DNA from: an uncultured Nitrososphaerota archaeon
Lineage (GTDB): Archaea; Thermoproteota; Nitrososphaeria; Nitrososphaerales; Gagatemarchaeaceae
Assembly (NCBI GenBank): GCA_963838925.1
Contig: CAWISW010000003.1
Location: 224,001-288,000, forward strand
Direction: 5' to 3'
DNA: 64,000 nt
Below, piece by piece: positions 1-64,000 of the stretch; the stretch's first letter is position 1; the number at the start of each line of letters is the position of its first letter. The position numbers and the translations under genes are program-made. Under the pieces are notes generated by a model. That model was not told where the DNA came from. It made no database searches and saw nothing but the letters and a program-made list of their open reading frames with translations.

Positions 1-47
1 ACCACATACAGAAGCCCCAAAGGGCTGTCCGGGCAGCCAAGAACTGA

Positions 48-857
48 TTACTCGAAGATCCGAGACAGGGCCTCATAGTCGTCGGGCGAAATCCTAGTGC
101 TGACCGCGGCCGCGTTCTTCTCGACGTGCTCCGCCTTCGCCGCCTTGGGTATCGCGACCACCGCCTCCTTGTAGGTGACCCAGTTCAGCATCAGCTGGGC
201 AGGGGTCATCGCGTACTTGTCGAGGAGGGCCTGCGGGATTCTTCCGGTCGGGAGCTTTCCTGTGTCGAGGGGGCTGTAGGCGATGACCGTCAGCTTCTCC
301 TTCTCGCAAAACGGGAGGAGTTCGGCCTCGATGGAGCGTCTGGTGAGGCTGTACCTCACCTGGTTTGAGACGATTTCCGACCTCGGCAATGCTTCCCTGG
401 CCTTGAGCGTCTGGGCGACAGAGAAGTTGCTGACGCCTATGTAGCGTATCTTCCCGTGGGCGACGAGCTCCTCCATGGCCTTCATGGTCTCCTTGATTGG
501 GACCTGGTCGCTCGGCCAGTGCAACTGGTAGAGGTCGATGTGCTCGACTCCGAGCCGCCTTATGCTGTTCTCGCACGAGCCCAGGACGTCTTCGTACCCG
601 AAGTGCTCCGGCGACACCTTCGAGGCGATGAACACGTCGTCCCTTTTCCCCTTGATCGCCTGCCCGACGAGTTTCTCAGCGTTGCCGTAGCCGTACATCT
701 CTGCCGAGTCAATCAGGGTCATTCCGAGTTCGATGCCCCTGCGTAGAGCCTGAATCTCGAGGGCGCGCCTCTCGTCTTGGGCGTCGCCAATCTCCCACGT
801 TCCCATGCCAAGCACCGGTATCTTCTCCCTCGTCCTGCCCAGCTCGCGCTTCTCCAA
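48..857 (-). CDS. Aldo/keto reductase
   Basis: LGMGTW, IDSAEMYG, DLYQLHWP, IGVSNF and AYSPL motifs. Likely TTG start at 857 (LEKRELG); the longer ORF-track N-terminus overlaps the divergent gene. Confidence 0.93.
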   Translation of the reverse strand: MEKRELGRTREKIPVLGMGTWEIGDAQDERRALEIQALRRGIELGMTLIDSAEMYGYGNAEKLVGQAIKGKRDDVFIASKVSPEHFGYEDVLGSCENSIRRLGVEHIDLYQLHWPSDQVPIKETMKAMEELVAHGKIRYIGVSNFSVAQTLKAREALPRSEIVSNQVRYSLTRRSIEAELLPFCEKEKLTVIAYSPLDTGKLPTGRIPQALLDKYAMTPAQLMLNWVTYKEAVVAIPKAAKAEHVEKNAAAVSTRISPDDYEALSRIFE

Positions 858-932
858 ACGTCGACGCCGAGCAGCCTTGGAGGGCCGGTGTGTATTATGT
901 GTGAGTCGCAGGCGGGCAAAGCTTAAAGGAAA

Positions 933-1736
933 TTGACCGAGCTTCGAACCGTGGAACCTGCGCGACCAAGCCCCGTAGAAGAGGCGATCAGGGTCTTGGG
1001 ACGGGCCGAGGGCAACGGGGTCGTCTTGCGGATGCTTGGAGGCGTCGCGTTCTACCTCCGGTGCCCGTCCGCGCGTAGCGGCAGCCTTGCGAGGAGCTAC
1101 GGCGACCTCGACTTCATCGGCCACGCGCGGCAGGTGACCGAAATCAAGCGCGTCTTTAGCGAATCGGGCTACCTCCCCCGGGAGAGGTTCAACGCCTTGC
1201 ACGGCAGCCGAAGGCTCGGCTTCACCGACTCTGCCCACGAGAAGCGGGTCGATGTGTTCCTCGACGTCTTCGAGATGTGCCACAAGTTCGACCTGAGGGA
1301 CAGGATGGAAATCGACCGCCAGACCATTCCTCTAGCAGACCTCCTGGCTACGAAGCTCCAGATCATCCAGACGAACGAGAAGGATTTCGGAGACATGATT
1401 TGTCTATTAGTGGACCACGAGGTTGGGGGCACCGACCTCCGGGACACTGTCAACGGAGAGTATCTCGCGAGGCTCTGCGGCGAAGACTGGGGCATCTACA
1501 AGACGTTCACAATGAAGCTGGCCATGCTGGCCGTCGCCGTCGAGAAGTGGGAACTGAAGGAGCCTGAAAGAGAGTTGGTCGTCAAGAGGGTTGGGCAGCT
1601 AAGCGCGGCAATAGAGAGGGCCCCCAAGAGCATCGCTTGGAAGATGCGCGCGGCCATAGGGGAGAGGGTCAGGTGGTACGAGCTCCCGGAGGAGGACGCG
1701 GGCTTGGTCGAACAGGTCCAGGCGAGAGAGAGCTGA
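933..1736 (+). CDS. Uncharacterised nucleotidyltransferase-fold protein
   Basis: hGG..DhD signature (MLGGVA...YGDLDFIG) plus a later acidic strand (RVDVFLD), typical of the Pol-beta NTase superfamily. Confidence 0.6.
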   Translation: MTELRTVEPARPSPVEEAIRVLGRAEGNGVVLRMLGGVAFYLRCPSARSGSLARSYGDLDFIGHARQVTEIKRVFSESGYLPRERFNALHGSRRLGFTDSAHEKRVDVFLDVFEMCHKFDLRDRMEIDRQTIPLADLLATKLQIIQTNEKDFGDMICLLVDHEVGGTDLRDTVNGEYLARLCGEDWGIYKTFTMKLAMLAVAVEKWELKEPERELVVKRVGQLSAAIERAPKSIAWKMRAAIGERVRWYELPEEDAGLVEQVQARES

Positions 1737-1777
1737 ATGCGTGAGGCAGTCGGTAGCTTCACGCGGAGATTGAGAGG

Positions 1778-2728
1778 ATGAGGACGAAGGTATTCTTCGT
1801 CAGCGACGTGCACGGCTCCGACCGCTGCTTCAGGAAGTTTGTTAACGCGGGAAAGTTCTACGACGCAGATGTGCTAATCTTGGGAGGAGACGTGACGGGA
1901 AAGGCGATAGTCCCGATGGTGAGGATGCCGGACGGTACGGTCAAGGTCAGAGAGGGAAACAACGACCGCTTGCTGACCTCCCCGTCAGAAATCGAGGGGC
2001 TCAAGAGGAGGGCCGGCGATGCAGGCAACTATCCGTATGAGGCGAGTCCCAAGGAGTTCGAGGAGCTCGCGGCCAAACCGGACCTCGTCGTCGGGCTCTT
2101 CAAGAGACTCATGCTTGAAAGCCTCCGGTCCTGGATTGCCCTCGCGGACGAAAGGCTTGCCGGTACCGGAATCAAGTGTTACATGTCGCCTGGAAACGAC
2201 GACTACTTCGAGATCGACGAAGTGCTGAGTTCGGGGAAGAGCGTGACCAATCCCGAGGGGGAGGTCGTCGAGATAGACGGTCAGCACGAGATGATCACAC
2301 TCGGATACACGAACCCTACGCCGTGGCACAGCCCGAGGGAGGTGGACGAGGGCGTGCTGCAGAAGAAGATCGACGGCATGGCCGAGAGGGTTCGTGAGAT
2401 GAAGAGCGCCGTGTTCAACCTCCACGTCCCTCCCATTGGGACGCCCATCGACCAGGCGCCGAAGCTCGATGACAACCTGAAGCCCGTGGTCTCTGGAGGA
2501 GAGGTCGTGATGGCCTCCGCGGGGAGCTCGGCCGTGCGCGACAGCATCGAGAAATATCAGCCACTAGTCGGCCTGCACGGACACATCCACGAGTCGAGGG
2601 GCATGGTGAGGATTGGAAGGACGATGTGTTTCAATCCTGGCAGCGAATATGCTTCGGGGATTCTCAAAGGGGTCCTGTGCGAGCTCGATGGCGACGCCGT
2701 CCGGTCGTACTTGCTGACTTCTGGATAG
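1778..2728 (+). CDS. Calcineurin-like metallophosphoesterase (Icc-related)
   Basis: DVHG, GGD, PGNDD, HVPP and GHIHE motifs. Confidence 0.9.
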   Translation: MRTKVFFVSDVHGSDRCFRKFVNAGKFYDADVLILGGDVTGKAIVPMVRMPDGTVKVREGNNDRLLTSPSEIEGLKRRAGDAGNYPYEASPKEFEELAAKPDLVVGLFKRLMLESLRSWIALADERLAGTGIKCYMSPGNDDYFEIDEVLSSGKSVTNPEGEVVEIDGQHEMITLGYTNPTPWHSPREVDEGVLQKKIDGMAERVREMKSAVFNLHVPPIGTPIDQAPKLDDNLKPVVSGGEVVMASAGSSAVRDSIEKYQPLVGLHGHIHESRGMVRIGRTMCFNPGSEYASGILKGVLCELDGDAVRSYLLTSG

Positions 2729-2780
2729 CCGCCTCTCACAAACAAAGGAGATAAACCGACGCTGCAGGAGGGAAACTCGC

Positions 2781-2854
2781 GCCACGGTAGCTCAGCCTGG
2801 TAGAGCAGCTGCCTTGTAAGCAGCAGGTCGAGGGATCAAATCCCTCCCGTGGCT
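2781..2854 (+). tRNA. tRNA-Thr(TGT)
   Basis: GCCACGG/CCGTGGC acceptor stem; GCTGC-CTTGTAA-GCAGC anticodon arm; T-loop ATCAAAT. Confidence 0.95.
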
Positions 2855-3246
2855 CTCACCCTCCTCAACTCCCGCGAGTGAAGCACGTCGGACGCGAGGA
2901 GCTTCATGAAGACGTCGTACTCTTCGTCGTCGAACCTGACCTCTCGGACCAGCCCGGACTCCTCGGCGATCTTGTAGCTCAGGATATGATAGCAGAACTT
3001 GACCTTCGTGCTCAGGACGCCGTAGAAGTAGGACTCGCACGAGCAGAACGACTTGTCCGGGTCGATGAACTCGTCCGCGTTGCTCCCGACGACGGTGTAG
3101 ACGTATCTGCCGCTCGGAAGGAAGGTGTGCCTCTTCACGCAGCCCCCGAACGCGGCCTCCACTGCCTTCTCGAACTGGCTCTGGCCGTCGGCGTACTTTG
3201 TGAAGCGTGAGGCGAGCTCCTCCTTCGATTCGATGGGCTTGGGCAT
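2836..3246 (-). CDS. SWIM zinc-finger protein
   Basis: FCSCESY...FCYH (CxC-xn-CxH). Its 3' end overlaps tRNA-Thr on the opposite strand. Confidence 0.8.
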   Translation of the reverse strand: MPKPIESKEELASRFTKYADGQSQFEKAVEAAFGGCVKRHTFLPSGRYVYTVVGSNADEFIDPDKSFCSCESYFYGVLSTKVKFCYHILSYKIAEESGLVREVRFDDEEYDVFMKLLASDVLHSRELRRVRATGGI

Positions 3247-3256
3247 CTTCTCGCCC

Positions 3257-4345
3257 TCAACTCGTGAACTCTGTGAGGGAGCGCTGGTCCATCATCTCCT
3301 GGAGCCCGCTGAGGCGCACTCCAACCCGGCGAAGGTCTCCGGGCTCGCGGAGCAGCAGGGCCAACAGCTCCCTGACCTCTCTTTCGAGGACGGAATAGTC
3401 GTTCGCAGGGGTCTCGAGGGTCTTGCTCCTTGTGTGGAGGGAGAGGTCCTTGAATATCCCGATGGCAGAGACGTTCCTGAAGAAGAGGCTCTTTGAGGTT
3501 AGCTTCTCGTGCACGTCCCTCAAGGCGGGAAGGAGCGCGCTGACGATTTGGTCGAGGTCACGCGTGTCCTGCTTCAATGTGATTATCCTGCTCAGCTGAG
3601 AGATTCCTCCCCTGTCGACGACAGGTTCGTCGTCGACCCCGTTTGAGGCGTTGTGGAGGTAGACCGCCAGCTTCTTGCCGAGCAGGTCCTCGAGCCTCTG
3701 GATGGGGACGCTCGCCAACTCCGGGACGGTCTTCACTCCGTTCTCGTCGAGGAGTTTTGCGATCTTCGGCCCGACCCCGTAGATCCTTTCGACGGTTAGC
3801 GGGGCAAGGAAGGCGAGAGTCCTCTCAGGGGTCACCACCGTCAACCCGTTCGGCTTGTTGAAGTCTGACGCGATCTTCGCGACCACCTTGTTGGGGCCCA
3901 TCCCTATCGAGCAGGTGAGCTTCTCTTCCCTGAATATTCTGTCCTTCATCCGGAGCGCGAGGTCCGAAGCGGCGTCATAGTCTCCCCGCGTCCTCTTAGT
4001 GATGTCGAAGAACGCCTCGTCTATTCCGGCCTGCTCTACCACATCGACCTCCGCCCTCAGGATTTCCATCACGCGGTCAGAGTACACCTCGTATTTTCCG
4101 TGGTCCATGCGGATGAGGGTGGCCTGGACTCCGTCTAGGCGGCGCTTGGCGAGGGCTATCGGCATCCCGGACTTGACCCCGTACTCCCTCGCCTTGTAGT
4201 TCGAGGTGCTCACGACGCCGCTATCCTCAGTCCGTCCCGAGAAGACGCAGACCAAGACGGGGGTGTCCTTCAGCGATGGCGCCTCCACTTCCTCCACCTG
4301 GGCGTAGAAGTAATCTAGGTCGAGGTGACCGACTATTCGGCTCAA
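3257..4345 (-). CDS. dinB: DNA polymerase IV (Y family)
   Basis: HLDLDYFYAQVEE, SNYKAREYGVKSGMP, IDEAFFD, KPNG and GVG helix-hairpin-helix motifs. Confidence 0.95.
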   Translation of the reverse strand: MSRIVGHLDLDYFYAQVEEVEAPSLKDTPVLVCVFSGRTEDSGVVSTSNYKAREYGVKSGMPIALAKRRLDGVQATLIRMDHGKYEVYSDRVMEILRAEVDVVEQAGIDEAFFDITKRTRGDYDAASDLALRMKDRIFREEKLTCSIGMGPNKVVAKIASDFNKPNGLTVVTPERTLAFLAPLTVERIYGVGPKIAKLLDENGVKTVPELASVPIQRLEDLLGKKLAVYLHNASNGVDDEPVVDRGGISQLSRIITLKQDTRDLDQIVSALLPALRDVHEKLTSKSLFFRNVSAIGIFKDLSLHTRSKTLETPANDYSVLEREVRELLALLLREPGDLRRVGVRLSGLQEMMDQRSLTEFTS

Positions 4346-4425
4346 AACGGGAATGTTGCAGTTCGGTCTGCCGCGATTTAATAGCCTTTAGTGGCCTTTC
4401 GGCAAAGGGGATTCAGAGGATGATA

Positions 4426-4779
4426 TCAGAATCTAATGACGCCCTGGTCGCATTCGTCTGAAAGGCCCGAGGAGATTGTTGTCGTGCCTGAGGAAATTGT
4501 GGTGGTAGTTTCTGGGGATAACGAATGGCAGCCCCAGGGACGATAGACAAATTGATAATGTCCGTCAACATTTGTCGCCCCGATCCCGATAAGAGAGTAC
4601 GTGACCGAAACCGACGGCGCCTTCAGACCGAAAGCAGCGGGCGGGCAACTTCCTCCGTTTGGGGTGTCACAAACAGCCGTCCAATCCGGGAGAACTGGAA
4701 TGAATGTCAAAATCGCCGCTGCAGTCACGATGGTCGCAATCGCGATGGCAACAATCGCGAGGCGCTTTGACAGCAGCAT
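4426..4779 (-). CDS. Hypothetical secreted/membrane-anchored protein
   Basis: N-terminal hydrophobic helix, 4 Cys, Thr/Ser-rich tail; lower GC than flanks. Confidence 0.55.
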   Translation of the reverse strand: MLLSKRLAIVAIAIATIVTAAAILTFIPVLPDWTAVCDTPNGGSCPPAAFGLKAPSVSVTYSLIGIGATNVDGHYQFVYRPWGCHSLSPETTTTISSGTTTISSGLSDECDQGVIRF

Positions 4780-4920
4780 ACAACACCACCACCAACCCAG
4801 CCCCGATATTTACCACTCTCTGGTCTTGCATAATGGCTCCATTGAGCACACGCCACGCAACACGCTCTCAAATCACCGACATGCACATGCTTACCAAAGA
4901 AGCTACGAAGGGAAATGACG

Positions 4921-5075
4921 TGGTGGGGTCGCCCGGATTTGAACCGGGGGTCTCAAGCGTTCTCGAACGCGCCGTGTTAGGGACGTTCCCGAGGCATCTT
5001 CTCTGATGATTTGAAGCCTAGACCAGACTAGCCCCAAGTTGAATCGAGTTCAACGTTGGCCTAGCCGACGACCCC
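4921..5075 (-). tRNA. tRNA-Pro(CGG) with three introns (15/16, 29/30, 37/38)
   Basis: GGGGTCG/CGACCCC-ACCA acceptor. Removing 5060-5028, 5010-4996 and 4987-4960 gives a 79-nt cloverleaf with CAAGC-CTCGGGC-GCTTG. Confidence 0.9.
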
Positions 5076-5197
5076 GCACCGATTGATGCCCCCGGGTGTC
5101 TCGCTTTATATCCTATCTCAGGCTTGTTCTGCTTCTCGCCCCACTTTGCATTTTCCGTTGGTTGATTAGCAATAGAGCGATTCTTTCGCGTGCGAGT

Positions 5198-5740
5198 CTA
5201 AGGTGTAAAGACTCCCGCGAAGGGGAGACAGCCTGCTGGAGTAACCAGATAGATGCGTCCAGAAAAAGTCTGACCGGCCACAGGAGGGTTGACTTCTAGT
5301 CCACCGGTGAACGCGTCGGAGGGGAAGGTCGCCGTCAGGGTAGCGTTACCCGAATAATTCTGGAGGTAGTTTGATGGGACACCTGTGCAGCTCGTGGCTT
5401 CATCAACGATGCCGTGATTCTGCGTTCCATAATCAACGTAGACGCACTGGTTTCCGTCCTTGATTGTGATTGGCCCGCCGGTGGGTGAAGAGATATTGAT
5501 GATGAGGAACGTACAAGTCTTGTTGGTGACACTGCATTGAGAATACACTCCGTCGGTAGGAGAGACATCTACGGTGGTCATGCTGGGTGGAAATATCGTC
5601 GTCGTCGAGACCGTCGTAGAGGTGACGGTCTTCTCGGGGACACCGGTGGTAAAGACGATAAGGAACGCCAATACTAATCCCACTATTATCCCAGCAACCA
5701 GCACCCCGATGCGGGCACCACCAGCTTCACCCACTTTCAA
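5198..5740 (-). CDS. Hypothetical membrane-anchored extracellular protein
   Basis: N-terminal TM helix, Thr-rich linker, beta-rich Cys-containing domain with N-x-S/T sequons. Confidence 0.65.
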   Translation of the reverse strand: MKVGEAGGARIGVLVAGIIVGLVLAFLIVFTTGVPEKTVTSTTVSTTTIFPPSMTTVDVSPTDGVYSQCSVTNKTCTFLIINISSPTGGPITIKDGNQCVYVDYGTQNHGIVDEATSCTGVPSNYLQNYSGNATLTATFPSDAFTGGLEVNPPVAGQTFSGRIYLVTPAGCLPFAGVFTP

Positions 5741-5871
5741 ATCAGGTCGTCACGAAGTTGTTAGAAGGTGTCTGAATAGTCTTGCGCGTACCCGTGAAGG
5801 GCTGTTGGAGGGGCAGTGCGAAGAGAACGGCCTCCAGAGCCATTATAAGGAAGAAACCCTGTGCTTGGAGC

Positions 5872-6168
5872 ATGTCCGGAGAGACGAAAACAGTAATCGT
5901 GGGCCAATCCAAACCGCTCCTAAACTACGTCACAGCTTGCATAACCATGTTCAACAGTGGAGCAGACCACGTCGTCCTCAGATCCAGAGGGGAAGCCATC
6001 AACATGGCGGTCGACGTCGTCCAAGTCCTCAAGAAGAGGTTCGTAAGCAAGGTCGAGATCTCGAAGATACAGATTGACGGCGAGAACGTCGTCTCCCGGG
6101 ACGGAAGAAAGCTGAACCTCCCTGTCTTGGAGATTGAGCTCTCGATGCCCAAGCAGAACCCTGCCTAG
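5872..6168 (+). CDS. albA: Chromatin protein Alba
   Basis: IVGQSKPLLNYVTAC...LRSRGEAINMAVDV, the Alba signature; ATG at 5872. Confidence 0.9.
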   Translation: MSGETKTVIVGQSKPLLNYVTACITMFNSGADHVVLRSRGEAINMAVDVVQVLKKRFVSKVEISKIQIDGENVVSRDGRKLNLPVLEIELSMPKQNPA

Positions 6169-6208
6169 GCCAGCCTCTCTTCGACGTCTGGAACTCTTGG
6201 GAGACACA

Positions 6209-7555
6209 TTGCCATCTAAGAAGCGGATAAGGTTCGTGAAGGGCGCCGTTCCAGGCCCGAAGGCAAGGGCTGTGATCAGGAGGACCTTGAAGGTGATATC
6301 GCCCTCGATTTCGAGGGACGACCCGTTAGTGGTCGAGTCGGCCCATGGCTCGGTCGTGACGGACGTCGACGGAAACAGGTTCATCGACTTTTCCTCGGGC
6401 ATAGCGGTGCTGAGCACCGGCTCGACCCACCCGAAGGTGGTAGAGGCAGCCAAGAGGCAGCTCGACAAGTTCATCCATTTCTCATACACAGACTTCTACT
6501 ACGAGAACCTCGTGACGCTCGCAGTGGAACTCTCGAAGCTCGCGCCCGGCAAGGGAGACAAGAAGGTCTACTGGGGAAACAGCGGAGCCGAGGCGAACGA
6601 GGCTGCCATGAAGCTCGCGAGGAACTACACCAAGAGGCCCTTGTTCCTGGCTCATTCAGGAGGGTTCCACGGCAGGACGATGGGCGCGCTGAGCCTTACC
6701 GGCAGCAAGCCGATTCAAAGGAAGGGATCGTTCCCCATGGTACCGGAGGTGGTGCATTTCCCGTTCCCGTATTGCTACCGCTGCCCGTGGAAGCAGACCT
6801 TCCCCGAGTGCGACTATTACTGCGTCGATTACTTCAAGGAGCAGTACTTGGAAAAGTTCGTCCCTGTCGAGGACGTGGCCGCATACTTCTTCGAGCCTTT
6901 CCAAGGCGAGGGAGGATACGTGGTGCCCCCTCCGGAGTACTTCAGGAAGATGAGCTTCCTGCGGAAGGAAGGCGTCCTGTTCGTGGCCGACGAGGTGCAG
7001 ACCGGGATTGGGAGGTCGGGCAAGTTCTTCGCCGTCGAGCACTTCCGCCTCGAGCCCGACATCATCAGCGTGGCCAAGGGCCTAGCGTCGGGGTTTCCGC
7101 TGGGAGGCATAATCGCCTCCTCCGAGATAATGGACTCCTGGGTCCCCGGACAGCACGCCTCCACCTTCGGTGCGAACCCGGTGGCCGTGGAAGCGGCGCT
7201 GGCCACATTGGAGGTAATTAATTCGGAGAAACTAGTGGAGAACGCGTCGAAGATGGGAAGAGTCGCCATGAAGAGGCTGGAGGAGATGAAGGAGCGCTAC
7301 GAGATAGTGGGCGACGTGAGAGGGAAGGGGCTGTTCATCGGGGTCGAGCTCGTAAAGGACAAGAAGAGCAAGGAGCGCGGGGTTCGGGAGGCTCAGGCCG
7401 TCACCAGAGAGTGCTTCAGGGACGGGCTGATCCTAATCACGGCAGGAAGGAACACGCTGCGAGTAATCCCGCCGCTCAATGTCGCAATGGAGGAACTCGA
7501 GGAGGGGCTCGACGTGGTCGAAGGCGCGATAGCCAAAGTGAACTCAGAAGCATGA
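6209..7555 (+). CDS. Class III PLP aminotransferase (acetylornithine/4-aminobutyrate family)
   Basis: DVDGNRFIDF, NSGAEANEAA, FHGRT, DEVQTGIGRSG and AKGLASG motifs; probable TTG start at 6209. Confidence 0.92.
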   Translation: MPSKKRIRFVKGAVPGPKARAVIRRTLKVISPSISRDDPLVVESAHGSVVTDVDGNRFIDFSSGIAVLSTGSTHPKVVEAAKRQLDKFIHFSYTDFYYENLVTLAVELSKLAPGKGDKKVYWGNSGAEANEAAMKLARNYTKRPLFLAHSGGFHGRTMGALSLTGSKPIQRKGSFPMVPEVVHFPFPYCYRCPWKQTFPECDYYCVDYFKEQYLEKFVPVEDVAAYFFEPFQGEGGYVVPPPEYFRKMSFLRKEGVLFVADEVQTGIGRSGKFFAVEHFRLEPDIISVAKGLASGFPLGGIIASSEIMDSWVPGQHASTFGANPVAVEAALATLEVINSEKLVENASKMGRVAMKRLEEMKERYEIVGDVRGKGLFIGVELVKDKKSKERGVREAQAVTRECFRDGLILITAGRNTLRVIPPLNVAMEELEEGLDVVEGAIAKVNSEA

Positions 7556-7573
7556 GGAGGAGAGTGCCCGCAG

Positions 7574-8773
7574 ATGTATGATTTCGACGCCATCGTGGCC
7601 GAAGTCCTTCGGAACAAGCCAGACATTAGCCGAGACGCCTTGATGGAGCTCGTCCAAGAGAAGAAGCGCACCGTCGGTTCGGGCTACCTCACGGACCAGG
7701 GGGCGCTGTTCCTGATCGCTGGAGAACTGGGGGTCAGGCTGCAGCACATGATCACGGCCGACCTGACGCTCAAGGACCTCCACATAGGCGCCAACGACAT
7801 CACCGTCGTGGCCAGGGTGCTGGCAATCTATCCAGTGTCGGAGTTCAAGAAGAAGGACGGGAGCGGCGTCGGCCGGTACAGGCGCGTCAGCCTGTTCGAC
7901 CGCAACGGCATCGGGAGGCTTACGATTTGGGAGGACAACGAGGAGGCAATCAAGCTCTCGGGAGTGGCGATCGACACGCCGGTCAGAGTGGTGAGCGCGT
8001 ACGTCAAGCAGGGCCTCGACGGGAAGCCCAACCTCAACCTCGGCAAGAGGGGGCGGATTGAGGTGATCGCTGACGCCTCCATCTCATCCAAGCTGGCTCA
8101 GCTCTCATCCGTGACCAAGCGCGTCGACCAGATCCAAGAGGGAGAGTCGGTCCTCGCGGTCGAAGGCTTGGCCGTGACTGACAGCAGACGCTCCACATTC
8201 GTCCGGCGAGACGACGGTTCCAACGGCTCGCTCACGCAGTTCGAACTCAAAGGTCCGGACGATAAGACGACCAGGGTGGTTGTCTGGGACGGCACCGACC
8301 TGCCCGAGGTCAAGTCAGGCAGCAAGGTCAGGGTGACCAACCTGAGGCAGAAGAAGGGTCGTCAGGGGGAGCCGGAGCTTCATGGTGACGGTGGGACTGT
8401 GATACAGTTGCTCGACGTTCCCGAGGTCCAGAGGGCCGACGCGGAGGCCTTGCGCTTGCCGCGGCTCGTCAAGGTAGCTGAAGTGTCGAAGCACGTCGCC
8501 ACGGGAGATGTCAACTTGGAGGTGATGGCCCTCTCAAAGGGGAGCGTCAGGGAGGTCAGCCTCAAGGACGGTTCGACGGCCAAGAAGGGGGAGGTGGTTC
8601 TCGGAGACGACACCGGAGAGATCACAACCGTCGCTTGGGACGAGGCCTCGAAGATGATAGCAGAGATTCAGGCGGGAGAGAAGCTGCGGGTGTATAACGT
8701 GACGATACAGGTGTCGAAGATGGGCGTGGAGACCCTCGAGCTTAGGGGCTCCTCCAAAGTAGAGCGACTGTAG
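7574..8773 (+). CDS. rpa: Replication protein A (multi-OB-fold ssDNA-binding protein)
   Basis: N-terminal GYLTDQGALFLIA motif and three OB-fold repeats (e.g. LGDDTGEITTVAW). Confidence 0.85.
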   Translation: MYDFDAIVAEVLRNKPDISRDALMELVQEKKRTVGSGYLTDQGALFLIAGELGVRLQHMITADLTLKDLHIGANDITVVARVLAIYPVSEFKKKDGSGVGRYRRVSLFDRNGIGRLTIWEDNEEAIKLSGVAIDTPVRVVSAYVKQGLDGKPNLNLGKRGRIEVIADASISSKLAQLSSVTKRVDQIQEGESVLAVEGLAVTDSRRSTFVRRDDGSNGSLTQFELKGPDDKTTRVVVWDGTDLPEVKSGSKVRVTNLRQKKGRQGEPELHGDGGTVIQLLDVPEVQRADAEALRLPRLVKVAEVSKHVATGDVNLEVMALSKGSVREVSLKDGSTAKKGEVVLGDDTGEITTVAWDEASKMIAEIQAGEKLRVYNVTIQVSKMGVETLELRGSSKVERL

Positions 8774-8782
8774 CCGGAAGGC

Positions 8783-8914
8783 TCAGGTCTTCGGCCGACG
8801 GAGGACCTCGTATTCGTATACGAAGACGATGATAAGGCTGATCACGAAAAGCGTGATCATCAGCCCGCTCAGGAAGTTGTAGTAGCTGGTGACATCCAGC
8901 ACCGGAATCTGCAT
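8783..8914 (-). CDS. Small single-TM protein (43 aa, not in ORF track)
   Basis: Hand translation MQIPVLDVTSYYNFLSGLMITLFVISLIIVFVYEYEVLRRPKT; TM helix with basic tail, fills the intergenic gap. Confidence 0.6.
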   Translation of the reverse strand: MQIPVLDVTSYYNFLSGLMITLFVISLIIVFVYEYEVLRRPKT

Positions 8915-9059
8915 GTTTCGAAGGTGGCGGGCGATATTCGTCTAGAAAAGCATTCTGGATAGCGGCTTGAATCTAAGGAGGGAAGACTTTCGGAATCGAA
9001 GGAACGGTTCGGGGCCAGGAAAAGGAAAGATTACATACTTACTTTGCTCCGTGGAGGTC

Positions 9060-9210
9060 GCCGGGGTAGCATAGCTTGGCCCATTGCGCCGGCTACGCCC
9101 ATGCGTGGGCGAGACTCATAATCGGCCAAGATGTGAAATCCGGAGAGGATAGAGATATCCCCGAAGGTCGCGGGCTCAAAATGCAAGCCATGAGAATCCC
9201 GCCCCCGGTA
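9060..9210 (+). tRNA. tRNA-Met(CAT), elongator type, with four introns (30/31, 37/38, 45/46, 59/60)
   Basis: GCCGGGG/CCCCGGT acceptor. Removing 9093-9113, 9121-9137, 9146-9166 and 9181-9196 gives a 76-nt cloverleaf with CCGGA-CTCATAA-TCCGG; followed by a T-run. Confidence 0.87.
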
Positions 9211-9327
9211 CTTTTTATGACCGCCCTACCGGAAGGAGGAGCATTTCTCGAAAGCGAGTGAGTCATTATGTCTACGTGAAGATTAAGGCGAATCTGCTGC
9301 GGCGCGAGGACTTGAAAGTGTGCTAGA

Positions 9328-9401
9328 AGCCGCGATCGGGAATTGAACCCGAGACCTTTACCTTACCAAGGTAACGCTCTACCAGACTGAGCTATCGCGG
9401 C
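9328..9401 (-). tRNA. tRNA-Thr(GGT)
   Basis: GCCGCGA acceptor, TTACC-TTGGTAA-GGTAA anticodon arm, GGTTCAATTCC T arm. Confidence 0.95.
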
Positions 9402-9514
9402 GCAGGCGCGCCACCTAGCTAACGGGATTTATCTATTCTGACGGTCAAGACGAGGTTTGTTGTAGATGTAGAGCCCGAAAGCTTAGTTATCGGCCCGGTT
9501 GATTCTCTAGACAG

Positions 9515-9907
9515 ATGGTCAAGTTCACCGCGAAAGAGGAGGCTTTCCTAAGGTCGAACGACGTGTGCCGCCTCGCTACGGCTTCCAAGGAGGGAAGACC
9601 CCAGGTCACACCGGTGATGTACGCGCTGGACGGCACCGCCTTTGTCATCGCCGTCGACTACGGCACGAAGAAGCTCAAGAACGTGAAGGAGAACCCGAAC
9701 GTGGGACTGGTTGTGGACAGGCTGCGCCCAACCAGAGCGGTGACCGTGGAAGGTATTTGCGAGGTGTTCGAGAGGGGCGCGGAGTACCGGCGGCTGCTTG
9801 AGCTCTTGATGATTAGGTTCGAGTTCTACAGGAAGAAGCCTTGGGGAGAGGGAGAGTCTCCGATCTTCCGAGTGACCCCCACGAAGTCGGTGAGCTGGGG
9901 CCTTTGA
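9515..9907 (+). CDS. Pyridoxamine 5'-phosphate oxidase-like (PPOX class, possibly F420-dependent) protein
   Basis: CRLATASKEGRPQVTPV...KKLKNVKENPNVGLVVD split-barrel motif. Confidence 0.85.
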   Translation: MVKFTAKEEAFLRSNDVCRLATASKEGRPQVTPVMYALDGTAFVIAVDYGTKKLKNVKENPNVGLVVDRLRPTRAVTVEGICEVFERGAEYRRLLELLMIRFEFYRKKPWGEGESPIFRVTPTKSVSWGL

Positions 9908-9980
9908 AGGGCACCAGATGCTTGAGGGTTGGCTTCGATTAGATTCTTTAAGTCGTTGTTTGCGACCCGGTTGGTTCTGC

Positions 9981-10068
9981 GCGGGAGTCGCCCAGCCTGG
10001 TCAACGGCGCGAGGCTCAGGACCTCGTCTCTTAGGGGTTCGTGGGTTCGAATCCCACCTCCCGCACCA
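9981..10068 (+). tRNA. tRNA-Leu(CAG)
   Basis: GCGGGAG/CTCCCGC-ACCA acceptor; CGAGG-CTCAGGA-CCTCG anticodon arm; long variable arm. Confidence 0.96.
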
Positions 10069-10158
10069 TTCCATTTGGTCAGCGATAGCAGTACGAAGTC
10101 GGGCATTCAACTTGCGAACAACCCCTAAAATATCCGGACGCCCAATAAACGATGAGAT

Positions 10159-10351
10159 ATGAGGCGGGCGATTCCCATAGTCGTCGGAGTGATACTTCTG
10201 CTCATCGGGATTGGATGGGGCATCTCAAGGAGCCGGAATAATGGGCGGCAGCAGCTTGATGGACAACAACACCGCGTTCATCTACTTGGGAGCATTTCTA
10301 GCACTCGTAGGGATTGTGCTTGTGACGTTCGGCGCGACGAAGAAGACCTAG
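10159..10351 (+). pseudogene. Small two-TM protein, frameshifted at GGGG 10217-10220 (or assembly error)
   Basis: Removing one G gives MRRAIPIVVGVILLLIGIGWASQGAGIMGGSSLMDNNTAFIYLGAFLALVGIVLVTFGATKKT. Confidence 0.65.
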
Positions 10352-10366
10352 GACGCCTGTCGCGGC

Positions 10367-11230
10367 CTAGTTGAACTCTTTCCTTTCGAAGAGGACCAGT
10401 CCCAAGATTGCGGTGACTATGAAATAGGCGCCGATTATGGCGAGGCCTTCAGGAATCGTGACGCTGAAAGTCGTGAAGGTGGGGGCAGCGGCGCCGCCGC
10501 GACCGAACACACCCGCGGCTTTGCTGACGTGTGGAGGATAGGGCGAATCGAGCACGTTGCCAATTATTTCGGAGCCGTATGTCAGGATGAACCACGGCTC
10601 TATCTGGGCGAGAGCGGCCACGAGGGTCTCGATGAGCGTGAACGCGAAGAGGAAGAGGATGGCCGTCACCAAGATCGAATAGGACGTGCTCTTGAATACG
10701 GAGCTGAAGAAGAACGTAAAGCCGAGGACAGCAACGAGGTAGAACCACGCGAACAGGAACGACTCGCCGAACTGCCATGGGATGTTCAGCCCAAAGTAGT
10801 AGGTTTCGTTCGCGACGGTTATCGCTGTGAAGATGAAGAGGACTATCGAGGACGCTATGAACGCGGAGAGCCACTTTCCGATGTACACGCTCGACCTGCG
10901 AATGGGATTCGGTATGGTGAAGTATCCGGTCTTGTTCTGGAACTCGCCGGAGATGGCGTCGCCGCCGAAGAAGATCCCAGATAGGATTACAACGAATGTC
11001 GCCGACATCCCCCACCACCCTGAGTAGAACGCGAGCGGGCTGCTGAGGAAGCTTGGCGGCCTGTAGTGAGCCACGACGACGGTGAGGATTGCGCTGATGA
11101 GGAGCATGATGCCGAGGAGTATCGCAAACCTTCGGGACCTGAAATAATCCAAGAAGGTATACCGCATGGTGATTCTCACCTGGGCTATGCTGTTGGGGAC
11201 CTTGTTCCCGGGGGGGCTAGATTGCGCCAT
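10367..11230 (-). CDS. ABC-2 type transporter permease
   Basis: About six TM helices, DAISGEFQNKTG motif; downstream of an ABC ATPase. Confidence 0.88.
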   Translation of the reverse strand: MAQSSPPGNKVPNSIAQVRITMRYTFLDYFRSRRFAILLGIMLLISAILTVVVAHYRPPSFLSSPLAFYSGWWGMSATFVVILSGIFFGGDAISGEFQNKTGYFTIPNPIRRSSVYIGKWLSAFIASSIVLFIFTAITVANETYYFGLNIPWQFGESFLFAWFYLVAVLGFTFFFSSVFKSTSYSILVTAILFLFAFTLIETLVAALAQIEPWFILTYGSEIIGNVLDSPYPPHVSKAAGVFGRGGAAAPTFTTFSVTIPEGLAIIGAYFIVTAILGLVLFERKEFN

Positions 11231-11236
11231 AGTTTC

Positions 11237-12184
11237 TCACAGAGTGTCCTTAATCAGATTGAGGTATGATTCCTCGAGCGCAGAGGAGGTGGGCGTGAAG
11301 CTAGCTACCCCGATGTTGATTCCGACGAGTTCGGCGAGAATCTTCTCCTGCACGTCAAGGCCACCGCTGCAATGAATCCTAAGCCGCTTGTCGTCTAACT
11401 TCTCTACGGAGGCCACGCCAGGGAGTTTGGCCACCGACCCTTCAATCACCCCGGCTTGCAGCGGGCGCGTGAGCCCTACATCGACTATGTTCTCTCCGCC
11501 AGAGAACTTCGCCGTGACGTTGTGGAGCGTGTCGTACACCAGCAATTTTCCGTGGTCTATCATTGCGACCTCGTCACAGACGTCAGCGACTTCGCTCAGG
11601 ATGTGAGAGCTCATGAAGATGAGCCGGTCCTTGTTCTTCAAGGACTTCACTATGCCTCTGACCTCGCTCATCCCTCTCGGGTCCAGGCCTGTAGTGGGCT
11701 CGTCCAGCAGCACTATCTTCGGGTCGTTCAGCAGCGCAGAGGCGACGTCGATTCTCTGCTTCATCCCTTTCGAGAACTTTCCAACCCTCTTGTCAATCCA
11801 GTCCAGCATTTGTACCTCCGCGACGACGTCTTCTATCAGCTTTCTTCGCTCCGCGTGCGGGACCCCCCGCAGCTCGGCTACCATCCCTAGGGCCTCTCGC
11901 GGGGTCAGGGACGGGTATATCTCGGGGGTCTCGATTACTGTGCCCACTGACGCCAGGGCGGCCTTCTTGTGCGTGTGGACATTGAACCCATTGATTAGCG
12001 CCTCGCCAGAAGAGGCCCGAATGAGGTCAGTGAAGATCTTGAGCGTGGTCGTCTTGCCTGCACCGTTCGGGCCTAGGAATCCCACGCACTTGGAACCCTC
12101 AATCTTCAGGTTGAGGTTTGACAAGGCTGTGAACGAGCCGTATGTCTTGGAGAGGTTCACTGCCTCGATTGAGGGATTCGTCAA
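11237..12184 (-). CDS. ABC transporter ATP-binding protein
   Basis: GPNGAGKTT, FSKGMKQR and LLDEPTTGLDP motifs. Confidence 0.95.
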   Translation of the reverse strand: MTNPSIEAVNLSKTYGSFTALSNLNLKIEGSKCVGFLGPNGAGKTTTLKIFTDLIRASSGEALINGFNVHTHKKAALASVGTVIETPEIYPSLTPREALGMVAELRGVPHAERRKLIEDVVAEVQMLDWIDKRVGKFSKGMKQRIDVASALLNDPKIVLLDEPTTGLDPRGMSEVRGIVKSLKNKDRLIFMSSHILSEVADVCDEVAMIDHGKLLVYDTLHNVTAKFSGGENIVDVGLTRPLQAGVIEGSVAKLPGVASVEKLDDKRLRIHCSGGLDVQEKILAELVGINIGVASFTPTSSALEESYLNLIKDTL

Positions 12185-12207
12185 GACATCATGACCCCGA
12201 TTATACC

Positions 12208-12981
12208 CTAGCTAACTACCTTTCTGAACAGGTAGAGAGTTATGCCAATCGTCACGACGGCTATCCCCGCGATGAATGCCAGAGCGCTGAGCTCCGCGGT
12301 CAAAGAGAAGAAGCCCGGAATAGAAAGGTCTCTGACCGCGTTGACGGCGTAGCTTATCGGGTTGATTCTCGAGACGTCCTGCATCCATGGCGGCATGAAG
12401 CCCAAGGGGACCAGCGCGGTGCTCATGAAGAGCAGGGGGAAGGTCATGAAGGCTCCTATCCCGAACACCGTCTCCGCGCTCTTCGTCCTCAGGCCAAGCG
12501 CGAGCGAGATGCCCGACCACGCGAGCCCAAAGAAGGCGATGATGAACAAGATGAGCAGAACGCCTAGGATTCCCGAAGCCAGCCTGAATCCCAGTATGTA
12601 CGCGAGCGCGAGTATGATGACCGACTGCACTGTCACTCGGAACGCGTCGGTAGCCAGCCTCCCGAGCAGTATGGCGGGCCGACTCACCTGGGTGACTAGC
12701 ATCTTCTGCAGGAATCCTGAGTTGAGGTCCTCGACGATGGAGGTTCCCGATTGTAGCGCGCTGCTGAATGCGTTCTGCATCAGTATCCCGGCGGATGCGT
12801 ACTCGAGATAGCTAACGCCGGGAGGGAAACCCGGGAGCAGGTTGAGTGAGTGGAACAGTTGCGTGAAGAGGACTAGGAAAATAATTGGTTGGAATAGGGA
12901 GAAGAATATGAGAATGGGGTTGCGGATGAGCTTCTTCAGCGCTCTGACGAAGAGGTTTCTCGTGTCGAAGAGGATTGTCAT
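12208..12981 (-). CDS. ABC-2 (DrrB-like) permease
   Basis: Multi-TM protein with NPISYAVNAVR motif. Confidence 0.9.
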   Translation of the reverse strand: MTILFDTRNLFVRALKKLIRNPILIFFSLFQPIIFLVLFTQLFHSLNLLPGFPPGVSYLEYASAGILMQNAFSSALQSGTSIVEDLNSGFLQKMLVTQVSRPAILLGRLATDAFRVTVQSVIILALAYILGFRLASGILGVLLILFIIAFFGLAWSGISLALGLRTKSAETVFGIGAFMTFPLLFMSTALVPLGFMPPWMQDVSRINPISYAVNAVRDLSIPGFFSLTAELSALAFIAGIAVVTIGITLYLFRKVVS

Positions 12982-12987
12982 TCCCTT

Positions 12988-14007
12988 CTATCTCCTTCTG
13001 CTCCCGAACCTTCCGGCGCTGACCTCCTTCACGAGTTCTTCCGTCCTAATCCTCTTGCCCGTATGCTTCAGGAACACGTCGTCCAAGCTGGGCGTTGAAA
13101 TGTTGATTGATACGAGTTCTGTGTCGGTCCTGTCGAAGGCCCTGACGAGCTCTGGCACGAAGAGCCCGCCGTTCTTCACATAGAGCGTCAGTCCCTCTTC
13201 GGTATCCACGACGTTCATCACTTCGGGTATCTTCGAAAGGATTGCTTTGGCCGCGGCCTTTGTAGCGGCCCTTTCGCCGGCACCGGTCCTGTTCCGCACC
13301 GTGATGGTGATTGCGTCGGCACCAATCTCCTTCTTCAGGCCCACCGGCGATCCCTCGGCGACAATCTTGCCCGCGTCCACTATGCACAGGCGTTGGCATA
13401 GACGGTCAGCCTCTTCCAAATACTGGGTTGTTAGGAAAATCGTGATTCCTTCCTTCTTGTTCAGCTCTTCCAGATAGTCCCAAACAGTCGCACGCGACTG
13501 CGGGTCAAGCCCTGTCGTCGGCTCGTCCAAGAAAAGCACCTTTGGCTTGTGGACTAGTGTGGAGGCTAGGTCTAGCCTCTTCTTCATTCCACCGGAGTAA
13601 CGGCCGGCCCGTTTGTCGGCTGCGTCCTTCAACCCTACCACCTCGAGAAGATAGTCGACCCTTTCTTCTAGCTCCTTGCCTCTCATCTGTTGCAGGTGCC
13701 CCTCCAAGATCATGTTCTCCCTGCCGGTGAGCTCGGGGTCGACCGAGGTCTCCTGGCTCTGGACGCCGATGAGCTTCCTGATCTCCTTGGGGTTCTTGTC
13801 AAGGTCGTATCCTGCGATGGATACCGTCCCGGAGGTCTTCCTCAGGAGAGTGGTGAGAATTTTGATTGTCGTGCTCTTCCCGGCCCCGTTCGGGCCTAGG
13901 AATCCAAAGAACTCGCCCTCGTTCACGCTGAAGGACACGCCGTCGACTGCCTTGGTCCCATCGGCATAGACCTCGACGAGGTCGTTGACAGCGATGATGT
14001 CCGACAT
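12988..14007 (-). CDS. ABC transporter ATP-binding protein (DrrA-like)
   Basis: GPNGAGKST, YSGGMKKR, LDEPTTGLDP and C-terminal PSLDDVFLKHTG. Confidence 0.95.
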   Translation of the reverse strand: MSDIIAVNDLVEVYADGTKAVDGVSFSVNEGEFFGFLGPNGAGKSTTIKILTTLLRKTSGTVSIAGYDLDKNPKEIRKLIGVQSQETSVDPELTGRENMILEGHLQQMRGKELEERVDYLLEVVGLKDAADKRAGRYSGGMKKRLDLASTLVHKPKVLFLDEPTTGLDPQSRATVWDYLEELNKKEGITIFLTTQYLEEADRLCQRLCIVDAGKIVAEGSPVGLKKEIGADAITITVRNRTGAGERAATKAAAKAILSKIPEVMNVVDTEEGLTLYVKNGGLFVPELVRAFDRTDTELVSINISTPSLDDVFLKHTGKRIRTEELVKEVSAGRFGSRRR

Positions 14008-14044
14008 GGCCCTCTCAGAGAGGCGTTCGGGGAGGTTTTATAAG

Positions 14045-14090
14045 AATATCGAATACGATATTGGTATCAAACGCAATACATTGTAGTATT
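14045..14090. promoter_or_regulatory. Candidate PadR operators in the divergent promoter
   Basis: Perfect inverted repeats AATATCG-n4-CGATATT (14045-14062) and AATAC-n6-GTATT (14075-14090) between the ABC operon and padR. Confidence 0.55.
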
Positions 14091-14131
14091 TAGACGACTT
14101 AAATAGACCCGCCCCTCTCTAAAGACTCACC

Positions 14132-14692
14132 GTGCCCGAGGCCGTAGCGAGGAAGTGGATACATCCGCAAGCGGTTCCTCGGGGCATTCTTCGGCTTTAC
14201 ATCTTGTCCATGCTGTCCAAGACGCCGCAGACCGGCTACTCCATAATGCGGACGATCGAAGACAAGACGGAGGGAGCATGGAGGCCGGGGCCTGGCACGG
14301 TGTACCCCTTGTTGAGGAGCCTGGTCAAAGAAGACCTGCTGGAGAAGGCGGATTCTGCTGATGCGGGCGCCACAGTGAAGTACTCGGTGACCAAGAAAGG
14401 AAAGCAGGAGCTGGAGGAGATGCAGCGGACTCTGGCTTCGGCGGGGAAGAGAGAACGGGTCATGATTCGTCTCTTCGCGGACTTGCTGCCTGCAGAGGTG
14501 TGGGCCTCTGCCTTCGTCAACCGTGGGAGGGAGATATTCGACATCTTCCAAGAGAGAGTCGCCCATATCCCGCAGCCTCAACGCGAGGCCACACTGAGAG
14601 AGGCGCGTACGATGTTGGACTCAAACATCTCTTGGATCGATTCACAGCTTCGAGCCAAGAAGAAGCGGTCTCTCGACCGACGGCCAGTTTAG
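14132..14692 (+). CDS. PadR-family transcriptional regulator
   Basis: PRGILRLYIL...TGYSIM...WRPGPGTVYPLL...YSVTKKG. Confidence 0.92.
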   Translation: MPEAVARKWIHPQAVPRGILRLYILSMLSKTPQTGYSIMRTIEDKTEGAWRPGPGTVYPLLRSLVKEDLLEKADSADAGATVKYSVTKKGKQELEEMQRTLASAGKRERVMIRLFADLLPAEVWASAFVNRGREIFDIFQERVAHIPQPQREATLREARTMLDSNISWIDSQLRAKKKRSLDRRPV

Positions 14693-14988
14693 GCCTGCAA
14701 CTTCGATGTCTCGGTCTTGCCCAAGGCAGTGAGGCGGTACTTTCCTGCGTCTCCGAAGAATTGCACCGCGTACTCCACGAATCCAAGGGCCGTCAGCTCT
14801 CTCATGTGCGACAGCGTCCTCCATTGGGAGTTGTTCGCGAGAAGCTTGTCTAGTTGGGCGTTGGAGAGTCCTTCAGGGCTCTTCGCCAGCGCGGCGAGGA
14901 TTGTCACCAGCTCGTCTTCTTGCAAAATCGCCCGCAAGACCTTGCCCTGCTCCTTCGGGTCGGACGGCCACACCCAGATTCCCTTCAT
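14689..14988 (-). CDS. Small winged-helix protein
   Basis: HTH plus wing (LGFVEY...YRLTALG). Confidence 0.65.
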   Translation of the reverse strand: MKGIWVWPSDPKEQGKVLRAILQEDELVTILAALAKSPEGLSNAQLDKLLANNSQWRTLSHMRELTALGFVEYAVQFFGDAGKYRLTALGKTETSKLQA

Positions 14989-15102
14989 TGGGCCAAGCCC
15001 TGCCGGCCGGCTTGATAAGGGAAGCGAGGGATTGAATCCGTTTCACGATTGAATCAACTGTTTTTCGTCTGACTGGAGAAAAGGAATTCTGCTGTAACGT
15101 GA

Positions 15103-15366
15103 GTGGTCTTTATGGAAGTAATAACCGAATACGTGGATCACCGAGCCGAGCTAGAAGAGCGGATTCGTTCGCTGGAATCTGAGCAGACGAGCCTCCTGAC
15201 CGAGATCGCGAGCCTCAAAGAGAAGCTCACGACACTCGAGCTTGAGAGGCATGCCACCTCTCTCTCCAACGAGGTCGAGGCCTTGAGGACAGAGAAGGCC
15301 GTGTTGGAAGAGAAGGTCGCTACGTACTCCAGCCCGATCGCGCCGAACGAAAGCTACCAAGTCTAA
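15103..15366 (+). CDS. Small coiled-coil protein
   Basis: Continuous Leu/Glu/Lys heptad repeat. Confidence 0.65.
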   Translation: MVFMEVITEYVDHRAELEERIRSLESEQTSLLTEIASLKEKLTTLELERHATSLSNEVEALRTEKAVLEEKVATYSSPIAPNESYQV

Positions 15367-15383
15367 CTAGCTACCAAGCGTAG

Positions 15384-15809
15384 CTACCGGAACTTGGTCG
15401 CCTTCTCCTCTAGCTCTCCCTTCTCTTTTCTTAGATACGCGACGTGCTTCTCCAGCGCGTCCAGCTTTGCCTCCAGGACCCTTGTGTCTGTCTCCTTCCT
15501 GCTTCGCTCGAGGCTCTTCTGAAGATCCGCATACTCTTTGTCCATCACCTGGATTCGCTTCTCCAGGTCCTGGTTGGTCTTCTTCAGGCCCTTGATGTCG
15601 GCCTGAATCTTGGCCATCTGGTCGTCTGCAACGACGAGATAATGTTGCCTGCTAACGACGGTAGGGAACTTCGTGCCGCACTTGTCACAGCTGTACATCC
15701 CCACCTTCCTCTGGGTCAGGCCGCGTTCGCCCTCCTTGGGCTCGACAATCACTGTGAAGAGCTTCGCGGGGGCCGCTATCGCAGTTCCGCAGTTGGGGCA
15801 TGAAGGCAA
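15384..15809 (-). CDS. Zn-ribbon (Cren7-like) domain fused to a coiled coil
   Basis: CPNCG...P.K.F...VGMYSCDKCGTKF followed by about 80 aa of heptad repeats. Confidence 0.6.
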   Translation of the reverse strand: MPSCPNCGTAIAAPAKLFTVIVEPKEGERGLTQRKVGMYSCDKCGTKFPTVVSRQHYLVVADDQMAKIQADIKGLKKTNQDLEKRIQVMDKEYADLQKSLERSRKETDTRVLEAKLDALEKHVAYLRKEKGELEEKATKFR

Positions 15810-15850
15810 GCGCTAGCGTCAGCATGCAGATTCGTAACGTTAAATCTTTG

Positions 15851-16141
15851 CTACTCGCGGATAGACTCGAGGTCTGAAACCGCCGACCACAGGATGACCC
15901 TGGCGAAGGACGACATGTTGGGGTCCTGCGCCACCTCGTCGAGCATGCTGATCGCGTTGGCCGCCCTCACCGCGAGGCTTACTTTCTGGTCCTGAAGCGC
16001 GGTTATCGAGTCCTTCACAATCTTCCTTATGTTGCGCGGGGTGATGTTCGAGTCAGCAATCTGCTGAAGGCTGGCGCTGGCCTTGACTAGCTTGCCGTCG
16101 TTCGCTTGCTGCTTCTTCTCCTTGTTTGCTTTGGTGCTCAT
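15851..16141 (-). CDS. UPF0147 family protein
   Basis: PRNIRK...RAANAISMLDEVAQDPNM signature. Confidence 0.88.
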   Translation of the reverse strand: MSTKANKEKKQQANDGKLVKASASLQQIADSNITPRNIRKIVKDSITALQDQKVSLAVRAANAISMLDEVAQDPNMSSFARVILWSAVSDLESIRE

Positions 16142-16255
16142 GATTGTATCCGGGGACTGGGCGGGGAGTTCCCTGTGCCTTCCACCCCTGCATATTTGGT
16201 TTTCTATGGTTTGCTAGATGGTTTATAACTCCGGGAGAGTCCAAATCCTATCTAA

Positions 16256-16597
16256 TTGAGCACGGCCGCCGCCAAGACGAAGACCACGGTCGAACTGATG
16301 AGAAGGGGAGCAGTGATGATGAAGGAGCCGTGCCCGGAGTGCAACGGCGTGCAGCTGAGATACAAAGGGAGGGTCTACTGCACGAACCACGACGACCTCA
16401 CCGTGGCGCTTCAGGCCAAGGAGATTCTGTTCCCGGACGTCGCCGAGGATTTGAAGAACCTGCTGCTGGTCAAGCTGAAGGAATCTATGTCCCTCCTAGA
16501 AAACGAGCGGGACGCTGAGAAGCTCGACAGACTGGTCGCCTTGATGACCAGATACGTCGAACTGCTTCGGAAGCTGGAGCCGACTCAAAGAGCTTAA
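16256..16597 (+). CDS. Sjogren syndrome/scleroderma autoantigen 1 (p27) family Zn-finger protein
   Basis: LMRRGAVMMKEPCPECNGV...GRVYC. Confidence 0.8.
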   Translation: MSTAAAKTKTTVELMRRGAVMMKEPCPECNGVQLRYKGRVYCTNHDDLTVALQAKEILFPDVAEDLKNLLLVKLKESMSLLENERDAEKLDRLVALMTRYVELLRKLEPTQRA

Positions 16598-16624
16598 ATC
16601 GGGAAACCACGCGGTTCGTGCTGG

Positions 16625-17098
16625 ATGGTCCTGAGGATAGGCCAAAGGGTGCCCGAGTTTTCTCTTCCTGACGCCAACAAGCAGGAGAGGAAGCTATCGG
16701 AGTTCACGCAAAAGGGAAAGACCGTGTTGCTCTTCTTCCCGTTCGCGTTCTCCGGCGTCTGCGACAAGGAGATGTGTGTCTTTAGGGACGGCTCGACCAA
16801 GCTAGCCTCTTTCAACGCACAGGTGGTGGGGATCAGCGTGGACAGCGTCTTCACGCTCAAGGTGTTCGCGCAGACGTACAACCTTCAGTTCCCGCTGCTG
16901 AGTGACTTCAACAAGAAGGTCTCAAGGGCCTACGGTGTGTTACAAGAGACGTGGGTAGGCTTCGGCTACAAGGGCGTCGCCAAGCGCGCGGCCTTCGTCT
17001 TGGACGGCAAGGGCATCCTCAGATACAAGTGGGTGACGGACGCCCCCTCGAACGAGCCGCCCTATGACGAGGTCATTTCGGCCCTGGGCAAGCTCTGA
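16625..17098 (+). CDS. Peroxiredoxin (AhpC/BCP family)
   Basis: FFPFAFSGVCDKEMC active-site motif; LLSDFNK. Confidence 0.92.
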   Translation: MVLRIGQRVPEFSLPDANKQERKLSEFTQKGKTVLLFFPFAFSGVCDKEMCVFRDGSTKLASFNAQVVGISVDSVFTLKVFAQTYNLQFPLLSDFNKKVSRAYGVLQETWVGFGYKGVAKRAAFVLDGKGILRYKWVTDAPSNEPPYDEVISALGKL

Positions 17099-17150
17099 AG
17101 AAGGCGCCCTCGGTCTCTTTTTATAGGAGTTAAGGGTCGGAGGCACTAGA

Positions 17151-17513
17151 ATGTCGTCCGAGGCAACGAAGATGATCAAACCGGTGGTGGACATCACCGA
17201 GAACGCTGCCTCAGAACTGGTAGGGTACCTAGCCAAACAGGGCAAACCGACAGCAGGACTGAGGGTGTTTGTCTCCGCAGGTGGATGCTCAGGCCTATCT
17301 TACGGGATGGTCCCTGAGGAGAAGTCTGGCGAAGACGACTACGTCATAGTTCAGCACGGGGCGAAGCTCATAGTCGACAAGTCAAGTATGCCGTTCATCG
17401 CGGGGTCGGTCATCGACTTCCAGTCCGACAAATTGATGGGCGGAGGCTTCGTGGTTAAGAACCCCAACGCGGTCTCCACGTGCGGCTGCGGCGAGTCCTT
17501 CAAGACAGAGTAG
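17151..17513 (+). CDS. A-type Fe-S cluster carrier (HesB/IscA/ErpA family)
   Basis: GGCSGLSY and NPNAVSTCGCGESF. Confidence 0.95.
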   Translation: MSSEATKMIKPVVDITENAASELVGYLAKQGKPTAGLRVFVSAGGCSGLSYGMVPEEKSGEDDYVIVQHGAKLIVDKSSMPFIAGSVIDFQSDKLMGGGFVVKNPNAVSTCGCGESFKTE

Positions 17514-17559
17514 AGCGGATACTTCAAACCTATATTGGGTTGCAAGCCCAGCGGAGGCC

Positions 17560-17742
17560 GCCGGGGTGGCGGAGTCTGGTTAACGCGCGGGCAATTCGCT
17601 CCTCTCCGGGAGGAGTGGGCGAATCCGCATCTCGAGATCATCCGACTTGACAGCCCGTGACCTAACGGTCATGTGGGTTCAAATCGAGTGGGGAAAGGAA
17701 AACGGAGGGCTTCCTCCACTGGTGGAAATCCCACCCCCGGCG
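17560..17742 (+). tRNA. tRNA-Ser(CGA) with three introns (31/32, 37/38 or 38/39, 59/60)
   Basis: GCCGGGG/CCCCGGC-G acceptor. Removing 17593-17630, about 17637-17651 and 17684-17728 gives CGGGC-CTCGAGA-GCCCG, variable arm TGACC/GGTCA and T arm GTGGG-TTCAAAT-CCCAC. Confidence 0.9.
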
Positions 17743-17743
17743 C

Positions 17744-18538
17744 TCAAACCTTGTTGTACTTGGGGTGCCAGCTTCTCGTCTTGTCGTCCAGCTCCGTGTA
17801 CTCGAAGTCTTGGTAAATCAGAGGGAACTTTTCCTTCATCATCCTGGCGACCTTGTCGAAGACGAACCTTATCTCGACTTCGGCTGCCTCCGCGGTCCGC
17901 ATGGTGATGACGTGACGTATGGTCCTGTGGTTCGCGCTCCAGACAATCGAGGTGGCCATCCCGTCGGGCATGATTCTTCTCAGCGCCGAGGTAATCTTCT
18001 TCTTCAGGTCGAAGTTCATCTTGTCCCAACCATACGAGCCTTCTAGGTCGCGGTAGTTCTGCTCCATCTGCTCGACGATTGATTTCACTTCCTTCTTCTT
18101 GTCCTGGAGCTCTGGGGGGAGCCAGAAGCGCAGCTGTGTTGGCCTGACGTACCTGAGCGACTCTTGGCTGATTGCAACCCCGACCCTGTGCCGAACCAGC
18201 TCGTGCGTGAAGACCCGGCTCACGTTGAGGAAGGCAAACGTGCATGTGGCGTGCTCGAAAATGGAGCCGTCGCCCTTTGACAGGGTATTGTCGATGTAAT
18301 CGCGTGAGCTTTCCCTTATCTTGGTGACGTTCGGGTTCAGGCCCACGCCGAAGCTCTTGTAGCAAATCCTTCCCGCCACCTCGGTCAGCAACTCTCCCTC
18401 CGACTTGGACGCCTCCTTGGTCCTTGCGAACCAGTTGGTGGCAGTCTCCTCGCCGACGGAGGCGAGCATGGCCTTCAACTGGTCGTAATTGACCTTGCTT
18501 TCCGCTATCAGATACACCTGAGGTTCGATGAACTCCAT
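17744..18538 (-). CDS. thyX: FAD-dependent thymidylate synthase
   Basis: SIFEH and ELVRHR...SQESLRY (RHR-x7-S motif). Confidence 0.95.
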   Translation of the reverse strand: MEFIEPQVYLIAESKVNYDQLKAMLASVGEETATNWFARTKEASKSEGELLTEVAGRICYKSFGVGLNPNVTKIRESSRDYIDNTLSKGDGSIFEHATCTFAFLNVSRVFTHELVRHRVGVAISQESLRYVRPTQLRFWLPPELQDKKKEVKSIVEQMEQNYRDLEGSYGWDKMNFDLKKKITSALRRIMPDGMATSIVWSANHRTIRHVITMRTAEAAEVEIRFVFDKVARMMKEKFPLIYQDFEYTELDDKTRSWHPKYNKV

Positions 18539-18733
18539 GTTCTCTTTCCTGCTCTTCCCGTGCTACGCTTTGGTGTCGCTATTTAATCTGCGGGCGACGG
18601 ATCTACGCGAAGCCGAGTGAAAACGTTGTTTGCCGGTTGTTTTCGCGCTCGTGGCGGGCTACGGAGTGCGCTGGAGCCGTGGCATCGTTGCTCTAAATTA
18701 AATATGGGGTTGTGTGTTTCTGTCATCAGTAAA

Positions 18734-20074
18734 ATGCCTGTCTTCGGCACCGCGGGCGTCAGGGGGGTGTTCAACTCGACCCAGACCCCAGAACAGGTGC
18801 ACCGGCTCATCGAAACCTCGGCATTCGTATTCGGGCGTGGAAACTACGGAGTTGGATGGGACGGCAGGAAGAGTTCTATGGTCCTGGCGAGAGTGGTCGC
18901 GTCGTCTGTCGCAGGATGCGGAAGCGACGCAATCGAATTCGGGCTGGCCCCCACCCCCGTGGTGGCTTTTGGGACGCGCGAGCACGGTTGCCATCTGGGC
19001 TTCTCGGTCACGGCCTCTCATAACCCTCCTGAGTTCTCGGGAGTCAAGGTGTTCAACAAGAAGGGTATGGAGCTTTCCAGGGAGGAGGAAGGAAGGATTG
19101 AGCGGGGAATGGTGGTTGATTCGTCAAAAAGTTCGGCGGTCGCTGGATCAATCGAGTCCAGCGACGCAATTGTGTCTTACACCGATGCTCTCATCGCGAG
19201 GTTCTCGAGGGCTGAGAACCCTCTGCGAATCGTCGTAGACTGCGCGACCGGTCCGGCAGCACTAGTGACTCCTCAGGTCCTGGGAGCTCTGGGCAACAGT
19301 GTCGTCCCGCTAAACACTCAACTCTCCTGGAGGTTCTCGGCGAGGAATCCTGAACCTACGGCGGAGTCTCTGAGGGAGACCGCGGCGTTCGTGGGCGGGG
19401 TGGGGGCGGACTTGGGTCTGGCCCACGACGGCGACGGCGACAGGCTGGTGCTGATTAATTCGTCGGGCCGGGTCCTTCCAGACTACATGACGTCTGTCCT
19501 CGCACTGGAAGCCATTGGCAAGAGTTCCGGCTCGGTCATAATCTCGGAGAACAGCTCTTTCGCGGTGGAGGAGGCGGCGAGCAGCATGGGGTTGCGTGTG
19601 GTCCGCGGCAGGATAGGAAAGACGTTCGCAGAAATCGAGCGCGAAGGTGCCGTGCTTGCTACCGAGCCGACAAAGATTGTCGATCCGAGCTGGGGAATGT
19701 GGGAGGACGGCATCTACTGCGCGGCTCTGATTGCGGATGTCATTGCAAAGAGGCCGGACCTGCGGAAGGTCATTGATGGTGAGTTCGACTGGATTTACAG
19801 GCAGTTGAACCTCCCATTCTCCGTGGATATCGGAAGGGTCGCGGAACAGATTGACGAGTATTTTGGAAAATACAGAATCCTGGAAAGGCGGTCGATGGAC
19901 GGCCTACGAGTGGTATTCAAGGACAAGTCGTGGGTCATGTTCAGGCCGTCAGGCACGGAGCCCAAGACGAGGATATACTGCGAGGCCAGGGACGAACTGA
20001 GGCTTGCGGAACTGGTCGAGCTCGCGAGGGGATTGGTGGAGCGACTGGCTAGGCCCGCAATCAGCGCGCGCTGA
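18734..20074 (+). CDS. Phosphohexomutase (PMM/PGM/GlmM family)
   Basis: FGTAGVRG, TASHNP, DGDGDR and RPSGTEPK motifs. Confidence 0.93.
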   Translation: MPVFGTAGVRGVFNSTQTPEQVHRLIETSAFVFGRGNYGVGWDGRKSSMVLARVVASSVAGCGSDAIEFGLAPTPVVAFGTREHGCHLGFSVTASHNPPEFSGVKVFNKKGMELSREEEGRIERGMVVDSSKSSAVAGSIESSDAIVSYTDALIARFSRAENPLRIVVDCATGPAALVTPQVLGALGNSVVPLNTQLSWRFSARNPEPTAESLRETAAFVGGVGADLGLAHDGDGDRLVLINSSGRVLPDYMTSVLALEAIGKSSGSVIISENSSFAVEEAASSMGLRVVRGRIGKTFAEIEREGAVLATEPTKIVDPSWGMWEDGIYCAALIADVIAKRPDLRKVIDGEFDWIYRQLNLPFSVDIGRVAEQIDEYFGKYRILERRSMDGLRVVFKDKSWVMFRPSGTEPKTRIYCEARDELRLAELVELARGLVERLARPAISAR

Positions 20075-20080
20075 TGCCAC

Positions 20081-21571
20081 ATGGTGACGGGAGAGATGTC
20101 GCTTGCGGTTTCTAGGGCGCTTTCTCAGGGCTACCAGATAGACCCGGACGCTTTCTCGGTTCTTTCGGAGTTGTCGGCGAACGGGGAAGTCGAACCCATT
20201 CTAAAGTCGGTCATCGGGAAGAAGGAACTGGTGAAGGCGGAGCGGGTGATTCTGAGGTCTGACCTAGAGGAATTCGTCCCGAGAGAGGAAACAAAGAGAA
20301 GGGTCGCGATTGACTCCGGTGATTTGGCTGCTGAGCTGGTAGTCCTCAGCGACCCGACACGAAGCATCGCACCGGTCGAAGCAGAGGACGGGTTCAAGAG
20401 GCTCTTTCAAGACAGGTACTCGCACCTTCTAGAGATAGCCAAGCAGAGGCCGGACTCGAAGAACATCACGTCCATAGCGTCTGGGAAGGAAGTGAGGGAC
20501 AGGGAGTACAAGATTGCTGGCCTTGTCTCGTCGAGGAACAGCAAGAAGGGCGGAGGGGTGGAACTGGTCTTGGACGATCCGTCAGGGAGCGCCAGGCTGT
20601 ATTGCGGAGATGAAGTCGCCGGGTCGGCGTTGGCGTTGCCGCTCGACAGCCTTGTGGTGGCGGAGGTATCCCCAGGGAAGGGTGGCGGGCAGCTGTATGC
20701 GAGAGGCCTCGTGCTGCCGGACATTCCGACAAAGAAAGTGATAGGCTCTCCGCGAAGGGTGTATGCCGTGATGCTCTCTGACCTGCACATCGGGAGCAAA
20801 ATGTTTCTCGCTGACGACTTCAGCCGTTTCTTGGCGTGGCTGAACGGTAAGCTTGGCGACCTCGACATAGTCGAGCGGATAAGATATGTGATTTTGGCCG
20901 GGGACGTCGTGGACGGCATCGGCGTGTATCCGGGCCAAGAGTTCCAACTCTCAGAGAGGAACTTGAGGCGGCAATACTTGGTGGCTAGGGAGTTCCTGCA
21001 GCATGTACCGAAGCACATGAAGTTGTTGATAGTGCCGGGAAACCACGACCCGGTCAGGCAGGCACTCCCCCAACCGGCCGTATCGGCCGACGTCTGCGGG
21101 CCTTTGTACGACCTGCAGAACGCCGTGCATCTAGGCGGCCCGGCGAACGTGAAATTGGACGGCGTGAACTTCCTGATTTACCATGGGCGGAGCTTGGACG
21201 ACGTGATTGCAACAGTGCCCGACCTGACTTATGACAGGCCCGTTGAGGCCATGGAGGTGCTGTTGAAGGCCAGGCACTTGGCTCCCACATACGGGAAGCG
21301 GACGGCGTTGTCCCCCGAACTCCGGGACATGCTGGTCATAGACCCGGTGCCTGACGTGTTCCATGCTGGTCATGTTCACACTCTGGATGTTGGGAGCTAT
21401 CGGGGCACGCTCGTGGTGAACTCGGGGACGTTCCAGGGCCAGACGCCCTTCCAAGCGAACATGGGTCTGGATCCCATTTCTTCCATCGTGCCGATTGTGA
21501 ACCTGTCGACTTTGGAAGTAATCAAGAGGAACTTCACGAAGATGAGCTTCGGTGAGCTACAGCAGCCCTAG
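20081..21571 (+). CDS. DNA polymerase D small (proofreading) subunit DP1
   Basis: SDLHIGS, AGDVVDGIGVYPGQ, PGNHD, YHGRS, HLAPTYG and GHVH. Confidence 0.96.
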   Translation: MVTGEMSLAVSRALSQGYQIDPDAFSVLSELSANGEVEPILKSVIGKKELVKAERVILRSDLEEFVPREETKRRVAIDSGDLAAELVVLSDPTRSIAPVEAEDGFKRLFQDRYSHLLEIAKQRPDSKNITSIASGKEVRDREYKIAGLVSSRNSKKGGGVELVLDDPSGSARLYCGDEVAGSALALPLDSLVVAEVSPGKGGGQLYARGLVLPDIPTKKVIGSPRRVYAVMLSDLHIGSKMFLADDFSRFLAWLNGKLGDLDIVERIRYVILAGDVVDGIGVYPGQEFQLSERNLRRQYLVAREFLQHVPKHMKLLIVPGNHDPVRQALPQPAVSADVCGPLYDLQNAVHLGGPANVKLDGVNFLIYHGRSLDDVIATVPDLTYDRPVEAMEVLLKARHLAPTYGKRTALSPELRDMLVIDPVPDVFHAGHVHTLDVGSYRGTLVVNSGTFQGQTPFQANMGLDPISSIVPIVNLSTLEVIKRNFTKMSFGELQQP

Positions 21572-22750
21572 GAGCTGGGAGTCTTCGGTCAGGACCTTGC
21601 TCAGCATGCCGTTCTGAATCAGAAGCCTGATTCTCTTTGTCCTCCCTCTCCTTCCTTTGCTGACGACGGCGGCCTCGAGCAGGCCCAGCAGGTCTAGCTC
21701 CGCAAGTATCCCGCTCACCCTGCGCTGCGTCAGCGCCTCGATGCCAATTCTGCGTGCGAGGCCCTCATAGGCCATGTAGAGGTCGCCCGTGTTCGTCCCG
21801 TCGGGAAATCGCGAGGCCGTCAGGAGCACGAGTTTGTTCTGGATGGGGAGGGAGCGGAGCGCATCTTCAATCCGGTTGCTTTCGACCCGCTCGGAGGCTT
21901 TTCGGATGCAGTCCTCGGTTACCTTGTGTATGCCTTCTCTTTCGGCAATCTCCCCTGCGACGCGGAGAAGGTCGACGGCGCGCCTAGCGTCGCCATGCTC
22001 GGATCCCGCCAAAGCCGCACAGAGGTTGAGGACCGAATCAGGCACGACGCCGGGCTTGAACGCGAGTTTTGAGCGCACAGCCAAGATTGCGTGGAGTTCC
22101 TCCGTAGTGTACGGAGGAAACACTAACTCCTCCTCTCCCATGCTGCTAAGGACCCTTGGGTCTAACTCGTCTTTGAACTTCAAGTCGTTGGAGATTCCGA
22201 CGATGGTGAAAAAGCCGGGCTCCACATGCTCGCCGGCCCTTGTGAACTGGTAGAGGACGTCGTCACCGTAGGCGCTGACTAGATAGTCGATTTCATCCAG
22301 CACAAGGATGAGGTGGACCTTGTTGTCTCTAATCGCATTGAAGATTCTGTCGAGGACAGTGCCGATAGAGAGGCCTGTTCCTGGGATTCTCTTGTCTTCA
22401 GGGACGGGTAGGGACTCGGCAATCTTCGCTAAGGTCCGGTACTCGGTGCTGGAGATCCTGGTGTTGACATAGCACGTGGCTATCTGTTTCGAAGCGTCCT
22501 GGGCTTGGAGCTTCTCGACGACTAGCCGAGCTACTGCGGTCTTCCCTGTGCCTGTCTTTCCATAAAGAAGGAGGTTTGATGGTTTTGAGCCGTGCAAGGC
22601 CGGAGCTAGTATCTGCGCCACCTGCCTGATCTGTCCCTCTCTGAAAGGTAGTTTGTCTGGAACATACTCAGGGGAGAGCGCATCTCGGTTCTGGAAGAGA
22701 GCTCGTCCTTGTTTGGCTCTCCTGAAGATGTCGTCAATCGAGTCTGGCAA
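21557..22750 (-). CDS. cdc6: Orc1/Cdc6 replication initiator
   Basis: YGKTGTGKT, LDEID, HGDARRAVDLLR and a C-terminal winged helix (GRRGRTK). Confidence 0.97.
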   Translation of the reverse strand: MPDSIDDIFRRAKQGRALFQNRDALSPEYVPDKLPFREGQIRQVAQILAPALHGSKPSNLLLYGKTGTGKTAVARLVVEKLQAQDASKQIATCYVNTRISSTEYRTLAKIAESLPVPEDKRIPGTGLSIGTVLDRIFNAIRDNKVHLILVLDEIDYLVSAYGDDVLYQFTRAGEHVEPGFFTIVGISNDLKFKDELDPRVLSSMGEEELVFPPYTTEELHAILAVRSKLAFKPGVVPDSVLNLCAALAGSEHGDARRAVDLLRVAGEIAEREGIHKVTEDCIRKASERVESNRIEDALRSLPIQNKLVLLTASRFPDGTNTGDLYMAYEGLARRIGIEALTQRRVSGILAELDLLGLLEAAVVSKGRRGRTKRIRLLIQNGMLSKVLTEDSQLLGLL

Positions 22751-23240
22751 GAGAGCATCAGTGGAAATAGTGGTTTAATTAAGGCCTACCCCCCTTCGTT
22801 TCCACTGGAACATAGTAAGAAGGTGAAGGTTTGTGTTTGATTATCAGAGTAAGAAGATGCTCGAGCTTGGTTGACTTTCTTTCTTATTCATACTGATTAT
22901 CTACTAAGCGCGACCCTTTGTGTATCTTCCATCTCTCATCATTCAATCCACGCACGGCATCAATCTCCAGTGGAAACGCACGGGTAGCCCCATTCTGTGA
23001 ACAACCTGTGAAGATCCATCCAAACCGCACCGTTCGTGCTTAGTTGTTCAGAACGCGCCTCATTCATCATCATTCACAGAAACAGATGTCAAACAAACCC
23101 CTTTGTTTCCACTGGAGCCACTAAACAGCATCGTACGCAATTGGTGTTTGTGAACCTAAGTGAAGCCTCCAAACCATCTCATCTAGCGGTCAAGGTTTGT
23201 TTGCACTCGGTTCACAAGTTCACACCATTCCCTGTTTTAA
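22751..23240. other. Replication origin (oriC) with ORB elements
   Basis: AT-rich intergenic region upstream of cdc6 with TCCAGTGGAAAC boxes at 22789-22811 (-, G-string GAAGGGGGG), 22965-22984 (+) and 23098-23118 (-, AAAGGGG); partial box near 22757. Confidence 0.9.
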
Positions 23241-23241
23241 C

Positions 23242-23667
23242 GTGCCAGTCGGCTCATCCAAATCCTTGCGGAAGAGGGTCAAGGTCGAAATAACCGACGA
23301 AGATGGCACCACCTACTCCCTCGCTCTCAAAGGAAAGTTCTCACAAGACAAGGTCATGCGCATGATGGAACTCATCGACCTCTTAGGTCAGAGCCAGCAC
23401 AACAACTCCAGTCCCGCACCGCCAGACGAATCAACCACCTATGGGAGGCTGCTCAAGCTAGTGCAAACAGCGTATTCCGCAAAGGAGTTCTCCTCGGCTG
23501 ACATCGCGCGCGACTACGAGGACAGGCACGGATCGCCAATCCCCCTTAGCACGGTCTCAACCTACCTGTCAAGGCTTGCCGACAAGGGCATCCTCAGTCG
23601 ACAGAAATTCGGCAATTCCTGGGTCTACCGGCTTTCGCATCTTCCCAACAATCAGCTAGCTACGTAG
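23242..23667 (+). CDS. Winged-helix DNA-binding protein next to oriC
   Basis: FSSADIARDYE...LSTVSTYLSRLADKG...VYRL; probable GTG start at 23242. Confidence 0.75.
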   Translation: MPVGSSKSLRKRVKVEITDEDGTTYSLALKGKFSQDKVMRMMELIDLLGQSQHNNSSPAPPDESTTYGRLLKLVQTAYSAKEFSSADIARDYEDRHGSPIPLSTVSTYLSRLADKGILSRQKFGNSWVYRLSHLPNNQLAT

Positions 23668-24215
23668 GACTTGCCGCTTTCCGTGATTTCGTAGACGTAT
23701 GGCTTGTTCCTATCGTTCCTGACGACCAATCCACGGTCAAAGAGGGCCTTCATCATCCTTGCGGTGTGCTCTCTTGACCTCCCGACCTCCTCCTTGATTT
23801 GCGCAGAGGTCCTTGGGCCCTCTGCCAGCAGACGGAGAACCCTCGTTTCAGTCTCCGTGCTCCCGCCGATTGGTGGTACAGCCAGCACCGTCCTCACTGC
23901 CTCACTAGGTTTGTTGGCCCGAACAGGAACACTGGTAACGGGACTCGAGGTCACGCGCGATTGAGACGTAGATTGCGCCAGTCCAAGCCTAGACGACATA
24001 ACCTCGGTCTTGGCCATCAAGTCGATAATCCGAGTGTCTACTACGGAGAAGCGCGTGCTCATAGAGTCCCAAACATCCTTAGCAAGCCTAGTCGACTCGT
24101 CTGCCTCTACAACCAGTTTGCTGTATCTCGACAGGAGAGTGCCTAGGATTATCACAGAAGCAACGATCACCGCAGCTGCAGCCGCCAACACATAGTCATC
24201 CAGCATGTGCGTCAC
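23652..24215 (-). CDS. Membrane-anchored winged-helix protein
   Basis: N-terminal TM helix, helical stalk, S/T linker, C-terminal wHTH (SREHTARMMKALFDRGLV...YEITESG). Confidence 0.75.
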   Translation of the reverse strand: MTHMLDDYVLAAAAAVIVASVIILGTLLSRYSKLVVEADESTRLAKDVWDSMSTRFSVVDTRIIDLMAKTEVMSSRLGLAQSTSQSRVTSSPVTSVPVRANKPSEAVRTVLAVPPIGGSTETETRVLRLLAEGPRTSAQIKEEVGRSREHTARMMKALFDRGLVVRNDRNKPYVYEITESGKSYVAS

Positions 24216-24268
24216 AAGCCGTGTGATGCTACATGATATAAACTTGCACGCATCAGCACATCATATCA

Positions 24269-24664
24269 TCATAACATCACGATGCGATTGGCCAAAGCAC
24301 TCACGAGCGCTATCACTTCGGGAAGCTTGTCAGAATCCACGTCTGCAGGTATCTTGGAGACCGTGGAGATTAGCTTGTCGACGTCTTCCTCCCTCAACAG
24401 CCCCATCTGCACCGCAGTCGCCACGGTGAAGAGGGATTCCCTCACGTTCTTCCTTGCCTGGGCAAGAATCCTATAATGGGTACCTCTACTTATTGCACTA
24501 TTCTTGCGTGTTACCAGAGCATCCTGCATATTTATTTGAGATTTAGTAACAGATTGATGTAATTGTATTGTGGCAATCTGAACCCTCGTCAAGGAAGAAA
24601 GATCCGCAACGGACTCTGGAGGTGATTTCAACGACACATCGTAATACAATATTGTATTAAGCAT
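24269..24664 (-). CDS. Hypothetical oriC-proximal protein (possible HTH)
   Basis: ISRGTHYRILAQARKNVRESLFT helical motif; start uncertain; unusually AT-rich 5' half. Confidence 0.55.
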   Translation of the reverse strand: MLNTILYYDVSLKSPPESVADLSSLTRVQIATIQLHQSVTKSQINMQDALVTRKNSAISRGTHYRILAQARKNVRESLFTVATAVQMGLLREEDVDKLISTVSKIPADVDSDKLPEVIALVSALANRIVML

Positions 24665-24813
24665 TTTTCGGGCTATTTTCTAATTATAATGCTTTGGATG
24701 ATAGAAAGGCAAATTCTTTCGCATTTATCTCTAATTTATCCACAAATCTCACCTCTTATGGTACTCCAGAATAGAATAACATTTATGCAGGAGATAAGGA
24801 GCTCTTGGATGAA

Positions 24814-25068
24814 ATGGGTAGAAGAAGGCGAAAAGTGCTACGGCCGACTCACAAGTCCTTACCTAAGGTATTCAGCTGTCCTCGTTGCGGTGTTGTCGCT
24901 GTGCGCATCACATCACAACTCGATGAGACATCACAAGATTATGTGATGGTGGTTGCATGTGGGAACGCAAGCTGCCGACTGAGAAGGGAGTTCAGGTACC
25001 CGACCCAGAGGCCCGAAATCGACGTGTACAACAGCTTCGTAGATGAATTCGTCAGAACCGGTGGGTAA
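24814..25068 (+). CDS. elf1: Transcription elongation factor Elf1
   Basis: MGRRRRK...LPKVFSCPRCG...C..C...IDVYNSFVD. Confidence 0.88.
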   Translation: MGRRRRKVLRPTHKSLPKVFSCPRCGVVAVRITSQLDETSQDYVMVVACGNASCRLRREFRYPTQRPEIDVYNSFVDEFVRTGG

Positions 25069-25069
25069 A

Positions 25070-25828
25070 ATGGACCTAATCGGCCCGGTCGAGACTCGGC
25101 TTTCCTCTCGAAAGAGAGGATCCACAGGCCTGGCCGCGCTCATAGACCCGGACAACTTCGACAAGAAGCGCGCTGCCTTCGTAGCGGAGACAGCGGAGAA
25201 GTCGGGCTTTGACTGCGTCTTCATCGGAGGGTCCACGCTAGGAGACCAGACTCATCTCGACGGAATAGTGCGTGCCGTGAAACAACACGTCACATGTCCC
25301 GTGATATTGTTCCCCGGGAACGTCACAGGTATATCACGTCACGCGGACGCGATACTGTTCAGCTCCCTTCTGAACTCCACCAACACCTACTTCATCATAG
25401 GAGCACAGGCAATCGGCGCCATCCAGGTCAACCGGTACCACCTCGAGGCCATACCCATGGGGTACCTGGTCTTCGGGGACGAGAGCACCACCAGCTTCAT
25501 CGGTCAGGTCAGACCTGTCCCATTTGCCAAGCCGGCCGTCGCCGTCATGTATGCACTGGCGGCCCAGTACCTAGGGATGCGGGCCCTCTACTTGGAAGCT
25601 GGAAGCGGCTCCAACCACCCCATGCCGGTCGAGGTCGTCGCGGCGGTGAGAGAGCACTTCAAAGGCCTGCTCATAGTGGGAGGGGGGATTACGACCGCGC
25701 AGACGGCGGCCACACTCTCGAAGGCTGGAGCCGACCTCCTGGTAATCGGCAATCTCCTAGAGACCAAGGATTTCAAGGCGAAAATCCTCCCGATAGCCAA
25801 GGTCCTGAGGGACAAGCTTAAGCACTAA
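25070..25828 (+). CDS. Geranylgeranylglyceryl phosphate synthase
   Basis: LIDPD, IGGST, PVILFPG, YLEAGSG and VGGGI motifs. Confidence 0.93.
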   Translation: MDLIGPVETRLSSRKRGSTGLAALIDPDNFDKKRAAFVAETAEKSGFDCVFIGGSTLGDQTHLDGIVRAVKQHVTCPVILFPGNVTGISRHADAILFSSLLNSTNTYFIIGAQAIGAIQVNRYHLEAIPMGYLVFGDESTTSFIGQVRPVPFAKPAVAVMYALAAQYLGMRALYLEAGSGSNHPMPVEVVAAVREHFKGLLIVGGGITTAQTAATLSKAGADLLVIGNLLETKDFKAKILPIAKVLRDKLKH

Positions 25829-25848
25829 TTCGGCGCGCAGTACGTCTG

Positions 25849-28800
25849 TTGCCCTTCAAGGCTAGCTCCGCCTGGGAGCATAGCAAGAAGCTGACCGTCT
25901 TCCCACTAGAGCTCGAAGCGTACTACTCCGACATATTGGGCCAGTACGAGGCCGCTTACAACCTCGCCGAGGAGGCGAAGTCGAGGGGGCTCGATCCAAA
26001 CGAGATTGTCGAATCCAAGACAGTGTTCGACTTGGCAGACCGGGTGAACGAAATGCTGGGGCTCTCACAGTTCGAAGGATTGGCAGAGAGGCTCCGTCAC
26101 CTCCTCCACACGACGACGAAGGAGAGGGCCACCTTGACGATTGCCGAGGAGATAGCCCTCGGCAAGTTCGGGGCCATGAGCACGGACCAGGCGCTCCAGT
26201 ACGCTGTAAGGGCCGGGCTCGCTGTGATAACCGATGGCGTGACCGTCGCGCCAATCCAGGGCATATCGACCGTCGTGATCAAGAAGAACGACGACAACAG
26301 CGAGTACGCATCGATTTCATACGCAGGGCCTATGAGGTCGGCAGGCGGCACAGAGGCCGCGTTCTCTGTGCTCATAGCAGACGTCGTCGCAAAGAAACTC
26401 GGCCTCTCGCCGTACCGGGCGCGCGACGAGGAGATTGCCAGGTACATCGAAGAGCTGAGGGTGTACGAGCGCGAGGTCGGCAGCTTCCAGTACCGCGTCT
26501 CCGACTCGGACGTCCGAGTGGCCCTCTCAAACCTGCCCGTGGAGATTGACGGCGTGGAGACCGACCCCTACGAGGTTGTCGTGCACAGGAACCTGAAGCG
26601 CGTCGCCACTGACAGGGTCAGGGGCGGGGCTCTCCGCGTCCTGAACGACGGGGTGATTGGAAGGGCCCACAAACTTGCCAAAATCTTGAAGGAGCTAGAG
26701 TTGACCGGTTGGGACTGGCTCCCCGAACTGAAGGGCGGCAAGCAACAGTCCACCGGTGAGACGGAGAAACTGGGGGCCCATTTCGAAGAGGTGATTTCCG
26801 GGCGCCCCGTCATCTCTTCTCCCAACACCCGAGGGGGACTTCGGATAAGGTACGGAAGGGCCATGAACACCGGCCTCTCTACCGTCGGCATCCACCCTGC
26901 GATTCCCGCGCTGCTGGACAACTGCGTGGTCGTAGGTACCCAAGTCAAGGTCGACTTGCCAGGAAAGGCCGCCACCATAGCGTTTGTCGACTCCATCGAA
27001 GGGCCTACCATCCGCCTCAAAGACGGCTCTGTTCGCCGTGTAAACAACCTGAGGGAGGCAGAACGCTTCCACGACGCCCTCGAGATCATACTCGATATGG
27101 GTGACGCCCTCATTAGCTACGGCGACTTCTTGGAGAACAACAAGACCCTCGGGCCTTCCCCGTACGTGACAGAGTGGTGGCTCCAAGACCTCAGGGCGGC
27201 CATGCAAAACACAATAAATGAACAAGACTCGGCTGGAGCCGGGGCTCCTGACCCGGCTAGGCTCACGGCAATCCTCGAGGGTGCGATGCCTTCCGCTGAG
27301 GAGGCCCTTGCAATCTCGAGGCAGCTCGCCATACCGCTCTGTCCGTCTTACACTCCGAGGTTCGACAGGCTCTCGCCCGCGGAAGTGCTATTGCTGAAAG
27401 AGGCCGCCAATCAGTCTGGGCGTGATATCGAGGTACACATCACATCACATCACATCGAGGAGGCTTTGCAGCACCTGCTCATACCATACACGCGCAACAA
27501 GGACTCGGCTACCCTGACCGACGGCTGGGCTGTCATACTCGGTGCGCTTCTGGACTTGGAGGGCAGAGCGGCAGCAATCGACGCCGCGGCTTGGGAACCC
27601 ACCAAGGCCGTCGAGCTTATCCACCGCCTTTCCGGCATCAGGCTGGGCAGGCAGACCACGGGAACCGTCGGCATGAGGGTCGGGCGCCCAGAGAAAGCGA
27701 TGCTCAGGCACATGAAGCCCCCAGTCCACGTGCTCTTCCCCGTAGGCGCCGCAGGAGGCAGCACGCGCGACCTGCTAGCCGCGGCCAAGCACGGGAGCAT
27801 GCGGGTCGACATGGTCAACATAATGTGCCCTTCCTGCGGGAAGCGGAAGCTCGCCAGCAGGTGCGAGGAGTGCGGCGAAGCGACCATCAGGTTCCTCTCC
27901 TGCCCGCGTTGCAGCCAGGTCATCAACGCGGAAGAGGGCCAGAGCTGCCCTAAGTGCAGGGTGGAGGGCGTGACACACTCGAACTACAACCTCGACGTCA
28001 GAGCCAGCGTGGACGCGGTGCTGAGGAAGGTGCCCGAGGTCGCCCGAGGCCCCATCAAGGGCGTGCGCGGCCTCTCGAGCGGCTCGAAGTACGCCGAACC
28101 GATTGAAAAAGGGGCCCTCCGGAGCAAGCACGAGATCTACGTCTACAAGGACGGGACGGCGCGCGTGGACGTAACCAACGCCCCGCTCACCCACTTCAGG
28201 CCGAGCGGCATACACGTGGACATTCCGACTCTGCTCTCCCTTGGTTACACCACCGACAAAGACGGCGTGCCCCTAGTCGACCCTGAGCAGATTGTGGCGC
28301 TCAAGCCTCAAGATGTGGTCATCCCAGAGAACACAGCGCGCGACCTCGTGAGGGTGGCGGAATTCGTCGACGACGAGTTGGAGACCGTCTACGGGCTCCC
28401 GAGGTTCTACAACGTCAAGAGCCCGGAGGACTTGAGGGGGAAGGTGGTAGTTGGCCTCGCCCCCCACACTTCAGTGGGCGTCGCTGGAAGAATCATCGGG
28501 TTCTCCAACGCCCAAGTATGTTTCGCCAACCCCTGCTGGCACTCTGCCAAACGCAGGGATTGCGACGGCGACGGAGACTCGGTCCTCCTGCTGATGGACA
28601 TATTCCTCAACTTCTCGGTAGAGTACATACCCACCCAGATTGGCGGTCTGATGGACACGCCGCTGCTGATTCAGCCAATAATCCTGCCCGCAGAGGTCGA
28701 CGACCAGGCCCACAACTTCGACGTCGCTTGGAAGTATCCGGCTGCCTTCTACGAGGCCACCGAGTCCTCGCCCAACGCGTCAAAGGTTTCAGGGCTGATC

Positions 28801-29346
28801 GAGACCATCCGCAACAGGGTGAACCTTCAGGACCAGTTCTACAACTATGGGTTCACCCACAGCACCAGTTCAATCACGATAAAGAGCCCGCGGAGCGCCT
28901 ACTCCACCCTGACCACGCTGTCGGACAAGATATCTAAGCAGATTGAGGTGGCCGAGAAGATAGAGGCGGTCTCGGCCAAGCAGGTCGTGGAGTCGATAAT
29001 CAAGACCCACCTAATCAGGGACATAATGGGGAACATGAAGAAGTACTCCACCCAATCCTTCAAGTGCAGGGCATGCGGTCGGACCCTGCGCAGGCCGACG
29101 GTCTCTGCCAAGTGCGAAATCTGCGGAGGGGAGCTAAGGGAGACGCTGACGCGCGGCTCGGTCGAGAAGTACCTGGCCATCGCCCGCAGGCTCGCGCACG
29201 ACTACGACGTTGACGAATACATCAAGGAGAGGCTGGACCTCTTGGTCAGGGAGATGGACCAGCTCTTCCCGACTAGGGAGAAGAGCACGCAGTCGGAGCT
29301 GACCGACTTCGCCCAAGGCCCGGAGCCGAGCCTAGTGGTCGACTGA
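25849..29346 (+). CDS. polC: DNA polymerase D large subunit DP2
   Basis: YAGPMRSAGGT, RVRGGA, RVGRPEKA, AKRRDCDGDGD, GGLMDTP and Zn fingers; no intein seen. Confidence 0.97.
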   Translation: MPFKASSAWEHSKKLTVFPLELEAYYSDILGQYEAAYNLAEEAKSRGLDPNEIVESKTVFDLADRVNEMLGLSQFEGLAERLRHLLHTTTKERATLTIAEEIALGKFGAMSTDQALQYAVRAGLAVITDGVTVAPIQGISTVVIKKNDDNSEYASISYAGPMRSAGGTEAAFSVLIADVVAKKLGLSPYRARDEEIARYIEELRVYEREVGSFQYRVSDSDVRVALSNLPVEIDGVETDPYEVVVHRNLKRVATDRVRGGALRVLNDGVIGRAHKLAKILKELELTGWDWLPELKGGKQQSTGETEKLGAHFEEVISGRPVISSPNTRGGLRIRYGRAMNTGLSTVGIHPAIPALLDNCVVVGTQVKVDLPGKAATIAFVDSIEGPTIRLKDGSVRRVNNLREAERFHDALEIILDMGDALISYGDFLENNKTLGPSPYVTEWWLQDLRAAMQNTINEQDSAGAGAPDPARLTAILEGAMPSAEEALAISRQLAIPLCPSYTPRFDRLSPAEVLLLKEAANQSGRDIEVHITSHHIEEALQHLLIPYTRNKDSATLTDGWAVILGALLDLEGRAAAIDAAAWEPTKAVELIHRLSGIRLGRQTTGTVGMRVGRPEKAMLRHMKPPVHVLFPVGAAGGSTRDLLAAAKHGSMRVDMVNIMCPSCGKRKLASRCEECGEATIRFLSCPRCSQVINAEEGQSCPKCRVEGVTHSNYNLDVRASVDAVLRKVPEVARGPIKGVRGLSSGSKYAEPIEKGALRSKHEIYVYKDGTARVDVTNAPLTHFRPSGIHVDIPTLLSLGYTTDKDGVPLVDPEQIVALKPQDVVIPENTARDLVRVAEFVDDELETVYGLPRFYNVKSPEDLRGKVVVGLAPHTSVGVAGRIIGFSNAQVCFANPCWHSAKRRDCDGDGDSVLLLMDIFLNFSVEYIPTQIGGLMDTPLLIQPIILPAEVDDQAHNFDVAWKYPAAFYEATESSPNASKVSGLIETIRNRVNLQDQFYNYGFTHSTSSITIKSPRSAYSTLTTLSDKISKQIEVAEKIEAVSAKQVVESIIKTHLIRDIMGNMKKYSTQSFKCRACGRTLRRPTVSAKCEICGGELRETLTRGSVEKYLAIARRLAHDYDVDEYIKERLDLLVREMDQLFPTREKSTQSELTDFAQGPEPSLVVD

Positions 29347-29351
29347 CGCTC

Positions 29352-30653
29352 CTAGCGGTAGAAGTACGCCGGCGAGTTGTCGAACGAGTACTTCACTCGC
29401 TGGTGCATCTTCCGGAGGCCCCGCACACGTCTCTTGACCATATGTGCCTTGTCGGTGGTAAGCGCCAAGTGCAACACCTCCGCGACCTCCTTCATCTCGC
29501 TCTTCCCCATCCCGAGCCTGGTGAGTTCCGATACCCCCAGCCTTATCCCTCCTGGGTTCGTATAATGCCTACCCGCCTGAAGGTCGCCCGGCAGCAGTTG
29601 GCGGTTGGCGATGATGTTCATGTCTTCCAGCTTCTTTTCGACCTTCCCCCCGTCGCCGTACTTGGTGACGTCCAGCGCGACCTGGTGAGACTCGGTGTAG
29701 CCGTGGTTCTCTCCGAGCACGCTCTCCCCCTCCTCGGCGAGAGCCTGGGCAAGCGTCCGCGCGTTCGCCGTGACCGCCTTGGCGTAGCTGCTGCCGAACT
29801 TCAAGAACTCTACGAAGGTGAGGGCCTTGGCCGCCACGTTGTGAAGATGGTGGTTGCTCGACGTCCCCGGGAAGACGGACTTCTTCAGGCTCTCGCCGTA
29901 CTGCGCCTTGGACACGACCGCCCCGCCCTGCGGACCGAAGAGGGTCTTGTGGGTGCTGAAGCTCATCACGTGGGCGCCCTCCCCGAGCGGGTCCTGGAAC
30001 CTTCCTCCCGCGATTAGGCCGGCGACGTGCGCGGCGTCATAGCAAGGGGTAGCCCCGATTTCAAGCACGGCGTCAACGAGGTCCTTCACCGGGTGCGGGA
30101 AGAGGAAGAGGCTCCCGCCGAACATGACTATCTTGACCTTCTTCCCCGCGGAGTGGAGCGCCCTTAGTTTCTTCTTGGTCTGGTCGACATCGATGTTCAT
30201 GTTCTCTTTGTCGAACACAAAGTACTCTATGTCGAGGCCGTGGACCAGACCCGCAGTCCCTGAGAACTCCTTCTTGCCGGCAGAGATGTGACCACCGTTC
30301 GGTATCGAGAGCGCCATCATCGTGTCCCCGGGATCAGATAACGAGGAGTATACCGCGAGGTTAGCGCAAGCGCCCGACACGGGGCGGACATCCGCAAACT
30401 CCGCCCTGAACAAGGTCTTGGCAAGGCTGATGGCTTCGAGCTCAATCTGGTCTATGAACTTGCAACCAGCGTACACCCTCTCCCCCGGCCAGCCCTCCGC
30501 GTACCTGTGCCCCAGGTCAGAGGAGAGGACCTGCCTGACTGTGCGAGAGGCGACGTTCTCGCTCGCGACCAGCGGGAGGCTCTCAGAGAACCACTTCTCG
30601 TGCTGTTTCACCAGCGAAATGAGCTTGCCTTGTTGATTCTTCACAACGGCCAA
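29352..30653 (-). CDS. glyA: Serine hydroxymethyltransferase
   Basis: LVASEN, RYAEG, YDAAHVAGLI and STHKTLFGPQGG; TTG start near 30653. Confidence 0.96.
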   Translation of the reverse strand: MAVVKNQQGKLISLVKQHEKWFSESLPLVASENVASRTVRQVLSSDLGHRYAEGWPGERVYAGCKFIDQIELEAISLAKTLFRAEFADVRPVSGACANLAVYSSLSDPGDTMMALSIPNGGHISAGKKEFSGTAGLVHGLDIEYFVFDKENMNIDVDQTKKKLRALHSAGKKVKIVMFGGSLFLFPHPVKDLVDAVLEIGATPCYDAAHVAGLIAGGRFQDPLGEGAHVMSFSTHKTLFGPQGGAVVSKAQYGESLKKSVFPGTSSNHHLHNVAAKALTFVEFLKFGSSYAKAVTANARTLAQALAEEGESVLGENHGYTESHQVALDVTKYGDGGKVEKKLEDMNIIANRQLLPGDLQAGRHYTNPGGIRLGVSELTRLGMGKSEMKEVAEVLHLALTTDKAHMVKRRVRGLRKMHQRVKYSFDNSPAYFYR

Positions 30654-30757
30654 ACAACCCTCGTCAGTAATTATTGTTTTTGTGCGATTCTTCGACTCAC
30701 GGCAGTTGCACAACATATTTTATAAGGGCGCCAGAGTGGCAAAAGGAGAGAAAAGAC

Positions 30758-30973
30758 ATGAGCAGCAAGAACAAGCAACTACCGGCATCAAGCGCAGGGT
30801 TGCTCAGGTTCTTCGAAGACGAGACCGAAGGCGTCAAGATCAAGCCGGAAATCGTCCTCGCTGCTTCGATGGGGCTCGTCGTAGGCTCAATCGCCATGAA
30901 CCTGATATTCCCGGCACCTCCGTCAAGCACATCTACCGCCGGCGCTGCATTCCTCGCTCTATTATTCGGGTAG
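30758..30973 (+). CDS. secG: Preprotein translocase subunit Sec61beta/SecG
   Basis: SSAGLLRFFEDE..GVKIKPEIV plus a TM helix. Confidence 0.9.
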   Translation: MSSKNKQLPASSAGLLRFFEDETEGVKIKPEIVLAASMGLVVGSIAMNLIFPAPPSSTSTAGAAFLALLFG

Positions 30974-30979
30974 ATTCCT

Positions 30980-32740
30980 CTGTATGGTTCCGCAACTGAA
31001 CAGCTAGCTCGCCGTTACCGGCATCTGTTCGTCCTGCCGTCCTTCTCCATCCTCTCCGTCCTCGTCGCATTTTCCAACGTCGTCCTGCTCGCGCCTCTTG
31101 TGGCGCTCGACGGATTGCCAATCGTCGCCGCGCTGGCTGTCTTCATCGCCACATTCGGAAGCTCAGGCTTGATCACCTACGCGGTCAGGGCATCGGATCC
31201 AGACTCGATAGTCTCCCTCAGACGGACGTTCGGGCTCACGCTCGCCTCGAACCTCCTCTGGACCATCCTGCTCGCGGTAGGCTCCCTCTTCTCTTGGGTG
31301 CTCCACACGACCCGACCTGGCCTCAACGAGTTCGTCCTCGGCGCCTTCTTCGCGTGGAGCTTCGAGCTCCTGGTGGTGAACGGGGCCTTCGTATCCAGCA
31401 CCGCCAAGAGCATGGTGATAGCGGTGGTCCAGCCGGCGACGACCCTGCTCCTCGCCTCGCCGTTCATAGTCAAGGCCAACCCCGCACTGGCCTACTCTGC
31501 CGCGTCGGGTTTGGTCGTGCTGGGAATCACAACGGCGTTCCTCCTGAAGTTCAAGACGTTCAAGACGCAAGGCGTGGGCATCAACTCGCTGCAGACCTTC
31601 CAATCGTTCCTAAAGTCATGGGTCTCACAAAGGCCCGCAGAGCTCGAGACCTACTTCAAACTCTACTCCCACGACGAGCCGGTCGCAACAAGAATCGTCC
31701 TGACCACCAGCGCCGCGGACCGAGTCGCCCTCGTGTTGCCCGGCGTCCATCCTGGCCCGTTCTTCCCTGTGGGGAGCTACAACCTCTCGGAACTGATATA
31801 CCAGGAGGTCCGCAAGAGCGGCGTAACCCCCATGGTCTTGCACGGCGTCGGGGGGCACGAGAGGAACCTTCCCACGAACGCGCTCACGAAGCAGTACGCG
31901 GCCGCAATCGCAAGCGCCATCACGATGCCCGACACGAAGCAACAGCTGCAGAGGATGCGTGGCCCCAACAAGCTGAAGCTGGGCTCCACCGCATTGACGA
32001 CTCTCGGATTCGGAAACCAAGTTGTCGCGTTCCTGTCGAACGCGCCGTACAACACCGACGACCTTGAGCCCTCGATTGTGGGCAGGGCGGTCTCGTCAGC
32101 GACCGACTCGGGAGTCGAGCTGATGCTCGTGGACGCACACAACTCGATCGGAGGAGAGAACACCGAACAACCCGAACTCGACTGGAGGAGGGTCTTCTCG
32201 GACATCGGGTCGAGCCCCGAGGAGGAGTTCGACGTCGGCTCCGCGCACTCTTCGGAGCTCCAGTTCGAGCATGGGTCCGACATAAGCGACGGCGGAATCA
32301 CGGCCCTGGTCTTCAGGAAGCACGCGTCGACATATGCGCTGATAACGTCTGACTCGAACAACGCAGTCATCGGCCTCAGGCAAGCGGTCATCGACGAGCT
32401 CAAGAAAGACAACGTGGAACTGATTGAGCTGTGCACCTCGGACACCCACAACTCGGCCGCAAGGTACCTGACCAGCAGGGGTTACCGCGCCCTCGGGGAG
32501 GACACGGACCGAGCCAAGCTGGTCGCGACAATCAAGAAGTTGGAAAAGCTTGCCGAAGGCAGGCTCGCACGCGGAAAGGTGACCGTCATCAACTCGCAGC
32601 TGACGCTGCCCTTGATTGGAGACAAGTCGCTAAACGACTTCGCCACCCTGACGAAGGAGACGCTGAGCTTCGCGAAGGCCTACGCCGCCGGCGCGCTCGT
32701 CTCCGCCGCGGCCATATGCTTCCTTGCGCTCTTCTTTTGA
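30980..32740 (+). CDS. DUF2070-family membrane protein (start probably non-canonical)
   Basis: Multi-TM N-half; HPGPF, DAHN, DSNN and TSDTH motifs. Frame is open back to the Sec61beta stop with only ATT/CTG upstream of 31100. Confidence 0.8.
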   Translation: MYGSATEQLARRYRHLFVLPSFSILSVLVAFSNVVLLAPLVALDGLPIVAALAVFIATFGSSGLITYAVRASDPDSIVSLRRTFGLTLASNLLWTILLAVGSLFSWVLHTTRPGLNEFVLGAFFAWSFELLVVNGAFVSSTAKSMVIAVVQPATTLLLASPFIVKANPALAYSAASGLVVLGITTAFLLKFKTFKTQGVGINSLQTFQSFLKSWVSQRPAELETYFKLYSHDEPVATRIVLTTSAADRVALVLPGVHPGPFFPVGSYNLSELIYQEVRKSGVTPMVLHGVGGHERNLPTNALTKQYAAAIASAITMPDTKQQLQRMRGPNKLKLGSTALTTLGFGNQVVAFLSNAPYNTDDLEPSIVGRAVSSATDSGVELMLVDAHNSIGGENTEQPELDWRRVFSDIGSSPEEEFDVGSAHSSELQFEHGSDISDGGITALVFRKHASTYALITSDSNNAVIGLRQAVIDELKKDNVELIELCTSDTHNSAARYLTSRGYRALGEDTDRAKLVATIKKLEKLAEGRLARGKVTVINSQLTLPLIGDKSLNDFATLTKETLSFAKAYAAGALVSAAAICFLALFF

Positions 32741-32752
32741 GGGACATCGAGA

Positions 32753-33394
32753 TTGAACCATAGTGAGGGGCGCTTGAGAATCCCCGGCGGGTACTTGGTC
32801 GCAATCGAAGGAATAGACGCGGTCGGGAAGAACACGCACACACTCCTGCTCGTCAAGTGGCTGAGGAGAAAAGGGGTGAAGACAACACACATGTCGTTCC
32901 CCGACTACGAAACCCCGATAGGCAAGGAAATCAAGTCGTTCCTTTCCGGACGAGCCCATTACCCGACGGAGCTGCAGCACCTCCTCTTCGCAGCGAACAG
33001 GTGGGAGAAGCTCGGCGAGCTCGAGTCTTCCCTCAAAGCAGGGGAAGTCATTATCGTAAACAGGTACACCGGCTCCAACCTGGCCTACGGAATGGCCAAC
33101 GGGCTCGACCCCAACTGGCTGGCCAGCTTGGAGAAGGGCATGCCAAGCGCAGACCTAGTCCTAGTGCTCGACGCGCCTCCACGAGCCCTCGTCTCAAGGA
33201 GGCCCGGCATCAGCAAGGACGCCTACGAGAAGAGCTCAGCGCTGCAGGGCAAGGCCCAAAAGGCTTACAGGGAGCTCGCGCGCAGGCACGGCTGGAAACT
33301 CATTGACGCCGACGGGCCTGTCGGGGACGTCCAAGCGGCGGTGCTCAAGACTGTGAGAGTGGCCCTCGAAAGGGACCGGAGGACGAAACTATGA
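32753..33394 (+). CDS. tmk: Thymidylate kinase
   Basis: IEGIDAVGKNT, LLFAANRWE and NRYTGSNLAYG. Confidence 0.93.
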   Translation: MNHSEGRLRIPGGYLVAIEGIDAVGKNTHTLLLVKWLRRKGVKTTHMSFPDYETPIGKEIKSFLSGRAHYPTELQHLLFAANRWEKLGELESSLKAGEVIIVNRYTGSNLAYGMANGLDPNWLASLEKGMPSADLVLVLDAPPRALVSRRPGISKDAYEKSSALQGKAQKAYRELARRHGWKLIDADGPVGDVQAAVLKTVRVALERDRRTKL

Positions 33395-34692
33395 CGCTGA
33401 AGTACGTCGCTGAGATTAGAGACCCAATCCACGGCTACATCAAAATCACGAAGGAGGAGCGCGAGCTCATCGACTCGATTTTCGTCCAGCGCCTCCGAAG
33501 GATCCATCAGCTCGCGGGGGCCTACCTGGTCTACCCCGGCGGGGTACACAGCAGGTTCGAGCACGTGATCGGGACGATGCACGTGGCGGGTCTCATCGCG
33601 CAGTCCCTAGCGGACAAGGCCGGGCTTCGCGACGATGACATCCAAGAGATGAGGATCGCCGCCCTCCTCCACGACGTGGGGCACGGGCCGTTCTCCCACC
33701 TCTTCGAAGAGGTCCTGGCGGAGAAGACCGACCTCACCCACGAAGACCTGTCCCAGAGGATAGTCTCGGAGTCGAACATAGCAGACATCTTGAGAAGGAA
33801 CGGCTACCAGCCCTCGAAGATCTCGAAGCTCTGCGTGGGGAAGTCGAGGACTAGGCCGTTCATGAACCAGATTATAGCGGGGGGATTGAGCGCGGACATG
33901 ATGGACTACTTGCTCAGAGACACCTACTTCACGGGGGTCGAGTACGGGAAGGTCGACATACAGCGGGTCATCGACTCCATGGACGTAAGCGCAGACGACC
34001 ACCTGCTCTTGGAGAGGGCCGCACTATACGCGTTCGAGGCCCTCCTCATCGCGAGGTACGAGATGTTCAAGGCGGTATACTTCCACAGGACGGTCAGGGC
34101 GGCCGAACTGATGCTCGCCCACTCCATGACGCTGGCCGACAGCGAGCTCCACCTGACCGAGCTTTCGAAGATAGACAGGATTCTCAGACTCACCGACGAG
34201 GTCGTCCTGCAACAGCTCGCGGACCTCTCCCCACGCACTCCTGACCTGAAGATAGCGAAGCAACTCGCCGCGAACTACATGCAGAGGAAGCTCGTGAAGT
34301 GCGTCTTCGAGAAGGTGATGCAGAGGAAGGACAGGACCATCCAACGCATATTCAGCAAGAAGAGGTTCAGGGACGAACTGGCCTCGGATATCGCGCAAGG
34401 GGCGGGCTTGGAGCCCTCGGACATCTACATCGACGTGCCCAACACCCCCTCCGTGCCGTACACGTACGAGAGGCAGGCGCTCAACTCAATCACCCTCTTC
34501 TCGAATGACGCCTACGGGGGCAGAAGGAGGACGGAGACCGTGCCGATAAGTGAGCTCCCTCTGGTCGGGTCGATAACGGGGTTCATGGACATACTGAGGA
34601 TCTACACGTTCTCCGAGCACAGGAGCGAGGTCATAGGCGCGGTGGAGAAAATCTTCGGCAAGGAGGACTTCATGTCCCGGATTTCTGTCTGA
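33391..34692 (+). CDS. HD-domain phosphohydrolase (dNTPase-like)
   Basis: DPIHGYI, QRLRRIHQL, HSRFEH, LLHDVGHGPFSH and DMMDYLLRD. Confidence 0.92.
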   Translation: MTLKYVAEIRDPIHGYIKITKEERELIDSIFVQRLRRIHQLAGAYLVYPGGVHSRFEHVIGTMHVAGLIAQSLADKAGLRDDDIQEMRIAALLHDVGHGPFSHLFEEVLAEKTDLTHEDLSQRIVSESNIADILRRNGYQPSKISKLCVGKSRTRPFMNQIIAGGLSADMMDYLLRDTYFTGVEYGKVDIQRVIDSMDVSADDHLLLERAALYAFEALLIARYEMFKAVYFHRTVRAAELMLAHSMTLADSELHLTELSKIDRILRLTDEVVLQQLADLSPRTPDLKIAKQLAANYMQRKLVKCVFEKVMQRKDRTIQRIFSKKRFRDELASDIAQGAGLEPSDIYIDVPNTPSVPYTYERQALNSITLFSNDAYGGRRRTETVPISELPLVGSITGFMDILRIYTFSEHRSEVIGAVEKIFGKEDFMSRISV

Positions 34693-34731
34693 CACCATCT
34701 GTCCTGAAATACAGTCCCGCCCTTACACTCC

Positions 34732-36638
34732 GTGCTCCTCGAGGACATCTTCCCCTACCCATCATTCCGCCAGGGACAGAAGGAACTGGCGCAGTCGGTA
34801 TACTTCGCATGCAAGAACGGCCAGAAGCTCGTCGCGGAGGCCATGAGCGGGTTCGGGAAGACCGCGGCGGTCCTTGCCGGAAGCATCTCGGCGGCGACGG
34901 AGGACGACCTCGAAATAATCTACCTGTGCCGCACGAAGAGGCAGGTCTTCCGGGTGCTGGAGGAGCTAAGCCGGTTCTCCGAGCGGACTCCCGTCCGCGC
35001 GACGAGCCTCTTCTCGAAGTACGACTACTGCCTCCTCAGGCAAGGAGGCCGCGCGGTCTCGCCTGAGACCTTCAAGTGGTACTGCAGCTTCCAGACCTCC
35101 AACAACCTCTGCAGCTACTTCTTGAACGTCGGCTTCAATCAGGAGAAGATCGAGAAGCTCGTGGACGAACAGATCAGCGGGCCGGGTCCATCTCAGAGCT
35201 TCTGAAGAAGGGAGCAGACCTGCACGTGTGCCCGTACGAGGTCGCACGGCTCTCCTTGGCCCGCTCGAAGGTCGTCGTGACCACGTACCACTACCTCCTC
35301 GACCCAGCCTCGAGGTGGATGCTCATCGGTGGCGACAAGCCGCTTCGAAGAGTCGTGGCAGTAATCGACGAGGCTCACAACATAAGGGACTTCATCTCCG
35401 GCAACTCAACCAAGGCGCTCTCCTTCTCGGACATCAGGCAATGCATCGCCGACGCCCGAAGCCTCTACCTGCCGCGCATCTGCGCGGCCATCGCAGAGAT
35501 TGGCGAAAGGGCCACAGAGTTTTGCTCTAGGAACCCACACTGGCTCTTGGGGAAGGGGTCCTTCGTCAGCGCGTTGACCGGGAGCCACGCCAAGGACTGG
35601 CTGTCGGATCTTGTCTTCGAGCTTTCGACAAACGCGGGCGTCGCATGGTACTCCGTCGCGACCAACAGGAACCTCCCCTCATCGATAATCAAGCTAGGCG
35701 AATTCCTGAGCGCGTTGCTCTCCTCCATCAGCTCCGAGCAGATAGCACTGGTGAAGTCCGACTCCGCGCTCTTCCTGACGGACACCCGCCCTTCGAGAAG
35801 GTTCCTTGAAGCCACCGACGGTCTGAGAAGCCTGGTCCTGCTCTCCGCAACCATCAACCCGTCGGCTCTCTTCCTGCAATCCATCGGACTTGACGGGTCA
35901 TCCGCGTCAGTCCACAGTGCAGTCACGAGGAACAAGTTCAGAATCAGGACGGTAATCGACAGCGCCGTCACCACGAGATTCAAGATGAGGACCCCTGCGA
36001 TGTACTCCAAGATTGCGCGCAACATCGCGGCGATTTGCGGCGGCACCCGCGGAGGCATTGGCGTCTTTCTCCCGTCCTACTCCCTTTTGGAGGCGATAAG
36101 ACACCCGCTACTGTCGGAGATTGACCAGGCTGCCTCTCTCCCAGCTAAGCGAACGAACGTCCTCGTGGAGAGGCACGGCCTTACGAACGCAGAGTCCGAG
36201 GAGATGATGGACGCCTTCAAGTCGAACAGCGGAAGCCTCCTTCTTGCCGTCCAAGGCGGGCGGTTCTCTGAAGGCGAGGACTTCCCCGGCGACGAGATGG
36301 AGGTCTCGATAGTCGTGGGCCTGCCAATGCCTCCGCCTACACCGACGACCTACGCCGAGTACAGGCAGATGGAGAGCGAACGGTTCGACAAGCATCAGGC
36401 GTACATGCTCCTCGCCCTCCTCCCTGCGCTGAGAAAGGCAATCCAGTGCGCCGGAAGGCACGTGAGAGACCCCGGGAAGGTGGGCATGGTCTTCTTCATG
36501 GATTCTCGCTTCGCGGATCAAAAGGTGATTGACTTGATGCCTTCATGGCTGACAGACGACCTAGTCAAGGGGAAGTTCGAGGCGGAATCGATTCGCGCAA
36601 TGACCCAGGACTTCTTCACGCACGCTAGGAACCATTGA
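34732..36638 (+). CDS. XPD/Rad3/DinG-family Fe-S helicase, split by a frameshift near 35180
   Basis: First ORF: FPYPSFRQGQ, SGFGKT and Cys cluster. Second ORF: CPY, IDEAHN, LSAT, SEGEDF and QCAGRHVR. Confidence 0.85.
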
Positions 36639-37263
36639 ACTGGGCACCCTTGCGCAACGCAATCCTTGCCGCGGCCCGCTGGTCTCTCGTGGCACCAATC
36701 GCCCCTCGTTTGCCCGCGGACGTCCCCGACTCGTCGACCACCTCGATGGACGCGGAAGAAGGCAGCCTCTCGCGCAACGAGCGCGCAAGATGTTGGCTGG
36801 ACTTGGGCTCGCCGTCCCCAACCTTGACCGAGAACGACGAGCAAGGCACCTCCTTCGCCAGCGCGACCACTAGGTCGACCGATTTTTCCACTGAGTTCTC
36901 GGTCAGCGCGCCGAGTTCCCTTCCGCCGTAGAACACCGCCAAGCCTATCCTCGTGCCCGGGTCTATTCCGACCAGCACGTTTCTTCTCGACTCCTCGAGG
37001 AGCTTGGAGAGCAGCTGACCCTCCATTATCATGGAGTCCTCGCTTAGGTCCTCGATTGCGACCGCGCCGCCCCCGAACGACGCCGCCTCCCTCTTGGAGG
37101 TGAGCACCAGGTCTCTGGTGGGATTCACGGCTTCCCCGGGCGAGAGGCTGGTAAACCGAAGATGGGTCCTCTTCAACCTAGAGACGATGTGGTAGTACGC
37201 GTTCCCATCGTCCGTGGCGACCTTAATAATCCTCATGAGATGTTCGTGAGTCGGAAAAGGCAA
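36625..37263 (-). CDS. RNase H-fold (YqgF-like) domain protein
   Basis: VGIDPGTRIGLA, KVGDG, VDESGTS and DQRAAARIA. Confidence 0.7.
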   Translation of the reverse strand: MPFPTHEHLMRIIKVATDDGNAYYHIVSRLKRTHLRFTSLSPGEAVNPTRDLVLTSKREAASFGGGAVAIEDLSEDSMIMEGQLLSKLLEESRRNVLVGIDPGTRIGLAVFYGGRELGALTENSVEKSVDLVVALAKEVPCSSFSVKVGDGEPKSSQHLARSLRERLPSSASIEVVDESGTSAGKRGAIGATRDQRAAARIALRKGAQFNGS

Positions 37264-37272
37264 ACCGAGCTT

Positions 37273-37860
37273 ATGAGCATTCCCACGAAGGAACAGACGA
37301 GCAGGTTCCTAGCCCCCCTGAGAGGCACAATCGCTATTCTGCTGCTTCACGACATGCAAACGAAGACGCTGCTGAGCAGCTTCCTGATGACGTGCGCCCG
37401 CCTGCAGTCGATGGACACGACCATACTAGACTCCGACGCTTTCTACTGCACCAACATTGGCAGCTTCGCCGACGACGCACAGTCCGTTTCGAAAGGCGAG
37501 ATGCTTCTCCTTCCAGAGGAGGGCTTCGAGGTGAGCTCCCTGCTCCCCTTGCTCTCTTCCAAGAGGGAGCTGATCATCATCGACGACCTGAACTCCCTTT
37601 ATTCCCTCGCGACCGACGGCCTAAGGTCGCACCAGCTCACGATTCTCATGAGGCTCCTATCGCACAACGCCAAGGTGAATGGGTCTTGGGTGATCGCAAC
37701 AGCCTACAGGACGGAGCTGGCCCAGAAGCGCTCCGAGAAGAGCCAGCGTTCGTTGACGGCCCTCGGCGACCTGCTCATCGAAACCGAGCTTCAGGCTGGT
37801 TCGGTCAAGCTCAAAGCAAGCTTCAAGGACCATTGGCCGGACGGGGAATTCGGTCTATGA
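37273..37860 (+). CDS. Hypothetical protein (possibly degenerate RecA/KaiC-like fold)
   Basis: ILDSDAFY and LIIIDDLNSLY (Walker B-like) without a clear Walker A. Confidence 0.55.
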   Translation: MSIPTKEQTSRFLAPLRGTIAILLLHDMQTKTLLSSFLMTCARLQSMDTTILDSDAFYCTNIGSFADDAQSVSKGEMLLLPEEGFEVSSLLPLLSSKRELIIIDDLNSLYSLATDGLRSHQLTILMRLLSHNAKVNGSWVIATAYRTELAQKRSEKSQRSLTALGDLLIETELQAGSVKLKASFKDHWPDGEFGL

Positions 37861-37870
37861 GTGCGACTGC

Positions 37871-38239
37871 TTACTTTGCGAAGTAGACGTACATCTCGAT
37901 GTAGATGGCGCCCGCAATCATAAGTACCCCGAGCGTCAGGAAGAACCCGACCAACCTGGGCTTCACCGTCTGCCTTCCGCTGAGATACGACAAGTAGAGC
38001 CCACCGAACCCCAGCAACAGCGCCATCGAATTGATGACGGTCTCGGCAATCGTTTGCCCATCCCTGCCTGGGTAGATGATGTAGCTCTGGTCCACCGGGC
38101 TGGCCAGCGCACTGACTATGCCCGCAGACATTACGATGATGCCTGCAATGTAGACCACCTCGATCCAGTTGTCCCTGACGGAAGCAGACAGACCGGTCCG
38201 CTCGGCGCCCTTTCCTAGCCTGTCACGGACTCCGGACAT
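37871..38239 (-). CDS. Three-TM protein, possible OST3/OST6-like
   Basis: TM-loop IIYPGRDGQTIAE-TM-TM pattern. Confidence 0.5.
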   Translation of the reverse strand: MSGVRDRLGKGAERTGLSASVRDNWIEVVYIAGIIVMSAGIVSALASPVDQSYIIYPGRDGQTIAETVINSMALLLGFGGLYLSYLSGRQTVKPRLVGFFLTLGVLMIAGAIYIEMYVYFAK

Positions 38240-38357
38240 TCGAGACTCTAGCCACTGTCTGATCAAAGCCGAAGACCCCTTAGTTCCTCCATCACGAGCA
38301 CTTCCTTACCCGCCGGCCAGCATTTTCATTGCCCTTAACTCTTTTCAATGCTTCCCC

Positions 38358-40523
38358 TCAAGTCTCCTTGGTTCCTGTCCGGCCGCTCTTACCATTCCTT
38401 TGCAAATTTTGCATCGAGTAGACGTTCACCTTCCGTGGGCAGCGTTCGTTGACGCACAACCTCCAGGGGCGCCTGCCCAGCCACGCGTATACCACGGGCC
38501 ACCCGCAGCTGGAACACGGTTTGGAGGTCGCCTTGATAGTCCCCCTTTGGGGAAGGGGCGCGGACGCCCTGCACCCCTTGGAGTAGTTCGTGCAACCGAC
38601 GAACCTCTTTCCCGACTTCCGGGAGCGGATCACCAGAAGCTTCCCCTCCTTGCACACAGGGCACTTCCCCAAGACCGTCTGAGCGCGGGCCTTCTCCGAG
38701 ACCGCGCCTCGCATGCTGCCCGCAATCTCGCCCTCGTGCAGTCTCACTTCGCTGAGTTGCGTCATGAGCGTCGACAGCATGCGCTCGAAGTAGTCTGCGC
38801 CTGTTTCGCCCGAGGCCTCGATCCTTTCAAGCTGGTTCTCGACGTCGCGAGTCAAGGCGGTGGAAACAATCTGGGGGCAGTGGTCGAGCATCGCATCGAT
38901 TAGAGCGAACGCCAGCTCGGTGGGGGTCAAGGTCTCACCGGAGACGTATCCTCTGGCGAAGAGGGTCGAGATTATGTCGGCGCGAGTCGCCTTCGTGCCC
39001 ACCCCCTCCCTTTCCATCTCCTCGAGAAGGGTCGCTTGGTTAAAGCGCGCCGGACGGCTTCTCATGTGCTCCTCGACAGTGACCTTGTCCAAGGTGAGAT
39101 GGTCGCCCTCTCGGAGGGAGGCGGCCGCCCCAGAGGCGCCGTCCGCCGGACCTCCTCCGACCTCGAACTTGGTCCAGCCTGGGACCACCATCCTCGTCTC
39201 CTCCATGGCGAACTTGTGTTCGCCTACTGAGACCTCCACGGAACGCGTCTCGCGGACGGCATCCTCGCCGAAGCACGAGAGGAATCGCCGCACGACGAGG
39301 TCGAATATCTTCCTCTCCTCGGGAGCCAGAGGCCTCCTCGCCGATTCGCCCGTCGGATAGATTGAGGGGTGGGCCGGGTCGCTGTTCTGCCCCTCCGTGG
39401 GATGGAGGGCGCCTCGCGAGACGAGCTCGCCCGCTATGCCCGAGTATCCTGGAATCGTAGCAATCTTTGAGAGGAGCTTGCTGTAGTCGAGCTTGGGCAG
39501 CTTCTGGCTCCCTGTCCGTGGGTAGGAGATCATCGCTCCAAGGTACAGCCTCTCAGCGACCTGCAACGTCTTGCTCGGGGCGTAACCGAAGAGCCTGAAG
39601 GCCTCCTTCTGGAGGTCGGACAGGTTGAGAGGAGGTGGAGGACGCTGGTTGAATGTCCTCCGGGCGACCGAGGACACCGCGCCCTCTCGCCCTTCGCACG
39701 CGCCCCTGACCTCCTCGGCTGCGCGCTCGGTCGTCACAGGGGAAGCGCATTTGGCTTCGAATTGGACTCCGTCCTTCCTGAAGAGCCCTCTCACTGTCCA
39801 ATACGGAGCAGGGACAAACGTCCTGATGTCAGCCTCCCTCTCGACGACGAAGTTCAGAGTAGGCCCCTGCACTCGGCCGATGCTGACGGTCCTGAAGCTG
39901 AAGCCCGTCCTCAGCGACTCTGAGAGGGCCCTCGAGAGGTTCACGCCCCAGACGAAGTCAATGGCGTGCCTCAGCCTGCCCGCCTTCGCTTGGCCGTCCA
40001 TCTGACCTAGCCGACCCTCCGTGAACGCGTTGACAACCTCTTCCTTGGTGAGCGAGGAGAACCTAGCCCTTGACGCCGAGGCCTCCTTCCCCCCGCACGC
40101 GTACCTCAGGACGTTGAAGCCGATTGTCTCTCCTTCGACGTCAAAGTCGCATGCATTGACGAACGCGCTAGCGTGGTCGGAGAGGCTCCGAATCGCTCGG
40201 ATGCGGTTCGCGACGAGCTTCGCCGCCTTGTCGCTTATGGCTCCGAGCGGGTACCACTCGAGGTCTAGCGCCGGATAGACCCTTCTGTCCTTCACCGTGT
40301 CCGATATCCCGTAGAGGTGTCCCATGGCCGCGCAGACGACGTACTTCTTGCCGTCCGCGCCTTCAAGCCGGAAGACGGGAACGCCAGCCTCCCTGAAGAC
40401 CTCTGGATTCCCTGAGGAGAGGGCCTTGGCGACCCTCCTCGCAGCGTCTGGCTTCTCGCATATGACGAGGGTGTATCCGCCGATGCCGGCGCCGCCTCTC
40501 TTGGAGGAAGGGTAGGGGCTCAA
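38358..40523 (-). CDS. topA: DNA topoisomerase type IA
   Basis: ICEKPDAA, GHL, DFDVEGE, SIGRVQGP, ISYPRT, GTKATR and C-terminal Zn ribbons. Confidence 0.95.
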   Translation of the reverse strand: MSPYPSSKRGGAGIGGYTLVICEKPDAARRVAKALSSGNPEVFREAGVPVFRLEGADGKKYVVCAAMGHLYGISDTVKDRRVYPALDLEWYPLGAISDKAAKLVANRIRAIRSLSDHASAFVNACDFDVEGETIGFNVLRYACGGKEASASRARFSSLTKEEVVNAFTEGRLGQMDGQAKAGRLRHAIDFVWGVNLSRALSESLRTGFSFRTVSIGRVQGPTLNFVVEREADIRTFVPAPYWTVRGLFRKDGVQFEAKCASPVTTERAAEEVRGACEGREGAVSSVARRTFNQRPPPPLNLSDLQKEAFRLFGYAPSKTLQVAERLYLGAMISYPRTGSQKLPKLDYSKLLSKIATIPGYSGIAGELVSRGALHPTEGQNSDPAHPSIYPTGESARRPLAPEERKIFDLVVRRFLSCFGEDAVRETRSVEVSVGEHKFAMEETRMVVPGWTKFEVGGGPADGASGAAASLREGDHLTLDKVTVEEHMRSRPARFNQATLLEEMEREGVGTKATRADIISTLFARGYVSGETLTPTELAFALIDAMLDHCPQIVSTALTRDVENQLERIEASGETGADYFERMLSTLMTQLSEVRLHEGEIAGSMRGAVSEKARAQTVLGKCPVCKEGKLLVIRSRKSGKRFVGCTNYSKGCRASAPLPQRGTIKATSKPCSSCGWPVVYAWLGRRPWRLCVNERCPRKVNVYSMQNLQRNGKSGRTGTKET

Positions 40524-40560
40524 TGCAATCCTTTTAAGACCAACCGCGAACCTGACGTCC

Positions 40561-40737
40561 GTGACCTACGAGCTTGTCTGTTCCAAGTGCGGTTACGCAA
40601 TCTACTCCGGATTCGATTTGAGGTCCCCCAACGACATCTTGAAGCCCTCCGGGTACAAGTGCAAGAAGTGCGGAGCCAAGCTGACCCCTGAAAGCTTCAA
40701 AGTCGAAGTAATGAAACTCGAAGGAAGATTCACCTAG
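40561..40737 (+). CDS. Small zinc-ribbon protein (58 aa, not in ORF track)
   Basis: MTYELVCSKCGYAIYSGFDLRSPNDILKPSGYKCKKCGAKL...; two CxxC motifs, divergent from topA. Confidence 0.75.
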   Translation: MTYELVCSKCGYAIYSGFDLRSPNDILKPSGYKCKKCGAKLTPESFKVEVMKLEGRFT

Positions 40738-41497
40738 AGCGGTATCCAAGGCTGCGCATGTAGACGCACTGCTCGGGGTCTACCGCGAAGCTCGACATGC
40801 TGTACCTTCTCCCCGCGCTCGTGGTCAACCCGCGCACCAGAACGATGGGGACAGACTCGTTCGCCTCCCCCATGACGATCTGAGCGCCTGAGCAAAGGTC
40901 GTCTGCCACAGCCTGACTCGTGACCTTCAACACGTTTCCGAAGAGGTCGGGCTTCCCCCGAAGGTCCACAATCGCCTCCATCCCCGCCGCCGCCAGAGCT
41001 ACTCCCACGGTTCCCTTACGCGTGGGCATGAGCCTGCTGTCTGACACCACGACGCCTATCTCGACTCCCCGACGGAACCTCATCTCTTCGACGAGCGCCG
41101 TCGCCGACTCTATGGGGTTGCGAGGGTAAAGGACGACCTTGCCGTGCTCGATGTTTGACTTGTCGATCCCCGCGTTCGGGGTCAAGAGCCCCTCCTTCAA
41201 GGTGAGCATGAAACCGCTCACCCCGCCCACCACGTCGTCGGATTCCCTGATGACCAGCTCGCACAACTCGGGAGAGATGCTCAGCCGCTTCGAGGCCGAA
41301 AGCGCTTGTTCGGAAGGGACGACGGTCCCGAGGTCGACCACGCGGCCCTCGGACACCGCGATGAACTTGCTCGAAACCACCAAGATGTCGCCATCGCGCA
41401 GCTGCGGGCCGACGAGCCTGTCCACAAGGTCTCCGAGGCTGAAGGGGGCGCTCTTCCTAGGGGTCCTTATCGGCACGAAGGTGATCGCGGCGCTCAA
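40730..41497 (-). CDS. cofE: Coenzyme F420-0:L-glutamate ligase
   Basis: GDILVVSSK, NAGIDKSN, DLRGKPDLFG and GEANESVP. Confidence 0.9.
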   Translation of the reverse strand: MSAAITFVPIRTPRKSAPFSLGDLVDRLVGPQLRDGDILVVSSKFIAVSEGRVVDLGTVVPSEQALSASKRLSISPELCELVIRESDDVVGGVSGFMLTLKEGLLTPNAGIDKSNIEHGKVVLYPRNPIESATALVEEMRFRRGVEIGVVVSDSRLMPTRKGTVGVALAAAGMEAIVDLRGKPDLFGNVLKVTSQAVADDLCSGAQIVMGEANESVPIVLVRGLTTSAGRRYSMSSFAVDPEQCVYMRSLGYRSR

Positions 41498-41549
41498 TCA
41501 AACTCCTCTTAAACAAGGACGAGGGGGCCTCCTATTATACGAAGCGCGC

Positions 41550-42671
41550 ATGGCTACGTCCAAAGCTATGAAGCACACGCCCCTCTATGAGTTCCACCGC
41601 ACACACGGCAAGATGGTGGAGTTCGCTGGTTACGAGATGCCAATCTGGTATTCGAGCACAGTGGAAGAGCACATGGCCGTGAGGAACCGCGCAGGGATAT
41701 TCGACGTCTCGCACATGGGCAGGGTAGACGTGACAGGCCCTGACGCCGGGAAATTCATTGAGGGCCTCTTTCCCACGGCCATCGGCAAGCAGCCCAACGG
41801 GAAATCCGTCTACACCCTATTGCTCAACAAGGACGCTGGGATAGTCGACGACCTCATAGTCCTCAAGATGGCCGAGGACAGCTACCTGGTGGTGGTGAAC
41901 GCGGCATGCAAAGCCAAGGACTTGGAGCACATGCAGACGAGCGGGGAAGGGCTCACCTTTAGGATGGACGACATCACGGACGGCACCACCATGATCGCGG
42001 TGCAAGGCCCCTCCGCTGTCGATGCCCTGCAGCCGCTGACTCCCCTCCCTCTGGCGGAGATGAAGAGGTTCACACACGCTCTTTCGACCGTGATGGGAAT
42101 CCGAACAGTAATCACCCGCACCGGATACACGGGCGAGGACGGATTCGAGATAATCGTCTACGACGCGTCGTCAGGCGCGATGGCCATCTGGGAGGCCCTG
42201 GCAAAGGCGGCGACTCCCTGCGCCCTCGGGGCCAGAGACTCTCTGAGGCTTGAAGCCGGCCTGCCGCTCTATGGCTCGGACATGGACGAGGCCACGAATC
42301 CATTGGAGGCGGACCTTGGTTGGGTGGTCTCGAAGGACAAGCAATCATACGTGGGATGGCCCAAGCTGGCGGCTCTGATGCAGCAAGGCCCCTCCAAGGT
42401 CAGGCGGGGAATCGTCATGGACGAGAGGATCCCTCGCCGTGACTTCAAGATCACAGACCAAGCGGGATCGGAGATAGGGGTGGTCACGAGCGGCAGCTTC
42501 TCTCCCGTACTGAAGCGGGGGATCGCGATGGGGTACGTCAGGACCCCCTCCCCCATGCCGGGCGACACGGTCAAGGTGGTCGTGAGGGACGCCCCCAGCA
42601 CAGGGAAGATCACGAAGTTCCCCCTATACGACGACTCGCTGTTCGGATGGAAACGAAAACCGCACCAGTAA
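41550..42671 (+). CDS. gcvT: Glycine cleavage T protein
   Basis: FAGYEMP, FDVSHMG, TRTGYTGEDGFE and GARDSLRLEAG. Confidence 0.96.
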   Translation: MATSKAMKHTPLYEFHRTHGKMVEFAGYEMPIWYSSTVEEHMAVRNRAGIFDVSHMGRVDVTGPDAGKFIEGLFPTAIGKQPNGKSVYTLLLNKDAGIVDDLIVLKMAEDSYLVVVNAACKAKDLEHMQTSGEGLTFRMDDITDGTTMIAVQGPSAVDALQPLTPLPLAEMKRFTHALSTVMGIRTVITRTGYTGEDGFEIIVYDASSGAMAIWEALAKAATPCALGARDSLRLEAGLPLYGSDMDEATNPLEADLGWVVSKDKQSYVGWPKLAALMQQGPSKVRRGIVMDERIPRRDFKITDQAGSEIGVVTSGSFSPVLKRGIAMGYVRTPSPMPGDTVKVVVRDAPSTGKITKFPLYDDSLFGWKRKPHQ

Positions 42672-42704
42672 TAGTAAATAGATTGCTCGCAAGACCCCGA
42701 GTGT

Positions 42705-43127
42705 TTGAGCAATCCCTCGTCTTACCAGGTCCCCGACGGACTTCTTTACACGAAGGAGCACGAGTGGGCCAGGGTGACGGGCGGCACGGCGAAGATAGGG
42801 ATAACCGACTACGCTTCGAAGACGCTGAACGACATAGTCTACCTGACGCTCCCTTCGGCCGGTCAGGCGGTAAAGCAGCTCGGCTCGTTCGGAACCGTCG
42901 AGTCAATCAAGGCCGTCTCCGAGCTCTACTCGCCGCTCTCGGGCACCGTACTGAGCACGAACCAGGAACTCTCCAGCCACCCCGAGCTGATCAACAAGTC
43001 GCCCTACGATGCAGGCTGGATTATCGAGCTGAAGCCCTCCAACCTGGAAGCAGAGAAGAAGACCCTCCTATCGCCGAAGCAGTACGAAGAGTTCCTAAAG
43101 TCGTTAGACGCCGAGCACGGGACCTAG
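42705..43127 (+). CDS. gcvH: Glycine cleavage H protein
   Basis: YTKEHEW, GITDYA and VESIKAVSELYSP (lipoyl Lys). Confidence 0.96.
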   Translation: MSNPSSYQVPDGLLYTKEHEWARVTGGTAKIGITDYASKTLNDIVYLTLPSAGQAVKQLGSFGTVESIKAVSELYSPLSGTVLSTNQELSSHPELINKSPYDAGWIIELKPSNLEAEKKTLLSPKQYEEFLKSLDAEHGT

Positions 43128-43239
43128 GCCCATGATTCGGGGAAGCGCCTTTCTCCGGATTGGGTGAACCCTGCTCGCAAAGTTCGCCAAGCCCAATTCG
43201 AAAAACTCTTAAATGGTCTGAGGGCGCTGTCGAACAAGT

Positions 43240-45519
43240 TTGAGCGGCATTCTAAGTAACTTGCTACGCGGCGCTATTCGGCGCCCCACCGTCACCAGAC
43301 GTAGCATGATTACTGGGCTGGTATTGGTCAGCGTCTTTGTCATCGCAATCCTGATGCGAATCTTCCCAGCCAAGTACGGCTTCTACCTTAACGAGTTCGA
43401 CCCCTACTACGACTACAAGGCGGCGAACTTCATAGTCACGTCCTTCGACCAGAGCTGGAACGCGGGCACGGGCGGCATCCCGGGGCTCATGCACTACTTC
43501 TCTTGGATTGACTACACGACCTGGTTCCCCGAGGGGAGGGCCGTGGCAGCGACCTCACAGGACGGGCTCCAGTTCGCGGGCGCTCTCTCGTTCATCTTCT
43601 TCAGGAACGTGTTCGGGCTCCAACTGAACCTCTACAACTACCTCATCCTCTTCCCAGTGTTCGTCGGCGCTCTGACCTGCCTCGTCTTCTACCTCCTCGT
43701 CAAGCGCATCGCTGGCGAGGTCGGGGGCCTCTTCGCCGCCCTCATGGTGGCGGTCTCTCCACCCCTCATCGAGAGAGGCAACCTCGGCTGGTTCAAGTCA
43801 GAGCCCCTGGCGATATTCCTCTTCGCGTGCGCGGCCTACCTCTTCCTTACCCTACTCGACAGCCCGCTGAGCACGAAGCAGAAGGTCTTCCGCGGCGTCT
43901 TCGCAGGTCTCTTGGCAGGCTACGCGAACACGGCATGGGGAGGCGGATTGTACTTCACGATCGCGTTCGGCTTGTTCTTCGTGATAATGCCGTTCCTCAA
44001 CTTCGACGTCCCCAACCTGTCGGTCGTCGCCCTCCTGTTCGCGGCGGGTGACATCTTCGGCAGCGCCATCTTCCCCAGACCAGGGACTGCAATCGTCACG
44101 AACCCCGCGGGCTTCGCCCTGCTCGGCGGAACCGTGTTCCTAGTAGTGGCGCAGTGGATGAGGACGTGGGTAAAGCCTGCTGAATACAGGTGGACAATGG
44201 TCAAGGTACTGCTGGGCTTCGGACTCATCGGCCTTGCCGTCTTGAGCTTCGGGCTCCTCTCGACGGTAAGCCGAAGATACCTCTCCGCAATCCTTCCCTG
44301 GGTGAGAAGCGGCGACCCGCTAGTCGAGTCGGTCGCCGAGCACTTCATCCCCACGGGAGGAGACTACTTCTCGTCATACCTGGTGCTGCTCTTCTTGGGC
44401 ATCTTCGGAGCATATGTCGCGTTCAGGCGTAAGAGCCCCGCGATCGGGTTCGCCCTGGTCATAGGGCTCTCGAGCCTCTACATCTCGGCGGCGTTCTCGC
44501 GCCTGCTGGTCTACTCCTCGATCGCCCTCGCCATCCTCGGCGGGATAGGCTTCGCGGAGGTGCTGTTCGCGATACTAAAGCCGAACGCGCCGACGCTCAT
44601 CAAGAGGAAGCCGACCTACTCCCAGCAGAGCGAGATGCGCGCGGTGTACTCGATAGCGCTGATTGCGCTGCTGGCATTCCCAGCGAGCATATTCTGGATT
44701 CCCAACCCCGTCCAGTGCACCGGCTCTAGCCTTCTCTGCGACCAGAGCCCGGCGGACTACGGAGTGACGATAGCGAACGGCGGGACAGTCTTCTCGCACG
44801 CCCAGATCACCGACTGGTTCCAAGCCCTCAACTGGATTCACGATAACACCCCCACGAACGCGGTGATTATCGCCTGGTGGGACTATGGGTACTGGATCAA
44901 CGTAATGGGCAACAGGACCGTTGTCGCCGACAACGCCACGCTCAACGAGACTAGGATAGCGGAGATCGGGCAGATGTTCTTCCAGAACGAGACGGCGGGG
45001 GCAGCGACAGCGCTCAGCATGGGCCACGGCCGACCCACCTACGTCCTGATGTTCCTCACCGGCAGCGAGGTCTCGATCAACGGCGTGAGCTACTACGTCC
45101 TGCAGCTCCCCGCGGGGTCGTCCGGATTCACCCCGGGTGGTGGCGACGAGAGCAAGAAGCAGTGGTTCATACGCATCGCAGGGCTCAACGAGACCGAGTT
45201 CCTCCAGCCGCAGCCTGACGACTTCAACCTCACACCGACAGGACTGACCAATAGCGTCTTCGGGCTGATGCTGCCTTTCACGTTCGCGGGGTACTACGAC
45301 ACCTCCAACTCCTCAGCGACAGTAACGCAGACCTATTCGCTAGACGCCAACACGGGCGCTCCGCCTCTCCAGCTCTTCACTTCCCCGTACGCGTTCCAAC
45401 TGACTGGAGGGACTGCCCCGTTCCAAGTGGTCTTCCACTCGTCCAGCTTGGACAACCCGCTTTCGTGCGCGAGCGGGGTAAGCTGCTTCTCGACAGTCCT
45501 GATCTACAAGGTTTCTTAG
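43240..45519 (+). CDS. aglB: Oligosaccharyltransferase AglB (STT3)
   Basis: EFDPYY, SVAEH, WWDYG and DNAT motifs; many TM helices. Confidence 0.95.
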   Translation: MSGILSNLLRGAIRRPTVTRRSMITGLVLVSVFVIAILMRIFPAKYGFYLNEFDPYYDYKAANFIVTSFDQSWNAGTGGIPGLMHYFSWIDYTTWFPEGRAVAATSQDGLQFAGALSFIFFRNVFGLQLNLYNYLILFPVFVGALTCLVFYLLVKRIAGEVGGLFAALMVAVSPPLIERGNLGWFKSEPLAIFLFACAAYLFLTLLDSPLSTKQKVFRGVFAGLLAGYANTAWGGGLYFTIAFGLFFVIMPFLNFDVPNLSVVALLFAAGDIFGSAIFPRPGTAIVTNPAGFALLGGTVFLVVAQWMRTWVKPAEYRWTMVKVLLGFGLIGLAVLSFGLLSTVSRRYLSAILPWVRSGDPLVESVAEHFIPTGGDYFSSYLVLLFLGIFGAYVAFRRKSPAIGFALVIGLSSLYISAAFSRLLVYSSIALAILGGIGFAEVLFAILKPNAPTLIKRKPTYSQQSEMRAVYSIALIALLAFPASIFWIPNPVQCTGSSLLCDQSPADYGVTIANGGTVFSHAQITDWFQALNWIHDNTPTNAVIIAWWDYGYWINVMGNRTVVADNATLNETRIAEIGQMFFQNETAGAATALSMGHGRPTYVLMFLTGSEVSINGVSYYVLQLPAGSSGFTPGGGDESKKQWFIRIAGLNETEFLQPQPDDFNLTPTGLTNSVFGLMLPFTFAGYYDTSNSSATVTQTYSLDANTGAPPLQLFTSPYAFQLTGGTAPFQVVFHSSSLDNPLSCASGVSCFSTVLIYKVS

Positions 45520-45545
45520 ACTGAGCAGCCTAAACTAGGCTTTCG

Positions 45546-45722
45546 CTAGGGGTTCTGCGGCGCAGCAGTCTCGTACGCGAGCGGGCTTCTGTATCTGGCA
45601 TACTTGTCGTCAGGAGAGTACTTCGCGGGCGCGGCCAATGCCGTCGCCTCCCCGCATGCCGAGCACTTGCCCTCCATCGTGTACTTCGAGCACTTTGGGC
45701 ACCTGAAGAGAAGGTTCTTCAT
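45546..45722 (-). CDS. nop10: H/ACA RNP protein Nop10
   Basis: RCPKCSKYTM...CSACG...PAKYSPDDKYARYR. Confidence 0.92.
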   Translation of the reverse strand: MKNLLFRCPKCSKYTMEGKCSACGEATALAAPAKYSPDDKYARYRSPLAYETAAPQNP

Positions 45723-45727
45723 TCCAT

Positions 45728-46528
45728 CTAGGCCCCGCCGCCGTACTTGCGCGACATCTCCTTCTTGCTGGTGAAGCTTCCGTGCTTGCCTATGGACTCC
45801 TCCATCTTCAGGAGCACCGCTGCCATGACCTTGTCGGCCTGCTTGTAATCGTCCGCCGTGACCCTGACCCTGTACCGGGGCGCCCCCACGTAGGTCATCT
45901 TGATTTCGGCCGCGGTCGAAGCGCCCGTACCCGCTGCGAGCGCCTTCTTGATCTGGAGTATCCCGTCCGCAGCGTTCGAGCTCATCTCTACTATGCTCCC
46001 GACCTCGTACTTCGGCGAAGCTATCTTCTCTCTGGCAGCCGTGACCATCTCGTTCACGAGGTCTGCGGGGAGGTCCATTGACGCGAAGGTCTTCTCGCCC
46101 TTCTTCGCCGCGTCCTCTAGCGCGTCGTAGAGGGTGCCGTGCTCGCCGAGCAGCTTGGAGATGAGTTCGGAGAACTGCTTGTCGTCCATCGCGAGCTTCT
46201 TCTTCACCATCGAGAGTATCGTCATGGCCTTCTCCTTTTGCTTCCACTCAATCAGCTTGTTCCGCCGCTCCTCGTTCGTGACCTGCCTGAGCGACAGGTC
46301 GACCTCCCTCCTCGACTTTTCGGCCCTCACGACCTTGAGGACCAGCTTCTGTCCCACCTTGGCCACCCTGTCTATGTTCCTGACCCAACCGGTGGAGATT
46401 TCAGAGATGTGGAGGAAGCCGTTCATCCCGTTGTACTCGTCCAGGTCGACGTAGATGCCGTGGGAGGTGATCTCCCTAACGGTGCAGAGGACTATGTCTC
46501 CTCTCTCGGGAAGCGCGCTGCTCTCCAA
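45728..46528 (-). CDS. Translation initiation factor aIF2 alpha
   Basis: S1 domain (LDEY...HISEISTGW) and YVGAPRYR; canonical L44e-S27e-aIF2a-nop10 order. Confidence 0.95.
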   Translation of the reverse strand: MESSALPERGDIVLCTVREITSHGIYVDLDEYNGMNGFLHISEISTGWVRNIDRVAKVGQKLVLKVVRAEKSRREVDLSLRQVTNEERRNKLIEWKQKEKAMTILSMVKKKLAMDDKQFSELISKLLGEHGTLYDALEDAAKKGEKTFASMDLPADLVNEMVTAAREKIASPKYEVGSIVEMSSNAADGILQIKKALAAGTGASTAAEIKMTYVGAPRYRVRVTADDYKQADKVMAAVLLKMEESIGKHGSFTSKKEMSRKYGGGA

Positions 46529-46577
46529 AACGATATTCTCCTCTCGTTCGACTTTGCCGAGAAGGCTGGTTATTAAT

Positions 46578-46775
46578 CTAGTCTAGCCGCTTGATTACCG
46601 GGGCGTCAACCTCTACCTTTCCCCCGGTCTTGCTCGCGAGCTTCCTCCCGCACCCCCTGCACGTCACGTCCCTGGTGGATGCGGAGAACATCGGCCTCTC
46701 CTCGCCGCAATCAGGGCACTTTACCAGAAGGAAGCTGCTCCTGGGCTTCGGTATGAACTCTCGCTCTTTCTTCAT
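46578..46775 (-). CDS. rps27e: Ribosomal protein S27e
   Basis: PRSSFLLVKCPDCG...CRGCG...TGGK. Confidence 0.95.
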   Translation of the reverse strand: MKKEREFIPKPRSSFLLVKCPDCGEERPMFSASTRDVTCRGCGRKLASKTGGKVEVDAPVIKRLD

Positions 46776-46779
46776 GTTG

Positions 46780-47058
46780 CTACTGCACTATCTCTGCCTT
46801 TCTCAGGCGTATCCCCTTGCGCATCGCCTCTTTGTTGCATTCCTTGCATTTCAATTTTAGGGTGGCCTTCTTGGTGGTTTTCGCGGTCCTGATGAGCTCC
46901 GGGAACTTCTGGCCTCCGTAGCCGTGCTTTCTCGTGGCCTGCCGCCTTGCTCCCCAAGAAGACGCCCTCTCCTTCCCTTTCTTGTAAAGTGAGACAGAAT
47001 GGATGGTGTGCTTCTTGCAATGTGGGCAATTGGTGTTGATTTCCTTGGGAATCTTCAT
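46780..47058 (-). CDS. rpl44e: Ribosomal protein L44e
   Basis: MKIPK...CPHCKKHT...GYGGQKFP...KTTKK. Confidence 0.95.
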   Translation of the reverse strand: MKIPKEINTNCPHCKKHTIHSVSLYKKGKERASSWGARRQATRKHGYGGQKFPELIRTAKTTKKATLKLKCKECNKEAMRKGIRLRKAEIVQ

Positions 47059-47091
47059 TGGGTTTTCAGCCAAGCCGACTCGTCTTATGAT

Positions 47092-47697
47092 TTATGCCTT
47101 ATGGTCTGACTCTTCGCTATCGGCCTGACTCCACCAGTTATCAAGATACGGCTTGAGACTCGCCATGAAGTCTCCAGGAGGCTCCAACTTCAGGCTGTAG
47201 ACTTTTCCTCCCGGATTAGCCGACGACGCCAGAACCGAATGGACGTTCGCAAGGTAGCGCATCACAGTCGACGGGTCGTCCCTCCACTTGCTCTCGATCA
47301 ACTTGATCTCCGACCGCCTGTGAAATATCGGAGGGACTCCCAAGAACACCCCCAGGGTCGCCTTGGCCCTGATGTCGTCGTTGCTCAAGATCCCCAACGT
47401 GAAGAAGGGCTGACCATCGCTTCCCGAGCCACCTTCCAAGTTCATCACGATGTGGGCACAGACCAGAATTACCTGCTGCGGGTCGAACTTCCTTATCATG
47501 ACGTAACAAGACGTCTTGTCGGCCGGTGTTTCACTCCTCGGGAGGAACCAGACCCGCATCCTGTCTATCGACGAATCCCACTCGCCCCGAGCTAGGACGT
47601 TGAGGTCTACATCTACCGGTGTGAACGGGACGGACGCGACCAAGGAATAGACGCGCGCCGTCTCTCCGCGGAGATACTCTTCCAACTGGACTCTCAA
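47092..47697 (-). CDS. Hypothetical protein
   Basis: Fills the gap between rpl44e and pcn; probable TTG start at 47697; no motif recognised. Confidence 0.55.
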   Translation of the reverse strand: MRVQLEEYLRGETARVYSLVASVPFTPVDVDLNVLARGEWDSSIDRMRVWFLPRSETPADKTSCYVMIRKFDPQQVILVCAHIVMNLEGGSGSDGQPFFTLGILSNDDIRAKATLGVFLGVPPIFHRRSEIKLIESKWRDDPSTVMRYLANVHSVLASSANPGGKVYSLKLEPPGDFMASLKPYLDNWWSQADSEESDHKA

Positions 47698-47825
47698 CTC
47701 GCACGACCCCTCTAGGATTCGTGGACAGAACTTAACCGCCCACGTCCCGGGGATTTCCTCCCAACCATAACCAATCTTTATTATCAGTCGTTGCGCAACC
47801 CGAGTGAAGGCGAGCACCACCAAGC

Positions 47826-48581
47826 ATGTTCTTTGCGAAGACGGCCGGCAGCCAAGAGTGGAAGGCCATTGCCGCAGCGATCAAGACGCTCGTCGAAGAG
47901 GCGACATTCGAGGTCTCGAGCGAGGGCCTCGTCTTCAGGGCGATGGATCCTTCACACATCGCGCTCGTGGACCTCAACTGGCCGAACTCGAGCTTTGAGA
48001 AGTTCGAGTGCGACAAGCCCCTCAAGTTCACCATCAGGGTAGAGGACTTCGTCAAGCTGATTGCGAGGAGCGACACCAAGGACAGCGTGGAGATAACCTC
48101 CAGCGAAGACGATGCGCTGACGCTCAGGTTGATGAACGGCTACAAGCGGGAGTTCAAGGTCCACCTCATAGAGACCACCCCCGGCACGGCCCCCCTCCCA
48201 AAACTGGACCTCGACGTGAAGCTCTCGATGAGCAAGAGCGTGTTCGAGAAGGTTCTCGGCGACATCTCGGTGGTCGCAGACCAAGTCATGATATCGTCGT
48301 TGAAGGAGGGGGTCTCCTTCTCAGGGAAGAGCGACGTGGGAGCCGCGACCATCCAGCTCGACAAGGGAGGCGCGGACGTGCTCGACCTGCAGGTGAAGCA
48401 GGAGGCGAAGGCGAGCTACAACATAGACTACCTGTTGGGAATCTCAAAGGCGGTCGGGAGCGCCTCGGACATCGTGGTCATCGAGTACTCGAGCAAGAAG
48501 CCTGCTCGCTTGGAGTTCAAGCTGAACGAGCAGGGTGCAAGAATCCACTACTTCCTCGCGCCAAGGATTCAAGAGAACTAG
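47826..48581 (+). CDS. pcn: PCNA sliding clamp
   Basis: RAMDPSHIALV and C-terminal YFLAPR. Confidence 0.96.
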   Translation: MFFAKTAGSQEWKAIAAAIKTLVEEATFEVSSEGLVFRAMDPSHIALVDLNWPNSSFEKFECDKPLKFTIRVEDFVKLIARSDTKDSVEITSSEDDALTLRLMNGYKREFKVHLIETTPGTAPLPKLDLDVKLSMSKSVFEKVLGDISVVADQVMISSLKEGVSFSGKSDVGAATIQLDKGGADVLDLQVKQEAKASYNIDYLLGISKAVGSASDIVVIEYSSKKPARLEFKLNEQGARIHYFLAPRIQEN

Positions 48582-48624
48582 CCCCTCACTAATCTTATAA
48601 TGAGCGACGAGGTCCATCGCCTCG

Positions 48625-49728
48625 TTGTCCGCGAGCACCCCGAAGGCCGAAGGTACCCAGTCCCAAGCGGACGAAAAGACCACCGCGTTCTTGCGCAAGG
48701 CCTTCCGGGAGCACTACTTCAGGCATCACGACGAGGTGGAAGTGCCTACGATGATCCAGAACCGGGAGTTCGGATACATCCCTTTCGGCAAGGGGATGAT
48801 AAGGCACCTCTCGTACAAGTCGTCGGGCGAGCTCGCTGCCGACCTGGTGAAGCAGGCCCCGTCGTCGGTGTTCTGCTCAAACGCCACCTACTCAAACCCG
48901 ACGCTGCCGATGGACGAGAAGGGATGGAAGGGGGCAGAACTAATCTTCGACATCGACGCGAGCGCCATCCCCACCACGTGCGCGGCCAAGCACAGCTACT
49001 GGACGTGCAAGACGTGCGGGAAGGTCATCCGCTCCGCAGAGAGGCCCGAATCCTGCCCGAAGTGCGAGGGGACGAGCACGACCCAGCTGCACTGGAGCTG
49101 CCCCGAGTGCCTGGGAGCCACCAAGGAGCACGTCTCCCGCTTGGTGCGCTTCCTCACGAACGACTTCGGGGTCTCGAGCTCAAGCATCAGCGTGTACTTC
49201 TCCGGGAACAGGGGATACCACCTCCACGTCGAGGACGAGCGGTTCGAGGAGATGGACCCGGCTGCACGCGCCCAGGTGGCAAACTACATCAGGGGCACGG
49301 GTTTGGAGCGCCCGCAAGCGTCCGACTTGGCGCGCGCAGGGGCCCCGGACAGAGGAGGATGGCTCGACAGGATAGCCTCGTTAGAGGGCAAAGACCAGCC
49401 TCGGAAGTTCGAGCAGGTCGTCAACACGTTCAGCTCAAGGATTGACGAGTCGGTCACAACGGATATACACAGGATTTTTCGCATGCCCGGGACGTTGCAC
49501 GGGAACTCAGGGCTGCTCAAGATGCGAGTCCACGACCTAGACGCATTCAGGCCGGACTTCGACCCCGTCGCGCTCGGGGACGAGGAGGTGACCGTCTTGG
49601 TCCAGGGCTCCCCCGCCTTCAGCCTGAAGGGGAGGACGTTCGGGCCCTATTCTTCCGAGGAGGCCGACGTCCCCACATACGCCGCCGCGTACCTGATGAC
49701 GAAAGGATTGGGGAGGGTGGCCGAGTAG
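48625..49728 (+). CDS. priS: DNA primase small subunit
   Basis: REFG, ELIFDIDA, FSGNRGYH and IDESVTTDIHRIFRMPGTLH. Confidence 0.95.
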   Translation: MSASTPKAEGTQSQADEKTTAFLRKAFREHYFRHHDEVEVPTMIQNREFGYIPFGKGMIRHLSYKSSGELAADLVKQAPSSVFCSNATYSNPTLPMDEKGWKGAELIFDIDASAIPTTCAAKHSYWTCKTCGKVIRSAERPESCPKCEGTSTTQLHWSCPECLGATKEHVSRLVRFLTNDFGVSSSSISVYFSGNRGYHLHVEDERFEEMDPAARAQVANYIRGTGLERPQASDLARAGAPDRGGWLDRIASLEGKDQPRKFEQVVNTFSSRIDESVTTDIHRIFRMPGTLHGNSGLLKMRVHDLDAFRPDFDPVALGDEEVTVLVQGSPAFSLKGRTFGPYSSEEADVPTYAAAYLMTKGLGRVAE

Positions 49729-50319
49729 ATGGAGAACGTGTCGACCGTCGAGAGGCTGAGGCAGGTCTTGGATTTGGAGGAGGCCTCCGAGACCCTCACC
49801 GCGATCCCGCCCGACACCTACACAAAGCTGGCCAACTACGCCCAGAAGCTCCGAGCCGCAAGCGGCTCAGGAAACGAGGACGCCCCCGGGCGACTGGCGA
49901 AGAAGCAACTCTGGCTCATGGAGGTGATGACAAAGCGCCTCCTCCAGCTGCGACTGTCAAAGGCGGAGAAGGAAGCGCTAGCAGTCCGTCGGGATGGGGA
50001 GCCCGCTTACTCCCCCAAGAACCTGCTGCCCGAGGAGCGAAACATAAACGACGTTTTCACGCAGTTCACGAAGAAGGAGGAGCGCTTCGTGAAGGCCATG
50101 GTGGACGGCCAACCCTCCTTCTTCACCCTCGTCCAGAGGAGGGAGACACAGAGGATGACGACCGTGAGGATCTTGAAGCGCGTAGGTGAGATAATGGGGA
50201 CCGACCTGAAGAGATACGGCCCGTTCGAGACGAACGACGTGGCCAGGCTTCCGGCCGGGAACGCTCAGGTGATGGTCTCGAGCAAGCAGGCCGCGCCGAT
50301 CTCAGGCGACCAGTACTAG
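49729..50319 (+). CDS. GINS subunit (Gins51-like)
   Basis: Follows priS; C-terminal B-domain IMGTDLKRYGPF..DVARLP..NA. Confidence 0.8.
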   Translation: MENVSTVERLRQVLDLEEASETLTAIPPDTYTKLANYAQKLRAASGSGNEDAPGRLAKKQLWLMEVMTKRLLQLRLSKAEKEALAVRRDGEPAYSPKNLLPEERNINDVFTQFTKKEERFVKAMVDGQPSFFTLVQRRETQRMTTVRILKRVGEIMGTDLKRYGPFETNDVARLPAGNAQVMVSSKQAAPISGDQY

Positions 50320-50663
50320 GAGTAGCTTCTCCAGGTGTGGTTGCACTTCAGGCACCTGTAGAACTGGGTCGGCGGCTCGTCCCCGCTTCGCGTCTGCAAG
50401 AACCACCAGTTCGCCTCGTCGTGCCCGCACTTCGGGCACTCGATCTTCGTCATAGGGAGCGTGGAGAGCTTGCTCTCCTTCTCGCCGACCACCTTTATCG
50501 TCGGGACGTCCGACAGCTCCTCCTCCGTGGTCTGCGTGACAGTCCTTCCAGCCTTGTCAGAGTAGCCGCAGTTGTCGCAGAGCAGGGTTATTGTGGCGCC
50601 GCCCTTCTCCGCCTTTACTTGCTTGAGCTTTAGACGCGTACCACACTTGGGGCAGAACTTCAC
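50316..50663 (-). CDS. tfs: Transcription factor S (TFS)
   Basis: MKFCPKCG and QTRSGDEPPTQFYRC. Confidence 0.95.
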   Translation of the reverse strand: MKFCPKCGTRLKLKQVKAEKGGATITLLCDNCGYSDKAGRTVTQTTEEELSDVPTIKVVGEKESKLSTLPMTKIECPKCGHDEANWWFLQTRSGDEPPTQFYRCLKCNHTWRSYS

Positions 50664-50947
50664 TCCGACCCACCACTGACGGCCTTGGTCACGGCGTCGA
50701 GCAGCTCGTGCGAGTTGACCTGGGCCCTCTCGAGACTCGCTAAGAAAGCCTTCTCGGGCTTTATTCGCTGGGCGCGGACCTTCATGACCAGCTTCTTGAT
50801 CAGCGGATGCGGCGGAAGGACTCCTGCAAACGTCACGTTCTTCTCGTCAAGCAACTCGTGGTGCACAATCTCGGCAAGGGAGTAGTCCTCTCCCGTCACC
50901 TCGACGGTGAACTCTCTATCTTCCTTCCGAGAGACTTGAACGAGCAT
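50660..50947 (-). CDS. rpo11: RNA polymerase subunit Rpo11 (L)
   Basis: GEDYSLA...FAG..PHPL. Confidence 0.88.
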   Translation of the reverse strand: MLVQVSRKEDREFTVEVTGEDYSLAEIVHHELLDEKNVTFAGVLPPHPLIKKLVMKVRAQRIKPEKAFLASLERAQVNSHELLDAVTKAVSGGSE

Positions 50948-50986
50948 CTGAATCGAAAAACGGCCCGCTTCGGGCCGTTAATAAGC

Positions 50987-51577
50987 TCATGGTTGGATGT
51001 TTTGGGTGCCGAAGTCGTCCGCGAACTTCCTTTCCTCGACGTTGCCGCACTCCTCACACCTCGCCCTCCCGTCGCCTCGTTGGAGCGGCGTGCCGCAGAC
51101 GCTGCACAAGGCCGCAAGGACTCCGAGATGGGGCTCGTCGAGGGAGAGCAGGTTCATCCCGTTCATCGTGCTCGCCACCCTCGCCCTAACGACGTCGGCC
51201 AGCTTCACATACGTGGGCCTCTCCCCTCTGCCGCCGCGCTCACCACGCGTGGAGATAGTCCCTGGGAAGCCTGCGCGAGTCTCCACGCCGTTCAGGTAAG
51301 AAATCCTCACCCCGGCGGTGCTCGTCATGGCCGCCTCGACCTGGCCCACCACGACGTCCCCGACCGTGGGCCTCCTTGCCACGACTGAAGGTCGAACCGC
51401 AACCTCCCTCTTCGTGAGGTCCCTCTCTACGCGGCCCGGGAGCCTCGCCCTCACAAAGTCCTGCTGCTCGTAGGTGTTCTTCCCCGGCATGAACTCTTCA
51501 GGAGATGCCAGAAAGTCTCCGGGAAGCGCGACCGCGGCCGGCGCGCTCTTCTTCTCAGCTGTTTCAGGTTTGCTCAT
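50987..51577 (-). CDS. csl4: Exosome subunit Csl4
   Basis: LPGDFL..EEF, S1 domain, LGVLAALCSVCG...ERKFA. Confidence 0.92.
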   Translation of the reverse strand: MSKPETAEKKSAPAAVALPGDFLASPEEFMPGKNTYEQQDFVRARLPGRVERDLTKREVAVRPSVVARRPTVGDVVVGQVEAAMTSTAGVRISYLNGVETRAGFPGTISTRGERGGRGERPTYVKLADVVRARVASTMNGMNLLSLDEPHLGVLAALCSVCGTPLQRGDGRARCEECGNVEERKFADDFGTQNIQP

Positions 51578-51588
51578 CTCGACACACT

Positions 51589-52629
51589 CTACCTTGGTTT
51601 CCTCGGAATCTGACCCACTGTCAGTTCAATCCATTTTGGCCTGTGTAAAAAGTCCTTCATCTCCCTTCCCTCCAAGAGCCCCACCAAGGCGTCGGCCTGC
51701 GGAATCGACAGGACGGGCTTGTTGAACGTGAATCCGTCGATGGATATCCTCGGGCAGGCAGTCTGGACGAAGGCGTCGATATGCATGTACTGCGCCAGCC
51801 TGTCGGGCGTGATGTCGCGCATCGCCAGCTGGACGACCTTCTTCCCGTTGGCCTGGAGCCTGTTGCTTATCCACTTCGAGCGTCCGACCATCATCTGACC
51901 CTCCTTCAGCCCCGTGATCACGCCGAAGACCCTCGCGTCAAGCGCCTTGTAGACGCCGAGTATCGCCCTCTTCTGCCTCTCCTCTGCCTCCTCCTTCATG
52001 TCGCGCATCTCTTCGAGGTAAGGGTCGAGGAGGAAGGTGGGTTTCCCTGTGGCCAGCGCGACGCCCACGGCGTGGAACTCGCTCTGCCCGAGATAGCAGA
52101 AAGCGTCGACCTTCTCTGTGTTGTCGAACACCGTCGAAAAGTCGCACCCGAAGGTCTGGCTGCCGAGTAGGAGGCTGTTCTTCCGGCCGAGGTAGACCTC
52201 GAAGCCCGCGACCTCGAGCTGCTTCTTCACGGCCTCAAGCTCGTCTAGGTGCTGCGCCATCGTGGCGAGCCCAATCCGCTTGTATTTCGAGAGCATGGGA
52301 ATCGACCTTTGGACGACGACGTCGAACTTGACGTCGTCCTTCGCATCGACAAGGTAGGTGTAATCTCCCACTTCCTGGACCGTCGCGTTGTGCCCTATGT
52401 GGAGCGCGAGGCTGGCGCCCAGCTTCTCCACCTCCTTGTCCACGGTGTCACATATCCCGAAGCACGTGTCGCCCACGAGCACGCACTGGACTCCGTACTT
52501 CTTCTCCACGACCTGCATCAAATCCATGGTCTGTCTGAGAAGGCCACCGGGTGCGTTAAGAATCACCCTGGCAGGCTGCTTTTCTTCTATGAGGTTGAAG
52601 ACCCGCTTAGTGTCGATCCTTACTGTCAA
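51589..52629 (-). CDS. dph2: Diphthamide biosynthesis protein Dph2
   Basis: CFGICD, FGCD and ACPRISIDG Cys motifs. Confidence 0.93.
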   Translation of the reverse strand: MTVRIDTKRVFNLIEEKQPARVILNAPGGLLRQTMDLMQVVEKKYGVQCVLVGDTCFGICDTVDKEVEKLGASLALHIGHNATVQEVGDYTYLVDAKDDVKFDVVVQRSIPMLSKYKRIGLATMAQHLDELEAVKKQLEVAGFEVYLGRKNSLLLGSQTFGCDFSTVFDNTEKVDAFCYLGQSEFHAVGVALATGKPTFLLDPYLEEMRDMKEEAEERQKRAILGVYKALDARVFGVITGLKEGQMMVGRSKWISNRLQANGKKVVQLAMRDITPDRLAQYMHIDAFVQTACPRISIDGFTFNKPVLSIPQADALVGLLEGREMKDFLHRPKWIELTVGQIPRKPR

Positions 52630-53144
52630 GCAACCGCTTCAGCTTCCATCTTCTTCTCTAGCGGGGTTACCACTATTTTGTACTTGAACGGCAGCTTCGT
52701 GGTCGCCGCTTTCAGCGCTGCCTTCGCCTTCTCGAGGTTCTCAGCCTTGATCTGGATGTCCAGGATGACGCTGCCGATGTGCACCAGCGCAGCCACGCCT
52801 ATGGGCTTGCCGAAGGCCTTGCGCATCCCCTCTTGGAGCCTGTCTGCGCCGGCCGTGGCGATCATCTTGTTCTCCCTCATCACGACGAAAGGATACGTGA
52901 CCACCCGAAGGTAGAAGGCCTCCTCGCCGACGCTGGCCAGCTTCTTGCTCGCGGCTACCCTCGCTGCCTCGAGCGCGTTGCTCCTTATCTGGAGCCGATT
53001 CAAGGAGACTAGCTCAAGCTTGAAGTCGTAATCATTCCTGAACTTGCCCGTGACAAACCTCGCGACCTTTGGGTTGGGAGTGCCGGGCGCGTACTTCTTG
53101 TTGTAGAACATAGACTTCGCCTGGCGGTAGTTGGACCCGTGTAT
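52626..53144 (-). CDS. rpl10e: Ribosomal protein uL16/L10e (probable ATA start)
   Basis: QIRSNALEAAR and RENKM..AGADRLQEGMRKAFGKP; frame extends to ATA-CAC-GGG-TCC-AAC-TAC-CGC (xHGSNYR). Confidence 0.93.
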   Translation of the reverse strand: MHGSNYRQAKSMFYNKKYAPGTPNPKVARFVTGKFRNDYDFKLELVSLNRLQIRSNALEAARVAASKKLASVGEEAFYLRVVTYPFVVMRENKMIATAGADRLQEGMRKAFGKPIGVAALVHIGSVILDIQIKAENLEKAKAALKAATTKLPFKYKIVVTPLEKKMEAEAVA

Positions 53145-53184
53145 GGCTCTCTCCCTCGATTTACGCGACCTAAAACACTCCTAA

Positions 53185-53958
53185 TTAAGCTTCAAGCCTC
53201 CTCCGTAACGGGAATTCATCCCGAGGCCAGATGTCGATTGGCCTGAAGCAGCCATTGCGGTATCCGGTAGGAGAAAAGAACGCCAAGGCCTTTTCAACTT
53301 CTCTCGACTTTTCACCAAACAGGAAAGGCTGGATCTCTCTCAATACTCGGAGCGCCCTGAGGCCAGTTACGGCCTTCAACCACTTCGGCTTATAATTCGG
53401 GTTCGCGGTTTGTGCTGGTTTGGGCTTTGACGGTCTCGCCAGACCAACGACATCGGAGAACTGGAAAACAGGAGCTGGGTCTGTCATCGAGATTGATAGC
53501 TGGATTGCCGTGGAATCCACTTCCTTGGCGTAATGGCTTTGCGTGCAGCCCTCTCCCTGAGCTAATCCTCCCACCCAACTTCTATCCTCTAGTGCGGCGA
53601 TAACTAGCGCGGGTATGTCCGCGCGCTCTGAAAAGTCAGTCTTTGGCTGGCTTGACCAACCAGACATGTGGCCGCTCACTCGCATTGCCCTCGCAACAAC
53701 GGTTGGCGAGGATGGCGAACCACGGCGCTTGGTTCTCAGCGGAAATTCACTCCGAGGCCAAATGTCACCATTACGATAACATCCACGATGGTTGCCATAA
53801 GGACTGAAGAAATCCAAGGCCTTTTCTGCCTCCTTCCTCTTCTCTCCTAGAAGGAATGGAGTAATCTCCGTCAACACTCGCAGAGCCCTTAGACCATGAA
53901 CGTTTTTTCGCCATTGGGGGCTCCAGTCATGGTTTCTGATTGTGGTTGACGGCGGAGG
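53185..53958 (-). pseudogene. Tandem LAGLIDADG-like endonuclease-domain protein, 5'-truncated
   Basis: WVGGLAQGEG helix, SISMTD and GLRALRVL.EI.PFL.GEK occurring twice; first repeat lacks its N-terminus and no start precedes it. Confidence 0.6.
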
Positions 53959-53962
53959 TTAC

Positions 53963-54306
53963 ATGGATGCCTACACTTCTTCTTATTCGGGGGGCGACTA
54001 CTACGCGAAAGCCTCAATCTATGTAGACGCGAGCAGCACGTGGTATACCCTACCGAGAACATGGGAACCACCGCCTATGAAGGCGTCATCTCAATAGCAT
54101 TGGAGAATGCCTATTTCGCTTCCGGCACTTGCAACGCTGTTGCTAACTACACCACTTCCAGCGGAGCAAACTACGCCACCAGCGTTGGGACAGATCCTTA
54201 TGGGAACAAGAACTGGTTTAGCTGTTCCAGCGGGTTTGGCGACAGTCCTTATAGCTACGTCCAGGGTTCTACGTGTGCTTCGAGCTCGAAGTATTATGGA
54301 AGTTGA
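53963..54306 (+). pseudogene. C-terminal fragment of a secreted Y/S/G-rich protein, frameshifted near 54052
   Basis: MDAYTSSYSGGDYYAKASIYVDASSTWYTL continues in another frame as ENMGTTAYEG...; no signal peptide. Confidence 0.5.
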
Positions 54307-54312
54307 CATGAG

Positions 54313-55050
54313 TTGAGATTCGGCGACAGATATTCTATCGGTATCCTCGCTTCGGTCGCATTGGGTCTAATCTTGGGATTGGGAGGATTCATCGCAGGGA
54401 CGTCAGGACAAGGAACGAATTCGCAAGGCTCTGTCGCGAACAGTGGTACGGCTAACGGTGGAAATATTGGAGCACCCTATAGCCCTCCCACCGCAGTAAC
54501 TCTTACGACGGTTGCGAGCGCTCAGAACATCGTCGGGAGCGGCTTGATCATGCCCAACATAACAAGCATGGGTCCTGGCTGGAGGATACTCGGCGCTGAG
54601 ATTGGCCTCTCTCCCCAGAGCTTGCACACGAACGATACGAGCGCCGCGACATGGAGTCATTGGATAGTGACCATCTACATTTCCAATGAGACCTTTGTCA
54701 ACGGCGTGACACTTGATACCAGCCTCGCAAAGGGGCTGGTGACCGTAGCAGAGTCATCCTACCCGCCCAATCTCACTAGTCACGAAATGGCGACTAATCT
54801 CATGGGGCCAGGCGAAGCATGCAGCGGAAGCGGTGTGCCTGGTAGCCCTAACTATTCGACGTCTTCTTGCTCAACAATTCCGAGCCAGATTCCCTACGTT
54901 ATTGCGCAGATACGAGACACCTACCTGGTAGTGTTGAAGAACCCCGCATACGCCAGCTTCGCAATCGCCGACGAGAACACGAATGTTGTGATATACGGGT
55001 CTCTCAATTACTCGCAGACAATTGCCATCGCGAACGAAATGATTCCATAG
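54313..55050 (+). CDS. Hypothetical membrane-anchored extracellular protein
   Basis: N-terminal TM helix, S/G/N linker, several N-x-S/T sequons; lower GC. Confidence 0.65.
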   Translation: MRFGDRYSIGILASVALGLILGLGGFIAGTSGQGTNSQGSVANSGTANGGNIGAPYSPPTAVTLTTVASAQNIVGSGLIMPNITSMGPGWRILGAEIGLSPQSLHTNDTSAATWSHWIVTIYISNETFVNGVTLDTSLAKGLVTVAESSYPPNLTSHEMATNLMGPGEACSGSGVPGSPNYSTSSCSTIPSQIPYVIAQIRDTYLVVLKNPAYASFAIADENTNVVIYGSLNYSQTIAIANEMIP

Positions 55051-55195
55051 ACACGATTCTCGTGCCGTCGTAAGAGAGATCCTGACTTTCAAATATCAAG
55101 GCCCCTACATGTACGACTTGGACTGCGGAGGCGCGCAACAAACCCCCGAAACGCCGCCAACCCTTAATTAGCTTCAAACCTCGAAAATTTCGTCT

Positions 55196-56386
55196 TTGCC
55201 GTTCCTCGTCCCGCCTGAGAGCATCGACTCGGAATCGTTCATCCTTGTGCTGGCCTTCGGGGCCCCCTCGCTCCTCGAGGCGCAGTGCGTGCTGGGGGAC
55301 AGCGCCAAGGTATCCCTGCAGTGCGAGGACATAGCGGTCGCCGACCTGAAGGGCGGCCGGTTCAAGTGGTACACCGAGCTGGCGGGAGTGCACAAGATCG
55401 CCCTCCCCCTCCCTCCCATCGACTCTCCTGACTTCGCGGAGACCATCACCTTTCCAGAGAGGAACTTCAACTTCTCGCTGAGCCTCTACTGCATGCCCCG
55501 CGACCAAGAGGCCGTATACGAGGATCTCTCCGAGGAGCTACTCTCCACCATACGCGAATTCGGCCACAAGAAGGCCAACCTCATCCGCTCGCGCGCCGGG
55601 CCCGAGCTGTATTCCGAGCGCGTGGTGTCGAGGTCGGCAATGGACTTCGTCGTCTTCCCGATAGGCGCGATGCCCCAGTGGGGGGTCACGGTCTACGTCC
55701 CCGAGACCGAGGGGTTCAAGGAGAGGTCGACGGAGAGGCCGTACGTCACCTCCGGGATCTCGCTCTCCTCCCGCTTGGCGCGCCTGCTCGTCAACATCTC
55801 GGGAGTCTCCAAGGGCCAGGTGCTGCTCGACCCGTTCTGCGGCTCCGGGACCATCTTGGGCGAAGCGCTGCTGAAGGGCGCCGACTGCATAGGGATCGAC
55901 AGGAACCACGGCAGCGTCGAGCGGACGAAGGACAACCTCGCTTGGTTTCTCTCGCAGAGCCAGCGCGGAGGCAAGCGCGCCCCTTCGTACTCCGTGATGG
56001 TGGGCGACGCGACCAACCTCAGAAGGTCGCTCGGAGATCAGATGGTCGACGCGATCGTCTCGGAGCCCATCCTCATGCCGAGGCTCTCGTCTCCGCCAAA
56101 CCTCGAGAAGGCGAGGCGCCTCATCAAGCACGCATCCTTCATCTATTCCGAAGCCCTGTACGAGATGAGCGGAGTGCTGAAGAGCGGCGGGAGGATGGTC
56201 CTTGTCACCCCTTCCCTCAGGACCATCGAAGGCAAGGACGTGACGCTGTCGTTTGACGACCTCAAGGAAGTCGGGCTGAGGCCGTTCCAGCCGCCCAGCT
56301 CCTACCCGTACGAGTACCCCCTCAGGGTCTCGCACCAGAGCACACGATTCCTCAGGAGGATGGTGTACGTCCTCGAAAAAGTCTAG
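55196..56386 (+). CDS. RNA methyltransferase (Trm11/UPF0020-like)
   Basis: RLARLLVN, LLDPFCGSGT, GDAT and DAIVSEP. Confidence 0.85.
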   Translation: MPFLVPPESIDSESFILVLAFGAPSLLEAQCVLGDSAKVSLQCEDIAVADLKGGRFKWYTELAGVHKIALPLPPIDSPDFAETITFPERNFNFSLSLYCMPRDQEAVYEDLSEELLSTIREFGHKKANLIRSRAGPELYSERVVSRSAMDFVVFPIGAMPQWGVTVYVPETEGFKERSTERPYVTSGISLSSRLARLLVNISGVSKGQVLLDPFCGSGTILGEALLKGADCIGIDRNHGSVERTKDNLAWFLSQSQRGGKRAPSYSVMVGDATNLRRSLGDQMVDAIVSEPILMPRLSSPPNLEKARRLIKHASFIYSEALYEMSGVLKSGGRMVLVTPSLRTIEGKDVTLSFDDLKEVGLRPFQPPSSYPYEYPLRVSHQSTRFLRRMVYVLEKV

Positions 56387-57117
56387 CCGTCGTCCTTTTC
56401 GATTGCGACCTCGGCCTTCCTCATCAGCGAGACGAGCAGGCCGAGCTCCTCGGCGCTCACGTCCGACTTGAGCGCCACCCTCCGCGCGACCTGGACGATT
56501 CTCTCGGCCCTGTGCTCTTGCATGCCTGACGCGATCGCGAGCTCGTAGGCGTACTTCGAGAAGGCCTCCCGCCTTTCCCTGGACGCACGCGTGACCGAGG
56601 GCGAGCTTTGCGCTCTCTCTCCCGCCAAAGTCCTTGAGGCCAAGTAGAGGAGTATCGCGACCGAGTGGCTGACGTTCAGCGTCCTGTAGCCGGTCCTGGT
56701 CTCGACCGAGGTGACCAGGTCGCACACCGCCAACTCCTCGTTTGTAAGCCCAGTCGTGTCCCTGCCAAACACGATCGACGCAGAGTCTGCGGCGACCGCG
56801 CGCGCGACCGCATCCTCCGGCCTGACCGTCGTCCTGCTCACGTTGGCGCGCCTACTCGCCCTAATTGCCGTCGTCGCGAGCAGAAGGTCGTGCGACTTCC
56901 TCACCTTCTGGAGGGTGACGACCTCGGCCCCGTCGAGCACGTCAGACCCGTGCGACGCGTAGACGGACGCGGCCCGCATGTCGCACTTGGGGTCCACGAG
57001 ATACAGCCTTTCGACGCCGAAGTTCTTCATCAACCGCGCCGTATACCCGAGGTTGACGGGGTACTCCGCTCCCACCACCGTCACGCTCAGAATCTCGCAG
57101 AGGCCTCTCAAGCCCAA
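56383..57117 (-). CDS. SPOUT tRNA methyltransferase (TrmJ/TrmH family)
   Basis: NLGYTARLMKNFG, FGRDTTGLTNEEL and LNVSHS. Confidence 0.9.
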   Translation of the reverse strand: MGLRGLCEILSVTVVGAEYPVNLGYTARLMKNFGVERLYLVDPKCDMRAASVYASHGSDVLDGAEVVTLQKVRKSHDLLLATTAIRASRRANVSRTTVRPEDAVARAVAADSASIVFGRDTTGLTNEELAVCDLVTSVETRTGYRTLNVSHSVAILLYLASRTLAGERAQSSPSVTRASRERREAFSKYAYELAIASGMQEHRAERIVQVARRVALKSDVSAEELGLLVSLMRKAEVAIEKDDG

Positions 57118-57124
57118 CCAGCCT

Positions 57125-57903
57125 TCAAGCTTGACCGTCTCGCCTTTCGACCCCTCGCGCGAGCACCGCCACCATCGCGAGGACGGAGTCGGGGCGAAGC
57201 GAGTTCACCCTGCACTGGAGCAGGGCGTTTTCGCCTGGGACGGAAGCGGAAGTGGGCGCCGGCAGGCCTAGGCTCTTTAGAGCGGCCCTCACGGTGCGCC
57301 TCTTCTGCGAGAATATCCTCTTGATCATCGCGATCTGTTCTGGGCCGAGGGTCCTCCTCCACCTCATTGTGACAATGCAGGAGTTCACGCGGGGCGGCGG
57401 GTCGAACGAGCTCCTACCGACGTCGGAGACTATCTCGACATGCGCTGATGCCTGGGAGATCACGGATACCGCCCTGTAGGCTGGATTGCCTGGCGCCGCG
57501 GTGATCTTGTCCGCGAAGTCCCGCTGGAGCAGCACTACGGCCCTGTCGTACCTCCTTCGCGAGAGCCACTCGACGAAGTGGCTCGACTCGGAGTAGGGGA
57601 GGCTCGAGAGCAGCACGTCGAACACCGGGGATGACTTGAAGGCGTCCTCGTTCCGGAGGACCAGAGACGATCCCGTCAGGTCCATCCTGAGCCTCTCGTA
57701 GCTCTCCCTGTCTATCTCGTAGCCCTCGACGTGGGCCGCCAACCTGACCAGCTCCTTCGTCAGGGCCCCCCCTCCCGTCCCTATCTCGAGCACCCTCTCG
57801 CCGCGCTTGACGCCCGCCAGCCTGAGCATTGAGCTGACGACGGACGGGTCGTTGAGGTAGTGCTGCCCAAGCGAGCGCCGCCGCGCCTTGGCGCGCCGGT
57901 CAC
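57125..57903 (-). CDS. rsmA: 16S rRNA adenine dimethyltransferase
   Basis: LGQHYL, VLEIGTGGGALT, SSLPY and FDPPPRVNS; 5' end uncertain (possible frameshift). Confidence 0.9.
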
Positions 57904-58457
57904 TTCTTGACGAAGATGTTGACCCTTGAGGCACCTGACAACTCTTCCGCAATCCGCTTTGCGACCAGCTTCGAAGGCTCGCGCAGGCCCACGCGGGCCT
58001 GGACGTCGTCGAACGAGGTGAACGGCTGCTTCTCCCTCATCTCCAGGATGGCCTTCATGAACGTCTTCCCAATCCCCGGAATCAGCTCCAGCCCGTGCAG
58101 GCGGGGCGTGAGTGGCTGCAACTCGTTGAAGTAGGCGACGTACCTGGCTTCGTTGCCCTTCACGATGATTTCGCATACGCCCAGCAACTGGGCCTTTGCC
58201 TCGGTGGTCAGATCCTCGTACGCGAGCTTCCCGAACACGCTGAGGATCTTGGCCCGCCCCTCCCTCCCTATCCTGAGCTTCTCTGCTGTCTCGAAGTCCT
58301 GGTTCTCCTCCGCCAGCAGCTCGAGCAGGGTGAGCCTCTCCTCCCCCAGCGCCTGAACGATTGGGCCCTCCCTGCCCTTGATTATCGAGGACTTACCTCT
58401 CGGGACGAAGTCAAGCACGTACGCAAATTCCTCATACCTCTTCTCCGGTGGAAGCAT
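57900..58457 (-). CDS. DUF655 family protein
   Basis: EEFAYVLD...LTLLEL...RLHGLELIPGIGK; conserved position after rpo4. Confidence 0.9.
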   Translation of the reverse strand: MLPPEKRYEEFAYVLDFVPRGKSSIIKGREGPIVQALGEERLTLLELLAEENQDFETAEKLRIGREGRAKILSVFGKLAYEDLTTEAKAQLLGVCEIIVKGNEARYVAYFNELQPLTPRLHGLELIPGIGKTFMKAILEMREKQPFTSFDDVQARVGLREPSKLVAKRIAEELSGASRVNIFVKK

Positions 58458-58514
58458 TTTTCCGCTATGACACCCCTTTTCAGGTTACACTTCGAGTATT
58501 ACGGAATAAGAAGG

Positions 58515-58566
58515 AAAAAAGGAGTGAGAGCTAAGCGACATGCGCCCTTCAGGTTCCAAAGGGCTC
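58515..58566 (-). terminator. Hairpin plus U-rich tract after rpo4 (candidate terminator or structured RNA)
   Basis: Minus strand GCCCTT-n9-AAGGGC stem-loop followed by CTCCTTTTTTCC. Confidence 0.35.
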
Positions 58567-58575
58567 CCTTGCTAT

Positions 58576-58917
58576 TTAATCTTTGGACTTTAGTATCTTC
58601 AGTATCTTTTCCAGGGTTTCCGTGGGAAGGAGCTTCCTCCACCCTGCCGTGAAGGTCCTGAGCTCCTCGATCGACTTCGGCATGATGTTGACCACCTCTG
58701 TGGCTTCCCCCTCGCTCAGGCCGCAGTCGCTCTCGAGCTGCTTCTTCAGCTTCCTCGCCGCCTCCGGGGTGCTCTTCGCGAACTTTGAAGTGTAATCCAG
58801 CGTCCTCTTCTGGATTTGGTCCGCCTTCTCCACGTCCAGCTTCTCAAGGATTTGGTGGGCTTCGCTGAGCGTGAGCATCTTCTTCTGCGGCGAGGGCGCG
58901 GCGACCTCTGCAGACAT
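58576..58917 (-). CDS. rpo4: RNA polymerase subunit Rpo4 (F)
   Basis: QKRTLDYTSKF...VNIMPKSIEELR; lies after rpl21e. Confidence 0.9.
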   Translation of the reverse strand: MSAEVAAPSPQKKMLTLSEAHQILEKLDVEKADQIQKRTLDYTSKFAKSTPEAARKLKKQLESDCGLSEGEATEVVNIMPKSIEELRTFTAGWRKLLPTETLEKILKILKSKD

Positions 58918-58919
58918 CT

Positions 58920-59210
58920 CTACGCCTTCGCCTCCATGAAGGGCACTATGTGCTCTTTTCTCGAGATGACCGTCTTGACCTTGTTTCCGACCATCACGTC
59001 GATTATGACGGCCCTTCGACCGCTCTCCTTGACAACTCCCACGAGCCCGTTGAACCTCCTGTGGGGCATCCCCTTGACTTGGGTGGAGTCAATCTTGATC
59101 ACGACTTTCTGCTCTGGCGCGTACTCAGTCAGTATGTGGCTGAGACCGGTCGACTCCCTCTTCCTCAGGAGGGAGCGGGTCCTGCGCCGATATCCGTGCG
59201 ACCTTGCCAT
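58920..59210 (-). CDS. rpl21e: Ribosomal protein L21e
   Basis: SHGYRRRTR and KGMPHRRFNG. Confidence 0.96.
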   Translation of the reverse strand: MARSHGYRRRTRSLLRKRESTGLSHILTEYAPEQKVVIKIDSTQVKGMPHRRFNGLVGVVKESGRRAVIIDVMVGNKVKTVISRKEHIVPFMEAKA

Positions 59211-59291
59211 AGAAGAACCGTTGCCGCCCCTCCACCCTCATTTAAAAGCTAATCCATGAACTAACCGTTTCCATAAGGTTTCAGCGAAGTT

Positions 59292-60398
59292 TCAACTCTC
59301 GTTGCCGGGTTTCGGCCAGACCCTCAGTATGTCGAACCTCTCGCACCTCAGCGGCATCCCCATGCTCTCGGAGAACGACGGGGAGACAGCCTCGCCCGAG
59401 ACGAGCCTCTTCACGGGGAGGCCCCCGTCCAGCTTGACGTCCGCGGTGATCGTCCTCCCCCGGGCGCTCGCCCTGACCGAATAGATCCTCTTGTCGACCA
59501 GCCTGCCTTTGTTGTTCCTGTATTGCACAAGGGCGCCCTTCATCTCCTTCTGAAGCCTCTTCAGGTCCTCCGCAGCGATTCGGCTGTCTGCTCGTATCAC
59601 CACCCGCGTCATGAAGTTGAAGGCGGGGTGCTCGAACTTCTTGGTGACGGCCCGGATTCCCGAGATCGTCATGCTGCCCCTTCCGGTCCTGAGCCTCAGG
59701 GCCTTCGGGGCGCGCCTCCTACGAGGGTTCTTCGACTCGATGACCAATGGACGGCCCGGGGGGAAGACCAGGCTGTCCGCGTCCTCGCTCCCGAACCACG
59801 TGAACTTGAACTTCCTCGAGCCGAGGATCACCCCGAGCCTCCTGGAGACGGCCCCCTCGACGCTTGGAGCGGCGGAGTAGCCGGTCCCCTTGCACCTCTC
59901 GCACCCCCTGCCGCCGCAGCCCTCGCAGAACAACATCCTCTGCGCGACCCCGCGCGGCTTCGTGTACCTGCCGTAGAGGAAGAGTGGCTTCGAGGAGACA
60001 GCGACACTCTGTGCGCCGATGTCCACGAGGACAGTGGCGTCAGGATGGAGCCGGTCTACCCTCTTGCGTCCTCGCATCCCCTTTACGACCGCCGCAGCGA
60101 GGCGGCCAGAGAGCTCCGACTTTACGGTCTCTCCGCCCCTTATCTTCAGCTCCGACCTCAGCGTGTCTTCCCGCTCTTGCACGCCTTGCGGGAGCATCAG
60201 CCCGATCGAGAACGTCTTGAACTCGAACCCGCCGAGACGGGAGATGACCTTCTGCGTGATCCCGCCCAGGTCGCTCGATATCCCGCCGCAGACGAAGCAC
60301 TTCTCCCCGTCCCCGGCGAGAGGGAGGACGAGCCCCCCCGCACCCTGCCTATCCCTGCAAAACCCACAAACTGGATACTCCGGGGCCTTCTCATCCAC
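59292..60398 (-). CDS. pus10: tRNA pseudouridine synthase Pus10
   Basis: GRYTK.RGVAQ, GSEDADS (catalytic region), GRP and GGLPVKRLVSG. Confidence 0.88.
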   Translation of the reverse strand: MDEKAPEYPVCGFCRDRQGAGGLVLPLAGDGEKCFVCGGISSDLGGITQKVISRLGGFEFKTFSIGLMLPQGVQEREDTLRSELKIRGGETVKSELSGRLAAAVVKGMRGRKRVDRLHPDATVLVDIGAQSVAVSSKPLFLYGRYTKPRGVAQRMLFCEGCGGRGCERCKGTGYSAAPSVEGAVSRRLGVILGSRKFKFTWFGSEDADSLVFPPGRPLVIESKNPRRRRAPKALRLRTGRGSMTISGIRAVTKKFEHPAFNFMTRVVIRADSRIAAEDLKRLQKEMKGALVQYRNNKGRLVDKRIYSVRASARGRTITADVKLDGGLPVKRLVSGEAVSPSFSESMGMPLRCERFDILRVWPKPGNES

Positions 60399-61728
60399 CC
60401 GGGACTTGACCTCCGGCTCTCCTCAGGAACTGCCTCATCTCCCGGCCCTTGCCCGACTTCATCATGCTCTTTGTCTGACGGTACCTCGCGATGAGCTCCC
60501 TCACGTCCTTCTCGGTCCTCCCCGAACCCTGGGCAATCCGCTTCACCCTCGGGGCGTTCAGCTTCTCTGGCGCGGCCCTCTCCTCGGCGGTCATAGCCTG
60601 GATTATGCTCTTCCACGTCTTCATGTTCTTCTCCGCCTTCTCCAGGTCCTCGCTCTTCATGTTCCCTGAGACGCCGGGTATCAGGTCCAGGATCTTCTTC
60701 AGCGAGCCCATCTTGTTCACCTGCTCGAACTGGAAGAGGAAGTCGTCCATCGTGAGCCTGCCCGTCACCATGCGCTGGACCCTCTTCTCGTCCACCTCGC
60801 CCTCTACCTGCCTCGCCATGTCGAGGAGCGCCTTGAGGTCGCCCATCCCGAGGAGGCGCCCCACGAAGCGGGTGGCCGAGAACTCCTCGAGGTCGTCGAC
60901 CCTCTCGCCCGTCCCGATGAAGAACACCTTCGCCCCGGTCGCGCCCACTGCCGCCAGCGCCCCTCCTCCCTTGGCGGCTCCGTCGAGCTTCGTGACTATG
61001 ATCCCTCCGACGGGCGAGGCCTTGTGGAACGCCGCCGCCTGGTTGAAGGCCTGCTGGCCGATGGTCCCGTCGACTACCAGCAGGTTGAGGTCGGGCTTGA
61101 CCTTCGAGAAGATCCTGCTCATCTCGTCGAGCAGGCTCCGCTCCTCCTTGTGCCTCCCTGCCGTGTCGATTATTATGAGGTTCTTGCCGCCGTCCACGAA
61201 GAAGCGCCTCCCCGCTTCCGCTACCTTCACCGAGTCCTTCTCTTTCTCCTCCGAGTAGACCTCGACCCCGACCACCCCTGCAATGGTCTTCAGCTGGGTC
61301 ACCGCTCCAGGCCTGAAGGTGTCCGCTGCGACGACCCCGACCTTGAACCCCTTCTTGGCGTAGAACCTCGCAAGCTTCCCCACGGTGGTCGTCTTGCCGG
61401 AGCCCTGGATGCCGAGCATCACGACGACCGTCGGCTTGGTCCTGTCGAGCTTGAGCTCCTGGTCGCCGCCGAGCAGCTTGTCGAGCTCCTCGTAGAGTAT
61501 CTTCACTATCTGGTTCTTCCTGTCCAGGCCAGCCGGAGGCTTCTCCTCGAGCGCCCTGCGCTGGACGTTCTCGGTCACGCTCAGGACGAGCTTCACGTTC
61601 ACGTCCGCCTGGATCAGGGCGCGCTGGAGGTCGCGTACGAACTCCTTGATGGCGGCCTCATCGACCACATCTCCCTTGAGCAACTTTGTTATTGCGTTTT
61701 GCAAACCTTGCCTGAGCGAGTCCAGCAT
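60391..61728 (-). CDS. srp54: Signal recognition particle protein SRP54
   Basis: GIQGSGKTT, DTFRPGA, DTAGR, TKLDG and M domain. Confidence 0.97.
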   Translation of the reverse strand: MLDSLRQGLQNAITKLLKGDVVDEAAIKEFVRDLQRALIQADVNVKLVLSVTENVQRRALEEKPPAGLDRKNQIVKILYEELDKLLGGDQELKLDRTKPTVVVMLGIQGSGKTTTVGKLARFYAKKGFKVGVVAADTFRPGAVTQLKTIAGVVGVEVYSEEKEKDSVKVAEAGRRFFVDGGKNLIIIDTAGRHKEERSLLDEMSRIFSKVKPDLNLLVVDGTIGQQAFNQAAAFHKASPVGGIIVTKLDGAAKGGGALAAVGATGAKVFFIGTGERVDDLEEFSATRFVGRLLGMGDLKALLDMARQVEGEVDEKRVQRMVTGRLTMDDFLFQFEQVNKMGSLKKILDLIPGVSGNMKSEDLEKAEKNMKTWKSIIQAMTAEERAAPEKLNAPRVKRIAQGSGRTEKDVRELIARYRQTKSMMKSGKGREMRQFLRRAGGQVPGG

Positions 61729-62021
61729 CGCGATACCCATTCCCGGCGACTTCGGGTTGCTTAAAAGATTGAGAGAATTCGATTCTCTGTATAGACGGAC
61801 ACAGATCAAGTAATGCGGATAGAAAGGTCAAGCGCGAGCTGGCTGCGGTAAGGAAGAGGTTGGAAGAGAAGGTCATCAAGGCTAGATGCTGCTTGAACTA
61901 ACTGGCCTATCAGCTGAATCAATTAATAGCGTGAAGCGACCGTTACCAGAATCCCGAATCTGGATACATAATTCACGCAAATCGTAAATAGGTCTGGCAG
62001 CATCTTTGACACGCATGATTC

Positions 62022-62384
62022 TTGACATTTGAAGAAGAATATTCTCTGGACCGAATCATGGCCCTAATACCAGTCGCTCTGCGGAGCCGTGTTCGCCGTC
62101 TCGCGCTTTCTGTTCTGATGAGAAGTGGAACCGGGCTTTCGATTTCCGAGATCGGTCGCGACTCCGGCCTCAGTCCAGGACAAGTTGTTGGCGCAATTCG
62201 TGGCGTGAAAGGCCAGTACGAACCTCAACTCTCGTTGATGCGGCTTCAAATTGTAAGTGAGACTATTTCGAAAACTCCAGGGCAGAGACAGCAGAAGACC
62301 TACAAGTTCAATGTGAAGAATCAAGACTTGCTAGATAGCATAGATAAAGTCCTCACACGATATCGGAGAGCGGGTGAGGGATAA
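62022..62384 (+). CDS. EarA-like winged-helix transcriptional regulator
   Basis: RSRVRR..L...SEIGR......VVGAIRG...Y....SL..L pattern of the archaeal EarA family. Confidence 0.6.
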   Translation: MTFEEEYSLDRIMALIPVALRSRVRRLALSVLMRSGTGLSISEIGRDSGLSPGQVVGAIRGVKGQYEPQLSLMRLQIVSETISKTPGQRQQKTYKFNVKNQDLLDSIDKVLTRYRRAGEG

Positions 62385-62523
62385 CACCGATTTCGGTCAT
62401 AATTGGAAATCCGGTGCAGCGAATCCGAGACCAGAATACCTGTTCGTATGGCTGACCATACAGCTGTACCGATAGCGGTAGCTCTTGTTTAAACAGCTCT
62501 CGCGAGAACAACAACTTGAGAGA

Positions 62524-63786
62524 ATGAAAAATCTCCGACCTCTCCGAAACGCCTATGCTAGCATACCGTTGCTCTTTCTGCTGGCAATATCTCCGATTGT
62601 AATGCTCTCAACACTTGGAGCATCGGCTGCAGGAGTTACGACCTCGGCATGCACCACACAAAAACTAGGCGCTGACATGCTTGACGCGGGAAACGTCGTT
62701 AGCTCACAGGCTGTGCAGAACTTGGCGTCTCAATCCTCACAGTACCAAGCAGCTGTTGCTGGGTACAACTCAACCTTCACAGGGTACGCTGACGAGTACA
62801 ACACTGACCCGACAAACTGCACTGTTTCCTGGCATGATGCCGCCGCCAACTTCCTGCTTCAAAGCACCAAAGGCAAGTACATCGTAGTCGTCGCGGAAGA
62901 TCCTAGACTAGGCATCGTCTACAGCGTGACCGAGCACGGGTATACCTCTGCTTCGATATCGCCGACGAACTCCACAACATATTCAGGTTATGCAATTGCA
63001 AACAATTCAGCTGGGTCGCAATCAATTGACTACTCTACAGCTTTTTGGTACATTCCAGACCTCTCTGGTCCTTCAGGCGCCGGGCAGCCGCATTGTCTTT
63101 GGAGTGTAGACACTAACACGGAATGCGATTTGAGTGTCTGGACCGGGCTGCAGAACAACACCTACAATGGCAATCCCAGAACTTTCACTGGGACGAACGT
63201 AGTACTTCAGACAGGAACGCAAGGCAATTACACGTGCAACCACGGCAACTGCTATGTTAAAGCCTGGGGTTGGAGTGAGTGGCTAAAGGCGGGCAATTCT
63301 GCCGCCACTCCGAGAATTTTGGATTGCTCTTTCGACATGAGTCAGGGAGACGGTATGAGCGCAGAGGTTGGAAGTCAATTGCAAATCAATGGTACATCTG
63401 GTAGCACGTACTATACAATCCTGATAGACGAGAGTCTAGACAGGTCTTGTCAAGCCGAGTACCTTAACTCAAGCTATCCGGTACCCACACCGTATTACGC
63501 CATGTTCATCGCAGAACGACCGCAACCCAACGCAAATTGGTTTGCCCTGCCTAAATTCGAAACATTCGAGTTCGAGGATGTAGGAATGGGCACCGGGTCA
63601 AGCCAATTTGGAGCCTACCCGAACTATAACAACAACTGGGGGTTCGGCAGCTATATGAAAAACATCAATACGACCACTAGTGTCTGGACTCCGGATACCA
63701 CAACATCCTCCATGAGCACAATGGGCGGAGGAAGTGTTTACGGTCAATTCACTGAAACATATGATAGCAGTCTTGGTACTTATTAG
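62524..63786 (+). CDS. Secreted glutamic endopeptidase (family G1/peptidase A4)
   Basis: Signal peptide; YSGY, SVWTGL, LQTGT (catalytic Q), WSEW, FIAERP (catalytic E) and LPKF. Confidence 0.8.
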   Translation: MKNLRPLRNAYASIPLLFLLAISPIVMLSTLGASAAGVTTSACTTQKLGADMLDAGNVVSSQAVQNLASQSSQYQAAVAGYNSTFTGYADEYNTDPTNCTVSWHDAAANFLLQSTKGKYIVVVAEDPRLGIVYSVTEHGYTSASISPTNSTTYSGYAIANNSAGSQSIDYSTAFWYIPDLSGPSGAGQPHCLWSVDTNTECDLSVWTGLQNNTYNGNPRTFTGTNVVLQTGTQGNYTCNHGNCYVKAWGWSEWLKAGNSAATPRILDCSFDMSQGDGMSAEVGSQLQINGTSGSTYYTILIDESLDRSCQAEYLNSSYPVPTPYYAMFIAERPQPNANWFALPKFETFEFEDVGMGTGSSQFGAYPNYNNNWGFGSYMKNINTTTSVWTPDTTTSSMSTMGGGSVYGQFTETYDSSLGTY

Positions 63787-64000
63787 GGCTAGCTGGCAGA
63801 GCCACTACTAAGAACGCTTAGCGTCAACGTTGGATAATCTCATTACCTTGAAGACCAAGAGGTACGGGAAACCTCTGCTGCTTCATTCCGTCGAGTCACG
63901 GAAAACCTTTAGCGCCGCGTAATCCTTGTTATCAGGCAGTGATCTCGCCACTTGAGGGACGACACTGTTTCGTCTAGGTCTGTTGCCACCCTCACTCTCA

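What the first reader, a model, noticed from the sequence alone, without database searches (positions are those of the whole stretch)
9060..9210. Elongator tRNA-Met(CAT) interrupted by FOUR BHB introns
Seen: 75 of 151 nt are intron. The introns are 30/31 (9093-9113; CGCC GG|C TACGC..GCGTG GGCG AG|A), 37/38 (9121-9137; CTCA TA|A TC..GA TGTG AA|A, one mismatch), 45/46 (9146-9166; CCGG AG|A GGATA..TATCC CCGA AG|G, one mismatch) and 59/60 (9181-9196; CTCA AA|A TG..CA TGAG AA|T). Splicing yields GCCGGGGTAGCATAGCTTGGCCCATTGCGCCGGACTCATAATCCGGAGGTCGCGGGCTCAAATCCCGCCCCCGGTA, a complete cloverleaf with internal exons of only 7, 8 and 14 nt. Known: to my recollection the reported maximum in archaeal tRNAs is three introns. 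Inference: ordered multi-step splicing by a broad-specificity EndA; standard annotation would miss the gene.
Basis: partly seen in the sequence, partly recalled or inferred. Interest (0 to 1): 0.9.

Follow-up and report, generated by a model that had tools for sequence, protein, structure and literature searches.

The report
Methionine tRNA gene with four introns
This soil archaeon's only detectable elongator-type methionine tRNA gene is cut into five pieces by four tiny protein-spliced introns, one more than the published maximum of three, and related species carry the same gene with two, three or four of them.

Summary
Window 9060-9210 (+) holds five exons (33, 7, 8, 14, 14 nt) and four introns (21, 17, 21, 16 nt). 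[quoted passage not shown] Joining the exons gives a 76-nt cloverleaf that ARAGORN calls tRNA-Met(CAT). ARAGORN and the Rfam tRNA model both miss the unspliced locus.

The strongest evidence is comparative. There are 34 distinct homologous precursors from Nitrososphaerota soil and peat MAGs; one record is titled Ca. Gagatemarchaeum. Of these, 8 have four introns, 22 have three and 4 have two. Where an intron is missing, the junction is exactly the predicted one. The intron helices also covary.

The genome encodes an alpha/beta pair of splicing endonuclease (EndA) subunits like the crenarchaeal broad-specificity enzyme. It also encodes the RNA ligase RtcB and the tRNA-Ile2 modifying enzyme TiaS. 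There are two other CAT tRNAs, one initiator-like and one Ile2-like, and no second copy of this gene. It is therefore most likely the essential elongator tRNA-Met.

Splicing itself is not shown; RNA-library contigs hold only the unspliced form. Reviews from 2014 and 2021 give three introns as the maximum. A 2024 paper on intron-rich Asgard tRNAs has a supplement I could not read. Novelty is a modest extension of a known system.

The parts
9021..9037 (+). Conserved A/T-rich block about 23-39 nt upstream of the tRNA 5' end. Putative archaeal BRE/TATA promoter (inferred).
   Evidence: The block is identical or nearly so in the seven closest loci L001-L007, while sequence further upstream is unalignable. 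More distant relatives have a TTAAAT-type box at a similar distance. Function is inferred.
9060..9092 (+). Exon 1 (33 nt): acceptor 5' strand, D arm, position 26, and anticodon-stem positions 27-30.
   Evidence: It is nearly invariant in the 34 homologues.
9093..9113 (+). Intron 1 (21 nt) at 30/31, inside the anticodon stem. BHB with H 4/4 and h' 5 bp.
   Evidence: Present in 34 of 34 homologues. 4 of its 5 h' pairs show changes on both sides.
9114..9120 (+). Exon 2 (7 nt): position 31 plus anticodon-loop positions 32-37, including CAT.
   Evidence: Invariant in 34 of 34 homologues.
9121..9137 (+). Intron 2 (17 nt) at the canonical 37/38 site. Relaxed BHB (H 3/4, h' 2 bp). It also carries a 7-nt block complementary to the gene's own D loop.
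   Evidence: second H pair unpaired in 30 of 33 sequences; D-arm complementarity.
9138..9145 (+). Exon 3 (8 nt): positions 38-45.
9146..9166 (+). Intron 3 (21 nt) at 45/46 in the variable loop. BHB with H 3/4 (4/4 in L010, L028, L053, L054) and h' 5 bp.
   Evidence: Present in 10 of 34 homologues. The other 24 read straight through at the predicted junction.
9167..9180 (+). Exon 4 (14 nt): positions 46-59 (rest of the variable loop, T-stem 5' strand, T-loop positions 54-59).
9181..9196 (+). Intron 4 (16 nt) at 59/60 in the T loop. Full hBHBh' motif: h is the 5-bp T stem, H 4/4, h' 2 bp.
   Evidence: Present in 28 of 34 homologues; 6 read straight through. One H pair changes as A-U / G-U / G-C (3 / 1 / 22 sequences). 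This BHB is part of the MFE fold of the precursor.
9197..9210 (+). Exon 5 (14 nt): position 60, T-stem 3' strand, acceptor 3' strand, discriminator A73. CCA is not encoded.
9212..9216 (+). Run of five T directly after the gene. Putative archaeal oligo-T terminator (inferred).
   Evidence: T-runs also follow the gene in L002-L006.

Best explanation
Window 9060-9210 (+) is a functional tRNA gene with anticodon CAT, most likely the cell's single elongator tRNA-Met. Its transcript carries four short introns at tRNA positions 30/31, 37/38, 45/46 and 59/60.

Each intron-exon pair folds into a bulge-helix-bulge motif. All four motifs use contiguous sequence, so they can coexist in the primary transcript.

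The inferred pathway is as follows. The heterotetramer-type (alpha-beta)2 splicing endonuclease encoded in the genome cuts both 3-nt bulges of each motif. RtcB then joins the exons, including micro-exons of 7 and 8 nt, to give a 76-nt tRNA. CCA is added afterwards.

In the precursor both strands of the future anticodon stem are tied up. Positions 27-30 lie in the motif of intron 1 and positions 40-43 in the motif of intron 3. The canonical intron 2 therefore gains its full outer helix only after introns 1 and 3 are gone. Folding energies predict the order 3 and 4, then 1, then 2.

Shown here: the sequence anatomy, conservation, exact intron presence/absence, helix covariation, and the presence of the enzymes. 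Inferred: transcription, cleavage, ligation, the order, and Met (rather than Ile2) identity.
For: 1. Anatomy. The exon join is an ARAGORN tRNA-Met(cat) with 7/5/5-bp acceptor, anticodon and T stems.

2. Natural experiments. Among 34 distinct homologous precursors, 8 have four introns, 22 have three and 4 have two. Of the 22, 20 lack the 45/46 intron and 2 lack the 59/60 intron. The intron-free junctions equal the predicted splice products.

3. Structure conservation. On the 34-sequence alignment, 90.9% of 1212 pair cells are standard pairs, against 34-55% when partners are slid. 10 pairs change on both sides. 0 of 500 shuffles reach the covariation score.

4. Specificity of the signal. This is the only genome-wide parse with 4 or more excisions and perfect stems. 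The reversed-sequence control gave none.

5. Machinery.
- Two EndA paralogues are present.
- The 190-aa one matches the Aeropyrum, Sulfolobus and Pyrobaculum catalytic subunits (E 1e-41 to 8e-39). It aligns through the lysine-bearing loop and keeps the ...Y..H..K... motifs.
- The 195-aa one matches EndA folds more weakly, as a structural subunit would.
- RtcB is present.
- (alpha-beta)2 EndA with a specific loop is the type that cuts non-canonical introns and is conserved in Thaumarchaeota (PMC5829648, passages).

6. Essentiality and identity.
- TiaS is present, so a tRNA-Ile2(CAT) is needed.
- Three CAT tRNAs were found. C3:390091-390187(-) has A1:U72 and a GGG/CCC anticodon stem, so it is initiator-like.
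- C2:177503-177614(+) shares C4-G69, U12-A23 and C29-G41 with the genome's own tRNA-Ile(GAT) (E. coli Ile determinants are listed in PMC9976931).
- This locus has G4-C69, A12-U23 and G29-C41 instead.
- BLAST of the exon join against the genome finds only this locus.

7. Not an assembly artefact. The stretch is held by 20 public runs from 17 studies and by at least 10 assemblies in its four-intron form.

8. Order. The free-energy cost to force each BHB in the primary transcript is 0.5 (intron 3), 1.1 (intron 4), 4.1 (intron 1) and 10.6 kcal/mol (intron 2). The cost for intron 2 falls to 6.8 once introns 1 and 3 are removed.
Against: - There is no direct evidence of splicing or of a mature tRNA. 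The four RNA-library contigs laid on the locus all carry the unspliced form, show no joints, and may derive from DNA in the library.
- Two of the four central helices have a mismatch (introns 2 and 3).
- Intron 2's BHB is predicted to be disfavoured by about 7-11 kcal/mol against a competing helix with the D arm.
- The Met versus Ile2 call rests on exclusion and on bacterial identity rules. No isotype-specific model could be run.
- The first acceptor pair is G1-U72 in this species group (5 of 34 sequences).
- The assembly is 87% complete, so another copy elsewhere cannot be excluded.
Confidence: 0.8

Rival explanations
1. The gene is real and has four introns, but it encodes tRNA-Ile2 (CAU, agmatidine-modified, reading AUA). 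The GGGCCC-type CAT tRNA at C2:177503-177614 would then be the elongator tRNA-Met.
For: Both tRNAs have anticodon CAT, A37 and A73. No archaeal isotype model could be run. The identity of the C2 tRNA to tRNA-Ile(GAT), 76%, is tied with its identity to Lys, Val and Arg tRNAs. PMC8450103 notes that Met/Ile2 confusion occurs even with dedicated models (one archaeal case; passage).
Against: The C2 tRNA, not this one, shares C4-G69, U12-A23 and C29-G41 with the genome's tRNA-Ile(GAT). My recollection, not checked here, is that archaeal elongator tRNA-Met starts GCC... and tRNA-Ile2 starts GGG..., which points the same way.
Confidence: 0.12
2. Only three insertions are introns. The 21-nt insertion at 45/46 is kept in the mature tRNA as a long extra arm.
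For: The insertion lies in the variable region, where class II tRNAs carry a stem-loop. Its inner part is a clean 5-bp hairpin. Its central helix has a mismatch in this species.
Against: - All 10 homologues that have the insertion keep a 4-nt block complementary to positions 40-43. The block is flanked by two 3-nt bulges, which is exact BHB geometry and which an extra arm would not need (three H pairs are 10/10 paired, the fourth 4/10).
- Its length varies from 14 to 21 nt.
- 24 of 34 homologues, including species of the same genus, lack it with no other change.
- This BHB is the easiest of the four to form in the precursor (0.5 kcal/mol).
Confidence: 0.05
3. The locus is a decaying or silent tRNA pseudogene, or an insertion-riddled relic. 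The working tRNA-Met lies in the unassembled 13% of the genome.
For: Assembly completeness is 87%. There is no proof of expression. One related MAG carries a 78-nt deleted form without an anticodon arm (L020/L050).
Against: - Exons are almost invariant across 34 distinct sequences and several genera, while flanks are unalignable.
- Changes fall in hairpin loops or are compensatory.
- The upstream A/T block and the T-run are conserved.
- In the 41 genomes searched, no relative showed a hit over most of the query that lacked the 30/31 and 37/38 introns. This includes one single-contig genome of the same genus with the three-intron form.
Confidence: 0.03

Closest known systems
Multiple-intron tRNA genes of Thermoproteales (Sugahara et al. 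2008, cited in PMC4033280 and PMC8450103; I read passages of the two citing papers only)
   Same: Short BHB or relaxed-BHB introns occur at canonical and non-canonical positions of one tRNA gene. Removal is attributed to an (alpha-beta)2 EndA with a specific loop. Many genes in the genome are affected.
   Different: Those papers state a maximum of three introns per gene; this gene has four, with internal exons of 7 and 8 nt. The host is a soil/peat Nitrososphaerota lineage, not a hyperthermophilic crenarchaeon.
[quoted passage not shown]
   Same: Introns lie in different arms plus 37/38. RT-PCR showed the outer introns are removed before the canonical one, and order tracks BHB stability. My energy model predicts the same pattern here.
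   Different: It is eukaryotic and has three introns. Its processing is shown experimentally, whereas here it is only modelled.
Intron-rich tRNA sets of soil Asgard archaea (Atabeyarchaeia/Freyarchaeia, PMC11291895, passages read)
   Same: These are soil archaea in which most tRNA genes have introns, often non-canonical and multiple, and partly missed by tRNAscan-SE.
   Different: It is a different phylum. The main text gives 228 introns in three genomes but no per-gene maximum.
Non-canonical tRNA introns of Thaumarchaeota (tRNAscan-SE 2.0 clade-specific BHB model, PMC8450103)
   Same: Same phylum and the same kind of short non-canonical BHB intron.
   Different: That work reports counts (107 non-canonical introns in the genomes analysed) and an archaeal maximum of three per gene. 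The family studied here was not discussed. The family's genomics paper (PMC10640624) has no occurrence of the word 'intron'.
Split and tri-split tRNAs (Nanoarchaeum, Caldivirga; named in PMC4033280)
   Same: tRNA body fragmented into several short pieces that are joined through BHB-like motifs.
   Different: Those pieces are transcribed from separate loci and joined in trans. Here all five pieces are collinear in one 151-nt gene.

Membership tests
Archaeal protein-spliced (BHB/EndA) tRNA intron | Two 3-nt bulges on opposite strands, separated by a 4-bp helix, with the cuts after the second bulge base. | tested here: met
   All four introns have this geometry. H is 4/4 for introns 1 and 4 and 3/4 for introns 2 and 3, i.e. 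relaxed forms.
Archaeal protein-spliced (BHB/EndA) tRNA intron | Excision restores a canonical cloverleaf. | tested here: met
   The exon join is a 76-nt ARAGORN tRNA-Met(cat) with 7/5/5-bp stems.
Archaeal protein-spliced (BHB/EndA) tRNA intron | Intron boundaries confirmed by intron-less alleles or orthologues. | tested here: met
   Met for introns 3 and 4: 24 and 6 of the 34 homologues respectively read through at the predicted junction. Not testable for introns 1 and 2, which are present in 34 of 34.
Archaeal protein-spliced (BHB/EndA) tRNA intron | The host encodes an EndA able to cut non-canonical or relaxed motifs, plus an RNA ligase. | tested here: met
   Alpha and beta EndA paralogues are present. 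Alpha matches the crenarchaeal catalytic subunits through the loop region. RtcB is present. Enzyme activity is not tested.
Archaeal protein-spliced (BHB/EndA) tRNA intron | Spliced product and excised intron observed in RNA. | tested here: inconclusive
   Contigs of four RNA libraries carry only the unspliced form and show no joints. Contigs cannot show absence.
Elongator tRNA-Met | Anticodon CAT with A37, and lacking the initiator marks (A1:U72, three G:C pairs at 29-31/39-41). | tested here: met
   The gene has G1-U72 and positions 29-31 are G, G, A. A separate gene carries the initiator marks. The marks themselves are recalled knowledge; A1:U72 is also mentioned in PMC8450103.
Elongator tRNA-Met | Distinguishable from tRNA-Ile2(CAT). 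| tested here: inconclusive
   The other non-initiator CAT tRNA shares three Ile-type base pairs with tRNA-Ile(GAT) and this one shares none. These rules come from E. coli. Archaeal isotype models were not available.
Published class 'multiple-intron-containing archaeal tRNA' | Two or three introns per gene (stated maximum three). | tested here: not met
   This gene has four introns. The maximum of three is stated in PMC4033280 and PMC8450103. It works like the class but exceeds its stated range.

The most novel reading that the evidence does not exclude
This is the first documented tRNA gene with four protein-spliced introns, and it is conserved in at least 10 species-level assemblies of an abundant soil archaeal family. 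In addition, its canonical intron is not passive. A covarying 7-11 bp helix between intron 2 and the tRNA's own D arm would hold the canonical BHB closed until the other introns are removed. That would be an intron-encoded device that sets the order of splicing, or chaperones the folding of a body made of 7-14-nt pieces.
Probability: 0.25. Interest if true: 0.7.

Novelty: new variant of a known kind. Interest (0 to 1): 0.55.

Why it matters
- It pushes the known limit of tRNA gene fragmentation in cis from three to four introns, with 7- and 8-nt exons. That sets a harder test for how EndA and RtcB find, cut and rejoin very short pieces without losing them.
- It shows that Thermoproteales-like intron loads exist in a mesophilic soil and peat lineage. 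I counted at least 47 introns in 40 tRNA genes.
- Routine tRNA finders miss this gene. ARAGORN and the Rfam model leave this genome without any recognisable tRNA-Met, so completeness or 'missing tRNA' statements for such MAGs are unreliable.
- Sister species differ by the exact presence or absence of single introns. This gives a natural series for studying intron gain and loss and splicing order.

Tried and rejected
RNA evidence. The look-up of sequencing runs listed 6 RNA runs that hold part of the stretch. I laid four of them, X15-X18. Each gave one short contig (155-217 nt) covering about 9048-9216 with all four introns present, and there were no joints. Three of the four run on into unlike flanks, so they come from related strains. 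Contigs show neither transcription nor absence of the spliced form, so this counts neither for nor against splicing.

Standard detectors. ARAGORN and Rfam RF00005 find nothing at the locus. The only Rfam match in the 351-nt scan is a chance CRISPR-DR28 hit on the intron-1 hairpin (17.8 bits against a cut-off of 35, E 1.3). I rejected it.

Other CAT candidates.
- My finder gave a CAT parse at C3:798375-798519 with imperfect stems (6/5/4) and an untypical T loop. I rejected it as one of 9 low-quality parses, a rate similar to the reversed-sequence control.
- A loosened run parsed C3:418578-418714 as CAT with two introns. Inspection shows an ordinary tRNA-Trp(CCA) with one 63-nt canonical intron, as ARAGORN reports. 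I rejected the CAT parse.
- Loosened parses of C3:213260 (forced into class I) and of C2:177503 (a different first intron) are also not trusted. For C2:177503 I use my manual reading.

Literature.
- Nine full-text searches were run. The ones aimed at a tRNA with four protein-spliced introns, and the broader archaeal tRNA-intron searches, found no paper describing one. The only 'four introns' hit in a tRNA paper counts introns in T loops across genes.
- Archaeal TiaS/MetRS discrimination rules could not be found in held papers, and PMC4615378 is not held.
- Supplements are closed. Supplementary Data 4 of PMC11291895 and Table S7 of PMC8450103 may bear on the 'first four-intron' claim.

tRNAscan-SE and isotype-specific models were not available.

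Rows dropped before counts. From the 34-sequence set I left out L020/L050 (78-nt deleted form), L023 (cut by a contig end) and exact duplicates. L053 was mis-parsed by the finder as two introns and was counted by eye as three.

Full report
WHAT IS THERE

Taking out 9093-9113, 9121-9137, 9146-9166 and 9181-9196 (21, 17, 21, 16 nt; 75 nt in all) leaves exons of 33, 7, 8, 14 and 14 nt. ARAGORN calls their join a 76-nt tRNA-Met(cat).

The join has a 7-bp acceptor stem (first pair G-U), a D stem of 3 bp plus a U-U at 13-22, a 5-bp anticodon stem, a 5-nt variable loop and a 5-bp T stem. In standard numbering the introns lie at 30/31, 37/38, 45/46 and 59/60.

Each intron lies in a bulge-helix-bulge motif: a 4-bp central helix H flanked by 3-nt bulges on opposite strands, with the cut after the second bulge base. 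H is perfect for introns 1 and 4 and has one mismatch for introns 2 and 3. The inner helix h' is 5, 2, 5 and 2 bp. For intron 4 the outer helix is the T stem itself.

An A/T-rich block at 9021-9037 and a run of five T at 9212-9216 flank the gene. Both are conserved in the closest relatives. I read them as promoter and terminator, by inference.

IS IT MORE THAN CHANCE?

BHB-like motifs alone are common. With my thresholds there is about one candidate per 7 nt. I therefore wrote a finder that walks the DNA, may jump over up to five BHB candidates, and demands:
- T8, A14, GG in the D loop and T33;
- a TC.A T loop and G53-C61;
- paired stems.

Over the whole 1.84-Mb assembly, both strands, it returned 40 loci. 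Of these, 31 look like tRNAs and 9 are poor parses with imperfect stems. The present locus is the only one with four or more jumps and perfect 7/5/5 stems.

On reversed (not complemented) contig C3, both strands, 1.64 Mb, it returned 15 parses at 6 places. None had perfect stems.

COMPARATIVE EVIDENCE

A DNA search of 40 relatives found the locus in 18 of them at E below 1e-17. An exact-pattern scan of the species-representative genome collection gave 36 more stretches. All were from MAGs titled Nitrososphaerota, Thaumarchaeota, Nitrososphaerales, Nitrosopumilales or simply 'uncultured archaeon'. One was Candidatus Gagatemarchaeum stordalenia (taxonomy).

That record's precursor is identical to those of three genomes of the window's own genus. 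The window therefore probably belongs to that genus or a close one (inference).

After removing duplicates, one truncated copy and one deleted form, 34 distinct precursors remain:
- 8 have four introns;
- 20 have introns 1, 2 and 4;
- 2 have introns 1, 2 and 3;
- 4 have introns 1 and 2 only.

Where intron 3 or intron 4 is absent, the sequence runs straight across the predicted junction. This fixes those boundaries to within the 1-nt slide that repeated bases allow.

Four-intron forms occur in G000, seven other genomes of the same genus (L002-L007, L010) and two further MAGs (L028, L054). Nine other genomes of the same genus have the three-intron form. The 45/46 intron has therefore been gained or lost between closely related species.

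On the 34-sequence alignment I tested a structure made of the acceptor stem, part of the D stem, the T stem and the four BHB motifs:
- 90.9% of 1212 cells are standard pairs, against 34-55% when partners are slid by 1-3 columns.
- 10 pairs change on both sides.
- 0 of 500 column shuffles reach the observed covariation score.

The clearest cases are the inner helix of intron 1, where 4 of 5 pairs show double changes, and the H pair formed by position 57 and intron 4. That pair is A-U in 3 sequences, G-U in 1 and G-C in 22. The sequences are related, so these counts are not independent events.

MACHINERY AND MECHANISM

The genome has two EndA paralogues.
- The 190-aa protein matches the catalytic subunits of the crenarchaeal heterotetramers (3p1z_B, 2cv8_A, 3ajv_B, 2zyz_B; E 1e-41 to 8e-39). 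It aligns through the N-terminal ...YYG.PL...KP... loop and the catalytic region.
- The 195-aa protein matches EndA folds more weakly and has no histidine at the catalytic position in the aligned block. This is what is expected of the structural subunit (my reading of the alignment).

[quoted passage not shown] RtcB is present.

I therefore infer the usual archaeal pathway: EndA cuts the eight bulge sites and RtcB joins the five exons.

All four motifs use sequence that is contiguous in the primary transcript, so they can coexist. That all-BHB structure evaluates to -42.9 kcal/mol, against an MFE of -60.9. The anticodon stem cannot form at that stage. Its 5' strand sits in the helix and bulge of intron 1, and its 3' strand is the H helix of intron 3.

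Forcing each motif in the ensemble costs 0.5 kcal/mol (intron 3), 1.1 (intron 4), 4.1 (intron 1) and 10.6 (intron 2) in the primary transcript. The cost for intron 2 drops to 6.8 once introns 1 and 3 are out, and removing intron 2 first makes intron 1 harder.

The predicted order, outer introns first and the canonical one last, matches what was shown by RT-PCR for the three-intron tRNA-Ile of C. merolae (PMC3728597, passage). Here it is only a model at 37 C without proteins.

WHICH tRNA IS IT?

TiaS is encoded, so the cell should have three CAT tRNAs. I found three.
- C3:390091-390187(-) has one intron and carries A1:U72 and a GGG/CCC anticodon stem. I read it as the initiator (the marks are recalled, and A1:U72 is also in PMC8450103).
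- C2:177503-177614(+) has two introns. It has a GGGCCCG acceptor and shares C4-G69, U12-A23 and C29-G41 with the genome's tRNA-Ile(GAT). These are the positions listed as minor Ile determinants for E. coli in PMC9976931.
- The present gene has G4-C69, A12-U23 and G29-C41.

By exclusion it is the elongator tRNA-Met. I put about 0.8 on that and about 0.12 on the swap.

BLAST of the exon join against the assembly hits only this locus. The assembly is 87% complete.

CONTEXT IN THE GENOME

I combined the finder, the T-arm/acceptor scan and manual parsing. This gives 40 tRNA genes with at least 47 introns, and 28 genes have at least one.

Three-intron genes are Tyr(GTA), Phe(GAA), Lys(CTT), Pro(CGG) and Ser(CGA). 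The last two lie in this window. Apart from the tRNA-Met, I have not checked these by comparison with relatives.

For scale, PMC8450103 gives 0.84 introns per gene for Thermoproteales and 71 introns in 46 genes for the richest genome.

AN UNEXPLAINED EXTRA

Intron 2 carries a block complementary to the D loop of the same tRNA. Its 3' part, which is also the H strand of its own BHB, can pair with the D-stem 5' strand.
- The duplex energy is -16.7 kcal/mol here (z -3.6; 1 of 300 shuffles as low).
- It is -12.0 to -19.2 in all 19 distinct D-arm/intron-2 combinations, always below the shuffle mean.
- Matched partners average -14.6 and swapped partners -12.0.
- Two registers exist, CTTGGCC/GGCCAAG and AGCTTGG/CCAAGCT.
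- Within the 22 sequences of one register, the 7-bp helix is 99.3% paired and one pair covaries (U-A 17, C-G 4, U-G 1). Slid controls are 2-42% paired.

This would explain why the second H pair of intron 2 is unpaired in 30 of 33 sequences. No other non-adjacent intron of this genome shows it. The MFE fold of the precursor uses this helix, and it competes with the BHB of intron 2. The function is unknown. A role in ordering splicing or in folding is speculation.

NOVELTY

The full-text searches aimed at a four-intron tRNA, the broader archaeal tRNA-intron searches and the search for this archaeal family found no report of one. The genomics paper on the family has no occurrence of the word 'intron'.

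There is a caveat. PMC11291895 (2024) reports Asgard genomes in which over half of the tRNA genes have multiple introns. It gives per-gene detail only in a supplement that I could not open. Subscription-only papers are also not searched.

The mechanism is the known one. What is new is the number of introns, the tiny exons, the lineage, and possibly the intron/D-arm helix.

VERDICT

This is a real, conserved, almost certainly functional four-intron tRNA gene, most likely the elongator tRNA-Met. Splicing is inferred, not shown. It is a quantitative extension of a known system, of moderate interest.

Noticed in passing
window 9069-9081 with 9124-9135: Intron 2 is complementary to the D arm of its own tRNA: 7 bp plus 4 bp, -16.7 kcal/mol, z -3.6. 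The complementarity is conserved in all 19 distinct D-arm/intron-2 combinations among the 34 homologues, in two registers, with one covarying pair. It competes with the BHB of intron 2. Function unknown.
   Followed up: partly
window 17560-17742 (+) = G000:C3:241560-241742: A 183-nt tRNA-Ser(CGA) gene with three introns of 38, 15 and 45 nt, at about 31/32, 38/39 and 59/60. Rfam and ARAGORN miss it. I parsed it by hand and with the loosened finder. It was not checked against relatives.
   Followed up: partly
window 4924-5075 (-) = G000:C3:228924-229075: tRNA-Pro(CGG) with three introns (33, 15, 28 nt) and perfect stems. A near-identical tRNA-Pro(TGG) at C3:415545-415664 has two introns. ARAGORN mislabels the first as tRNA-Val with one intron.
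   Followed up: no
whole genome G000: I counted at least 47 introns in 40 recognisable tRNA genes, 28 of which have at least one intron. Only 25 genes reach the Rfam tRNA cut-off. tRNA counts for MAGs of this family from standard tools will therefore be too low.
   Followed up: partly
G000:C2:177503-177614 (+): An Ile2-like tRNA(CAT) with introns in the D loop (22 nt) and at 37/38 (15 nt). Its T loop reads TCCGAAT, i.e. C where the near-universal U55 stands.
   Followed up: no
L020 and L050 (same sequence; record titled isolate Th24), about 78 nt: A deleted form of the same tRNA-Met gene. It runs from inside intron 1 directly into the T loop and intron 4, so it lacks the anticodon arm. The sister MAG (L032, isolate Th22) has the intact three-intron gene. 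It could be a pseudogene, an assembly error or a split gene.
   Followed up: no
G000:C3:418578-418714 (-): tRNA-Trp(CCA) with a 63-nt canonical intron that contains TGATGA-type motifs. This recalls the box C/D guide RNA in archaeal tRNA-Trp introns (recalled, not tested).
   Followed up: no
alignment A1, T loop of all 34 homologues: Position 54 is C in every sequence (T loop CTC[AG]AAT) instead of the usual U54, and it forms the first pair of the H helix of intron 4.
   Followed up: no
window 9000-9260 in public runs: The stretch is held by 20 listed runs from 17 studies, labelled soil, peat, permafrost and rhizosphere metagenomes. This fits an acid-soil/peat lineage. Only four RNA runs were laid.
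   Followed up: partly
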